A stretch of 64,000 nucleotides of DNA, taken from Acanthopagrus schlegelii. Lineage: Eukaryota. Under the pieces are notes generated by a model that was given only the letters and a program-made list of their open reading frames with translations, was not told the origin of the DNA and did no database searches. Shown here piece by piece: positions 1 through 64,000 of this stretch. Numbering within the stretch: the stretch's first letter is position 1; each line of letters begins with the position of its first letter. The position numbers were made by a program, and so were the translations under genes. The stretch covers positions 12,191,563 to 12,255,562 of the forward strand of contig CM085492.1 in assembly GCA_041753875.1 (NCBI GenBank), in the 5' to 3' direction.

Positions 1-220
1 CAGACGAGAGTGTGTTTGTATGTGTGGTTCCTGTTGGTTTTTGTGCTTCCTCCTGTTGTTTCTGCATCCACACACCATCATGACGGAGAGCAGCGTCGAC
101 GGTCTGGTCACGCTCCTGTCTGACCATCGCTTCACACTCCTTCACACCCTGCCTGTTGCTGATACACACAGAGTGACCCCTCTGGCCTCAGTGCTTCTGA
201 TGGATCGCACCGCTACCTCA

Positions 221-307
221 TCACATGATGGAGCACTGCTCTGCTGCCCCAGCCCCAGGGCCTCCTGGGAGATTGAGGGACTCCATGTCAAAGTTAAAGC
301 CTGGAGG
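221..307 (-). CDS. pex19: PEX19 exon 8 (PPGFNFDMESLNLPGGPGAGAAEQCSIM*), farnesylation CAAX box CSIM
   Basis: Matches the human PEX19 C-terminus PPGLNFDLDALNLSGPPGASGEQCLIM; stop at 221-223. Confidence 0.9.
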   Translation of the reverse strand, partial: PPGFNFDMESLNLPGGPGAGAAEQCSIM

Positions 308-767
308 CTGGAGGGGAAGAAGAAACAGGAAGACTGCGGTCATCTTTAAGCAAGAGGACTGGCAGGAGACATTACTATATATACACCGACACACTTTATA
401 CATTTGTGAACTGTCAGGTATTTTTCCATATCCTTTAAAACAGGGCTTCTCAAAGTCCAGACTCTGGTCCACATCCGGACTGATTGCCAAGTCAAGCTGG
501 ACCTAGTCCATACTGGCAATTTATGTGCATTTATGCACCTCTCCTCTAGTGTCAGAGTTTGAAACACTCAGAGGGACTTCATGGTACAATCAGGTTCACT
601 GTCTTAAACTCTGAAATCAAGGACAATTTGTTCGGCAAAAGTGCAGTAAAGGGAATTAATTATTGATTGGAAATCAAATGCTATTTTGTCATTGCAAAAG
701 CAGTATGTAAATTAATGACAGAGAGTGCTTTATATGATATATGATACATTGTTGACTAAAAACTTAC

Positions 768-812
768 CGCATCACCAGCTAGCTCTTTGGGAGGTTGGCC
801 GAGGTCTTGCAA
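768..812 (-). CDS. pex19: PEX19 exon 7 (LQDLGQPPKELAGDA)
   Basis: Matches human LQDLGHPPKELAGE; acceptor ttacag|, donor gtaag. Confidence 0.8.
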
Positions 813-1043
813 CTGTAAGTAAAAGCATTATAATCTGTGATGAGTTTCATTCTTAGCAAGCCAAAGTTTATTTACATCAAAGTCAAAAATACAACAGTCT
901 GTGACCTATACTAGCCAATGCCAATGTTAGTGTAGGTGTTTCATCTTGCAGTGGGAGCTATTTAAGTAATGATTGAACACTGATTCACAACTGAAATATT
1001 CAAGATGTAAATAACCAAGAAGTCAAGTGCAGGGTGTGTCTAC

Positions 1044-1214
1044 CTTTTGCATCAATTCCATGATGCTCTCGAAGTTGCTGTCTTTATCTGCTGCCCCCTG
1101 TTCCTCCCTCTCAAAGTGGGTGCAGATCTCTCCCATGATTTTGGCCTGCTGCTCATAGCGCTGGTAGTCCTCCTGACTGAGGCTTGGCTTGTTGGAATCC
1201 AACCATTCTGGGTA
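1044..1214 (-). CDS. pex19: PEX19 exon 6 (YPEWLDSNKPSLSQEDYQRYEQQAKIMGEICTHFEREEQGAADKDSNFESIMELMQK)
   Basis: Matches human YPEWLQSHRESLPPEQFEKYQEQHSVMCKICEQFE; acceptor cccacag|, donor gtagac. Confidence 0.9.
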
Positions 1215-1299
1215 CTGTGGGTGTGAGAGACATTGATGAGACTCACTTTGTTGCAGAACTACAGACTACATAATGAAAGATACTAAAACAGATGCAGAC

Positions 1300-1473
1300 C
1301 TTAGCAGTGATCTCTTTGAGAGATGGATAAAGCACTTCCTTGGAGAGAAGGTTCTGCATGATGGACTGCATGATGGGCAGGATGTTCCCCTCATCACCAC
1401 CTCCTTCACCACCCTCTTCCAAGCCCAGGCCTTCTAACGTCTTGACAAGGTCGTCTCCAGCTAGTCCTGTAGA
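1300..1473 (-). CDS. pex19: PEX19 exon 5 (…GLGLEEGGEGGGDEGNILPIMQSIMQNLLSKEVLYPSLKEITAK)
   Basis: Near-identical to human PEX19 NILPIMQSIMQNLLSKDVLYPSLKEITEK; about 90-nt intron upstream; donor gtctgc. Confidence 0.9.
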
Positions 1474-1563
1474 CTGTAGGAGAACAATACCATTGGAAAC
1501 TGCTCTATGTTTGCATTGCTCGGAAAAGTTTCGCAACAACTGATTCAGTCGGACTTTACCCAC

Positions 1564-1649
1564 CTGCAGGTTGTCTGCATTTTTGGCCAGGCCACGGAGG
1601 GTTTCTTTAAGACAGGAGGTGAATTCTTGTTGGGAGGCAGTGTCAGTGC
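1564..1649 (-). CDS. pex19: PEX19 exon 4 (TDTASQQEFTSCLKETLRGLAKNADNLQ)
   Basis: Matches human SDMTSQQEFTSCLKETLSGLAKNATDLQ; lies within minus ORF 1243..1674; donor gtgggt. Confidence 0.85.
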
Positions 1650-1749
1650 CTATACAGAATACACACACACACACACAATATTCAGGCTACAGGAACAGCA
1701 AGCAGAGGAACACATCAAAACCACAGACATTGAGAGTTGTCGGCCTTAC

Positions 1750-1912
1750 CAACTTTTCCTGCAGCCTCTGACAACTTTTGGAAGTGCTGCAGTAATTCCG
1801 GCTCCTCCTGGGCCAGCTCAGTCATGGCCTTCTCCCACTCCTCCTTAGCTTGGGTGGCCATGTCTCCCTCGAAGAGAGTCTCAAAGAGTTTGCTGTCTTC
1901 AAGCAGAGGTGG
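1750..1912 (-). CDS. pex19: PEX19 exon 3 (PPLLEDSKLFETLFEGDMATQAKEEWEKAMTELAQEEPELLQHFQKLSEAAGKVG)
   Basis: Strong match to human PEX19 FEKAMKELAEEEPHLVEQFQKLSEAAGRVG; acceptor tttgtag|, donor gtaagg. Confidence 0.85.
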
Positions 1913-2192
1913 CTACAAAGGGTAATTGGAAAACATGTTAAGTGCATTCTAGACACCTTCCACCGTCTCTGCTGGGCATTTCTTGTCCCAGATTTGGTTG
2001 CTTGGTCATAATAAGTACTCCAAAAGCCTACTGAGAAAGTACTTTTTGGTGGCCAGTGAACCTTTAGTGTGGGGTCTGCGAGTTAAACAGTCAACAACCA
2101 GTTAAGCTAGCAACAAAAGCAAACAAGTCATAAACACTAAGAAAATAGAGCAAAAAGTCAAGGACCACTTTAAACAAATAACACAAAAAGAC

Positions 2193-2281
2193 CTTCTCTG
2201 CACCACTGTTGGCTGAGGAGGAAGCAGCGGCAGGTTCAGGAGCTGGAGGGGCTGCTGCCTTGTCAAAGTCGTCCAACGCAC
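2193..2281 (-). CDS. pex19: PEX19 exon 2 (SALDDFDKAAAPPAPEPAAASSSANSGAEK)
   Basis: Matches the human PEX19 ALDDFDKAKP region; acceptor cttaag|; the 3' boundary (weak donor gtcttt) is uncertain by a few nt. Confidence 0.7.
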
Positions 2282-3600
2282 CTTAAGAAAAAGGAATGAA
2301 ATTAGAGCCATGCCAGTCGACTTTTAAACGAGTATTTTAACAGCAGAAATGTTACAATTCGGCCATTATCTATTTATTCATGTATGAGTTTAAGCCCCAG
2401 CTGAAAGAGCGACATTAAATGTGCAGCAAATGTCTGTAAATAGCTCATGCAGCATATTTTATTTAGTCCAAAGGGTCAATATTGCATTTTCTTTACAGGT
2501 GTTGTGTAACGTGTTTGCTTTGGAGCAATCATTCTGTTGTTCTGTTTATGTTTAAGCTAAAATGAATCTAATCTTTAATATTATTAATTAAAGTGGGACA
2601 TGGCCATTTTTTAAAACACTCATTTGCTAGTTTTTAAAAAAGGTACAACTAAACCAACTAAAAACCGTAGCTGAAAAACTTTAATGTAGTTAAGTTTATA
2701 CTGTGTTGTATTGAGGTGCTGGTTCAGCTTTATGGTTAATCTGGAGTCTGTAGGTTGTAGTGCTGTTAGAAATATACAGTGTTATACCAATACTTAATTC
2801 ATCCTTATTGAAATATATAGGATGGACCTCTAATTCATATCCAATACAACATACAAGTCCACAGCACCAAAAACAACTGCCTCTAAAGCAACTAAAGCAA
2901 AATGATGCTTAACCAACATCTTTCCGCATAGTTTCAACAAAAACTTAACATTATTAGATAGCTTAGATTGATGTAGATGTTTTTTTGTTGTTGTTTGGTT
3001 TTTTTGGTAGGACTTTTGTGTTGGACTGCATTTTTTCAAGCAGGTTGAGCTAATAAACTGGTGACCGCATGCCTGAGAGAGCTGTGTGGAAATTACAGGA
3101 ACATGTTCACAGCTAGTAAACACCATCACCTGAGCCGAACATACATCCAACAAAAGGCTTGCGGCAGAGACAATACCGTCACTGACAGTCCCGCAGCCAT
3201 CTTACATCACCAGGTTTTCATTAAATTGCATCTAACGACAACTGTCTATCAACACCCTATTCAAGGGCAAATACATAATGTTCGAAAGCCGCCTGTTATT
3301 CTGGATCACAGCTAATCTAGCTAACAACAGAAGCATACAGTCATTCGCCACACAGCTAGCTAACGTTAGATACAATGGAAACTTTCATTTCACAGATTTA
3401 GCGATTGATTCGACCAACTGGTCCGATTGTCAGCGATACAGTATCGATAACTGGGAGCCAAGCGGGAGGTCCCATGAGCACACAAGCTAGTTAACCCCTG
3501 ACACAGAGAGAGAAAACGGGGGTCCGGGGCCGAGTGTCACGAGAAAGTCCCGTTCTGGATAAAACGAGGGTCTGTGGAAAGACTTAATGTCAACACTTAC

Positions 3601-3664
3601 TGTCCAATAATTCATCCAATTCCGCATCGTGTCCAGCGGACGGCTCTCCTGCACCCGACGCCAT
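3601..3664 (-). CDS. pex19: PEX19 exon 1 (MASGAGEPSAGHDAELDELLD), ATG at 3662-3664, donor gtaagtg
   Basis: Reverse-strand translation matches the PEX19 N-terminus; a GT donor follows; joins exon 2 in phase giving ...LLDSALDDFDK. Confidence 0.8.
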
Positions 3665-3830
3665 GATGTTACCTTCTCCAAAAACCAAACAGCCCAGACA
3701 GCCACCGAGCAGCACGTCTCCGAAAATTGACGTCCCTGCTGTGAAAAAAAAAAAAAAATGTCGCGGAAACTATTACGTCAGAACGAGTTGAGATCGGGCG
3801 CCATCTTGTGGCCGTAGTGAAAAAGTTTTA
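3665..3830 (-). promoter_or_regulatory. pex19: PEX19 core promoter / 5' UTR region with a CRE-like TTACGTCA (3771-3778) and a YY1-like GCCATCTTG (about 3800-3808)
   Basis: Lies immediately upstream of the PEX19 ATG; CpG-containing; motifs read directly from the sequence. Confidence 0.4.
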
Positions 3831-5456
3831 CAGAAACAAAGAGGAAGCACAAGACTCATTTGCACAGCTGCTGACATGTTGGTTTGAGGTTGACCAGTGC
3901 AGTTCAGGGTCACCCACGATCAATTTTGGTGAATTGTTCACAGCTAGTTTGAAACCAAAATCAAGTTTCATAACTTCTAACATGAATATGACATGGTAAA
4001 CTTTGTAATCATTATGGGTAAATAGTATGTTTATTAATTTAAACCTTCCCTGCATTTACATCCTAAGTAAGATTAACAGATATGGGAGTTATCATAGAAA
4101 CACCAGCCAAGCCAGAAGTTGTATATTTCCTCAAATTCCTTACTTGTGCATATTTTAACCCTCATGCAACTGTTGATACATTTGATGTTTTTTTTTTAAC
4201 TTTCATTTTTAAATCATCTTGGCTGTTGTTATGCATATTGCATACATTTGGGCAAAGGTGTCTGTTAGCTGTTTTTCTTTTACATGTATGTAACAAACTG
4301 TTTATGTCACAGACATACGGCTTTTTTTGTTGGACATATTATGCACAATTAAAACTGTTGGTTTTTTTCAACCCACTGTCACGACAGCATTGTGTATCCC
4401 AGGTTTTCTGGTATTCTTTCTGTCATTCATTATACTATTTTTTCTCTTGATGGGCACTTTACCTGTATTTTTGCCTGTATGCCACACACATGCTATTTCC
4501 CTTTTGTTCTATAGGGGCTTTGCCCCTCAATGAAAACCGTCATGCGACTTATCATAGGCCACAATAAAAAGGTGGTTCGTCGTCAAACTGCCATAAAAAA
4601 TATTATATATAAAGTACGTGAAAAATAACATGTTTGTGTGGGGGGTTTTTCTCATTTGAAAAGGACACCCTGTAAGCAAACTGGTATTTAAAGGGTTAAA
4701 ATCCTAAAAATGAAGTAATATTTGGTAGCCGTTATCAGGACTGATAGTGTTTGAAAAAAGTAATCCAGTGAAAGCTGAAAATAAGATTAATGTGTAGCAT
4801 TTTTGAAATGGAGCATCTTTGTACTAAATGAGTATTTTCTTTTTTTTTTAATCAATTGCATGAGGGTTAAGGTCCACTACATTTATTTGATAACTTTATT
4901 TGCTGCACGCTGTATCAGAGCCAAAGTATTTGATCGACAATAAGATTTTTTTTTCTTTTAAAGAAAAAAAAGCACCGTTTCAGATCATCAGAAAAATGCT
5001 GAATATTGGATCAGATAATTGACCTGGCCAATAATCAGTCAACCCACAGTAGACAATAGTTACATACGTGTAAATAAAGGTATAATTCACCTTTACATTT
5101 ACTCAGGTATGACTTTTGGGTATTTTGGGTACTGCTATTATTTAGAGGCAAATACTGTACATTTGACTCCAGTACGCTGGTGACTCAGTTAGAAGTAACT
5201 TTGCATGGTCAGAATTATACGTAGCCTTGATATACAATTAACTAATACATTATTATTATTATTAAATTATTAAGTATTGTTATAGATACGCAAAACCACA
5301 CCCAGCAATCAGTTGAAATCTTTTATTTTTCTAATCCAGAAATATCTATCATTAGGAAATGACATATGTAGCTAAATAAGTACTTAGGTTGTTAAATTGC
5401 ATTTTGATGCTGAATACATCCGTGCTGAAGTGTCATTTTGAACTTTCCATCGTAAC

Positions 5457-5492
5457 AATACAATACAATACAATACAATACAATACTTTACT
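5457..5492. repeat. (ACAAT)6 pentanucleotide repeat
   Basis: Direct reading of the sequence. Confidence 0.9.
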
Positions 5493-6108
5493 TATGTAAA
5501 GGTAGCAATCTTGAAAAATGTGCATGTGATGGCGGAATTCCCTCCGTGTCTGTCCCTCGAACAGGGCCAGGAAACGTGACGATATCGCATCTGGGTAAAT
5601 ACAAAGTGGTTGCCAGGGTTACAGCTGCGGTCGCTGGGCAACACGCACAAATAATGTCAAAGCGGGATGATTCAGCGAACAGCGATGACGAATATGTAGC
5701 GTTATCCGTGTCGCCGTGTCCATAGCAACGCTGCCGGAGATGGGGGTAAAATAAAGATGACCATATTTTCATAACGAGCAGTGAAGCGGGGGTTTCCAGG
5801 TCCCAGTGAGCCGATAGTCGTGTCGAAATATTAGTAGTCACCATACGAATAGTTAAAGTATTAGATATGGAATGTACTTCCCCATGGGAAACATTCGCAG
5901 GTAACGCAACAGCACAGGGGGAAATAGTAGCGTAGCCTAGCTTAAGTCGAAAAAGATAGAGACAATGATTAAGAGATGTTGGAACGAATTAGATAACAAA
6001 CGAATAGAAAGTATAATACAAACTACTAGAATAAAGATAAACATGCTATATACGGTAATTGTCTTGTTTATAGGTAACTTGTGCAATATATCATACATGT
6101 GCCTGTGC

Positions 6109-6133
6109 AAAAAAAAAAAAAAAAAAAAAAAAA
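6109..6133. repeat. A25 homopolymer
   Basis: Direct reading of the sequence. Confidence 0.9.
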
Positions 6134-6726
6134 CAGCAGGAAAAAAAAATCACTCTGTGACATGAAGTGTATGGGTGGGTGCTTCATCAGTGGAGAAAGG
6201 AGGTGTTGGGAGCTGATATGAAAGAGACCCCCCCCCGACTGCTGCGAAGACCATCACACAGACCTGAGCCTCCTGTCCCTCCCTGTAGGGCCTCCGTGTT
6301 GTCTGACCAGTCCAGATCTGATATTCAACATTTTTCTCATTATCAGAATCGGTGTTTCTTTGTTGTTGTTGTTGTTTTTTTATCTGATCGCAGATTAAAT
6401 GTATTTAAAGATGAGCTGCATATGGCTCTGATGCAGCGTGTAATCTTTTTAGTAACTAGTGATAAAAGTAAGTGAAGTAAAAGCTACAATGTAGGTCAGT
6501 GGAAGTATATAGGTGCAGGAAAGGGAAATAGTCAAGCAGAGCACAATTACCTAGCAGTTGTACTTACGTATAGTATTCGAGTAGATGTACCTCCATCACT
6601 GAATGAACATGAAAACATGAAAACATTTTGGACATTTATAAACTAAACATTAGTTTTAACACAACTTGCTTAAATTATCACTGAATTATTCAGAAATTCT
6701 GAATTGTCTCCAATCGCATTTGGATG

Positions 6727-6728
<2 letters not shown>

Positions 6729-6814
<86 letters not shown>

Positions 6815-6878
6815 ATCCCTATCCCTATATATACATACATGTAGCGTTAGATTTTTTTTTATATATATATATATATAT
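6729..6878. repeat. Compound microsatellite: (TA)about41, (CCCTAT)3, T9, (TA)9
   Basis: Direct reading of the sequence. Confidence 0.95.
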
Positions 6879-6959
6879 TGTATTGCTTTTCGCGATGCTG
6901 CCATTGATCATGTAGGAAACCGATCAAGAAATACGACTTTTTATTTTTGTTTTTTTCAA

Positions 6960-7202
6960 CGGGGGTGAACTTGTGGATACACTGGGTGTGTGCCCCGGGC
7001 TGGAGCACGAGCAGGAGGAGGAGAGTTGAGACAGATGTGAATAACGGTGCAGACATTTGATGCCTAATTTGGTTTGCTGGGCGGGGAGCTGCTCCTCTGA
7101 GCTGCTAAATCAAGTCTGAGAGCTGGGGAGTTTCATTCCACGACTCTCCACCGCTGGATGTCCCAGAGAACAGAGACTGTCCGCAGCCGAGCATCAGAAA
7201 AG
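6960..7202 (+). other. Putative non-coding 5' exon (donor AAAAG|gtaacc at 7202/7203), possibly spliced to the acceptor ttcttacag| at about 11274 upstream of the MYADM-like ATG
   Basis: A CpG-containing, non-AT-rich block ends in a consensus donor; a polypyrimidine-AG acceptor lies 85 nt upstream of the ATG at 11360. Confidence 0.25.
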
Positions 7203-8245
7203 GTAACCAGCTCTTACATAAAGTTGACTTCATGTGGTGAAGAATTGTTCTACGAGCCGAGCTTGTGCGAGGGAAAGACCTAAACCCAGCTGCAACTTGT
7301 TGCATCGTGATTACCTGCATGCCTCATGTGAAGAATGTGATACAGTCAGCAGGTACATTTTGTATGTTAAAGTCAATTTTCACAGTTTTTATAAATAAAT
7401 GTGAGCTTTTATTTTGAAATTTGAAACGAGCTGGAATATATTTTTAAAAAGCAGATTTAAAATAAAAGTAAATCTTAAAGAGGACTAAAGTTGTTATAAG
7501 TTGCTCCTTGAGGAGTTTGTAGTAACTATTTATTTTTTCTTTTATACTTTTTTAATATTTCATGTAATAGTGTTTTGTGTAATTCTTGAATTGCTTAGTG
7601 TTTAAAAAAAAAAAAATCTGTCCAGCTTCCTCAAAAAGTGGCGGTGTGGTGTGAGCTGGGTGCGGCTGGTGGCACACCCACTTCCACTGTCAATGAATGA
7701 ACCTCTGCAGCAGCTGTCACAGCGACACACACAGTGTGTTATGAGGACTTTTACTCTCTCTTTCTGTGCAGCGAACATGCCTGAATTATATGCTGAAGAC
7801 ACTGATTTAGATTCCCACCAACAAGTTCCCCATTGTTCGTCATTTAAATGCAGAGCTGTGTCCTCCCGGCTGAGTAGGTGTGGTGGGTCGGTCTGGCCTG
7901 AAGAAAGGTGATGACCCTTGAAAAATCATCCGTTTCATGGGAGAGTTTGGTGTCTTGTGATGGTCACACATGCTGTGTCAGATTGTTTCTCGAGTCTGGG
8001 GGAAAATGCCAAATACTTGGCCTTTTTGTTTTTTGTTCAAGGATTCTGTCATTTTTGCCTTCGAAACAACAGACCGGGGAGGTTTGCCAACAGAGCTCGC
8101 CCTGTGCTTCAACCCATGAATCCCCTGTAAGTGGATTATGGGGAAAATCGAGTTAGCGATGTTGTGTCATGACAACCAAACAAGCAGCACACATGACCTT
8201 TCGGCCTGAGACGAACACTCATCCTGAACATCTCTGTCTTTAGGA

Positions 8246-8279
8246 TGTTTGTGTGTGTGCGTGTGTGTGTGTGTGTGAA
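8246..8279. repeat. (GT)n microsatellite
   Basis: Direct reading of the sequence. Confidence 0.9.
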
Positions 8280-11200
8280 AAATGACTGTGCAGGGGAGCA
8301 CGAAGATGGTGTCACATCCTGCTGCAGGCCTGATGCGGGGACCTATTTTCAGCCACACTTGGGGAAGTGCCCCCACATTTGTGTGATCCTGTCGTGTTTT
8401 CCAAGCTGGGCTGTGAAAGGACTTTTTCTTTTTTTCCACACTGGGCTCTTGTGCTTTATTTTTTTGTTTCATTCCTCTTCCATTTTCCTCTCCCATTTCT
8501 TTCCTGACTTGATTCCATAAGCGGCAAAGTTAATGGCGGCAGCGGGAGTGGCAGGATTGATTTTTCCATTACGACCCTCCGGTATACGTTTATTTTGAGT
8601 GGTTTACATGTAGCATAATTGGTACCCTGACTTTAAAGCTGGGGTGGGAGTTCTGAGGTGGGAGGAGAGAAGGAGTGGATGACTGATGGAAAAAAGAGGG
8701 AGTGGCTGCCAAATTAGGCTATGAGGAGAGGAAATAAGTTGGCAAAAATGACAAAGTTACCAGTTGTTCGGCAGCAGCCAGACGGCAGCACATCTGGAAC
8801 ACATCAGTGAATTGGAAAATCTTACAAGAAATAAGGGAGACAAGGGAGGAGTGGTGAAAGAGAGGGGGCCCGTGTGGTGAGTCACTCTGCTGCTATTCCA
8901 CTCCATCACTGTGTTTAAACTATGTGTCCTTCTGCGGTCGAGGCACAGGGCTTCCCCCGTGTTTCTCCCTTTTTTTCTTTTTTTTTTCTTTTTCACTCCC
9001 CTCTACTCCCCCCTGGCTTCATATGTGAGTCATCCTGCAGGAGTGTAAGGGGTGTCTTTTTCCATTTCTGTGTCTTTTCTATTCAAACCAAGCCACCAGT
9101 TGAGCTTTTCTCGCCTCCCCACCCCTTGACTCTTTAATAGGTGTCTAATGGAGCTGATGTAAACAGGCCCGTTCTCCTTGTTTATAACTGTCTCTCTGTG
9201 TAAACTGTGAACAGGGAATGAAGCGCTTTCTGGAGCCAAGTGGGTAATGGGTGTCAGGAGGGATGGAAGGGAGGACAGCTGGTGTGGCCAGGGGGTTTCT
9301 ACACTGTGAAAATGTCCTCCATGTCTCATTTGATGTCTCTTTAAGGCTTAAATCTTTGCCTCTCTGAATGCAGATGAGTAAGCAGCGAAAAATCTCACCA
9401 GTGTTGAGTTTGGTGTCACAATACGTTCATCAACAAACATCAGCTGTCATCAGTATCCGTCCCTCACGATCAGTCAGCAAGAGCTTCTTTATATAGACAC
9501 TATCAGGCACTAACATTCAGTAGGACTCCAGATGAAGACGAGGTAGAGGAGGAAAAGGATAATGGCAGTATGCTCATTAGATCACGGCGTGATGCAGCTG
9601 CACAGCAAGGGTTCTGTTGAGTAATTTGTATTGACTGGAAAAACCCTTCAACACTCTGCACTAGGTGCAGTTAAAATGCACCCATGTCACACCGGATCTC
9701 TCCAGGGTCCTCTGACATCATGACATCAGCCATCAGTTGGGTAATTAAACCGCAAGTTGAGATCTTACAGTCACAGACAAATTTGAGAGAGCAACAAAAC
9801 AAGGTTGCCAGCAAACATAAGCACAACAGGAGCTGAGAAATGTCAAATAATTCCTAAGCTGATCACAAACAGTTTGGATGATGCAATGGAAAAAGTTATT
9901 TATCAAGCAAAAATGCTTGGTTACAGCTTTGCATGGGTCCAAAGTAGATTATTGGCGATAAAAACACACATTTACTCAATCCAATATAGTGAGTCAGCGG
10001 GTTTGTTGCCGTAGCCTTACTTGGTTTGGTGGCCTATGATTAGTAACTTATGGTGGTTAATGTTAGCTAATGTTAGCAATCATATGTAACCGTGGATTAT
10101 TTTTCCACTTAGGCTACCATTACATTTTACAAAATGTTTTTTTCTTATAGGCGAGGCAGGACATATATTGCATTAAATATTACGTACTAAACAATCAAAC
10201 CTAAGTTTGAAATAAAACACATCTAAGTATCATTTATTGAGAGTTTAATAACTAAGCCTGGGCCCAGATGCATCCAAAGGTGCTCTCACTGCTAACAGCC
10301 CTTACACCTGTTTAAACCTCTGAAGAGGATACTAGCCACTAAGCTAGGAAGAGAGGCAGGCTATGCAAGACACCAAGAAATTAATTCATGATTTTGCAGA
10401 CAGGGCTCTGAGGCTAAACTTTTATCGCTTCTTTTATTTCCTACTTTCAATGATAATAAATATTATGAAACATTCAAATGTGAAAGTTTGAAATAAAACT
10501 TCTCTAGGTATTATTTATCAACAGTTTAATTAACTCTAAATCACTTTAAATGACAGAAAAATCTGCACACATGGGAAACAACCAAGACTGCATTTACTAT
10601 GGCAGAAAAATGTGCGCTCAGATACAACCCTATCCCTCATAAAAGAATTTGATGGAGAAAATGTAGCGTTCAGGGCTCTTGAAAATGCAGCTTCCTTGAA
10701 CAAATATCTGAACTGAAGGGCTACTAGCACTCCTTTCAGAGCCTTCCTCAGTTTTGGGATACAGTATGTTTGCAGTGTAGATAGGGTTGCTGGGAGTGGA
10801 TCATGTAAAGAGGGCCATGTTTAGAGCATGATGACAGACACACTGTAGGGTCGCTGGAGGTTGCGGAGCCACACCCATCACCGAGGACTCGAGCCTGGAG
10901 GAATGTCCGAGTGTAACAGTCTGTCCTCGTCGCAGGAATGCTGTTGAGAAAGCAGTCTGGAGTTTTATACAAGGCAGAAGAATAGGGGAGCGTTCAGCAG
11001 CTGATTAGACCTGATGTAAATGTGACCACAGTGGCGTCTTTATCTGTGGCCTGTGTATTCATGGTCTCACTTGTTGTTTCAACCATTCATGGAAAAAACA
11101 ATGACAGCATTGTGTATTTGAGAAAATGGTGTGTAGGAGTACATAGCCTGTTTGGGCATGGATTCAAACTGTTGCCCTCACGTGGTCATATCTTGTACCT

Positions 11201-11359
11201 TACAGTGATGGAAGTGACATAAACTCTGCAGAAATCCTGCTTACTGATCCTTTTCACTGTCTTCTCTTCTTACAGTTTTCCCTGCCTTCCCTGAGTGGCT
11301 GATGGTAAAAATCTGAGGAACATTTTCAACTTGTCTCATCACCGACTAGATCTCGCGTC

Positions 11360-12241
11360 ATGGCTATAGTGCTCCGCTCCAGCCCCCTCCTATGGACGCG
11401 GTTGGCAGCCATGGTCTTCTCCTGCGTGGCCTTCTCCGTCGCCGTACATGGTGGCAGGCTCTACCACGGCACTGGAGATTGGTGCATCTTCTGCTGGGCC
11501 TTCAGTTTCGCAGGGACTCTGCTCGTCATCCTGGTGGAGCTGTTTGGTCTTGAGGCCAGAGCTCCTGTTTCCTGGAAGAACTTCCCCATCACCTTCGCCT
11601 GCTATGCCGCCCTGCTCTGCCTGTCCGCCTCCATCATCTTCCCCCTGTACTACCTCAAAGGCTCCATGGGCCCAAGCGAAGTCCGCGACTACCGCATTGT
11701 GTCAACCGTCTTCTCCTGCCTGGCCACCATCGCCTACATGAGCGAGGTGAGCATCAGCAAGGCGCGTCCAGGTGAGGTGGCTGGCTACATGGCCACAGCC
11801 CCCGGCCTGCTGAAAGTCTGCGAGACTTTTATCGCCTGCATCATCTTTGTCTTCGTCAGCGACCCCGTGCTGTACGACCATCATGACGCGCTCAAGTACT
11901 GCATGGCCGTCTACTGCATCTGCTTCATCCTGTCGGCGGCCATCATCATGCTATGTATCGGCGAGTGCACAGGTTGCCTCCCCTTCCCGTTTGCCCGCTT
12001 TCTGTCTGCCTACGCCCTGCTGGCGGTGGTCCTCTATCTGTCAGCGACCATCATCTGGCCCATCTTCAACTTTGACCCCAAGCATGGCGGATCTAAAAGT
12101 AGGCCCTACTCTTGCAGCAGCACAATGGGGTTGTGTGTGTGGGATAAGAACATGGCAGTTGCCGTGCTCACTGCTGTCAATTTCATCCTCTACCTGGCCG
12201 ACCTGATCTACTCCACCCGCCTGGTGTTTGTCAGTGCTTGA
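11360..12241 (+). CDS. Single-exon ORF of 293 aa: polytopic membrane protein with two MARVEL-like four-helix blocks (MYADM-like, myeloid-associated differentiation marker family)
   Basis: Uninterrupted ORF, about 8 hydrophobic helices; size and single-coding-exon organisation resemble vertebrate MYADM; strong GC3 codon bias typical of fish coding sequence. Confidence 0.6.
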
Positions 12242-15200
12242 GGGAAGAGACAGGGTGTCAGGCCAGCAATATGTTCCAGATAAAATTTAATTTGGCATGT
12301 TCTCAAAGGCTGTCAAATACAGTGTGCTGCGAGCGAACACGACTCTGGTGCGTTTGTTCAATGGCATCCGTCCAGTGTGGAGAAGCTTGTGGATCATGAT
12401 GGGAGCAAACTGTAGAATAGTCACCACTAATATAGTTTATTGTAGTAAGGAAATTAAAAGATCTGATTTTACAAAATGGGATAAGTATGTAGTGTAATCT
12501 AGTGTTTTTTAGCCCCAAACTCACAGTTCTGCCTCTGCAAACCTGCCAAATTTGATTTTGTGTAAAGCATACTGCTAGCCTGAGAACTGCAGCAAGACAG
12601 GGAAGAGGTGGAGGTCAATGGCTATGTTTACACGTACAACAATATTCCCTTAAATTACTGAGGCTTTCTGTTCGTGTGTTGGACCAGGTAAATGTCAAAC
12701 CTTGGGTCCAGTGACCTGGAAAGCTCATTATCTTGGAATTTGAGAGACCTGAATGTGATTGCTGGAACATTACCCGAGACATTTCACAGTTTTAATGGCA
12801 GATCATGACCAATTCTAATACTCCGAATACAAGAATGTTTCATGTGTACAGAGATGTTTATGATCTTGAAAAGAGTAAGCTCTTACAAGAATTATCTAAC
12901 AAGGACACAAGCTAACGCCCAAGATATGTGTGCATGTAAACATAGTCTGTAATGACAGATGAAGAAAAACCAAAGAAAACGGCGGCTTATTGTTGTGTTT
13001 TTGTTCTTTTTTTTGTGTGTGTGTAAAGTATATGTCAGTGTTCTGCCTTAAGTTTGTTTCCACAGCCCAGTCACCAGAATTTAATGTTTGCATTTAACAT
13101 TTCTGCAAGCCACAGATACGTCCAAGGTCAACATTTAAACCAGACACATCATGTCAATAACCATTGCAACGGTCGACCACAGTTTGAGTCTTTGGGGAAA
13201 TTTCCAGCCATTTTGGTGGTGATGAAAAAAGTTTTTTTTTTAAGCCAAACCATGATGTTTTCCTAACACTTAACAAGTGTTTTTTGTGCCTAAATGTAAC
13301 CTAACTATAATCACAGTGTTGTGACAAGAGAGAAATAGACATTTTCCCCTAAAACAACAGTAGTTGCAACATAAAGTTTTAACTTATCTGTGGTTTTGCT
13401 GAAAAGTACTCAGCTAACATTTTTCTGGGGAATGGGTTCGTCATCAATTTGATGTCAGGTATAAAAAGACTGCCCAGCAGTCTTTCTGTTTTTAACTGCT
13501 TAAAGACAAAATTTTGAAAAATTAGGAACATTAGCTGTATGGAGCAAAGGTTTGGTCAGCAGTTGGAGAAAATACTTTTTGATGCCATATGATTGGAGAT
13601 CCATGAACATTAAAGAAAGTTAAATTTAATATTTCAGTAAAGGAATTGATTGTTGTGTTTCCCAACTGTATGTAAAGCAGTTGATCAGATTGTATCATTT
13701 GTCGTTTGTCATTTTTATACAGCTCCAATGTTTTAAGACTTGAAGTAGTGCAGCATACCTTCCATGATGTTAAGATTAATGCTAAGCTGGCTTTTTGCTC
13801 CTGTTATGATAAATGTGTATCTGTATCTGCAAGCTACAATCAGTGGCAAGAATATATATGTGGGAAGAACATTGTGCAAGATTGTGGACTAAAGAAAAAG
13901 TATCTTAAAAGTGCACTTAATGTTAGTATTTTCAATGTCTGTTTAATTTTTTGTTGTCTCCAAATATAAAAGGATCTATTAAACAAACTCCACAAAAAAT
14001 AAATTCATGCACATTATCAATTGGGTTTATTGGTTTTGCACTGCTGTCATAAAAAATACATGTCATTCATGCTATATTCTTCAACTTTTTTGTATTCCAC
14101 TCTTCGCGTTTCTAGTGTGCATACCACAGTATTGTAAGAAAACGTAATCCAGTGTTTCAATAAAACCCCATGGTAAACAGATATAAGTGTGCTTGTATTA
14201 TTTTGGGTTTGGGTTTGGTTGAAGGTGCCATATTACCCATTCTTATCAGTTTACATCAGTTTGTCCACCACTTTGAATTGCCATTACATTAAGTTAATTC
14301 TTGCTCCACAGATGATGAATCGCTATGACTTTGTTCATCCCCAACTTTCCTTCCAGTGCCACTTAGCCCAGGCTAACGTTTTTATTTTAAAGTGAAACTT
14401 CTTGAGAACTACTGGATGGATTGCCATAAAACTGTGGAGATATCAAAGATCTAGATATTCATGGTACCCAGAGGATAAATCCCAATGAGCTGGGGATACT
14501 CGAACTTTTCATGTATCTAATTACATTTTTCTCAACCTCTTTTTCATGAATTGGCCCAAACATTCATAGTTCCCAGATGATGTTTTGAAGTGCCACCATG
14601 AGGTTGACGTTCGTGTTTAGTGGTGGGATTGCCATTACATTTAATTTGTGCTCCCCCAGAGAATGAACCTCACTGACTTTGGTAAACCCTGACCAGAAAA
14701 ATCACATTAAGGTTGAAGTTGTGAATCACTTTGACTTGATACAGATTTGAAAGCTGTCTGTAATTCTGACATATACATTCGGCAACAGGTTTCACAAGTG
14801 ATACAAATGAATTTACTTAGAAAAGAGCAAGGCCGATTGTTTGAAGTGAAAATAAGCGGAATGTAAATCAGCATTGGCTCTGTGCACATTACTTATATTT
14901 CCCTGTTTACTTTATCTCTCGTCACACTGTCTACTTTCCCCACCTCCACCCTTCAGTGACACATTCCCTCCAGCTGCAGATCCCAGTGCAGCCTGCTGGG
15001 GCTCAAGTGTCTTAGAACTCCAGAGTCTCGACTGTCAGGAGCTACTACTGACTACTGCTTCTGGGGACCGGAGTGGGACAGAGTAAACATTTCAGTCACC
15101 TATAAATCTACGGCCAGGAAAGGAGACGGCTACGACGCCCTGCTCCGTCGCAATGACATTACATGAAGTTTATTTTGGTTAAGGAAGGGTTGTATCCATC

Positions 15201-17668
15201 AGCATGGGAACATGGCTACTACAATAGCAAGCTCAGACACTGGAAAGTAAGGAGTTAGTGTTCCATGACTAACATTTACAATTGCAGATGTTCATATTTT
15301 TATCACAAATATTCAAAAAAAGTGTTATAAAATCAAAGACAGAAGAAGAAGAAGAGGAGACAGAAGAAGGGATAACGGATCTCACACCTTAATCAGTATT
15401 AGATTGAGTGGTTTTTTTAAGTACCTTGCTCATAAAATACATACAATTATGCTTATATTGAAAATTGTTATGTGTATTTGCAAACATAGAGACAATTTAT
15501 CTGTGATGTATACTGTTGTTGATGTGATACTCTGCTTCGGTATCTAAATTAATTCTTGGCCTTCCCACTCTGACCCATAAAAAGAACAAAGAGTGTAAGT
15601 CATCGGCACGACAATAGCTTGATGCAATCTCAAATGAAAGAGGCCACAGACGAACGCAGCATCGGGTTTCCACTCCGTAAGCGGATGTGTTGCTCTCAAG
15701 ACAGCCAAGAGTCTAGTGTGTCACAACAGGCACACTTGAGTGACAAGACAATACTAAACCAAAACAACATGCGGCTAATTGAAATAGACACACGGACATG
15801 ATGAGTGGTTGGAAAGGCCCGACATTCCTTCACCTCCTCTCCTGCAGATACAGCTTGTAGCTCTCTGCTGAGATCGAGTCTGGATTCACCTTTTCCTTTA
15901 CAGCCAGGAGAGTCTCCTGGGTAAACAGCTGCGCTGGCTGTTTAAAGCAGCAACTGACGTCATTTTAATGAGTTGTTTCCTAATATGCTCATTTTACTTA
16001 AACACATTTGTGCACATACTCTGACTCTCTGCTGAGACTTGAGTGTATGATCATTTATTCATTACAATACAGGACCTCTTGGTTTGCACGGGTTACAAAG
16101 GGGAACTTTAATACTTAAGTGTCAGCATATATTTATATATGCGTCATCATGGTGAAATAAAAATTGTGAAACAGCTATTTGTGGTTTTATAGAAGGGGTC
16201 ATGTGGGGGACTATCAGCTGCAGTCATTTCCTCTGTGATGGTTGCTATGCAACTTCACTGCAACATTAGAAGGAAGTTCCTGCGCCTGTTGTACGCAATG
16301 AAGAGCCAAAGTCCCATTAGACCTTATTTCAGAAAAAATTTGTATGGCTGTGAACGGAGAGAGACAAAATATTATAGTTTAAACCTTTTTGAATTGTCAT
16401 GAAGCACACAAATGCTGTTTGTCAGTTTAAGAGTTATTTTTTCCGAGACACGACAGTCACAGTTTGTCATCAAACTAATGAAATATAAGTAAAGACTGCA
16501 CAGACAACAGTTGCATCAGTGATGTTGATTCATGATGCAATTCAAGCGGGATCAAAGGATCATTTGTCTCTCTCCTTTCATTACCATACAAAAGTTTTCT
16601 GAAATATGATCCCATGGGGCAAACCGGAGGGTGCGTGGCTTCAGCTCTCTTTCCCCAATTCACACATTCCCACAGCGGCCATTTTTCTCTGACCTCACAC
16701 TCAGGAGTTGTAATGATGTGTTCTAGGGTCATATAAACATAGGCAATCTGACAAATTGTTATCATTTCACTACCTCCTGGTGGATTAGCAACTGTAAAGA
16801 CATTAGATAGTTTAATCTGGACCATATTTCAAGGTAAAACAATTGATAACCAATTCTCTTCCGTGAAACAACCGCTAACATTAGCTGCTGTTTGATACTA
16901 TTTTGTACTGTTTTGATGCAGTTCAATTAGGAAAAGTAAAAATTAATCATGGATGATGTAATCAAACTGTAATGTTAGCTGGGAAGTTGCTGAATGCCAA
17001 TATCTGGTAACGAGTTGTCGAATATGCTGTTTTACCTTGAAATACTGCAGAGTATTCACATTGAGAATATGTAAAATGATAATGAACAATTTGTCAAATT
17101 GCCTACTTATATGTGACTTGCATCCTGGAACACAGAAGCATTATCCCAGGATTCAAGCCTCCAACGTTGGAGGAAAATGGCTGTTACACAAATAAGTTGT
17201 AGTAAGCCTAATATATATATATAACCCTGGGCACGACACAGTTCCTTAAAATCTGTCTTTTGTGAGACTGACAAATTTTGTGAAAGTTTAGTCCTAAACC
17301 CTAGAATAATAAAAAGCCCTAGAATAACCCTCATCGGTCAGTGAATGCTGCAGATTGTTTCCCGAGTGGCCCAACAAACATGCAGTAAATTACTTTAATG
17401 TGATTCGTCTGGTTGTCCATCCTGTCTCCTACATCTGTTGTGTAACATAATACTGAGAGCAAGGACTGTGCAGACAGACTTACAGCTAATGTTTTAAAAT
17501 CACTTTCCTCAGTAAGATTCTGGTCAGCAACAGTACAGAAGCACATGATGAGTGAAATACTGCCAGTTGGAATACAAACACAAAAAGTTGTGCACATTTG
17601 TGCTTACATTAGCATTTGTCAGCCATTAGTATGGGTACTATGAATAAAATGAATATTACATGGTAATA

Positions 17669-17727
<59 letters not shown>
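17669..17727. repeat. (ATT)n microsatellite, about 19 units
   Basis: Direct reading of the sequence. Confidence 0.95.
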
Positions 17728-20700
17728 GTTTATTTTTTTCTATGTTAGCAATTTTAAATAAGCATTAGGGGCTAGTGTCATAGAGTACCCACAAATAAAA
17801 AACATATTTTCTCACTTAACCTAGCTGTAATGGTATCAAACTATGAAACAGGTCTAATAATTTGGGTTTATTAACATACCAGATGTTAATTCAAAAACTT
17901 GAGGTGAATGAAACTGTGCGTTTCTGATGCTCACATCTCATAAAGGGCATTTAATTGAGAATACATTCCAGCAAAAAAGTCCTTTTGAAAATAATGCAAT
18001 GTTTAATGTTATCATACACAATAAAATCACTTGTGCCCCTGTAGCCCCTGCAGCAGTGGCACAAAAAGTAGCTACAGTACTTGCACACGAGTTGCCTAAA
18101 TGTACTTTGTGACCATCACCCACTGTCATTAAGTCGCACAACAGCAGGCAGCAGCCTGACATACCTCAGCGATCCTATAGTTGGCTTGTCTATAGGGGCT
18201 CTATCTTACCAGTGAAGGAGGGAAGATTTTGCACTAATGGTCATTCTGTTATCACATCAGCTGTTTATGATCCAAAGGAGGCATTTCCATTAATGGTCCA
18301 CTTGGCTGCTTCTTCATGAACCTGTGTGTGTCACTCAGGCTGACTCAGAGAGCTCACTGCCTGATGTTTGAGATTATACCTCCCCCTGGTGTCTCTCACG
18401 GGGTGTGTAGAAGAAGAAGATATGATGTGTGAAACAATCAGGGCTTAAGGCAGGATAAAGCCTTCCTTTTGTATGTACTATGCCTGATTCTTGAATCGAG
18501 ACATGAAAAACAAGATGAAGCAGTGTTTCTTGGAGCAGGGTTTCATGACGTCAGTCAGCAGCTGTAAACCAGGGTGACCCTGCCCGTCTGTTCATAGTCT
18601 GGGAAAATACAGATAAAGTTGTGTATTGAGAGGCCACGTAAGACAGAATGGACTACATTGCTGCTGACTATGACAGAATTTATGAGACTTGGAAAATGTG
18701 GTTTAACCTCGAACCAGCACAGACACATAGCTGTGACTGAAGCGTTTGGGGCAAATGATTTTTTTTCAAGTTTTTTGCGAGTGATAGAAAACCAGTGCTT
18801 ATTAGTTCACACCAGGGCTTAGGATTAGTATTTTAGTTTAGTTTTTATTGTTTCTATAAATTTGTGTACTATTAGGTGAGACAACTGTAGACGACTGTTA
18901 ATTTGTTGAATGTACGAGGATGAATATTGGATCTAATAATTGACCAAGCCGCCCCCTGATATACAAAAGGCTGGGGGGTTTCTTTAAACATGTACTCATA
19001 TTCAGTTACTAATTACCAGTGTTTCAAAAAGTACCCAAAAGGCACACTTGACTTGAGCAAAAGTAAAGATATCATGTTGAACTATCACATTAGTATGAGT
19101 GAAAGTCACCCATACAAATGGTAATTGAGTAAAAGTCCTGAAGTATTGGATCTGACATGTACTGGAGTATCAGAAGTTTTTTTGTTTTTTTAAACATGTG
19201 TTGCTTTGGCTCTGATGAAGTAATCTGCAAAATAACTAGTGACTAAAGTTATCAAATAAATGTGGTACAGTAAAAAGTACAATACTGCCTCCAAATAAAG
19301 TGGAATAGAAGTATAAGGTAACATAAAGAGTACCTCAAAGTTGTACTCTACAGTACTTGAGTAAACGTACATTCCATTCCATCATTGCTAATTACCAGTT
19401 AAAACACCATCCAGGTATCACAATGAAAAACCCATTTAAAATAATGTAACTTAATTACTTTCTGGTATTTACCTCAACACCAAACATATGCAAAGGGAGG
19501 AGAGAAAATAAATATCATAAGTTTTATTTAAACTTAATAATGAGTTGGTCTGTTGTAAGAATACATGCTCATGTATTCAGACTCAAGACCAGAGTGATGT
19601 CCAGTGAGTGAAGTGTTCCAGACAAGTAAATAATTCACTTGTTTGTAATCCCTTTTTTGCTCAATGTATCTTTAGTCTGATTACATCTTTTTCTGCAACT
19701 TTAACGGAATAGTTACATTATCCTGTTACCTGTATTGTGTAACTCCCCATGCCTGATCATATAGTATGTATAATTTCCCTTTACTTGCACTTTTGTTACT
19801 TAAGTTCATTTAATATAACATTCTGTAAGACCTTCACTTGAATGCCATTCGTATGGGCAACTTTACTTTCCGAGTAATTTTTTAACACCATATCTTTACT
19901 TTTACTCTAGTATGACTTTAGGATACTTTGTACAGCACTGTGATCACCTGGCTCAGTGGCTTGTGCTTGTATTTACCTTCCATTATTTTTGCACCATACG
20001 CCTCTCATGAACTTTCCTGAGCGGCAGCCAGAGAGAATATCTGGAACTACAATAGTCGGTGTCATGAAGGAGTTATGGCTTCAGATTCCAACATTTAGTT
20101 CTTCTTAGAAGATGTTCAAAGCATTACGGCAACTATATCTATCCCTTACCATGAAAGCTTTTTTGGTCTGGAGATCCCAACATGCCCTTTTACGGTCTCC
20201 CTGATCCATTTAGACCCATAAAACTGTCAAGAAAACGTATAATGCTACTTTAGCGTCTTTTAGTTACAATGGCACGTTTTATTGCTTTTTGCAGTAATTA
20301 AACACTTGTGTCCACCCTCACTCCTTTTTACTGGGGAACGTACACATATCGGAAAATAAGAGCCGTGAAGTTTTACAGCAGGTTGAATAATGTCTCGAAT
20401 AGTTGCTGATTTAGGGTCGTTGAGGCGTCCCGGCCCCGAGTCCCCCCAGGTGGCACTGTTTCTTCAACACATTAAGACAAACCTGCTCCGCTTAGAGAGG
20501 ATCTAACAAACTATTTCTCATAGAGACCTTTCAAACAGCTCTAACAGTCCCAGCTGAGTCACATCATCCCTTTCGTGAGGTCAAGCTACCTTTTGTCTCA
20601 ACACTTTACCTTTACACCAGACTCAACATCTACTGAGATACAGTGAATCAGAAACAATGTCAAAGCCTGATTTGTCAACTCATTAATCCATAATATCTTT

Positions 20701-21337
20701 GTCGACAGCCAGTTTCTAAAATTTTCTCTACTAAAAGGTTATTTTATTAGATTACTGCACAGCAATCTTAGAAAAAAAAAATGCTGCTTTTTGGCAACAC
20801 AGGATCCTAAATTCTGTCGCCATTACTCAGAAAATTTCCATCCCATCCAGGAACTGAGCAGAGTAATGTGTTCTTACTGCGGGACGGATTACGTTTAATC
20901 AAAGTAAAGACAAAATTGTGGAAAGGTTTAACTTGAGACAAAGGAAATCTAATTTAATACTTATGTGGGATCATAGAAGCCACAGAGAATAGCTTGTGTA
21001 TCAAACCATTTAGTTTTTCCGAAAGTTTGAAGCTTTTTTCCGTCTGTCCCTTTCCTCTATACTGGATTCACCTCGCGTGAGTGTTTATTTCAGTTTTTGC
21101 AAGAAAAACACATCAAACGCCAGCTCATTCTTGTATAATTTATATTGAAAACATGTTAAAAACATTAGTTTCCCTTTATAAAACAATAACAATTTACCTG
21201 TGGTCAAAATTACAACAGTGTCCTGGCAATCAAATTCCCCCCGGTCAATATCGCATGTAACTGGAGCACCTTTATACCGAGTGCATAATGGATTCAAAGT
21301 TATGCTGAATATCAGGCGGGGATGAGCTGCTCTGAGC

Positions 21338-21408
21338 TCAGTTTGGCTGGTTGTCCATCTGTGAGCCTGACTGGTACGACTGGATGTCCTCCCCGATGAA
21401 CTCCGTCA
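21338..21408 (-). CDS. nfatc4: NFATC4 terminal coding exon (VTEFIGEDIQSYQSGSQMDNQPN*)
   Basis: Acceptor ctccctccacag|; resembles the human C-terminus ITLEEVSEIIGRDL; in-phase with exon 12; stop TGA at 21338-21340. Confidence 0.7.
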
Positions 21409-21752
21409 CTGTGGAGGGAGAAGAGAAGATCACAGTCCTGTTAAACTCCCCATCCACCTCAGATACTATTATCATTATTACATTATGTATCATTAACATA
21501 AAAGTTAAGGTTGCCAAATGGCTTCTCTAGCAGCTACAGGTCATTGGCGACACATATTAACAGCATTAAGTTGCTGATTTGATGGACAGTTCACTTAAAA
21601 ATCCAAAAATACACACCTGTAATTTTGTTCGTGCTTTCTTTCATTCTAAGGTCGATGTCACTGGATCACCAATCAATTCATATAAAGAATCTGATACTAA
21701 CAGATACGACACATTTGCACTTAATAAGATCAAGATAAACGCATCAACTCAC

Positions 21753-22460
21753 CTTCTTCAAATGTGATGTGGTGCATAGAGGCAGAGCTGGTGAACTCCA
21801 GGGGGCAGTCCTGGATCTTGGCATCCCTCTCTCCCCCATGTTCTATCCCCAGCACCCTTCCCTGGGGGTCCCAGCCATCGTAGTGGGAGTAGGGTGCCGT
21901 GCACATGTCCTGATATTGGTTGTTGTTGGAGGGAGGGGACGGACACACCTCCTGAGGATAAGCAGAGTAGTGGGGGTAAGGAGAGGTGGGGATGGGAGGC
22001 AGAGGGGAGGTCGAGATGGGGCTACCGGCAGGAAACGGGCTGAGAGAGGAGGAGTGGGAGGGAGACGGCGAGGAGGACAGGTAGGGCGAGTCCAGCCATG
22101 GGGAAGGGGAGGGGGAGGGAGGCTGCGGGCCGCGGTGGTACAGGGGAGGGAGGAGCTCGGTGAAGCCCAGCTCCAGGTTCTCAAAGCTGGGGTGACGCTC
22201 GGACAGGGCTGCCCTGGACCCGCCGGGCTCCTCCGCCACAGCATCGGGTTTGGAGCAGTACTCCTCGTGGTAGCCCATGGTGGGGCAGGGAGGGGAGTAG
22301 GTGGAGGGGTAGGGGGGCAGGTGGAAGCCCAGGCTTCGATCATCAGCCACATGGAAGCCCCGGTCCATCCTGGGCTGAACCCCCACAGGACACACAGATC
22401 CCCCATCCAGAGGCAGCACAGAGGGCCGGGACAGCAGCGGGTCCTCCTCTTTGAACATTA
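21753..22460 (-). CDS. nfatc4: NFATC4 exon 12, large Pro/Ser-rich C-terminal transactivation-region exon (IMFKEEDPLLS … SPSP-rich … ASMHHITFEE)
   Basis: Minus ORF 21730..22458; compositional and positional match to the human NFATC4 C-terminal P/S-rich region; donor gtgagt. Confidence 0.85.
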
Positions 22461-23026
22461 CTAAGAGGAGAGAAACAGGTTAACTGATCTGTGGAGGCAT
22501 GATTTCTATTTACTGTATTCTTTTCTCTCCAAATGAAGACATACTATGGCTGTGACATTTTTCTTCCTATTTTCTTATTTTAAAATGGTACTTAATATAA
22601 CACATTTTAGGAAGAAGGAAAAATATTTTTTACAAAATACAGAGAACAATAAACAAACATCTTTTTTATCCTTTTATATAAATGTCTAATGATATTTTAA
22701 TTTGCAGGATATCTTTTTTTTAAAAAGGTAGACTTTTATGATGAAACTAGAATAAAACCATGTACAAAACAATTTAAATAAATGTCTTCCCTTTCTTTCA
22801 AAGAGAGGAAGTATATGTATGTTTTTTATATATACAGTATATAAATATATAAATAACTTAAGTTGTATATTTTACAACCCAATCGACAGACTAAATGTTG
22901 TTCATGTACCTACTGCTTTTGCAAAGCTCGTTGGAACTTTTCTTAAAGTCTGATATTCAATGTTATATTGTGACAGCGATGTGCAGAACTAGCTAGCAGG
23001 TGAGTCAGGTGAGACTGCACACTCAC

Positions 23027-23153
23027 TGGGGAGATACTTGAAGCAGTGAGTGCTGCTCCGTTTCCTCTTCCCATTGGAGACATAAAGACTAACCGACATC
23101 GGCCGGCTGATGGACAGGTCGCTGTAGGCGGGGACCCTCACGCACAACAAACA
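23027..23153 (-). CDS. nfatc4: NFATC4 exon 11 (CLLCVRVPAYSDLSISRPMSVSLYVSNGKRKRSSTHCFKYLP), includes an NLS-like KRKR
   Basis: Matches VTLTLTVPEYSNKRVSRPVQVYFYVSNGRRKRSPTQSFRFLP; acceptor gtgatag|, donor gtgagt. Confidence 0.85.
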
Positions 23154-23292
23154 CTATCACAAAAAAGAAGGTGTGGAGACAAGACGATGACGTACATTAC
23201 AACTTGAGCACTGATATAAAGTTCATGTTGCTCTGAATTGGTTCTGTAAGGATTTTTTAAAATCAGATCATATCATTCAAACGCTACATTAC

Positions 23293-23348
23293 CTCGTTGC
23301 TGTTGTCACGGTCGATATGAGCCTCCTCCTCCCACTGTAATTTACCAT
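23293..23348 (-). CDS. nfatc4: NFATC4 exon 10 (DGKLQWEEEAHIDRDNSNE)
   Basis: Matches DGKLQWEEEATVNRLQSNE; acceptor tcttag|, donor gtaatg. Confidence 0.85.
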
Positions 23349-23614
23349 CTAAGAGATAAGAACATACAGTAAAATTATGTGTGACTTAGATACACACACA
23401 CACATACACAAAACTTGCTCTTGCTGCAAAACACCTAACACTAAAGGTTTTGTCTCAGATTTTGTACTGAAGTAAAAGTAGGTCACTGAATACTTACTTT
23501 ACTAATACTAAAGTTTAGAACAGTTATGTGAGAAGTAAAAGTGCCTCATTCGAACAGGCACAACGTAAATTAGGGGTTTAAATGTATGTATGTGTATGTG
23601 TAATTTACTGTACA

Positions 23615-24842
23615 TACACTATATTGCCAAAAGTATTCGCTCACCTGCCTTGACTCGCATATGAACTTAAGTGACACACCATTCTTAATCCATAGGGTTT
23701 AATATGAAGTCGGCCCACCCTTTGCAGCTATAACAGCTTCAACTCTTCTGGGAAGGCTTCCCACAAGGTGTAGGAGTGTGTTTATGGGAATTTATGACCA
23801 TTCTTCTAGAAGCACATTTGTGAGGTCACACACTGTTGTTGGATGGGAAGGCTCTTAGTTTCTGCTCAAATTCATCCTCATATTCTATGGGGTTGAGGTC
23901 AGGACTCAATGCAGGCCAGTCAAGTTCATCTACACCAGACTCTCTCAACCATGTCTTTATGGACCTTGCTTTGTGCACTGGTGCACAGTCATGTTGGAAC
24001 AGGAAGGGGCCATCCCCAAACTGCGCCCACAAAGTTGGGGGCATTGAATTGTCCAACATCTCTTGGTATGCTGAAGCATTCAGTGTTCCTTTCACGGAAC
24101 TAAGGGGCCAAGCCCAGCTCCTGAAAAACAACTCCACACCATAATCCCCCCTCCACCAAATGTTACACTTGGCACAATGCAGTCAGACAAGTACCTCCTG
24201 GTTGTTAGTTGGTAGCTCTCCTGGCAACCGCCAAACCCACCAGACTTGTCCTTCAGTTTGCCAGATAAAGAAATGCAATTCGTCACTCCAGAGAACACGT
24301 CTCCATTTCTCTAGAGTCCAGTGGCGACGTGCTTTACACCACTGCATCCACTTGCTGATGTAAGGCTTGGATGCAGCTGCTTGGCCATGGAAACCCATTC
24401 CATAAAGCTCTCTATGCACTGTTCTTAAGATAATCTGAAGGTCACATGAAGTTTGGAGGTCTGTAACAAGTGACTCTGCAGAAAGTTGGCAACCTATGCG
24501 CATTATGCGTGTCAGCATCTGCTGACCCTGCTCCGTCATTTTACGTGGCCTACCAGTTCATGGCTGAGTTGCTGTCGTTCCCAATCACTTGCACTTGACT
24601 GTGGAATATTTAGGAGTGAGGACATTTCACGACTGGACTTGTTGTACAGGGGGCATCCTATCACAGTACCATGCTGGCATTCACTGAGCTCCTGAGAATG
24701 ACCCATTCTTTCACAAATGTTTGTAGAAACAGTCTGCATGCCTAGGTGCTTGCTTTTATACACCTGCGGCCATGGAAGTGATTGGAACACCTGATTTCAG
24801 TTATTTGGATGGGTGAGTGAATACTTTTGACAATATAGTGTA
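23615..24842 (-). mobile_element. Tc1/mariner (Tc1-like) DNA transposon copy of about 1.2 kb, internally deleted, with terminal inverted repeats TACACTATATTGCCAAAAGTATTCGCTCACC… / …GGTGAGTGAATACTTTTGACAATATAGTGTA
   Basis: Both TIRs are visible; internal minus-strand ORF fragments encode Tc1 transposase (HTH region, WRRVLWSDE, DDE core with FQHDCAPVHKA and LDWPALSPDLNPIE) in several frames; lies inside an NFATC4 intron. Confidence 0.9.
23826..24790 (-). pseudogene. Tc1-like transposase, frameshifted and truncated
   Basis: ORFs 24536..24790, 24183..24539, 24092..24298 and 23826..24137 are consecutive transposase segments in different frames. Confidence 0.85.
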
Positions 24843-25148
24843 TGTGATGTAGTGTATACTTCTTGCAGCGTAACAGTGACTGCTTTTAAAATGACTGTAT
24901 TGAGATGTATCAATTTACATTGCTAAAGCTGCTGAATAAAATAAAAAAAGAACAGAAATGAAGCTCAAATGAAGTGCCTTATTATCAACCTGTGTATTAT
25001 TGGCACTCGATTTAATCTATACTCATGTCTCTGTGTTCATGTCTTACTTTTCTATTTTTGACTGGTTACATTTTACTCAGGTATTTGTCAAGACATTCGA
25101 GAACATCTCAAACAACATTAGAAAGCTCTGTCCTCTGTGGGTCTTTAC

Positions 25149-25289
25149 CTGTCCCTCTCTCCATGAAAAGGACTCTGGAGATTGGCAGGAAGTTCGAGCC
25201 GCTCAGCAGCAGCTCCTCCCCTCCCTCCACAGAGCAGGAGGTGAGACTGACAGACTCGATGACGGGCAGCTCCTGAGCTGAACGCTGGG
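25149..25289 (-). CDS. nfatc4: NFATC4 exon 9 ([46 protein letters not shown])
   Basis: Matches [47 protein letters not shown]; donor gtaaag. Confidence 0.9.
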
Positions 25290-25461
25290 CTGAAGAAGGA
25301 AGAGACAAGCGAATTAAACTTCAGACGTGCTTCTTACATGAAGTGTCAAAAAAACATCAAGACTTTGGCGACCCCAAGTGGCGACGCCTGCCACAAATCT
25401 GACACATGGCAGCTTTAACAGCCTCTTTGCAGATTAAGTGTCCATAAAATGAGCTACTCAC

Positions 25462-25649
25462 AGCATTCGATGGGCAGGGAGGCGACCTGCAGAGCAAGGA
25501 CTCGACCAGGCGGGGCCAAAGGGGGCGCTAGAGGGAGGTGGGTGCGAAATACCAAACGGACACGTGTGTTCTTCCTTCCAACGTCTGTTTCTCCTTTCCT
25601 CAGCTCGATGTCCGAGTTCCTCAGTTTCAGAATCCCAGCACAGTCGATG
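25462..25649 (-). CDS. nfatc4: NFATC4 exon 8 ([35 protein letters not shown]…[11 protein letters not shown])
   Basis: Near-identical to the RHD DNA-contact region [37 protein letters not shown]; donor gtgagt. Confidence 0.95.
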
Positions 25650-25916
25650 CTACAACACAAAGAATTATTTTGGCAAACTCAACTCAAAATTTATCAAGAG
25701 AGATGCTGATTAACCTGTTTGTAGATCATCCTGTTTCAGCAATTATAATGCTGGTTGTAGTAGGTATTCAGTGCCTTACTTATTGGCATTTAGCGGCTGT
25801 TGCTCAGTAGCCACATTCTTCAACATCCAGTAAACTTGGAACTAGAGTTCAAGGCTGAATAACAAGCACAAATCAAAACTGTTGCAGAGTAAAATCTTCT
25901 GGTCTGTTTTACTCAC

Positions 25917-26018
25917 AGTGCAGTCATGTTGTTCTCAGGGTTGAGGGGGATGTCCAGCAGTTTGGTCCCCGCCTGGACGCTCTCATGACTGGCAGTACCC
26001 ACCATCTTCCCCGTCACC
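25917..26018 (-). CDS. nfatc4: NFATC4 exon 7 ([34 protein letters not shown])
   Basis: Matches [34 protein letters not shown]; donor gtgagt. Confidence 0.9.
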
Positions 26019-26380
26019 CTGAAAGGTGAAGAAAATGTTCAGACATGCATGCAGTGCCCCACAATTCCTGAACAGGGTAGGATGAAACAGATTAACAACA
26101 CATTTGATCATTGATCCATAATTTAAGTTTAAGTTAAGTTTAAAATGTACATGTTCCAGCAACTTAAATGTAAAGATCAATATCTTTGGAATTTGGACAA
26201 GCTTTTGTTCTTATACTGAAAATCTGGCAGAAGAAATTTCCTGGACCTACACAACAAGCAGCCGGTGGCTGGTTATGCAATGGTTAAAGCCACAGTGGTC
26301 AGATGGTGAATAGACAGTATGCTGTGTGGCCTTGAATTTTAATGCTTCGTGATAAGTTTGATTTTCAAACAGAAGAGTAC

Positions 26381-26481
26381 CTGTGTATCTGATAGAAAGG
26401 ATGTGGCCTTATCGATCGGTCGTCAGCTGTTCCGACGAAGACCTGAAGGGAGAGCGGCTTCCTCTCTGTGTATCCACACAG
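26381..26481 (-). CDS. nfatc4: NFATC4 exon 6 ([34 protein letters not shown])
   Basis: Matches [33 protein letters not shown]; acceptor ctgtgcag|, donor gtactc. Confidence 0.95.
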
Positions 26482-26695
26482 CTGCACAGAGAGACACCGT
26501 GTGAAGGATGAAGTCAAACTGTGAGGAGGCCAACGGCAGTGAGCCGCAACACGAATGCTGAGACTTTGTTCCAGTCTTATGAAAGCAACATTTCTACTTC
26601 AGCTTCAGTGGTGTTAAAATAATCTCATTATAAAAGCATCTAGAGTGTGAATAAAGGTTTCAGCAGCTGCATAAATCTGCAGGTTTGGGTCTCAC

Positions 26696-26858
26696 CTTGA
26701 CGATGGGATGTCCTGTTGGTGCAGCTTTGACGGCTCCTCTGCTGCCCTCTGTCTCATAGTGGGCTCTGTGGTGTGGACGGGGCTGCACCTCGATACGCAG
26801 TTCGTACGGGTCGAACTGGGATGGCAGCGGCCAGTCGAGTGGCGGCAGGGCGTTGGAC
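26696..26858 (-). CDS. nfatc4: NFATC4 exon 5, start of the Rel-homology domain ([54 protein letters not shown])
   Basis: Closest to NFATC4 ([11 protein letters not shown]…[30 protein letters not shown]) among the four NFATC paralogues; donor gtgaga. Confidence 0.95.
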
Positions 26859-28001
26859 CTAAATGTGTGTTGTATCAGGGAAACACAGAAAGTTGTAGTT
26901 AGAGTGGACATGGAGGGAGCACACTAGATGCTGATGAATATATATCTTTGTAGGTCAAATGATGAGATTCGCATATCAATTACACATGAGAGATGCAAAC
27001 CAGACTTGTAGCACACAGCTAATGACAAGAAGGGTGATTAAGTCACCTGATGAATATGTATCAATACAATTAAATCCCATATCATAAACATTCAGGTTCA
27101 TATTTTTATTTTGGGTGTCCAATAGTGAATGTTTACATGCTTTAATGTTCAAAAAACACACGCTTTTGCTCATACTGTCAGTTGCTGCAGCACCTCTATT
27201 CACCCTCTGTCTGATGCTCCTCTCATGAAAAGCCCAGTCTGCTCTGATTGGTCAGCTCTCACAGGCCTGAGCAGGCACACCAGGTTTCTGCATCAGCTCT
27301 CACTTAGTTCATTCACTTGTTACAGTTAGCTTCGTACAAATTGCTAACAGTATTTACCTCTTGTTTTTTTTGCTTGAAGTGTTTTCGATTGTTTCGATAA
27401 TCACCCCACTAGCTAAGTTAGCCAGTCAGGTATCCTAGCTGGCTACCATAAATGTGGTAGGCTAACTCAAGTGTTAGCATCGCCTTGGTTCGCCTGACAA
27501 ATAAACATAAGGATGTTGATGTTTGATGTACTCAACAATCTCTGTAGTCTCATTGTGCCACTTGTTAGCAACCAAACACATAAGCACCTTGTAATTAAAT
27601 TGTGGGACATTGAAGGATGTATTTATGTCATTGAACAAATCTGAAAACATCGTGTAAACCCCAGACCTCATTTCGGACATTTTAGGGAGACCCACTGACT
27701 TTGAGATGAGGGAACAGGAGGTGCAAAAATGCTAATTTATGGCTATGTTTTAGGATTAATTTCAGTGGCCCCCTTTATGGTTGATATTGCTCACCTATAT
27801 TTTCAGCAGTGTACGTCAGTCACTTTAATTTTGTGTGTAAATAAGAGCCCTCGCCATGTAATGTTAGCTAAGAAGAGTTACTAGCTAATGTTGCTAACGG
27901 TAATCCAAGACACTGGGATTAAATTAATGTAAAGTCTCCTGTTGGCCTTTAGATTGGGCAAAACTTATGTTATTTTATATATGTCTGCGGTGTATCCTTG
28001 C

Positions 28002-28177
28002 CTGAACAGAGGACTGTGGGCGCTGGCTCTGGTCCGACCCCAGGCGAGAGCAGGGGGCACAGAGAGGTAGTCCATGCCCTGTGAGGGGGGCTCTCTCCTG
28101 GGCTGCTGGGTCTCCGGCAGCAGGCAGGGGGTGCTGTGGCCTGGAGCCTGCTCCTGGTCCACCTCCCTGGTAGACAG
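28002..28177 (-). CDS. nfatc4: NFATC4 exon 4 (…GMDYLSVPPALAWGRTRASAHSPLFR), ends with a GC donor
   Basis: Matches human GMDYLAVPSPLAWSKARIGGHSPIFR; the only in-phase donor is TTCAG|gcaagg (a GC-AG intron). Confidence 0.85.
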
Positions 28178-28219
28178 CTGGAGAACAAAAACACAGCTCA
28201 GTACTTTAGTGGGAAGCAA

Positions 28220-28244
28220 TTTTTTTTTTTTTTTTTTTTTTTTT
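28220..28244. repeat. T25 homopolymer (A25 on the NFATC4 strand) inside the 95-nt intron between exons 3 and 4
   Basis: Direct reading of the sequence. Confidence 0.95.
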
Positions 28245-28272
28245 ACCCACTCGATATTTTATTCATCTTCAC

Positions 28273-28785
28273 CTGTTCCAACGACGTCTTCCTGGTTTTC
28301 TGGGGGATGCTGAGCTCACAACTGCTGGGCAGAGCTTGTGACAGAGTGATGGAGTCCCCGCCGTCCAGGTTGCATCCCTGCAGATCCTCTGAGTAACTGC
28401 CCCTCCGGGAGTTACAGGGCGAGGCCAAGGGGGAGTTTCTACGCTTTTTGCCCCCGGGAGAAGTCGGCCTCGAGGACGGCGAGAGCCCAAAGTTGATGGT
28501 GGCGTCATTCAGCTCCTCCTCCTCCACCAGCAGGGAGTCACAGCTGGAGGCGGGGCTCAGCCAGCCACGGGAGGAGGGGCTGGAGGCGGGGCTCGGGCTG
28601 AGGGAGCTGGGGCATCTGTCGCGGTAAGAAAAGGGATCCAGCAGGGGGAGGTAGAGGCGCTCTCGGTCCCACCCGCCACCGCTGCCCATGTCCCAATAAC
28701 TGGAAATGGTGGGTGCTGGGTCATCCTCAGGGGAGATGGTGGTTATCTGGATGCTGGGACACTCAACCACACGAGATTCTGAAAC
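28273..28785 (-). CDS. nfatc4: NFATC4 exon 3, regulatory domain (VECPSIQITTISP… SP-repeat motifs … KRRNSPLASP … IPQKTRKTSLEQ)
   Basis: Matches human VLECPSIRITSISP…IPQKTRRTSSEQ; two candidate acceptors (cttcag| or gtttcag|) lie 7 nt apart; donor GAACAG|gtgaag. Confidence 0.85.
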
Positions 28786-29668
28786 CTGAAGGGAAGAGGA
28801 AAGTACGACAGAGATACCTTAATTTTTCTCATACTGACTCAGCGTGAATAGACAGAAAGTGATGAATATTTTCATTTGGGAGTTCCTTCTGCCAAATAAG
28901 CTGCGTGAAGACATCACCTTGGCCTCTAGGGAGCTGAAATGAACATTTTTCAATGTTGTCTAACATAGAAAAATACATTAAAAACAAAATACATTTTAAA
29001 TTAAAAAAAAACAAAAAAACACGACTGCCACAAGACACTTTCTTAGTTACAAAATCACTTCATTTTTAGCAGTCAAGACAAAACTTTTAGGGACACTGGA
29101 TCTTTATATTGACACTTGAAGCAGTCATTTATCTCACATGAAACATTCCTGATGAACAAAATCTAGCACAGTGAGCATTTAGTCACCTTAATGTCTTGTA
29201 GCTAAACGTCGCATGGAATCGACTCTAGTATCTCACAAGATGGATTGTTTAAATTACTTTTTCAGGTAATGCAGTTGTGAACAGGAACAATTTTAACACA
29301 CAGTCATGTAATCGCCCTCAGTGTTTGCTTATAACTTGCCCTCCGGATTTTTTAAATTAAACATCAAGTAAAGTTGTGACATCAATATATTTTTGGCAGC
29401 TGGCTCTCAGATCTCTTATATTTCACTTTAGGCTCAATGCGACAACAAAAAAGGGATTTTCCTGCTTGTAACTGGAAAAAAAAAAAGGTCTAAGGTTCAC
29501 TGCGATGGATTACATTAGGTTTCAAGACTCTCAAGACCATTCCAAGCAGGTGGGAAAAGGGCAAAACTGAAAACTTGCTAGTGCTAGTCACATAAACTCT
29601 TCCAAAAGATGGTTTCTGTAATTTTCTTTACATACTTCACCATAGGAGATGTAAACAGGTTGTCTCAC

Positions 29669-29758
29669 CTGTACGGAGCGAGCTGGCAGGCTTTCATAGG
29701 TGCCACTGAACTCTCTGGAAGGGGCCCGCCGTGGAGGCGGGGAATGCATCCCAGCCCG
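29669..29758 (-). CDS. nfatc4: NFATC4 exon 2 (RAGMHSPPPRRAPSREFSGTYESLPARSVQ), contains an in-frame ATG
   Basis: Matches human ...RPGMHSPPPRPAPSPGTWESQPARSVRL; acceptor ccaatcag|, donor CAG|gtgaga; CCAAT boxes lie immediately upstream. Confidence 0.7.
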
Positions 29759-29835
29759 CTGATTGGCCGAGGGTGGCGGACTTGGGATGCTGATTGAGTG
29801 TCCTGCATGATTGGCTGCCGTGTGATTATCTGTAA
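29759..29835 (-). promoter_or_regulatory. nfatc4: Two CCAAT boxes (ATTGG on the plus strand at 29762-29766 and 29810-29814) directly upstream of NFATC4 exon 2; candidate internal promoter
   Basis: The gene-strand sequence reads ccaatcatgcagg…ggccaatcag|CGGGCTGGGATGCATTCC; the ATG (MHSPPP) lies 12 nt inside the exon. Confidence 0.4.
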
Positions 29836-30519
29836 CTGATAGAATTAAATCATCAGAGTGATACTGGTATCATTACACATGAGAGCACCACAGTATGCTG
29901 TGGTCATGTACAAAGAAATGCTGATAATCAAATGCTGCTGATAAAGAGTTTACAATGTGTTCATATTCCTAATATACACCTTGACTTCCATATGGCAATA
30001 ATTTGTTTTTCTGGCTTCTTTCTCGTGAAAAAATGAAACTTTTTGTTCTCAAGTTCAAACACGCTTGCTTTTTATATCGCATCTTGTGGGTTTTCGGGGT
30101 CTTGTGACCTCCCATTAATCTTTTCTCATAACCGCAAACTGACAGTTAGCTCTGAAAACCTGCGGTGCTTTTACATCTGGCTCGAGAAAGACTCATTAGA
30201 TGTCAATCATACTACTGTAAACACAATTTGTGGTAAGTACAGATTCATTTTTTATCATCAACATGCCTACATCATCCATTGCACATCAGTTTTCTTTATT
30301 TACAGCTCTGTAATTGTTGCCATATGGAAAATGCATGCAACTGGAGCGTTTCCTCAGGAAGTGCGCAGTCAGTATCTTCTAGGCATCTGCAGCAATTCAT
30401 ATATTTTAATGTAAAGAAGTAGTTTAACATTTTGGGAATTCATTTTTTCTTTTATTCACTTTCTTGCTGAGGGATAAAAATATTATGATCACTCGAGCGT
30501 CTGTGTGGTAAGCAAAAGC

Positions 30520-30790
30520 CAGGATGTGGTTAGCTTTTCATAGCATAGCTTAGCATAAACAATGGGAACCAGGGAAAACAGCTAGCCTGGTTCTGTCAAT
30601 ATGTAATAAAATCCTAGTAATAGAACCTAAACTATTATTTCTTGTTCACTCACCCTTTAAAAAAAAAAATGGTGAAAAAGTAATATGTTGTGGTTTTAGA
30701 CTGGGTTCTATGCACGCTAGCTGTTTCCCCCTGATTCAAGTCTTTATGCTAAGCTAAGCTACTTGGCTTGTGACATAAGAGCTGTATTTA
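30520..30790. repeat. MITE-like element: about 60-bp imperfect terminal inverted repeats (…CATAGCATAGCTTAGCATAAACAATGGGAACCAGGGAAAACAGCTAGC… / …GCTAGCTGTTTCCCCCTGATTCAAGTCTTTATGCTAAGCTAAGCTA…) flanking about 150 bp
   Basis: Reverse-complement match of the two arms by eye; in NFATC4 intron 1. Confidence 0.6.
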
Positions 30791-33700
30791 TCTGAACAAC
30801 TACCTCTCTACAAAAAAGTGAATATTTCCCAAAGCGTCAAACTATTCCTATGTTTCACTATGTTTTGTTATTATCTATCATAAAGAATAGCAGTCTTCAT
30901 GTTGTGATTTATTTCACCTCAAACCGATGAATACATATTCAGCATGCAAGGCAGAACAGCACAGAACGTGTGGGTGATTTATTTTATAATGGTACATTTC
31001 TTTAAAAGTGGCTGTGTACTTGTAAATTATGGCATAGTAGGGTTTGGTTTTATATTCCATAATCTCACAGTCATATGGCAACAATTTACTAAACAGCCAT
31101 TTTAAAATCCACTTTGAGCGAGAAGAAGTATTTCAATGTATTTCTTCTGTATATCATATAGTCACATATAGTGCAGTAAAGGGTGAAGTGGGAGTTGCAA
31201 CCGAATCATGAAGTTTACTTTTAAATCACTGATCCAAATCTTTCACCTCTTGGAAATATAACTCTGCTGCTCATATTGATACCGATTTTTTTTCATCAAA
31301 TTTTAGGAAACAAAACTTTTTGAACCTTGCCAAACAATTATCCGAATGAGGACACGACCCCTCAAGGCCACAGTCCTCGCCACAAAATTTCCCCAGCGTG
31401 GTGTGGTCGGCCTCCACGTGGAGCCAAACAGTAGTTACTCTGTAATGAGCGAGGCTCCAACTTATCGCTGCTTCTGCTGCAGCGGTGGCCCATACACGCA
31501 ATTTTTGGGCAAAGCGGACACACAACAGCAACTGCCAACAAATTAAGACTTGGGGTAAAAAAAAAAAAAAATCTCTTCAAATGTTTCCTGGCAACAAAAA
31601 ATATTTCCAAGTGATTAGAGCTGCAGAGCTGAGGCAACTCTTCTGCTGGTGGATTTTTCACATGAAACAATGATTTAGATGTTGGTGAACAGACCAGCGG
31701 AGAGTTTATGAGCCAGCAAACGTACCTAACACTTATTGAACGCAATAAAACTAATTTCATCTAACATACTGCGATATTTTATTCTGTGTCCTGAGGTGAA
31801 CCTCTCACAAAAAGCGTTGCTTACGTCAGGTTCACCAGATGATTAACAGGAAAGCAAAGCAAGAACTACATATTTTTGTTAAACTGAACACAAATGTTTA
31901 CTGTAGATTCTACATCTCTGCCCAGCTGCTGCTTTTTTTTTTTTTTTGCTATTTACAACTTCTAACTTGTTAGGAAACAACCATTTGTTTGTGTTCAGCT
32001 CAGCAGAAGAGTGTATTACTATCAAAACGTACCTGACAGTTACTGTCAACAAAGAGTTTTTCTTTTGGGAAGCCTGCACTAAAATTTGACTGATAGAAAA
32101 TAATATTTATACACTGACCAGTTCTGGACAAGCTAAATTTCTTGCCAAGTTTATGTGTGAAGATCCTCGTGGCTATTAGCTTGTTTTAAACTAGTGATTA
32201 ACTGCCACTTTGTTTTTGTTTTTTTCATTCAGTGTCTTATGTTTGTTCCTTTGCATTATAAAAGTTCTGGAAAGTTGGGTCAAAGTCCGCACCAACAGAA
32301 GCTCATCTCTCCCGCAGAAACTGCTCCTAAAAAGCCTCGTTAGCAGTCCCGCCTTTAATTCTGTGACTTTGTGACATCACCCTATGTCACTGCGTCAAAG
32401 ACTTAAGTATTAATGCCAAGCGACTAGTTTGGCACATGAAAACGTATTTAGCGCAGCTGCTCTGTTGCTGTTTGCAGTGCTGGCTCAGGTGTGTGAAAGC
32501 GGATCAATCAGAGCAGAGCGGTTGTTCAGGAGAGAGGCCTTAAAGAGACAGGAGCTAAATAGAGCGTTTCAGACAGAGGGGGAAAAAACACAGCTTCGGC
32601 ACTGGACGCATTTTTTATTTTTGTTTTGGCACTAAAACATTTAAACCTATTCTAGTCATCACCAAACATAAAATGATGAACCTGAAAATGAGCAAAATAT
32701 GTCTCCTTAAAGGAATGTCCTACAGGAAAGACTTCACCTTTGTTCAATCAAAAGCAATCAGCTTTGCAAACAGGAAACTACTGTAGCATCCTTAGCAGTA
32801 ACAAACCTTCAAAAAGAACATCCCAAGGAGGCCACAGTTTTTAAAACTAATTGCCAATCATCTGTAAATGTAGGTACGACTTATTTATGTAGAAATCTGT
32901 TAAGACTGAGTAGGAAACATTAATTAAGGTAATCTTACTGCAGTTTTTTCTCTTTCAGTCCATAATGTTAACAAAACATCAGCATTTTGAAAAGGCTGTA
33001 ACATGAAACCGGCAAATCGTGAGATGATGGACAGGACAGGAACGCAAAAAGATAAAACCATGTCTATTTTGAAAGATTTTCCTCAAACTGCTATATTTCT
33101 CTCTTAAAGAAAATAATGTGATATACATGACTGGACGCATTCCTTTTGCCTAACTTTTCTCTAATAGTTGCTTTTTCATGCGAATTACGGAATAACTTCA
33201 CTAAAGCCAAGACGGACTTCATATATAAGCTGATCGTGAATCGGAAATGCCTCCAATTCTGCCTAAAATGCAAGATCGGGTATCAGTAAGTTCATGAGTC
33301 TATGCATTGATCTGATACCACACGATCTATTAGAAACAGGAACCCACTACTTCCCTGCAGCGTACTGTACACCTGTCTGCAACCTAGGGGATAGTTTGGG
33401 TCGTCTGATGGGAAACTGTATGTCAGTGTATTTCCTGCAGTAGATGGCCGTCAGCTCTCCCCTTGCGTGGAGAAGCAGTGCACAGCGCTAGCAGGTAGCA
33501 GGGCACTGTACTGCTGAGACCGTACCAGCAGCAAGATGTATTTTAGCCACCTAAAATAAGTCCTACCTTAAATATACACATCAGCTTAAGTGTACACTCA
33601 TCTTTTAGCTCTAACTTTTTTGGCACATTACGTTGCCGTTCCCTCGATCGTAGTACATCAGTGTTCCTACGCACAGGTGGAATGTGGTGCCAAAGAAAAA

Positions 33701-33961
33701 GGCTGATTAACGGAAACGTAAAGTGCCACAAATCTTAAAACACAGCGAACACCTAAGCAGATAATAATACACTGACCAGGGATAAGTATCTCACACAACT
33801 CCACATCTAAAAAACTGAACTATCACTTTAACATAACATCCATCAACGTAGTAAACTACTGAAAAACTAAAAGATTTTATGAATATTTCTCTATGTATTC
33901 GTTCAGGTATCGTAACAGTATAGGGAAGGAGAAACTGGTACGGGAACATCTCTAACACAGA

Positions 33962-34082
33962 CTTTAAAGGTGCCATTTGAAAGAAAAGTTGATTTTTGAG
34001 TCTCCATTCCCCACTCGGCAAATATTCAACGAGTTGGGAAAGAGACTCAAAAATCAACTTCTCTTACAAATAGCACCTTTAA
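33962..34082. repeat. Imperfect palindrome of about 120 bp (CTTTAAAGGTGCCATTTGAAAGAAAAGTTGATTTTTGAGTCTC … GAGACTCAAAAATCAACTTCTCTTACAAATAGCACCTTTAAA); hairpin / MITE-like
   Basis: The arms are reverse complements with about 4 mismatches. Confidence 0.7.
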
Positions 34083-34551
34083 ATTTGGGTAAAACAGAGC
34101 ACTGATATTTGATCTGATGCTCTGTCTGTACAGACGCCCTGAGTGGAGGCACCAGAAGAGAAAAAGCGGGATCTGTACTGCTCTCCTCTCCGGAATCTAG
34201 AGGTTGCTCAAATTGCCTAAATTAAAGTACGTCATTGTTTGGTTGAAGCGGTGACAAATCAAAACCAGTGACACAACTGCCCAAAAGAAACAATAAAAAT
34301 TCAAAATGTGCATCCCTGCTTTTCAGGGGGAACCCGCTGGCTTGGTCTGAAAAGCTTTGTCACACTGTTTGCGTGTTGTATCAGGAGATGTGGAGGGCTA
34401 AGGAAGACTCCGAAAAAGTAAAACTGCATCACCTAGAGTGAAGAATCGCTCTGCTGTTTCTCCTGCAGTTACTTTCATGCCTTGGGTGTGGTAATACAAC
34501 TGTATGCCAGTGTGGGCGGGAAACAAATGAGTGAGTGGATGTGAGGATATG

Positions 34552-34552
<1 letters not shown>

Positions 34553-34602
<50 letters not shown>

Positions 34603-34648
34603 TATGTTTAGAACTAAAGGAGATGAAGGTTGAGTGAGAGAGGGAGGG

Positions 34649-34680
<32 letters not shown>
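34553..34680. repeat. Two (GT)n microsatellites (34553-34600 and 34650-34680); a (CA)n / CA-rich low-complexity tract follows to about 34966
   Basis: Direct reading; located in NFATC4 intron 1 just downstream of exon 1. Confidence 0.9.
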
Positions 34681-34681
<1 letters not shown>

Positions 34682-35210
34682 TGTTCAGTACACAAAGGTT
34701 GAGGTTCCTTCCCAGATGGCAGCTGTTAACTCTACTCACACGCACAGCTGATTGGAAACACATTGGGTCTGGGGCTGCACGCACACATGCACAAACACAC
34801 AGACGCATACACACGTAAAACTGGAACACACAGAAATATGCACACGTGCACACAAAACAAACACACAATAACAACATACTCGGGCTCGCATGCTCACAGA
34901 TGGAGGCACGCACGCACATCACATGCAAGATCAAACACACACACACACACACACAAACACACACAGACGAACACACAGGCATTCACATAAGCACAGCATG
35001 CCGATGAAAGCTCGCGTTATGGCACATGCAACTGATCCTGCGCGCACGCACCAAGGCGCACTCGCATTTAAGTTCCCATGCATTAGGCAGCCTCACTGTC
35101 AGGCCGCTCAGACCTCCTCCGTCTGCTGCGTCCCTTCACTCAAACCATCCAAGTAAATGAATCTAACCCAGACTGCTGCTGTTGGAGGGGTCGAGATTCA
35201 GCAGGGCGAC

Positions 35211-35357
35211 CTCACTTTCGTCCCCGGGAACGGAGCTCTCCGGCTCGGCTGTGCGCACCGGGGATGGTCCCTGGCTCTGCCGCGGCGGGTCCTCCTCAAA
35301 CACCAACTTGAACTCGAACTCGCCCTCCTCCCAGCCGGAGCCCGGCGCGGCCCCCAT
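35211..35357 (-). CDS. nfatc4: NFATC4 exon 1 (MGAAPGSGWEEGEFEFKLVFEEDPP…), ATG 35355-35357; 3' boundary uncertain
   Basis: Matches the human NFATC4 N-terminus MGAASCEDEELEFKLVFGEE; candidate donors are GAG|gtcgcc (phase 0), A|gtgagg (phase 1) and CTGG|gttaga (phase 1), and the choice depends on whether exon 2 is internal. Confidence 0.6.
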
Positions 35358-36300
35358 CGCCCTCCCGACAGCAAGGACAGGATACAGATAGAGCGATACA
35401 ATCTTATCTCCCTGCGTCGGATTCAGCGAGCTCAACGTGCCCGAAAGTTTCCCAAAACTCGACTTCCCCCCCCCTTATGTGCGCGTCATTGCGCAAATAT
35501 CCCTCCTCCTGGGAAGGTTTAGATGGAACTTCGGCAACTTTTCCACGCTGTTTCCACACGATGGGGGCAGCTTCTCGCTCGGATATTTGCAACTTCTTCA
35601 GCCTTCATGCCTTGCCGTCCAAATCAAATCTTCTCTCAGGATGCCTCAGAGTCGTTCCCGACACATATCTCCCAGATAAAGTCACGTCTTTCATTCTCGC
35701 TCTATCGCCATCCCCGCAGCTCCTTCATCTTCCCCGGTGGAGACAGAGAGAGGGGAGGAAAAAAAAAGTTTATCAAATATTTTTGTCGTCCTTTACCCTT
35801 AATTGCCTTTGGGTGGGTTCCTCAGCTCCAGTTGGTCCGTTGCTCATTCCCCATAGGACCGCATGCCTGTCAGTCATGAATCCCCCCTGCCCAACCTCCC
35901 TCCTCCTCCCCTCTCCTCACTCACTCTGGAGGTTTCTCTTTGAGTCACTTCACATTTACTTTAACACACATTTTAATCCCTGCACATGTGGATTTTCATC
36001 ATAGCTTACATCTTATTTTGCATCGTCCCCGCACATCCAAGTTTTTTATCTCCACTCCACATCTTCACCATCCCAAACTTTTTTTTTCCTCTCTACACAT
36101 TTAAGTCAACAATATGATTATTATTCCAATCATGAGCAGGACTCATGGCAAGCCGCTCGCTGTCTCCAAAACCTGCCAATGTAGGCCGGCTGCACGGCCA
36201 CCGGGGCTGTGATGTTGGTGATGTCAGTTAGTGAACATAAGAGGGCTTATTTCCTGTGGCGATGAACATGACAGCCCCCCCCCTCTTTTTTTGGCTGTCA
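35358..36300 (-). promoter_or_regulatory. nfatc4: NFATC4 5' UTR / CpG-rich promoter region, followed upstream by long polypurine (GA-rich on the gene strand) tracts at 36296-36600
   Basis: Immediately upstream of the NFATC4 ATG; CpG-dense; pure pyrimidine/purine strand asymmetry capable of forming H-DNA; a TGACATCA-like site at about 36218. Confidence 0.45.
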
Positions 36301-36600
36301 CTCTCCCCTCTCCTCCCCCTTTCCTCTTCTTTTTTTCTCTTTTACCCCACTCCTCCTTCCTCCTCGTCCCTCCTCCTCGTCAGCCCCCCCTCCTCCCTCC
36401 CCTTCCTCTCCACCAAAGATCTGTTTCTCATTATCCTCTGTAGTCTGCTCTCTGTCTGAGTCAGGAGACGAAAAACTTAAATAAACACACTCTCTCTGGC
36501 TCTCTCCGCCTCGGTCCAGCTCCTTATCCCCCCCTTCTCCCTCTCTCTTTCTGTCTCTCCCCTCTGTCCTGCTTCCTCGCCCTCCTCGGATTCTCACAAT
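36296..36600. repeat. Long polypyrimidine (CT-rich) low-complexity tracts upstream of NFATC4
   Basis: Direct reading; more than 90% C+T on the plus strand over two blocks. Confidence 0.85.
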
Positions 36601-39600
36601 CATTAGGCGTACGTTGTACTGGCGTGTAAGCGGGGGCTTGCTTCACTCTCCCTGTCATCCTCCTGGGGTTGTGTGGGCAGGCCTTGGATCCCGGACTGAT
36701 CTCAAGATGTTGCAGTCTGGTCGGGGAGAGAAAAAGTGCTACCAGCAGGGTCGATGGAAGGCTTTTGGGGCCGAAGCAGAATCCGATAAGACGTACTCCT
36801 ATCAACCCCCCACGCGGCACTTAACAAAATGAAAGAGTGGGTTTGAGTTTCCTAAACACGGGGAGTTCACTTTGTTTTTCTGGAGTCATTCGGGTTATTT
36901 AGGGGCTCTGTGGTGACTGAGGGCTCCAAAGCAGCGATTCATCTTGCTACCGGCTGTAACTTATCTGCCTACCGTTCAGCCACTATGCATCCGTAATGTT
37001 TCCACGTTATAGTGTGGCAAAAATGCAAGACATTTGATGATGACGATGTTGTAAACCATGCAAGTGACCTACCTGCGTGATCCTCACAACGGTGTAGGCC
37101 ACTTGCAGCCTGTCAGCGGCTGGTGGAGGTGGCAATGTAGCAAATTCCCAGCTGTAGTTTACCCAGTAAACACCCCCGCCCTGCATCCTCGACTCACATC
37201 TGTGTCTCTGAGCAAGGTGGAGTGGACAGGCCAAGTGTCCGCATGGAGGGTTTGCACTTCACACCTCCATGCACACTCCTGCAGATAAAAGCAGCTCCAG
37301 ACGATGGATTGTTAAACCCAGGAAAACCAGGGCTCAACTCTGCTCAAGAGAGACTGCAAAAAGCTGGAGTGGCCAGTGTGTTTGCTGGGGAAACTACAGG
37401 TCACAATCCCCTGCAAGGTGTGGTGTCGTATTAAGACAAAGTCAAGTTCATAAAAAACTGAACAGAAGATTATTTTGCTGAACAAAATGTTTAAGTATCA
37501 AGAAATTGCATTTGCCACAGAACTTATTTTCTGCAATTATTTAGAACTTGTAAAGTTTGAATTTTTAGCTTTATAATTCAAATGTGTGGTGTTTACCAAC
37601 ATAATTTGTGTAATAGAACAAAACGTGACAATCTTTTGTTTTCAGGCAATCCTTAAAACCCTCTGACTTCAAGAAGAGGGAACCTGAAGTGCAAAAATGC
37701 TAACATATTTCAGGATTTCAGGACTCACTCCTGAATTCCATCGTGTAGTACAAGGTAATGGTGCATTTGATTCAGTAGCCTTTCACTAAAACCTTTAGTC
37801 AGATCACAAAGTCATCAAACTGAATAAACACCTGATGACGTTTACATCACATGATACTGACAGTCAAAGTGAGTGCTAAAAGCTTTCCTAACTTTACTGT
37901 TTCTTTACTTTTCCAGACCTTTTCTCTCCTTCATGAACTTTGGAAATAAGGGAAGTTGTGCCAGAAACCCCTGTTCAAACTCAACCAAAGCCAACATTAA
38001 TCACTTTCGAAACAGCTAATTTCCTCATCAAAAATGGAGGACTGGCATTTTCAGATGTATCCACTCCGTTTTTAAAGGTTTTGTTGAGAGAAAGATACAT
38101 GATCAAGGTCAAGGTTCAAGGTCAAAAACAGGATTGCACAAGGAAATGCAGTCGTAGCCTCCAGCAGCATTCACACACAGAAGATGCAAAAACAAATATT
38201 AATTTTGAGCAAGAATAAAAAGATAATTAGGCACAACAACAGGAGCAAAGAGTTGGAATAATGAGGTAACTCAGTAAAGCTGAACCTGTGTTTGAGAAAT
38301 GGTGAAGGTTCCATATGTATGGACATCTTCTGTGGGTGAGACACAGAGTCTCTCTAGAAATGGAAAGGTTTCGTGGAATTGTGAAGCTGTATTGTTGAAT
38401 GGCTAGCAAATTGTTGCGACGTGATGGATGAGTGCAACACACAGGAGGAACTGCCCAGTGTCAAGTTTATGGGAGGAGGAGAAACAGAACAACTTGGTTC
38501 CTACAGTCGTGGCGCCATCGTGTGGTGGATGGCCAAAGAGTTTTGCTGTACATTTCCTCAACAGTCGGGGTGCTTCCATTAACTCTCATTGTGTAACTTG
38601 TGCTCCAGTGTCGTTTTCCCTGTAAACTCAAAAACAGCAGAACATTTTTCAGACATGTTAACAAACAAACATACATTCAGGCTTCAGGTGAATACAACGA
38701 TATTGTCCTGCCAAATGTTATCATTTTCCTTTCAGTATATAATTATAGTATTTAATTGTATTTGTATTTCATGTTGATTAGTGGTATGAACAGTATGAAA
38801 TTCCTCTGACATTTCCCTTTGGTATGACTGCTGGCGTGGCTGTTTTAACAGGGCTACCTCTGCCTGGCTACTGTCCCGAGAAAAAACAACCATCAGAATC
38901 TCAACTGGACCTGTACACCGTGACCCCAGCGATACGAAAAGGCTGAATAAAACACCTGGTTGTCTTTATAAGCAGGCAGGTTTCGTAACTTACTGATGTA
39001 GCAGAAAGAATGCCGGCTTTGAGCCGCCTCCAGTCCAGGTGGTGAGGGGAAACACATACCAGCATGGGAACAGACTTTGATGCACCACCGGCGCTCATTC
39101 GTGTGAATACCTAATAGTTTGCTCTCGTTTTATCTTTGGTTTGTATGTCCTCCACTTTTCTCCTTCTTTGCCTTTCTTTCTTCCAGCGAGGGTTCTTTTT
39201 TTTTTTTTAAGTTTCCACAGTTGTTCCAGTTGTTACACCTTCACCTGGGGATATCGACCAGGGAAAACAATGTCTCATCATGTTTGAGTTGTGAATTGGC
39301 CCCATTTGTCCTTTGTGTTTTAACATTGAAAGCAGGTTTATACGGAACAAAACTACACATGGGTGGTGTATTAGTATTCACTACAGAATGATAAGTAAAG
39401 AGTAGAATAAGGTTGTCTACCACCAGTTTAAGTTCATATTTCACCCGTTATGAGCACTGCAGTGAGAAAATAAAACATTTAATTCATTTGATTCCTTAAA
39501 CATGTTATTTAAGAGACATGAAGTCAGTAAATGTGCTTGTTTAACACCCAACATATCTACCTCATAGGACTTCTGATGCAGAAACACCTCCAGAAAATCA

Positions 39601-40369
39601 AAGAACACACTTCAGGGAACAGGTTAATACCTGTTTTTTCTTCAGAAATGAATCCACTGATCAAGCTGCAAATACGCTGCCAGCAGGAGCCTTGCCAAAA
39701 AGAAGTTGAGGGATGAACAACGTGCATTTTCTGGAGGAGTTTCTTCATCAGAAGTCATATGAGGTAGATACTGGCATAGTCTGGCACCAAAGTGAGGTCT
39801 GGTAATACAATGACCCTTCCTTCTTTTTTAGGTTCCTTGGTTTGTATCAGGAAAAAGAAACTATGCTAGCGGCGCCCTGAGATGGTCAGAGCTTTGTCCT
39901 GTGACCAAAACCGACTTACTCAAGAAGATAGTTCCTACATGAAACTGCTCCAATAAGGGTCTGTGGATTATCTTACAGTTTTTTTCCAGTTGTTAAAACA
40001 CAATTTTGCAAACTAGGCTGGTTTTATCAAAATACTCAACGCAATTCACAAAACCACACACCCAAACTGCAAAATACCTCATATATCCTGCAAAATGAAG
40101 CACTGCAACCAAAGCTCCACATAACATTATCAAAATCAAACTTTCGCACCCAACGGCGCACACTTCATTCATATTACCATATTTTTGTCAAACCAGCTAC
40201 AAACTGTTGGGCATAATGAAAAGCACTCTCATCTTCAGCATGCTTTGCCATAATACTAAAATCGTTCACATTGTAGAGAATTCTTGAGATTGTTCACATG
40301 CACAGAAATATTTGCAGATACACACACATGCTGTTGAAGCATTTTATTTTTTATTTTTCACCAAACAAG

Positions 40370-40610
40370 TCAGTGCAACATATGCACAGCAGATATATTT
40401 ATATTGGAGTGGACGAAAATATGCCCACTAAACAGAAAAATGAAAATTGCAGAAAACGGGAGAGGCTTCACTCTCTGTCCAGCCTCTCGCGGTGTCAGCC
40501 CATGGTTGATGACATGATCAGTTAAGGCTGCTCTGATTTCATCTGAAAGTTGTTGTCTTCTTTGGCCATGACCTCCTCTACCAGCTCTACCTCTCACCCC
40601 CCCCCCCCCA
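40370..40610 (-). other. Short ORF remnant (RGRAGRGGHGQRRQQLSDEIRAALTDHVINHGLTPREAGQRV) resembling an N-terminal HTH of a Tc1/mariner-type transposase, adjacent to a C13 tract
   Basis: Minus ORF 40370..40597; RG-rich plus LSDEIRA…IDHV…G.S.REAG pattern recalls Pax-like transposase HTH; no TIRs identified. Confidence 0.25.
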
Positions 40611-43600
40611 CATTCTCACCCTCCCTCCTCCGTCTGCCATTGCTGTTGGGAAAAAAAATGCTATGCATGTCATTTTAGTGTGTTAGCAATTGGAAAGAAC
40701 TGTAAGTAATCATGTTATCTGGAAAGAGACATTGCTATAGAGTTGTTCAAATGTTATTTTTGGTGCTTTGAGCATCACAAGTCTGAGAGCTGAGACATCT
40801 CTATAGCGGATATTTCCAAAACTGTCCAACTCACAACACAAGATGGACCAGTTTTACTAGTAAGAGGAAGAGCATGTATTTCTGATTTGGGGGTGAGCTG
40901 TCCCTTTCAGAGCCCTTAGCTGATGTTTTAGAGCTTCTGAGTGGATATCATATAACCATCAGGTGAAGTTATCTGTCCATCTCCACTGTGTAAGCGTGAA
41001 ACTACATGAATAGGAGCCATGATGTCACTGAACATGTTCGGCAGACCTTCCCTGAAGGAATGCTCATCCTGCTCATCTTCAGATTTGGGCTTCCTCCTCA
41101 TCTTTCCGCTTCTTCCAGCATTCCCGTCAGAGCTGGAGACTTGTATGAACTAGTTAGTGTGCGTGCGTTTTCCTGTGCGTGTGTGTATTTGCTATATGCA
41201 TGCATGTTTGCGCCTGTATGCTCAGCATGCACGACACAGGAAGCTTGCGCAAGAATTTGAATCACCTACTCTCCCCTGTGCCTTTGGATTATGCAACAAT
41301 TGACTCACAGATCCTGGAAAGCGTCTCGGGAGATGGAAGTGTGCATTTTGATACTTGACAGTGGGACGTGATCTCAGGGGAAAAAATCCATGTATCTTTA
41401 TAAACATCCTGTCGTGCATTTAGTGTTAAAGCACAGGTCTTTGAGATACGCTCCACAGGATGATCATATATGGAGATTCATACAGATGACTTCTGATGGA
41501 GGGAGAGTGAGAGTCTGACGGAATGACACACCTCTCTGCCTCCCTCGCTCTTACCACAGCGTGTTGCAGCCTGTGTCAGGATGTGATTCAGTTTATTATG
41601 GACTGAGCTCACGGAGGCTGTCGCGCAAGGGACGGGAGAGGCCTCTCAGACAGTCAGAGAGGAGAGCAGCAGTGGGATAACTGAATCTGAAACACGTCAC
41701 AGAGAGACATCGCACCCAGAAAGGTCTGTAACTCTCAGCACCTTGATTTCTTTGACTTACCGCAGCCAGATTGGACCAACTTTTGCCTCTTTCCCATTCC
41801 TTCTTCCACCTTAAAATAATAATTCACTTTTCTTGACTTGCGCGGAGTGTTTTTTGACAAACCTGTGACTCATTATTTCAAAACTCTGAACTGCAGGCTC
41901 GTTCACAGCTATCACCCTACTGGCGGGAACACAAGCAGTGTTGTGGTGGTTTTCCAATTCTTGTCGAACGCTTTATTTTACGACGTTTGATTTAGTCGTT
42001 TTCGACCCAAACTATTGCTCTCCGTCGTCCAAAATCATTTACATGCTGTATCTTTACCCACTTTGTCGGTTTCTCTTGTGCAAGTTGAATTGAATTACAT
42101 CACCTTACTTTTTGTTTTTTTCCTCAGCACACTTTGTCCATCACAACAGTATATCTATGGCGTAAGTCCCTTGCAACATGAGGTAGTAATTTGCTGATTT
42201 CTGTGTTTTCTTCTGTGGGCTGGAGCAGCATCGCAATGACCTGTTTTTTTTTTTTTATCATTAACAGTTTTCTTGTCACTTCTGAGTAACAATGCTATCA
42301 CCTGAAAGCATCAAAGCATTGTTACAACTCGGCTTTCTCTTACATTTTTTGTTAATGGTGTAAGACGGGCCTTGATTCGCTTTGTTTACTCGCTCACTCT
42401 CGTATAAAGCCATCAGGGGAAACATAAACAGTTTGCTTTCGTGGGACCAGAGCAAGGAAATTGGTACTTAATAAGGAAACAAGGACATGATGTTCTCATG
42501 AAGGGAAATCTGGTTATGGAGAGATTGTCTCATCTTTGAACCAATTAAATTCTCTCATTTTCAGAATACGTTGGTCAAGGATGCAGCCTTCTGGGACCTC
42601 TACTTTGTATGGGACTGATTTACCATTGTGCTCAATGAGAAGGGGTCCAATCAAGAGTTAGAAATTAGGACAACGAAAAAAAAAAGAAAAGTGAATCAAA
42701 GACTGTGTCGAAATCCTCCTCTATGACACTGTGCTGCCAGTGTTTGGCGTGTTTTAGCACGCTGCCTCTGAGTTAAACTACACTGTTGCCTAGAGGGTCT
42801 GATGTGAATACTTTAGAGGCTGCGTCAGGATGGCAACCATCCTTTAATTCTTGAAACAACTTGTGTACCCTGAGTGAATAATGTTTTCATCACCAGGCAT
42901 TAATCCCGAGCATTCTGTCGTAAAGGTATTTTCCATCACTTTCCCCCCCCCCCTTTTCTACTACCTCTTTTCTTTATTCACCGTTAGAAGCCATTTCCCT
43001 AAAGAGTCGATTCTTTTTTACAGCCAGTTCCTGTTGACATTTGATGTAACAGCGGTCCACTTCACAAAAGCGTGCAGACATATCGTGAGTGTCAGCCCGC
43101 CACGGTTTTGTCACAAGTTGTTTTTGAAGCCGACTGTTGCGGATGGCGACAGAAGAGCAACGATCTTGCACACTATATTTTTAGCAAGCCTTTAAAAGAG
43201 ATAATGTCTGAAATCTGGTTTCAGTCTCAAACTGGGCTTTTTGAAAAAACAATTATCAAAAAAACTTAACAATAATAATATTCATAGGATAAGTTACTGA
43301 TAATGCCTTACTTGCCGCATACTTCAGCATAGATCTGATTAGTGACCACTACCACAGACAAGAACAATCGTACCATCAGTCTTGGAGATATAAGATCCCA
43401 CAGAGGATAAACAGACATTTAAGTAAATCTTTTTTCATTCACTGTGGAAAGTACGGAAGCAACTTTTTAAGCCATTTTTTTATTTCCTCTAAAATATCCA
43501 CCCTGTTTTTTTTTTACTACTTACATTACAACTACTAGTTATTTCACAACTATCGTCCATTATGTCAAAATCATTCAAAGGTTTCCTTGAAATGAGGGTC

Positions 43601-44315
43601 ATAATCATGATTAATCATAATTTTAAAATAAAGAAACTAAGTAGACATGAGAAAGGCGTCAACATTTTCAGGAACAATAGAAGAATTTAACCAAAAGCCA
43701 AAAGGAAACCCTAATATTGCAATATAAAGAATACAAAATGTATCTGGTTGTTAACTATCACCCCCATATTGGGAAATGTATATTAGCAGCAATTTATTGT
43801 TATCTGTGAAATTACAGCTGATAAATAAACACAATAATAATACAAAGTCGAACTCCTTTTATTAACTTAACAAGCGCGGCATCTTCACTCTGCCACACAG
43901 TGGGTGGTGGTTGGGAAAGAGAAAGAAGGAGAAGAAGAACAAGCACAGCACGCAACACATGTTCAATGGTTCAGAGAGGAGGGGAAAAGTCTGCAAGCTT
44001 TAACACAACAAATCTTATTGAGCTGTGGAGCGGGAACACGTGGGCCTGGACAAATTCCGTTGGCGGGCAAATCTTATTGGTTTGAACAGGCGCAAAGTTT
44101 GTGTCTGGTATCTCGTTCATCTGTACAAATCTATGGGACTCTTTGAAAGTCTGCTTGAGGCTCCTTGAGGTCTGGAAGAAACAACCCACAGCACTTGCAG
44201 ACAGCAAAGTCTAAATATGCAGCAGTACTGAGGCCCCTTTCCTTTTAGATTACAGCAAAACATATTGAGGTTCTAACTTTTGTCTCTCCCAATCAGGATC
44301 AAAACTCCTTCGAGC

Positions 44316-44891
44316 ATGAGCGCCAACGATAACTGTACCTCTTTCCCGGACTGTGACGGAAACCCTGAGGAAGAGAGCGTTGTGAGCAATGACTTCTCCA
44401 CCGCCTTAGGTGCCTTCATCCTCAGCTTAGTCTTCCTCCTGGGCGTCCCTGGCAACCTCTTCATCGTCTGGAGCATCCTGGCACGCATCCGACGACGCTC
44501 AGTCACCACCCTCCTCATCCTTAACCTGGCGTGTGCCGATGGCCTTCTCATGGCCCTCACCATCTTCTTCATCGTCTACCTGGCCAAGCAGACGTGGGTC
44601 TTTGGCGGAGTCATGTGTAAAGGCCTGTTCTACCTGTGCAACTCCAACATGTACGCCTCCATCTTTCTGATCACGTTAATGAGCGTGCACAGGCTGGTGG
44701 TCGTGGTGTTTCCGAGGAGAGTGTCAGCTAAGCTCACCAGGAGGCTTATGACGAGGGTGATCGCGGGCATGTGGGTGCTGGTGTTCCTGTTTGCAATACC
44801 TTCGATCGTGTTCCGAGAAGTGAGGGAGGACAAAGATGACAAAAACAGATTAAGATTGGTGTGTGCACCCAATCACACCCTGCCTACATAT
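44316..44891 (+). CDS. ltb4r: Leukotriene B4 receptor-like GPCR exon 1 (MSANDNCTSF … TM1-TM4 … CAPNHTLPTY)
   Basis: Matches human LTB4R ([33 protein letters not shown]…QGTWSFG…MYASVLLITAMS); closer to BLT1 than BLT2; donor TAT|gtaagt. Confidence 0.85.
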
Positions 44892-45467
44892 GTAAGTACA
44901 CTGGGACTGCAGTTATTTCCATTATGGTAAATGCATTACCGACCACTGAAACACTAACAGTAGCGACTGGGTTGTTGCAAAACTCTGACGAATCATAATC
45001 ATTTCCCCACTTCCCCATACTCAAAAAGATGAAGGTTAGTGAAATTCTGGAGGGAGATCGGGCCATTTTTCAAGGCTAAACAACATATTTGACCCATCCC
45101 ATTAGCTAACCTTAGCATTCAACCACTTCATACTAACATTACTGTTTGATTAAATCCAGTGTGTATCAAAACAGTTACAGAGCTAAAGAATGGAGAAAGA
45201 CACTTTTTTTAAAAAAATCTCTTTTGAGTTTTGCCATGAACTACAAATCACACCTTTTAAGCCAACATAGATGCTAACTGACTATCTGTCTGCTCAAGAA
45301 CAGCTTATGCCACCAACTCTTTGTTTTATAAATGCAAACATCTGACATGTTTTTTTTTGTATTGCTGTCATCCTACCCTGCCCTGTTCGGACAGTTCCAT
45401 TCATGTCTACAGAGGAGTGTGGAGTCATTTCAGTGAGCACATCTGTTTTGTATCCCTGTGCGTGCAG

Positions 45468-45670
45468 GTGAGGTTTCAGTATGCCTTTGAGACGGTGTCG
45501 GGATTCATTCTTCCTTACACAATCATCATAATCAGCTACATGCTCATCCTGAGACGCCTGAAGCAGACCAAGTTCCGCAGGAATGTCCGCAGCGAGAAAC
45601 TCATCCTGGCTATCGTGGTGATGTTTGGCCTGTTCTGGCTGCCATACCATGTCATCAACATGATACAGGT
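45468..45670 (+). CDS. ltb4r: LTB4R-like exon 2 (VRFQYAFETVSGFILPYTIIIISYMLILRRLKQTKFRRNVRSEKLILAIVVMFGLFWLPYHVINMIQ; TM5-TM6)
   Basis: Matches FHLIFEAVTGFLLPF…FWLPYHVVNL; acceptor gcgtgcag|; donor placed at GT|gtgtga to keep phase with exon 3. Confidence 0.75.
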
Positions 45671-46257
45671 GTGTGATGGCACACGAAACACTCTTTTCTG
45701 ATTTAATCTAATCATCCTGATCGTTTGAATGAACACTGAGTCTGTTTTGATCAAGGTGGCGGCTGAGTGGTTCACTCCTGATTCACCTGAAAGAGATAAG
45801 TGAGTATTAACATTTTCACCAACTTATTTTCATTGACAAACAGTTCTTCCACAAAAGAAACAGTAGGAGGTATTAATTCTCAGTATTAAAACTGTAGTCA
45901 TGTTTATTTGTGATTTCTATATTGTGTTTCTATATTGTGACTTTTTAGTCATTTCGTGTGTCTTTGTGGTCTTTTTATTGGGGGGCCGTTTTGTGTCTTG
46001 CAGTTGTTTTGTTTCTATTTTATAGTTCTTTTTGTTGCTGTTTTCATTTTGTATGTCTTTCTAGTTATTCTGTCTCTTGTGGCTATATTGTGTCTCTTTG
46101 TAGTTGTTTTGTGTTGGGGGTTCGTCAGTAATACATCTTTGAAAGTATTATACTTTTTCATAGTCAAGTGAATTAAATAAAATTGTGTCTTTAAACATAC
46201 AGTATAAACACATTATATAGTTGTAGCTGAGGTACTTAATACTCTGTTCATCTGCAG

Positions 46258-46522
46258 GTTGGAACATATTTATACATCCAGTCGTGCAGTGACCTCGGCT
46301 TTGGCCTTCATCAGCAGCTGTGCCAATCCTGTCCTCTACACCTTCGCTGGGAAGTCCTACATCCGGCGGAACGGCTTCGCCTTCATGGCTAGGCTCTTTG
46401 AAGGCGCATCTCTGGACTCAGCGGGAACCAAAACGAGTCGGGTCATGGCTAAAGACAATGTGGGAAACAGCACTGTTGACTCAAGCAGCCAAGTAAATAC
46501 TACTTCACTCAATGGGATGTGA
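46258..46522 (+). CDS. ltb4r: LTB4R-like exon 3 (…ALAFISSCANPVLYTFAGKSYIRRNGFAFMARLFEGASLDS…*; TM7 NPxxY and C-tail)
   Basis: Matches ALAFLSSSVNPVLYACAG…FVAKLLEGTGSEASS; acceptor tcatctgcag|; stop at 46520-46522. Confidence 0.8.
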
Positions 46523-49500
46523 ACGCTGAATGAACTTTGGGCCTAAATGAGAGAAAATGTATAGAACTACGTAGGAGTGTGTATATCTTGGGTAAAGCAA
46601 CATTTGTGACTGCCTTTGCTGTTATTAAAAATATGGACAATGCCAGTACCAGCTTAGAGCTGATCATCAGGTATTCTGTTTTGCAGATAGTTTGTGATGA
46701 ATGAAACAAAGCTTTGGCTGGATGTCAGTGGTGCAGCACAAGAAAAGTAATTGTTTATCTTTGGTATGTAAATATTCTTTATAAATTTATTTTTATTACA
46801 TTTTGTGTCAGTTACATAAAATCACACTTGAGAAAGGGAAACAGTTAACTATGAAATAACCACTTAGAATTAGAGCTGTATGTATTTGGAGAGCATCAAT
46901 CTTTAATTTCTCAACAGGTTATCCCTTACTTTACAGCCCCCTATTTACACATTTTTACCAATGTACAGTATTCTTAAGCAATTATAAACACTCCCAGAAA
47001 TGTACAACTGAGTTTAACTGTACTGTTATGTCTTTATACGACAGCATCCACTTATGGTTGCTGGCAAACACATAGTTGTCTAAACACTGTATTAAATGTT
47101 GTTTATACTATTTATAAATGCCAAATACATGCACTTAAAGTTTTGCTAACAGACAAAATAAACTGATGCTTCCACCTTGATGTTTATTATATAGTTTGTG
47201 ACTTTCAGGCCAGAGAGACGGCTAAACCACTTGCATTTTAGTTTTTTCTTTTGCAGTTAATTTAGGTGTTGCATCAAAAACACCAAATACATTTGAACAG
47301 AATCTGGTGCAAGACACAGGAACTGGGCTCCACACTTGAAATACATCTAGATCTGGATTCTGACATGTGGTCAATATCACTGATCTTTTGTAAAATCTAC
47401 CAACTATAAACAAACTGCTCCCAATTGTTTATTCCATACTGAAAACTTAGGGGCCATTTAATACATTTTACAGTTTGATGGCAAGTGGTTTCCTCCTTTC
47501 AAGGCAATAAGCACATGAATCTCAGTTTTCAAAGTCTGATGCACTGAGTTGAAAGCACTGGGATAAGTTTCATTAAGCATGCAATTTCATTGTCCAATAA
47601 AGCAGAACATTTGTTCGAGAGACTCTTTACACACAGACATGTAACCATAACAATCATTGTTGTTGCACCAATGACTGCACCATAGCGGCCTCAGTGTCAG
47701 TGATCTGAAAGATTGTCAAACATAAAGGTTATCTTCAAAATGATATGACAAGCGTTTCCTGTTTATTGAGCCACTCTGCCGGCACACATCTGCACTTTAG
47801 ACTTAGTCTAACTACTGATGGACTGCATGCATATTCTGCATTACCATTTACACCATGTACATGATCTGGGAGAAAAACAAACACAAAAATAGTGTAATCC
47901 TTAACACTTTATTTAGCAATGAATCTCAGTTACAATCATTTCACCAGAGAACTTGTATAGGATGGAGCCTACACGTTATTAGACAGGGTTGTTAACAGAT
48001 TACATCTAGTTGACATTACACAAAGTGTATTATTGGCATCTTTTAAACATCCTGCATGTTGTACAAAGAGCACACCTGTAGTTTGTGCCAGTACTGTGTG
48101 TTAAGGTAATATTAAAACAAAGTAAATGCCAAGTATGCAAAATGCCTTTAACTTAAGTATATTACTTTGGCAACATTCATTTTGAAAATTGCCAAATTTT
48201 CAATGTTTGATCAGATTACACTTCCCTTATGTGCAATCCAGTGATTACATTACTAATTATCAAAATGCTATTACATTTAATAACTTACTACATATCACAA
48301 CCCTTTGAAGAGATAGTAAAGATATTCCATATTTTCAGGATGTAAATCATTTGTGGGTGAACTTGAATTCACAAATTGGGACGATCCAGCCTTGAACGTC
48401 AAAGAGTGTCCCCGTTACCTGTAAAGCAAAAAAGATGAATTAGTCAAACTGAAAGTGTTTGATATTCACTTTATCATCAGTCACCCAAAACTATAGCAAT
48501 AAAAGCCAGACAGTCACTTAATTCAGCAAATTTTAAAAGCCCCCCCCAAAAAAGGGAAGTTCAAAAATGTATATAAATCAAGATACATTACAATGCTTTT
48601 GACATACACACTGGTAATTTTACCATTTCAGAACACCAATACTGACCTGATTCAAGACATTTCCAGTCCAGGCTCGTCAATCCTAGACACACACAAAAAA
48701 AAGAAAAGACACATGAGCGGATAGTCTGAGCTTGCAAACCAATAAACATCCTCACTAGTATTTAAATTGTCAAACCCATCAGTGCAGTGAAAGAATAATC
48801 ATCAGTTTCAGGTGAAACACGGACTCACATGCAAATCATCATTAAGGTTTGACATTATCTAAAGCACTGCATTCGATTTGTTATGTAAAACTGGTTTATG
48901 CAGTCCAACGTAACTGTTCACTTTGAATCAAGTATGACTTCTGGCAATTTTACAAACATTAATGACAATAGTTTATTGCAGCACTGATGTGTCCAGATGC
49001 ATTACTTTTAAAAGATACCCAATTGTCATACTTTTAAGAAATCCAGCTATTTTACTTCTTGACGAGTCTTTAAACAAACAGATCTATAAAACGTACTTTA
49101 CTATCAAATGTAAAGTTCTACCAGCTCATTTTAAGGATCAAATAGCAAAGGAAATTTCTGTGTATAACACATGCGTAATATGGGTTGGCTGATGATCAGA
49201 TCAGACATTAAGCAGCTTCTTTTGTTGTTTTTAACAATAACTGCCGGAACAAATTTTACATTTTGATGTAGGAGGAAATGTGCAGAGTAACTCGACTAAA
49301 ATCTCTCGTCTGATAAATGCAGGACTGAAAAGTATAATATTTGGCCCCAAAAACTGTAGGTAAGTGAAAGTAAACACGAGACTCCAGTATATGCACGCAA
49401 TTACGTAGAGATACTGGCACGTTAATTATCTTTAAACTAACACGAGGCCTGAGGCCTGCCAGATGCACGTGGAAGTTAAAGACAACTAACTTTATATTAA

Positions 49501-50599
49501 AACTATATTTCCACTGAGCAGTGTATGCAATACAGCAAACCACAAGAGAGTGGATTATTAGAATAAATATATTAATATCCAAAGACAGCATTCACTTGTC
49601 TGCAGCCTTTCAGCTCATTTATGAGAGCAGGCCATGAGGTCGGTGCGGTGCTACTGAAACAGCGAGCTAACACTCATCACCCGAGCGGGAATAACCGCAA
49701 CAAACGGCGACACGCAGTTTAATAAACACATCCACTGCGACATAAACAACACAATCTGATACACCATGGGAATACATACCTTAATGACAGCAGCACACAT
49801 GCTAGTGTTGGCGCTCCGCCGAGGGACGACCGACCGCCTTCACCGCAACAAGGAAGAGAGGCTGTTTAATGAGGCTGAGGCTCAATTTATGTCTTTATCA
49901 AAACCACGTGCTGTCCGCCCCCCCGTCACCAAACACAGCTTCCGGCTCCGGAGGAACAGCCCACAACACGGCATGTTCTTCAATATCAAAACATGGTTTA
50001 AAAGCATACTAACAGCTTCTCTTTAATGCGCCAGTAGTGTTTAATATATCTGAAGTAAAATGTTAAACTGAACTGTATCAACAGACGTACAGACGTCATT
50101 CATCCAGCAGCTTCGAGCGCTGAGCGTAGAAACGTCATTTCAGACTAATACAAAATAAAAATTACATAAAGATGATATTCAACAAAAATCGAGAACACAT
50201 TGAAAGGCCACACAGGCTGTTTAAAAATAAGAGGGCTCTCTTTTTTAAAAACTACATCGATAGGCTATTTCTGTCATTCATTTCTTATTCTAAAAATTCA
50301 ACCTCATACCTATTATACCGTATAATTTAAGACTTTTTCAATTTGTATGGGTCACTTTTACTTTTGCTCAAGTAATACTTAATTTCACTGTTAACTCAAG
50401 TGTGACTTCTTGGTTGCTTTACAAACACTGATGAAAGCAGGATTTATGGAAGGGCTCTTGTGTTAGGCTGCATTTCTTTTAGCAGTTGCTGCAAAAATGT
50501 TACAATCAAATCCAGATTCTTGTACAGTAGGCCTGGGAACCAGAGTATCTTTGAGCCAATTATGTGTTGTTTAGCATTTGGAAAAATAATTCAATGTGA

Positions 50600-50933
50600 A
50601 AGTTGATTTTAAAAATCCCGCTTTCGTCCAACAGTAATGCGTCGACAGAACACACCAACGAGCATTTTCGGCATTTCACTTTTAAATATGTCGGGGACGA
50701 CGGGGAGTAGTTTTCTACGGTTTTCGTTAATTATGGAAGGAGACGGAGCTGTTCGACGAAACAGCTGCAAACTACAGACCACCGTCAAAGCACGGACACT
50801 ACGGAAGCTCCGTTGGTCCAGAAACGCCAGAACCAACTCACTCAGCTCTCAGTGCGGTACAGTCACAAGGAAACTGTGCAACCTGCCGCGACGTCCCGTT
50901 CTTTAACTTAACATTGGACGGCAACTGAACTGG
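50600..50933 (+). promoter_or_regulatory. sdr39u1: CpG-rich putative SDR39U1 promoter / 5' UTR
   Basis: CpG density far above the AT-rich flanks; directly upstream of the SDR39U1 ATG. Confidence 0.35.
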
Positions 50934-50955
50934 ATGACCATGAGAGTTTTAATAG
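50934..50955 (+). CDS. sdr39u1: SDR39U1 exon 1 (MTMRVLIG; the ATG may alternatively be at 50940)
   Basis: Matches human MRVLVGGGTGF; donor aatag|gtacgt. Confidence 0.7.
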
Positions 50956-51868
50956 GTACGTACGTTTGTTCAGAATTACATCTTTTCATCGCTCGGAAAG
51001 GTCAATGACATAACGTTAGCAGCTAGCTGTTAGCTAATGTTAGTAGTGCAGGCTGGACTTCAGTGTGTATCAGTATGTTACGTGTGCGCTATGTTTGTAC
51101 AGAAAGTTGTAGTAAAGAGCGTCTTAGTTGTGTGATTTACTCTAGAAAGTGTCAGTGCGTTTTTATGGTTATTATCTAGGACTACGTTTGCAAATATAAT
51201 GCATAGGGTCCTGTTTTGTAAGCATGCAAAGTACGCATGCGCATTGTACTTGCGCTTCCACAGTGACAATTGCAGTCTATGCTGACTGCCTGCGTTCAGT
51301 GAACTGTTTGCATATGTCAAGATGTAGCACATTCAGTATTATATTTTAGCGAATTTAGGTCAAATACAACGTAGATAGTTTTTTTCCCTTTCATCCACAC
51401 TTTAATGGAACTCAGTAAAAGTTCTGAAATCACAGTGTAGAAATGCTCTATTCCAAGTTAAAGACGTGCGTTAATTTTTGACTTCATTTTTACTTTTTAC
51501 TTAAAGACAGTTTTCAGAAACCTGTATTGAAGTCAAGGTTTTGGTATCAGTATCAGTACCGGTATTGGATTTAGTTTTGTACACTCAGCCACATCCTTGG
51601 GATCAAGTTTTATCTTAACCTAGAATCTTACGTCACATTTTTTTTTTTTGGATTTATTATATTTTGTATTTTTGTACTAATTCTGCAGTATAAGTGAAGT
51701 TGAATGCAATGAAGTTAAAGGTACAATATTTTCTCCTGAATTGTAGTGGAGTACCTCCAACTTCAAACGATGTTTGAATCAGTGTAGTTAGTTAAATTTC
51801 CACTCTTTATAACGGATTTCTTTTGGGTCTTCTGTTTGCATTTTTTTTCTATATTGTTTTCCTTGCAG

Positions 51869-51975
51869 GAGGGGGATCTGGCTTTGTGGGCCGTGAGCTG
51901 ACTCGCCAGCTCAGACAAAAAGGTCATGAGGTGACAGTGATATCCCGACAGCCTGGTCCAGGGAAGATAACATGG
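51869..51975 (+). CDS. sdr39u1: SDR39U1 exon 2 (GGSGFVGRELTRQLRQKGHEVTVISRQPGPGKITW; Rossmann GxxGxxG)
   Basis: Matches GGTGFIGTALTQLLNARGHEVTLVSRKPGPGRITW. Confidence 0.9.
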
Positions 51976-52127
51976 GTATGATGTCAGGTTAATTTGTAGT
52001 CAAAAGGAAGGTCATTTTTCATCTTGGGGAACTCCTAATTCGTCACAGTGATTTTTTATCTCAGATGTTTGCGCTGCATGTCCGCTGTACTCAAAACTCC
52101 TGTACTTTTTATCCTGTTATTCTGCAG

Positions 52128-52210
52128 GGTGAGTTGGAGTCTAGTGGCCTTCCACAGTGTGATGGTGCTGTCAACTTAGCTGGCGAGAATCTGATGAACC
52201 CGCTACGATG
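52128..52210 (+). CDS. sdr39u1: SDR39U1 exon 3 (GELESSGLPQCDGAVNLAGENLMNPLR)
   Basis: Matches DELAASGLPSCDAAVNLAGENILNPLRR. Confidence 0.9.
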
Positions 52211-52576
52211 GTGAGTATCAAGTAGTGGTCTGGGTTTAAGGTTTTGTATTACCCTGAAAACCCCATCCAACATGTTTTGGATGCACTGGAATACTTACTA
52301 CAAGCCAGGCCTCATCACTCAACATCAGTAGCTGACTTCGTTCAATCTTTTGGCTGAATGGAAGCAAATAACTGGAGCAAAGTTATGAGTTACTCTGGTG
52401 GAAAGGCTTTCCAGAAGTAAAGCAGCATCATCATGTCTAATCATGTCTACAGTGCATTTCACCTCTTCAATCAGCCCAAAAGGAAATTAACAGGAACCTA
52501 ATTGTGCAATTTCTGTACAAAATGAATGCTGCTGTAGGTACTTCTCCACCTGATCTGTTTTCATTTTTGATTTCAG

Positions 52577-52698
52577 GTGGAATGAAAGTTACAAAAAGGA
52601 TTTGTTCTCCAGCCGAATTGACACTACAAAATCCCTGGCTCAAGCTATTGCTGCTTCCCCCAGTCCTCCTCGCTCCTGGGTCCTGGTCTCAGGCGTAG
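52577..52698 (+). CDS. sdr39u1: SDR39U1 exon 4 (WWNESYKKDLFSSRIDTTKSLAQAIAASPSPPRSWVLVSGV)
   Basis: Matches WNETFQKEVIGSRLETTQLLAKAITKAPQPPKAWVLVTGV. Confidence 0.85.
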
Positions 52699-53117
52699 GT
52701 AAGTCTCTGCCAAATAATAAACCTTGACATTGCTGTTAGCGGCAAGCCGGTCTACACAAACTCAAAGATAATATAGACACAGAGGGGTGGTGATAACCTT
52801 TGATAATCTGTTCAATGGGACTCTCATTTTTCTGTGATGGAATCAGTGGAACACATACTTTGCTTCAATAATTAACTTATTATAGGTCTTCTGCAGGGTC
52901 AAAAATATATGTACAGCAATTTGAATGATCAATTTAGGTGATTATAGATAGTTAATCAAATTTGCTTTGCTTAATATATCCATGTTAACTGTTGAGATCA
53001 AATCTGTAATTGTTTAAATCGGATTGAAGAAACATTGTCCTTGTAACAAAAGCTGCTGATATTTATTGCTGATATTTATTGCTGTATATTTTTCTCACTT
53101 CACTTTGTGACCCTCAG

Positions 53118-53270
53118 CTTGTTACAAGCCCAGCCTGACTGCTCAGTACACAGAAGACAGTGAGTGGACACCATTTGACCTCCTTTCCAAACTTGTGAAA
53201 GAGTGGGAGGCTTCTGCACTTCTTCCTGAAAATGTGGCAAAAACCACTAAACAAGTTGTCATCAGGCCTG
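53118..53270 (+). CDS. sdr39u1: SDR39U1 exon 5 (ACYKPSLTAQYTEDSEWTPFDLLSKLVKEWEASALLPENVAKTTKQVVIRPG)
   Basis: Matches AYYQPSLTAEYDEDSPGGDFDFFSNLVTKWEAAARLPGDSTRQVVVRSG. Confidence 0.9.
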
Positions 53271-53472
53271 GTATGTGAAAAGTGTTTTTTATTTCACTTT
53301 AAGTTACGCCAGCAAACCCTGGCAGTTTAACACCCAGCAAACATATATTTAATGAATAATCCTGAGTTTATTTTCACTGGATGGAGCTCTTTTTTTTCAC
53401 TATTTGAGTCCAAGTTATAACTGGAACTGCTAATCATCCAATCCTCCCTCCCTCCCTCCCTCCTTCCACCAG

Positions 53473-53906
53473 GGGCAGTATTGGGCCGCGATGGTGGTGC
53501 CATGAAGCAAATGCTGCTCCCCTTCTGGCTCGGCCTCGGGGGCACCTTGGGGTCGGGACGTCAGCCATTTCCCTGGATCCATGTCTCAGACCTGGCAGGA
53601 ATCATCGCCCACGCTCTGGAGCCCCCCGCTGACACCGACACTCCCTCCCCTTCACCGCAGGTGTTCAACGGAGTCGCACCCGCGCTGAACACCAACTACG
53701 AGTTCACTAAAGAACTTGGCCGTGTCATGAGGAGACCCACCATTTTTCCTGTGCCTGGCTTCGTCATGAACGGCCTAATGGGCTCTGAGAGGGCCATCGT
53801 CCTCACGCAGGGCCAAAAAGTCATACCAAAGAGGACTCAAGAGGCTGGATTTCAGTATGAATACCCAGACTTGAACTCGGCACTGAAAGAGATTGTTGGC
53901 AGTTAA
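53473..53906 (+). CDS. sdr39u1: SDR39U1 exon 6 (GAVLGRDGGAMKQMLLPFWLGLGGTLGSGRQPFPWIHVSDLAGIIAHALE … GQKVIPKRTQEAGFQYEYPDLNSALKEIVGS*)
   Basis: ORF 53481..53906; strong match to the human SDR39U1 C-terminal half ([45 protein letters not shown]…QKVIPQRTLATGYQYSFPELGAALKEIVA). Confidence 0.95.
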
Positions 53907-55453
53907 CTGTTTTTGATCTAATGTGTGCTGACATTTCTGTAATTGTGTCTTCATATTTACTGTATAACAAGAATGGAAACAAATATGACAACTCATATCA
54001 ATACTTGAACAAGAAATCAGGATGCAAAAAGATATTCTGTAGATCTGAGGACTGTTCAGGAAGTGCTTTTCACATCACAGAAGATGAGTTTATGAATCAA
54101 GTTTTAAAACTTGCAGATTTTGGAGAGTTTGTTCACACTGTTATTGAAGTAGATCTGAGACATTATGGACATGCACACAGGTGATATGGAATCCATGCGC
54201 ACATTAAGGGCATGTTGGGATCATCTCATTGTTCCAGCTGGGTTGCTCAGCATTACAATCTTGTCAGAGAGACAAACGTCAAAGAAATGAGATGAAGTTT
54301 TGAAATCCTGCAGCAGCAGTCCGTCTCTCCAGCTGTACCGAAGACCACAGATGACCTAATTAATTTTCCTGTTCTGTAGCCACGATTATTTGACAAGTTG
54401 ATAAAGCATAAATGTCAAAACATCATCTGGTTCCAGCTACCTAAATCTGAGGATTAGCTGCTTTTTGTTGTCATTTATGACTGTGAGTGTTTTGGACTGT
54501 TGGTTGGACAAAAGAAACAATTTGAAGATGTAATTTTGAGCTCTGACAAATAGTGATGAACATTTCCTCACATTTTCTTTTGACAATTTATAGACATGAA
54601 CTATGAATTGATCAATTTTGAAAATAATGCGCAGATTAATGGATGAACATGTTAATTGCAGCCCTGTTCAGCTGAATTTTTTTTTCTCATCATACACATA
54701 AAGGACTTCAATGCTGGGTTTGAACTGCAGTGTGTTTAATCTGGGCAGGCTGCAACTAACTATTGTTTTCAAAATAGATTTATCAGATGATTATTTTATT
54801 GTTTAATTGTTAAGTCTATAAAACATCAGAGAACAGTAATGTAGTAGGCAAAGGCGATGACATCAAATGTCTTTTTTAAGGAATTCTGTCATTCATTTTA
54901 AGAATCATCAAATATATGGTACTTGGTACTTGAAAGTGACTTTATTTTCTCTCAATCCACTAATCAATTAATCAGTGAATCATTGCAGCTCTTCTGGTCA
55001 CAAGATGAAAAAGGTCTGACAGCAACTTTATGGGTCTTCATGCTGGGAGTGTTAGCCAAGTTTGTTGCACTTTCATGCTTTTGTTTTTCTTTTTCTTTTT
55101 TACATTCAGCCATTATTATACTCGCTGATGGAAGGATGTGGTAACTGCTCAAAGATGGTTGGTGCTTTTGGACTTGATTCTTTCAGTAATTACGTGATAC
55201 TCAAGTGCTGAAACACGAAGGTGGAAATCACATTACTGTCCATGGTTATAACAATAAATGGATAATGATTTGTTGAAAGTGGTACACAATAAAGCTGGGT
55301 AAAGTACTTTTTATTGAAGTGAGTCAATATTTTAACAGTTCCAGTAAGGAAACAAAAAGCTTCTGTTGAAGCCGATGAGTCCTTCGACGGCAGTTTTTCG
55401 TTATTTCAGAAGTCTGAAGAATGAGTCTCTTTGCTCTGTTTTTCGCTGAATCG

Positions 55454-55556
55454 TCACTCTGAATCAGTCTGGATGTTATCATCGACATCATCGACTTCTG
55501 GAATTATTGGCACTTGATCTCCCCAGTCGCTGCTCCGAGCACAGCGGTAGATATCT
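55454..55556 (-). CDS. mettl17: METTL17 terminal exon (RDIYRCARSSDWGDQVPIIPEVDDVDDNIQTDSE*)
   Basis: Matches [21 protein letters not shown]; stop TGA at 55454-55456. Confidence 0.8.
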
Positions 55557-55705
55557 CTGATCGAAGGAAATTAAACAACTTTCAGTCAAATTAAGTAAAA
55601 ATATATGTACAAAAGATATGTAATCAAATCCAAGCTTGGAATCCCAATTAAAAGTGGCAAACTGATGTCACTGCGGCCTGGCTCTGTGTGACGCAGGACC
55701 TTTAC

Positions 55706-55902
55706 CTGCTGTGCTTTCGTGCCGTCACCACCAGGTGTTGCAGTTGTCCGTCTGGGCAGCACATTCGACAGTGGACGTGTCTTGTTCTGCGCTGCACAGG
55801 TGCGATCAGCCTGGCCCAGTTCACGTCCTCCGTTTCTGCCTCTGCTGGCCCTGTCCGGGTCAGAATCAGGTAGCTGAAACTCTCTACCGCCTGATCACTG
55901 TT
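55706..55902 (-). CDS. mettl17: METTL17 exon 13 (NSDQAVESFSYLILTRTGPAEAETEDVNWARLIAPVQRRTRHVHCRMCCPDGQLQHLVVTARKHS)
   Basis: Matches [53 protein letters not shown]; phase-0 acceptor caatttcag|. Confidence 0.85.
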
Positions 55903-56460
55903 CTGAAATTGAAAAAAAAGAAACGAGTGAGTGAAATCTAAAGTATTGGAGTAAGTACTTGGAAATAGTGAGTTTTACACAGGAACGTCAGTTTAAGTGT
56001 TGGTACCAAAGCTGTGCAAACAAACACAGTAGCTCCACCTACAGATGCTTTACACCAATGCCTTCAAAGTCTGATGCTGGGGACGCCCGCTCAAAAACCA
56101 TTGATAGTGCATAAACAAAACTATTCGGAGGAAAACCATGCCCTTCCAACATTAGGTTGTATTGTGTGATGCTGCAACCAGCAACCTGAGCCCTGGCAAC
56201 TGGTTACATTTTGGGAAATGGCGGATTTTGAAATCTGTCGAATTAGCTTTAGCGGTGTGGCCATGGAAGTGCAGACAACTTTGACTGGATGACTCCGTAA
56301 GGTGTAAATAACAATGTAAAAATCTCTAAAACGATACATGTATGTTTGTCTGTGTGTTCAAATTAGACTGAGTTATGAATAAAATCTTCATTGTTTGTAT
56401 ACTTGTATAACTTGCTATACTATGCTTGAAACACAGAGTTAGTCCAGACTTTGAGCTCAC

Positions 56461-56553
56461 CCCGGGCTGTGGCAGAGGTTGGTACAGCTGCCGGAAGTTG
56501 CAAGGGGTGACGTGTTCAACGGCCAGTTTAGGACACATCGCTTCATGAGGACA
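56461..56553 (-). CDS. mettl17: METTL17 exon 12 (CPHEAMCPKLAVEHVTPCNFRQLYQPLPQPG)
   Basis: Matches [25 protein letters not shown] (Cys cluster). Confidence 0.85.
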
Positions 56554-56645
56554 CTGGAAGAACAAAACAGGAGAGAGGATTGTGTAGACTGTGACACTGC
56601 TGGCTGAACGCATGACAATTTTGACCAGCTGGGATTTAAACATAC

Positions 56646-56696
56646 TGGAGCAAACACGGACGCTGCTCTGGTGTCATGAAGGGTCTGCTCCTGTTT
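56646..56696 (-). CDS. mettl17: METTL17 exon 11 (KQEQTLHDTRAASVFAP)
   Basis: Matches KGKEKSPLDPRPGFVFAP. Confidence 0.8.
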
Positions 56697-56805
56697 CTGA
56701 GAAAAGAAGACAGGAAGTCATCAGTCTGCTTCCATTAATTAACAAATCAAATAATTCACACAACAGCACCCAAGGGGAATTTTGATGCACTATCTTTAAA
56801 CATAC

Positions 56806-56874
56806 CGTTAATAAAGTGTCTCTGGCCTCCATAAGCATCTGATGGCCCTCTTTGGTCCCGTTTTCCACCAGAAC
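56806..56874 (-). CDS. mettl17: METTL17 exon 10 ([23 protein letters not shown])
   Basis: Matches [22 protein letters not shown]. Confidence 0.9.
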
Positions 56875-57333
56875 CTAAGCCGAGAAATAGAGAAAACACA
56901 ATTAGATGTCATTAAATGTAACATGACTTCTAAGTGCCAGCAAAGACAAATTGCAATTAATACACAAATTGTCTCTAGTTACGTCTTACTTAAAGTTCAC
57001 ACACAGGAAATCAACAGTTGATCAACTTTTGTCTGATGTTTTCCCAAAAATATTTAAACATAAAATTATGGTTATGTCATTTTAGGACCAATGATAGCCA
57101 GTCATATAATGATAAAAATAAATGACAATGAAAGTACACCCTTTTAAAGATAACTGTAAAAATGATTTGAATGGTTGTTCGTTGGAAGACCGTTAGTTGG
57201 CAATCATTTCTGTTATTTTTCAAGCAAAAATATCAATAGATAACAAGGTGATAAGATAAGATCTGTAAGATGATAAAGTTATTATCATGACAGGTCTATC
57301 AACAGTCAAAGTTTTGTCATTATTCAAACCAAC

Positions 57334-57441
57334 CAGATACGAGCTTGTCTTTCTCCACAGAGTGAGCACGACGTCTTCTCGCTCCTTCGCACTGGGAAGC
57401 TCTGAGAGGGTGAAGGCCGTGACCACCAAGTCAAACTGCAC
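57334..57441 (-). CDS. mettl17: METTL17 exon 9 ([36 protein letters not shown])
   Basis: Matches [36 protein letters not shown]. Confidence 0.9.
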
Positions 57442-57791
57442 CTGTGAGGAGAGACACAGGACAGACGAGGCTACTTATCTTAGAGGTGTGTGGGAATAAA
57501 TACAATTAAGAAATCCATGAATACAAAATAATCCAAACTCAGATAATAATCCCTTTTCACCACAGCTGTATGAGGGGCAGTGGAACATCAACTATTTATG
57601 CACCACGATGCGATAGTTGAATAAAAAAATACTCTTTTGACATCTGACTTTTTTGTTGCATAAAAAGGCAAAAATATAAGTTTGAATCCTATATTTAGAA
57701 GTCATGATCAAAGACTAGAATTACTTTAACTTCTAACTGTGAATACAGAATGTGTTTTTCTGCTGCTAAAATGAAATTAAGGGGGTTTTAC

Positions 57792-57862
57792 CTTTGGAGA
57801 GACGGGGAGGAACTGTCTGAAATAGACATGTTTGATGTGAGGTTCAGCCTGCTCATCATCAC
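57792..57862 (-). CDS. mettl17: METTL17 exon 8 ([24 protein letters not shown])
   Basis: Matches [25 protein letters not shown]. Confidence 0.9.
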
Positions 57863-57957
57863 CTGCTCAAGAGACAAAAACAAACAATATTTGGATTTTC
57901 TGATCACGTATATGAAAAAAATCCCAAAGAAACTGTGAGAAATGTTTGAGTGAGCAC

Positions 57958-58052
57958 CTTTGAGAAGTCGCTCTGCGAGAATGTTCATTGGCCCAGAGCT
58001 GTCCACACACACCATCTCCTTTAAAGTGTCGCCCCAGTACGAGTGTGACGCC
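57958..58052 (-). CDS. mettl17: METTL17 exon 7 (ASHSYWGDTLKEMVCVDSSGPMNILAERLLK)
   Basis: Matches [30 protein letters not shown]. Confidence 0.9.
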
Positions 58053-58135
58053 CTGTGGGAGAAAAACTCAAATCATAGTCTCGTAATTTACATGAAAACT
58101 CTCTTTATGTTTCACAAGTGTTTTTTTACACTCAC

Positions 58136-58209
58136 CAGACAACTGTTCCCAGCCCTGAACCAAAGTCCAGGAGAGAGTGTGGAGCAAAAGAGGGATCCCT
58201 CTTCTTTAT
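58136..58209 (-). CDS. mettl17: METTL17 exon 6 (IKKRDPSFAPHSLLDFGSGLGTVVW; SAM-binding GxGxG motif)
   Basis: Matches [25 protein letters not shown]. Confidence 0.9.
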
Positions 58210-58408
58210 CTGAAATGATAACATTGTTTTTTTTAAAAGCCATCTGGGACAGAAAAGAAGAAGTCGGACCCACCACCACATTCAGGACTCCTCAGTGATA
58301 AACATATTTCTTTTGTAATTTCCCTTACTTTACTAGAATCATATTCAAGAATAAGTACATGTTTTTTTGAGATATCAAAGGCTATGATCTCCACCACTTG
58401 TTCTTTAC

Positions 58409-58490
58409 CTCATTCATAGCTCTCCTCACTGCTGCATAGCATCCAGCCATCCGAGCCGCCATGTACACCACACCTAACTCTTCATCGTAC
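58409..58490 (-). CDS. mettl17: METTL17 exon 5 (KYDEELGVVYMAARMAGCYAAVRRAMNE)
   Basis: Matches [28 protein letters not shown]. Confidence 0.9.
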
Positions 58491-58732
58491 CTGAAACACA
58501 AATAGTGAGCTGTAAACAAACTCAGCCATGTCTCACTGTCAAGCAGGAAGAAATCAGCAGTTACGAGCTTCAACATGTAGCTACACATAGACACAATGAA
58601 AACAATGAGTTGCCATTTACCATACGGCTATAAAAAAAAGGCATAAAACATTCAATGTATCTCGTCGGACGTTGGGTAAAAAAAAAGCTCTTTATTTTAA
58701 CTATTAGAAAGTAGTTAACTTAATGAGATTAC

Positions 58733-58820
58733 TTCATGGGAGTCCAGTGATATGTGGATTTTCTCAGCTCTGAAAACACTCTTGCCCTGATGCGGTCCGC
58801 CAGTGCTTGTTCATCTACAT
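58733..58820 (-). CDS. mettl17: METTL17 exon 4 (DVDEQALADRIRARVFSELRKSTYHWTPM)
   Basis: Matches the LRGAVLHALRKTTYHWQEL region. Confidence 0.75.
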
Positions 58821-58928
58821 CTGCAATAAGAAGAAGAAGCACATTTACTTCTCTCCAGCTGCTTCATAACATAATCTCCTCGCAGTCACTGCTCAGCCAC
58901 CCTACTTTTTGATTTGTGTGTCACCCAC

Positions 58929-59078
58929 CTCCTCTCTTCTCCATCGCTTTCTCCCAGAGCTGCCTCTCCAGGCTCACGGCTTTCTTCCTCAGAGTCGGAC
59001 TGTCGACTGCTCGTTTTCTGCTCCACAGGAAGTTTGTGAGGCTTTGAGCGCGTTCAGTTAACCGATTCACCTGAGCTC
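58929..59078 (-). CDS. mettl17: METTL17 exon 3 (GAQVNRLTERAQSLTNFLWSRKRAVDSPTLRKKAVSLERQLWEKAMEKRG)
   Basis: Matches [36 protein letters not shown]. Confidence 0.85.
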
Positions 59079-59174
59079 CTACAGATGTAGATATTGAAAA
59101 ATTGCTCTGCATTCTTACTGATTTCAGGACCACTGATGATACCAACTGACTGCCACATTACAAACTTAACCCAC

Positions 59175-59316
59175 CACGAATAATCGACCTGGCAGCCATC
59201 TGGAGTTCTTCAGGTAGGCGCAGAGTTTTCAGGTTGGTCACACCTGGGTGCTTCCTGTGTATTTGTCCTTTAAGGAAATCTACCTGGGGCTGTGGGTGTG
59301 CAGCTTCGCTCACTCC
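59175..59316 (-). CDS. mettl17: METTL17 exon 2 (GVSEAAHPQPQVDFLKGQIHRKHPGVTNLKTLRLPEELQMAARSIIR)
   Basis: Matches [26 protein letters not shown]. Confidence 0.8.
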
Positions 59317-59977
59317 CTGAGGATGAATTATAAAACAAATATCTATTTAAGCTGTAGTATTTAAGTCACCAGTAACCCACCCCCACCTGCTCTAAGAATA
59401 AAGAAAATATGCACATGTCTTTGCCATGAAAATGTAATTATCACGCCAAAATATATTTCATTGAGACAGGGTCTTTTACAGTTCATCAAAAAACTTCACA
59501 GATAATTGTTTGTTTACTAAAACCAAACAGTTTTCATATTGGCCGATATCAAAAACATATACACTGATACTGATATATATCTGTGATGGGCCAATAATGA
59601 AGAATGAAAGAATATATTATATTATATATTACCCACCTTTACAGTCACAAACTATAAAGACCATAAACCAGAAAACCAGAAGAAGTGCTTCAGAAGCACT
59701 GGTACATAACTTAAAACATATACATATTTCCCAAAATGTTACACTGAGCAGAGAATAGGCAAATGCCTTCAAATAGGAGGAGACTGGTGTTATTTCTCAC
59801 ATTTCTTCTAATGTGATGGATAAATTAATATGAATATTAATGTTATCATATATGAATAAACTCCGCTGTAATCTGAGCTAAACTGTAGTCTATTGATCTC
59901 TGTGCTGTTACAAAAGCTTGTCTGTCTGACCTCCACGGTGAAGATGCTGCGTTCAATGACACTTAAACTGCACTCAC

Positions 59978-60046
59978 CCTGTAGATCATCCTCACGACAG
60001 ACAACTTCTGACAGAGGACACAAGCGCCATAGCTCCGTAAGGCCAT
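59978..60046 (-). CDS. mettl17: METTL17 exon 1 (MALRSYGACVLCQKLSVVRMIYR), ATG 60044-60046
   Basis: Resembles the human METTL17 mitochondrial-presequence-like N-terminus MAAALKCLLTLGRW; donor TACAGG|gtgagt. Confidence 0.7.
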
Positions 60047-60552
60047 ATCTTCGGAGTGAGCGGTGACTTTTTGTTTTTTATATAGCTGTAATTTTAACTT
60101 TAACTTTCATCCACGCCTTGTTGAGCACGGAGGCACGTTAGGATTTCCCTACCATACCATCAACAAAATAATTCCGACCATGTGTTAAGACGGAACCTTT
60201 GGTCGTGTTCTTTTCGTTCCATGCGTGCTCGCGCTGCCCTTGTTTCCGGGTACAGACCAGCAACATCTCCGATAAATGGCATACGTCTCGTAAATATTAT
60301 TATTGGCATAATGATATAATTACGCATTTATACAAAATAATCAAAAAATAAAGTCGTTTCAGGTTTGTGCCCAAACCGTTGCCATGGTGACGGCGAATCC
60401 ACTCCACACGCTTTTGGACCGAGGCGTAGAGAGCGCATGCGTGAGACTCCGCACCGGCCAGGAAACAGTTGCGGGGAAAGTTTTCCACCCTCTTTGTTGT
60501 TACCGTGTCCCTTCTGTCACTGCACAGAACTAGACCTTTTTAACAAATCAGG
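60047..60552. promoter_or_regulatory. Bidirectional CpG-rich promoter of about 500 bp shared by METTL17 (minus) and PARP2 (plus); TATA-like TATATA at 60079-60084 about 30 bp from the METTL17 ATG; GCGCATGCG NRF1-like at about 60434-60442
   Basis: The first coding exons of the two genes diverge from this interval; CpG-dense relative to the flanks. Confidence 0.6.
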
Positions 60553-60625
60553 ATGAGGCGTACGAGAAGTTCGAGAAACAAAAGTCACTGTGCACAAGAA
60601 AATGAAGAAGTGCAGTCTGAAACAG
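60553..60625 (+). CDS. parp2: PARP2 exon 1 (MRRTRSSRNKSHCAQENEEVQSET)
   Basis: Basic NLS-like N-terminus as in PARP2; donor ACAG|gttggt; in-phase with the following exons. Confidence 0.7.
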
Positions 60626-61907
60626 GTTGGTGCATGTTTCGCGCTGGAGGACTAGCCTGCCAGGATAGCTAGCTGCTGTAACTACGTCACATGTGGACTC
60701 AGGACAAAAAATCAGGAAATACATGTTTTGTATTTGTAGCTTAATTGTTGTTGCAAGTGATGTTGGAATCAACCACTTTATACTTATACTATCTATGCCT
60801 GTTAGAATTTGACCATGTGAGTAAAACATGTCAACCTGTTATTACCGCAGACCTAAAGGTCTTTGGTGAATACCCAATATGCACCCAGTTGCCAGTTTAT
60901 AAGGCACAGTTGGTTAGCTAGAACAGCCCTGTACCAAGCCCTGAAGGTTATAATGTTTAGACATTTGGTTTCAGAGAGGTGTTGATTCACTTCTTATTAT
61001 TGTTTGGGGTGCTGTTGAATCAGATAAGATCTGTATCACAATTTCCATTTTCATTGGACTACAGGACAAACTACACCAGTATTTTCTTTCAGTAAGGACC
61101 AGGGGAGTGTGATAGTATTTTAAGAGCCTTCTGTCTGTAATGTGACCTGATTGGTCCACATGGGTCGACCAACCTATTTAAGATGGTCTCGATCACTGTC
61201 TTGTAAGATAACCTGATGAAGGTCTGAGTACTGAAACGTTGTTCTTAAACTTTGCAAGTGATATGAACAGTGTACAGGAGGGTTCTTTTTTCCTTCTCCT
61301 GCGCACCTGTTGCAGCTGTATTCACTGAAAAACTATTGAAATCATGATGATTTAACATTTGTTGGGTCTGGGCAGGGCATCCCTGCAGCACTACAGTACT
61401 TATAATGCAGTTGTGTCAAACATATTACCTTAACAAAAAAACACAGATTCAGCAATTTGTGTAGTTTACTTGGCCATATTATGATTTTGATAGTATTTTG
61501 ATTAATTGTGCAGCCCTACAAAAAAAGCATATTAAAAAAAAGTAAGTGTCATAAAATGTAAGTATTCATTAGTACTTGAACTGCTTGTGCTTAGGTACAG
61601 TAAATTAGTACATGTACTTAGTCACATTCCATGCTGGGAATAAAAGATGAATCAGGAAGCAGAATGACTTAAATGACTCATTGTAGAAATCATATCATTA
61701 TCATATGGTTGCATTGTACAACAATTTTAGTTATTTATTGATTCAATAGCTATTTTTGTTTATTTTGGCAATACTTTCTTTAAACTTTCAAAATGTTTAC
61801 TTGGTAAGTCCCACAATACCAAAATGTATAAACGGGCTAGTTTGTAATATTTGAGTTGATGCAGTTGTAATAAAGTATCTAACTGTATTTTCTCTATGTG
61901 TGATCAG

Positions 61908-62117
61908 TGTGGCAGTGGAAAGGAGATGAAGGACAGTGGGAACCATACTCCCCTTCAGACTGCGCCTTGTTGGACTCAGCCGTCTCTTCAGGAGAAACCT
62001 CCGTCACTCTGTCTCTGGGCTCTGGGATGACCTACGAAGTCGACCTGAAGAAGATGGTCCAGATTAATCCTGTGACCAAGTACAAGAGGAAGATTCGCTC
62101 CCAGACAGTTAAACCAG
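61908..62117 (+). CDS. parp2: PARP2 exon 2, encodes a WWE-like domain (WQWKGDEGQWEPYSPSDCALLDSAVSSGETSVTLSLGSGMTYEVDLKKMVQINPVTKYKRKIRS)
   Basis: ORF 61907..62179; W-x-W…E…Y-x-D pattern typical of WWE; phase-1 acceptor tgatcag| and donor CCAG|gtatgt are consistent with exons 1 and 3. Confidence 0.65.
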
Positions 62118-62336
62118 GTATGTGTGTGTTTTGTGTTATGCCATATGGACCATTTTGCCACAATACTGTTTCATTTTAGATCAGTTGTTGAATTTGAAAT
62201 TGTTGACAACATCTGTCATCCCCTCTATTCGGATTTTCTCCATTTCACACTTTCTAACTTTTTTAGGAAATACTTTATCGAGTAGTCAGTAGAAGAAAGT
62301 TAATGTGTTTTTTTTCTGTTGTCTTCTTTTGTGCAG

Positions 62337-62495
62337 AAAGTTCAAATGATGCCTGTGACTTAACAGCTCAAAATGGGAAACCAGTTCAAGTTAAAAAGGA
62401 AGAGGAGACAGAAGAGCAACCTGCAGCTAAGAGGAAGAGAGGACAAAGCAAGAGTCAAACAAAAACCGAAGTAATGCCCAAAGAGGAAATAAAAG
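62337..62495 (+). CDS. parp2: PARP2 exon 3 (ESSNDACDLTAQNGKPVQVKKEEETEEQPAAKRKRGQSKSQTKTEVMPKEEIK; acidic/basic linker with NLS KRKR)
   Basis: Low-complexity charged linker as in the PARP2 N-terminal region; splice phases consistent. Confidence 0.65.
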
Positions 62496-62702
62496 GTGAA
62501 GGTAGCAGTGATCTAATTTTTGATACCTTTAGAAATGGTAATGTGATGTTGCTCAGTAATTGGCGATCTACAAGGTGGAGTAATTGCAGCAAAATCATCA
62601 AGTGATTTATGTTTTTTAAAGGATGTGGTTTTACCTATATTTCATATTAGAAGTCAGTTGACCTAATTAATAGTTTCTCTCTGGTCTTTGGATGATGAAC
62701 AG

Positions 62703-62773
62703 AGGTTGTGAAGACAGTGATCATGAAAGGAAAAGCTCCAGTGGACGGTGAATGCAAAGCCAAACTTGGAAAG
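62703..62773 (+). CDS. parp2: PARP2 exon 4 (EVVKTVIMKGKAPVDGECKAKLGK; start of WGR domain)
   Basis: Matches human PARP2 VKALLLKGKAPVDPECTAKVGK. Confidence 0.9.
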
Positions 62774-63248
62774 GTATATTATCTATGTTTAAATGCATCT
62801 TTTAAATGATTGTTGTACCGAGAGCAACTTCTTATTATAATCATCTTATCTCATTATTGATATTTTTTTGAGCAGCAGTGTGCAATGTAGGGTGCTCAGG
62901 TTTAGTTCAATTCTTAAAAATACATTGATAATCTTTTACAATCTCAGCAGTAACCTCTTGAGCTGAAAAATTAAGCCAACACATCAGAATATCTGCCAAT
63001 GAACTGCAGTTCCTCAAACAGCCACTTGAGGCAGGCTCACCAAACACCCAAATCTGCTGAATGCCCAACTTTACAGAGGACAAGTTAAACATCTTCTGTA
63101 TGATCAAACTGTTCCGGAAAAATAGAGCATTACTCTCAATCAACCCTGAATAAAAACAAGAGGTGAATAGTTCCTCAGTGCTTTCACTGTTACTTGTTGA
63201 GGTGGGCATTTTTTCACTATTCCTTTTTTCGATCTCTTTGTATTTCAG

Positions 63249-63299
63249 GCTCATGTTTACAGTGAAGGAAATGATGTTTACGATGCGATGCTCAACCAG
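63249..63299 (+). CDS. parp2: PARP2 exon 5 (AHVYSEGNDVYDAMLNQ)
   Basis: Matches AHVYCEGNDVYDVMLNQ. Confidence 0.9.
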
Positions 63300-63752
63300 G
63301 TAAAGTCTTTACTAAAAAAATGTCCTGTAAAGTTGGGAGGGGAATTTGTAACACTCATGAAGTGCTTTTTGGTCAAAATTCAAACGCTGTACTCTTTATT
63401 TCCTTATTGATTCGTAACTGACTGACTAGTAAATAGTCTGACAGATATTCTTATTGCAACTACTCACCATATTTCAGCAACTGATGATTTTAGAACAACA
63501 TTTATTTAACTATGCTTTTTGCCCCCCTCTAACGTCCTGACAATTTTCACTTACACAGCAATGTCTTCATCTGATACATGATTCTTTTTTAAGCTAATAA
63601 TGCAACTGTCCTACTGTTGCACAAAATCAACGAATCTAGTGAAAGCTTTAAAAGTATCCTGTTATTATGTACTTTAATTTTACAATTTAATTTGTTGGAA
63701 AGTGAGTATATATTTGTTTGACTTGTAGCAAATGCCTTCTGTCTTATTGCAG

Positions 63753-63849
63753 ACAAATCTTCAGTTTAACAACAACAAATACTACCTGCTCCAGCTGCTG
63801 GAAGACGACAACTCCAAGACTTACAGTGTGTGGTTGAGATGGGGCAGAG
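63753..63849 (+). CDS. parp2: PARP2 exon 6 (TNLQFNNNKYYLLQLLEDDNSKTYSVWLRWGR; WGR motif)
   Basis: Matches TNLQFNNNKYYLIQLLEDDAQRNFSVWMRWGRVG; the gene continues beyond the window end. Confidence 0.9.
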
Positions 63850-64000
63850 GTGAGCCAATGTGCCTGTTATTGTTAGCATGCTTGATATATGTATAGAAAT
63901 GTTTGTTTTAACACAGGAAATTAAGGAAATCCTGCAGTTTGGAAGGTCTTTTCTAAAATGTAAACTAAGTGGTTTAATTTATTTTGGTTGGTTTCCCTTA

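Follow-up and report, generated by a model that had tools for sequence, protein, structure and literature searches.

A predicted WWE-domain exon in the parp2 gene of Acanthopagrus schlegelii matches the PARP2 architecture of nonmammalian vertebrates

Introduction

The presence of one or more WWE domains at the N terminus of PARP2 has been reported for many nonmammalian animals (Perina et al. 2014, DNA Repair 23:4; PMC4245714, section 3.1.1), and a previous survey assigned the WWE domain to PARP clades 2 and 3 only (Citarelli et al. 2010). Dozens of PARP2 entries in the databases carry the corresponding Pfam family, PF02825, and the WWE-PARP2 architecture is therefore already known, having been published in 2014 and being annotated in databases. 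Examples are the proteins of Betta splendens, Ictalurus punctatus, Diretmus argenteus, Xenopus laevis (parp2.S isoform X2) and Chiloscyllium punctatum, in which an N-terminal WWE domain is followed by a linker and by the WGR, PARP_reg and PARP domains. The gene described here is the same gene, and nothing essential distinguishes it from these WWE-PARP2 genes; it encodes one WWE domain, as in teleosts, whereas nonteleosts often have two. It follows that the WWE exon of this locus is neither a new nor a species-specific feature.

At the same place upstream of the WGR domain, mammalian PARP2 presents a disordered and basic N terminus that does not contain a folded domain, and none of the mammalian matches carries a Pfam WWE. 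This region is reported to bind PAR directly, which stimulates PARP2, and to promote the synthesis of branched PAR (PMC6089979), and XRCC1, by binding to the catalytic domain of PARP2, represents a further PAR-dependent recruitment route (PMC11838041). The WWE domain and the ADP-ribosyltransferase fold also occur on one polypeptide in the clade 3 WWE-PARPs (PARP7, 11, 12, 13 and 14), but these belong to another clade, do not contain the WGR and regulatory domains, and are mono-ADP-ribosyltransferases or inactive (PMC4245714; PMC10450202).

The paradigm of an iso-ADP-ribose reader is the WWE domain of RNF146, where Q153 forms a hydrogen bond with the adenine, against which Y107 stacks; Y107 touches the AMP as well as the phosphoribose moiety, and the AMP phosphate is held by R163 and Y144, with the phosphoribose half of iso-ADPr occupying a second, shallower pocket (PMC8853533). 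ZAP has a Trp at the Y107 position, which is said to preserve the stacking on adenine while the hydrogen bond to the ribose is lost, and the phosphoribose subpocket is missing (PMC8853533). All the E3-ligase WWE domains assayed in a separate study bound 11-mer PAR, with Kd values of 0.15 uM for HUWE1, 0.34 uM for DTX1 and 13 uM for TRIP12, and E3-ligase WWE domains also bound ATP and ADP; the binding of iso-ADPr was weak in all three, with Kd values of 132 uM for HUWE1 and >500 uM for TRIP12, and HUWE1 and TRIP12 were interpreted as reading the terminal ADP moiety (PMC11269756).

Results

The window analyzed is a stretch of 64,000 nucleotides of A. schlegelii (GenBank assembly GCA_041753875.1, contig CM085492.1), in which the 5' part of parp2 is predicted on the plus strand as six exons. 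Exon 1 (60553 to 60625) contains the ATG and the basic N-terminal peptide MRRTRSSRNKSHCAQENEEVQSET, and ends in phase 1 with a G followed by the donor gttggt. It aligns with residues 1 to 25 of the protein (P0001) encoded at the parp2 locus of the icefish Champsocephalus gunnari (L006), to which it is 72% identical at the nucleotide level, and in the cDNA contig L007 the exon 1 peptide is joined directly to VWQW. Exon 2 (61908 to 62117), the WWE-domain exon, has 210 nt in phase 1/1 and encodes the peptide VWQWKGDEGQWEPY…KYKRKIRSQTVKP. Its acceptor consists of a polypyrimidine tract and AG (…tgtattttctctatgtgtgatcag, with the exon opening on TG at 61908), and its donor is of the consensus type, with AAACCAG at the end of the exon and gtatgt after 62117. 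The translation of this exon is V-WQWKGDEGQWEPYSPSDCALLDSAVSSGETSVTLSLGSGMTYEVDLKKMVQINPVTKYKRKIRSQTVKP, the first codon using the last G of exon 1; it is because of this phase 1 that a naive frame-1 translation of 61908 to 62117 is interrupted by stops throughout.

Exon 3 (62337 to 62501, phase 1/1) encodes the acidic/basic linker (…VKKEEETEEQPAAKRKRGQSKSQTK…), and its peptide, ESSNDA…KRKRGQSK…, is in frame after exon 2. A second possible donor occurs 6 nt upstream, at 62495, and the frame is kept with either of the two. Since L007 aligns through 62501, where it abuts exon 4, and the icefish protein aligns through 62500, the donor at 62501 is most likely the one used. Exon 4 (62703 to 62773, phase 1/0; EVVKTVIMKGKAPVDGECKAKLGK) abuts both exon 3 and exon 5 in L007; in a second cDNA contig, L001, it abuts exon 5, exon 3 being unaligned at the DNA level. 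Exon 5 (63249 to 63299; AHVYSEGNDVYDAMLNQ) was placed by the icefish alignment, by blastn against the icefish locus and by the L007 junctions, and exon 6 (63753 to 63849; TNLQFNNNKYYLLQLLEDDNSKTYSVWLRWGR) corresponds to the start of the WGR domain. The six exons joined give one open frame, MRRTRSSRNK…SET, the WWE domain and then ESSNDA…KRKRGQSK…EVVKTVIMKGKAPVDGECKAKLGKAHVYSEGNDVYDAMLNQTNLQFNNNKYYLLQLLEDDNSKTYSVWLRWGR, in agreement with the splice phases of the initial annotation (1/1, 1/1 and 1/0). The resulting layout is a basic N-terminal peptide, a WWE domain, an acidic/basic linker with KRKR, and a WGR domain, with the PARP_reg and PARP domains expected beyond the window, the end of which (64000) falls in the intron after exon 6. 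No RNA family reached the gathering score in an Rfam scan of the whole window, and thus no RNA gene lies beside parp2 there.

When positions 60000 to 64000 were compared with the icefish parp2 locus by blastn, the six predicted exons were the only parts of the gene to match, and one more matching region lay upstream of exon 1 (60007 to 60203). Exon 2 is the best conserved of the exons, with 89% nucleotide identity over 61895 to 62131. Substitutions in it occur mostly at the third codon position (6/4/12 differences by codon position with respect to icefish, and 15/13/37 with respect to L001, which derives from a fish more distant than icefish), and, judging from this comparison, the exon 2 frame is under purifying selection. 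Furthermore, in six other fishes, the conservation of the read-through ORFs on short genomic contigs extends from "(S)VWQW" to "VKP/VKS" and is lost just outside, at points that correspond to both exon 2 boundaries.

Evidence for splicing was provided by contigs assembled from public sequencing runs of other fishes. In particular, L001 (SRR11928275, 2,593 nt) and L007 (SRR10743280, 2,704 nt) are intron-free contigs containing full-length parp2. The former reads, in a single frame, MRRARSTRNK…TVWSWKGDDD…, and continues through the WWE domain, the linker, the WGR domain and the catalytic region to SSLW and the stop codon, and the latter reads MRRARSSRNKSQAAQENEEVPSKA-VWQWEGDDG…. The blastn segments of L007 end at, or within 1 to 2 bases of, window positions 62117, 62501, 62773 and 63299, and the abutting segments start just upstream of 62337, 62703, 63249 and 63753. 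The same layout was found in six more proteins of 623 to 627 amino acids, each the single product of a contig of 2.2 to 2.8 kb. Exon 2 is therefore included in the parp2 mRNAs of related fishes, and its postulated splicing to exon 1 on one side and to the linker and WGR exons on the other can be seen in mRNA-like contigs (L001 and L007) of such fishes. This transcript evidence is cross-species, the closest source having 82% protein identity; an exact look-up of the exon 2 read-through ORF, sought as a same-species transcript, found nothing on record.

The assignment of exons 4 to 6 to PARP2, already made in the initial annotation, is supported by three lines of evidence. First, the Pfam WGR family (PF05406) matches with 41.6 bits, against a cutoff of 22, over profile positions 1 to 38 of 79, the match being ended by the end of the window. 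Second, the nearest homologues of the conceptual protein are fish proteins with WWE and WGR domains, in some cases with PARP_reg, and the best named ones are PARP2 proteins of fishes, amphibians, turtles and mammals; over the N-terminal 220 amino acids, the identity to teleost WWE-PARP2 members is 56 to 82%. Among the orthologous sequences, both the cDNA contigs L001 and L007 and the full-length homologues contain the PARP_reg and PARP catalytic domains, the part of the protein expected outside this window. Third, three minus-strand ORFs upstream of parp2 (58382 to 58594, 57220 to 57441 and 56326 to 56643) are collinear with the Rsm22 profile, covering its positions 5 to 29, 104 to 139 and 168 to 190, respectively, each of them singly below threshold. 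An Rsm22/METTL17-like gene thus appears to lie head to head with parp2, and an Rsm22 gene is likewise found head to head with it at the icefish locus. By homology and by gene neighborhood, the gene is identified as the teleost PARP2 orthologue.

The identification of the 210-nt exon as a WWE domain was confirmed by sequence profiles and by structure prediction. The match of PF02825 obtained by hmmscan is far above the gathering cutoff of 21.1 bits, with 69.2 bits in the conceptual translation of the assembled gene and 71.6 bits for exon 2 alone, and spans profile positions 2 to 66 of 67. [quoted passage not shown] The AlphaFold2 model of the domain, obtained from a 20-sequence alignment, has a mean pLDDT of 90 and a pTM of 0.73, and its beta-beta-alpha-beta-beta-beta-beta layout (strands at residues 2 to 4, 10 to 12, 31 to 36, 40 to 45, 50 to 52 and 59 to 63; helix at 15 to 26) corresponds to the WWE fold, a half-barrel of beta strands against one helix. 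All of the best 24 PDB matches of the model in Foldseek are WWE domains, with TMq values of up to 0.89 and root mean square deviations of 0.7 to 2.8 Å among the best matches; the top ones are TRIP12 (9BKS and 9BKR) and HUWE1 (6PFL and 8R7O), with TMq values of 0.85 to 0.89. Thus, exon 2 encodes one complete, genuine WWE domain.

The closest relatives of this domain are those of TRIP12 (9BKS/9BKR), HUWE1 (6PFL/8RD7/6MIW) and DTX1 (8R5N/8R6A), with E values from 1e-10 to 1e-7, TMq values of 0.75 to 0.89 and 28 to 41% identity. They share with the fish PARP2 domain the motif set V/I-W-x-W…G-x-W…Y-x-V/I-D…M-x-Q-x-N…R, but are fused to ubiquitin-ligase domains instead of a PARP catalytic domain. 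The WWE domains of the clade 3 PARPs are more distant in the Foldseek search (ranks 18 to 23).

A profile search identified full-length PARP2-named proteins with the WWE, WGR, PARP_reg and PARP domains across the nonmammalian vertebrates, namely, in sharks and rays (Chiloscyllium, Narcine and, as a fragment, Mobula), in sturgeon and paddlefish, in more than 15 teleosts (Betta, Ictalurus, Esox, Diretmus, Myripristis, Oryzias, Denticeps, Dicentrarchus and others), in amphibians (Xenopus laevis parp2.S isoform X2, Leptobrachium, Hymenochirus and Microcaecilia) and in turtles. The several dozen mammalian PARP2 matches contain only WGR, PARP_reg and PARP, with a WWE domain in none of them. The contrast with mammals drawn in the initial annotation thus stands as regards the missing WWE domain; it does not stand as regards a PAR-binding N terminus, given that the mammalian one is reported to bind PAR (PMC6089979). 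Metagenomic and Logan sequences of 25 to 40% identity also pair a WWE domain with a PARP2-like WGR domain, which suggests that WWE-PARP2 arose before the vertebrates.

A tandem pair of WWE domains is usual outside teleosts, in the cartilaginous fishes, sturgeon, paddlefish, amphibians and turtles, whereas teleosts have one. In the search for a relic of a second WWE domain in intron 1, the paddlefish, ray and turtle proteins with tandem WWE domains were used as tblastn queries against the whole window and matched only 61907 to 62128. Given that many nonteleosts have two domains and teleosts one, the WWE region was lost in mammals rather than gained in fish, and in teleosts the ancestral pair was lost in part. 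As to the gain or loss that the initial annotation proposed to date by homologue search, the occurrence of WWE-PARP2 in sharks, sturgeon, amphibians and turtles speaks for a loss. In pairwise identity, the teleost domain is nearer to the second WWE domain of paddlefish, sturgeon, a caecilian-like protein and turtle, and nearer to the first one of sharks and rays, with a tie in a frog. The position adjacent to the linker and the T-K-Y-x-R-K motif favor the second domain as the teleost counterpart, and the teleost WWE domain is probably the second of the ancestral pair.

With regard to the gene models, many of those available for the PARP2 of fishes, frogs and turtles either skip the WWE exon or begin at a Met inside it, with the result that the WWE domain is hidden in the annotation.

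In order to evaluate the putative ligand pocket, the domain was aligned with that of RNF146, using an RNF146 sequence that was checked to be identical to PDB 3V3L chain A. The two share the same fold (TMq of 0.86), with 24 to 28% identity. The residues corresponding to W105, W114, Y144, Q153 and R163 are kept, whereas Y107 is replaced by Trp and R110 by Asp, and the C-terminal K175 segment of RNF146 has no clear counterpart. Reportedly, the work of Wang and colleagues in 2012 placed R110 of RNF146 in the distal (phosphate) site. According to the phmmer alignments, a Trp at the Y107 position also occurs in TRIP12, HUWE1 and DTX1. The pocket Gln, Tyr and Arg are kept in the teleost and second-WWE PARP2 sequences, and the Gln and the Arg are invariant in all aligned PARP2 WWE domains.

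The conservation of the AMP-pocket residues suggests that the PARP2 WWE domain is likely to bind PAR. The replacement of R110 with Asp makes a strict, RNF146-like specificity for iso-ADP-ribose doubtful, and high-affinity binding of iso-ADPr cannot be assumed in view of the low identity, the changes at Y107 and R110 and the unmatched K175 segment. Moreover, as TRIP12 and HUWE1 bind iso-ADPr weakly, the affinity or specificity of the PARP2 domain for PAR could be modest. A literature search for the phrase "PARP2 WWE" did not return any study of this domain.

Discussion

On the basis of these results, we consider it highly probable (about 85%) that 61908 to 62117 is a genuine coding exon of parp2 which encodes one complete WWE domain, and that the gene has the usual PARP2 architecture of nonmammalian vertebrates. 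As to function, it is possible to hypothesize, by analogy with the characterized WWE domains, that the domain would bind ADP-ribose units of poly(ADP-ribose) via the conserved adenine/AMP pocket and would thereby hold PARP2 on the PAR that PARP1, or PARP2 itself, has previously synthesized at sites of DNA damage. Anchored in this way, PARP2 would be more readily recruited or retained, and the further elongation or branching of PAR would be favored, an equivalent role being ascribed in mammals to the disordered N terminus and XRCC1. Both the binding of PAR by the fish PARP2 domain and its effect on recruitment or activity are only inferred by analogy.

A first alternative, possible although we would not favor it, is that the WWE exon is a cassette exon, so that PARP2 forms with and without the WWE domain are both made, the WWE form being perhaps the minor one here. 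This reading is compatible with the main one and does not exclude it. The 210 nt in phase 1/1 imply that skipping exon 2 preserves the frame, and models in which exon 1 is joined to exon 3 are annotated in Cyprinodon tularosa (isoform X2) and Megalops cyprinoides (isoform X2), as well as in Thunnus thynnus, Larimichthys crocea, Arapaima gigas and Paramormyrops; in turtles, there are isoforms with the first WWE domain alone or the second one alone. However, the exon-skipping models are computational annotations, the exon is included in L001 and L007, the WWE domain is present in the six other proteins of 623 to 627 amino acids from contigs of 2.2 to 2.8 kb, and exon 2 is the most conserved of the N-terminal exons. 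We therefore limit ourselves to saying that skipping of exon 2 may occur in some transcripts or lineages. A broader and rather unlikely proposal would see in the tandem WWE domains an ancestral PAR module, in the fish exon a regulated switch between PAR-tethered and PAR-independent PARP2, and in the disordered N terminus and XRCC1 of mammals what is used instead.

It is somewhat less likely still that the WWE fold is retained without PAR reading, either as a protein-interaction or structural module or as a domain binding an adenine nucleotide of the ATP/ADP type. The Asp at the R110 position and the Trp at the Y107 position would fit such a function, as would the lack of a phosphoribose subpocket in ZAP, which has a Trp at the Y107 position (PMC8853533), and the binding of ATP/ADP by E3-ligase WWE domains together with the weak PAR binding of TRIP12 (PMC11269756). 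On the other hand, the AMP-holding Gln, Tyr and Arg are conserved, with the Gln and the Arg invariant in the aligned PARP2 domains, every E3-ligase WWE domain assayed bound 11-mer PAR (PMC11269756), and the domain sits in a PAR-making enzyme. With respect to origin, a lineage-specific gain by exon shuffling in this fish or in teleosts, creating a new fusion of reader and writer, is very improbable: its sole support is the absence of the WWE domain from mammalian PARP2, and it is refuted by the taxonomic distribution of WWE-PARP2, which extends to sharks and rays, sturgeon and paddlefish, amphibians, turtles and probable invertebrates, mostly with a tandem pair, in an architecture published in 2014. 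Finally, the reading of the segment as a chance ORF, as a pseudo-exon or as an exon belonging to another, Deltex-like gene located within intron 1 of parp2 can be practically dismissed, as the initial annotation had held for a chance ORF, because the one ray homologue named "DTX4-like" at its source runs on into the PARP2 WGR domain, the Pfam score is about 50 bits over the cutoff, conservation is limited to the exons with a third-position bias pointing to purifying selection on the exon 2 frame, and the junctions of the cDNA contigs join exon 2 to parp2 exons, which refutes these readings for the related species.

As a discovery, the WWE exon of this parp2 gene carries little weight, as the architecture was published in 2014 and is routinely annotated in databases. 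What interest it retains lies in the recruitment of mammalian PARP2 to PAR, for which direct binding by the N terminus and bridging by XRCC1 are debated. In nonmammalian PARP2, a folded domain that retains the adenine-pocket residues is a candidate PAR reader, and we suggest that it represents a lead for experiments. If the exon were indeed a cassette, or part of an ancestral tandem module, fish PARP2 would be a natural system in which to study the role of PAR reading in PARP2 recruitment and in the synthesis of branched PAR.

Genomic context of parp2 and other putative coding sequences in the window

The parp2 gene, on the forward strand (exons 1 to 6 at 60553-63849), is arranged head-to-head with an Rsm22-like gene, which is represented on the reverse strand by three exon-like ORFs (58382-58594, 57220-57441, and 56326-56643) whose Pfam Rsm22 matches are collinear, each of them alone being below the threshold. 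Rsm22 is a METTL17-like mitochondrial methyltransferase. The same neighbor, in the same orientation, is also present at the parp2 locus of the icefish Champsocephalus gunnari, and the blastn comparison with this locus highlighted a conserved segment (60007-60203) lying between the two genes.

About 15 kb upstream of parp2, two forward-strand ORFs (44280-44930 and 45321-45701) match consecutive parts of the rhodopsin-family profile 7tm_1, with 99 and 41 bits, respectively, and look like a receptor gene that is either made up of two exons or interrupted in its frame. On the same strand, a DUF1731 domain (66 bits) is found at the end of the ORF at 53481-53906. This domain is typical of SDR39U1-type epimerase-family proteins, and the ORF is probably the final exon of a gene of this type. 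A single long forward-strand ORF (11360-12241, 293 aa), with two matches to the MARVEL membrane domain (88 bits), probably corresponds to a MARVEL-family gene that is intronless or has a large exon.

The other ORFs considered are on the reverse strand. The one at 1243-1674, matching positions 65 to 156 of the Pex19 family profile with 61 bits, resembles an exon from a peroxin-19 gene located on the left edge of the window. The one at 24183-24539, showing a weak, subthreshold match (25 bits) to the helix-turn-helix (HTH) domain of Tc3-type transposases, is probably what is left of a decayed Tc1/mariner element. Two long, Ser/Pro-rich ORFs (21730-22458, 242 aa, and 28243-28770, 175 aa), the second of which contains repeated SPxxSP-like motifs, gave no match in the Pfam search; they may be large exons that encode parts of a regulatory protein.

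Splicing of the linker exon and integrity of related transcripts

At the end of exon 3, the linker exon of parp2, we could notice two in-frame GT donors located 6 nt apart, at 62495 and 62501 (AAAAG/GTGAAG/GTAGCA, with slashes at the two possible boundaries). The downstream donor, which adds two residues, is the one used by the related cDNA and protein sequences; use of the upstream donor would result in a linker shorter by 2 aa.

The fish cDNA contig L001 (Logan SRR11928275_349) carries an in-frame TAA at positions 582 to 584, where all homologues have the Lys codon of the ECKAKLGKAH segment, so that the called genes are split in two. Apart from this codon, L001 is an intact, full-length parp2 cDNA contig, and the TAA may have arisen through a mistake in assembly or sequencing, or may instead represent a nonsense allele.

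WWE domain in PARP2 homologues and their gene models

Four AT-rich eukaryotic contigs from metagenomes (L002 to L005, ENA metagenome and Logan contigs) encode a WWE ORF followed by a WWE-plus-WGR ORF and then by PARP_reg and PARP fragments, and they probably derive from a PARP2-like gene of an invertebrate or a protist with tandem WWE domains. As for birds, Perina et al. 2014 (PMC4245714, sections 3.1.1 and 4) list "bird" among the taxa having WWE domains in PARP2, yet they also conclude that PARP2 was lost in all sequenced birds, and the two statements are internally inconsistent. No bird PARP2 occurred among the matches of our protein profile search for PARP2 homologues.

In several annotated fish PARP2 models (P0094, P0088, P0098, P0087, P0095, and P0101), exon 1 is joined straight to the linker exon, with the WWE exon (61908-62117 in the window) being skipped. 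These models include those of both osteoglossomorphs seen (Arapaima and Paramormyrops), where the absence of this exon could reflect either a lineage loss or exon skipping.

Other entries are misleadingly named in their source or chimeric (P0007, P0005, and P0004). In particular, a PARP2 N-terminal fragment from Mobula is called "E3 ubiquitin-protein ligase DTX4-like," one from Polyodon is called "PARP1-like," and P0004, from Pungitius, is a chimeric model in which the PARP2 N terminus is followed by a seven-transmembrane (7TM) receptor tail. This fused tail is a G protein-coupled receptor (GPCR) tail, and the 7tm_1 profile matched by the two ORFs upstream of parp2 in the window is likewise a GPCR profile.

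Finally, many database PARP2 models start at an internal Met within the WWE exon, or within the last one (MVQINPVTKYKRK… or MVQKNSQTQYERQ…), as is the case for P0104, P0080/81, P0085, P0090, P0096, P0097, P0089, and P0103; the 558-aa entry for Xenopus laevis parp2.S is among the models starting in this way. PARP2 models cut at this internal Met hide the WWE domain from domain annotation.
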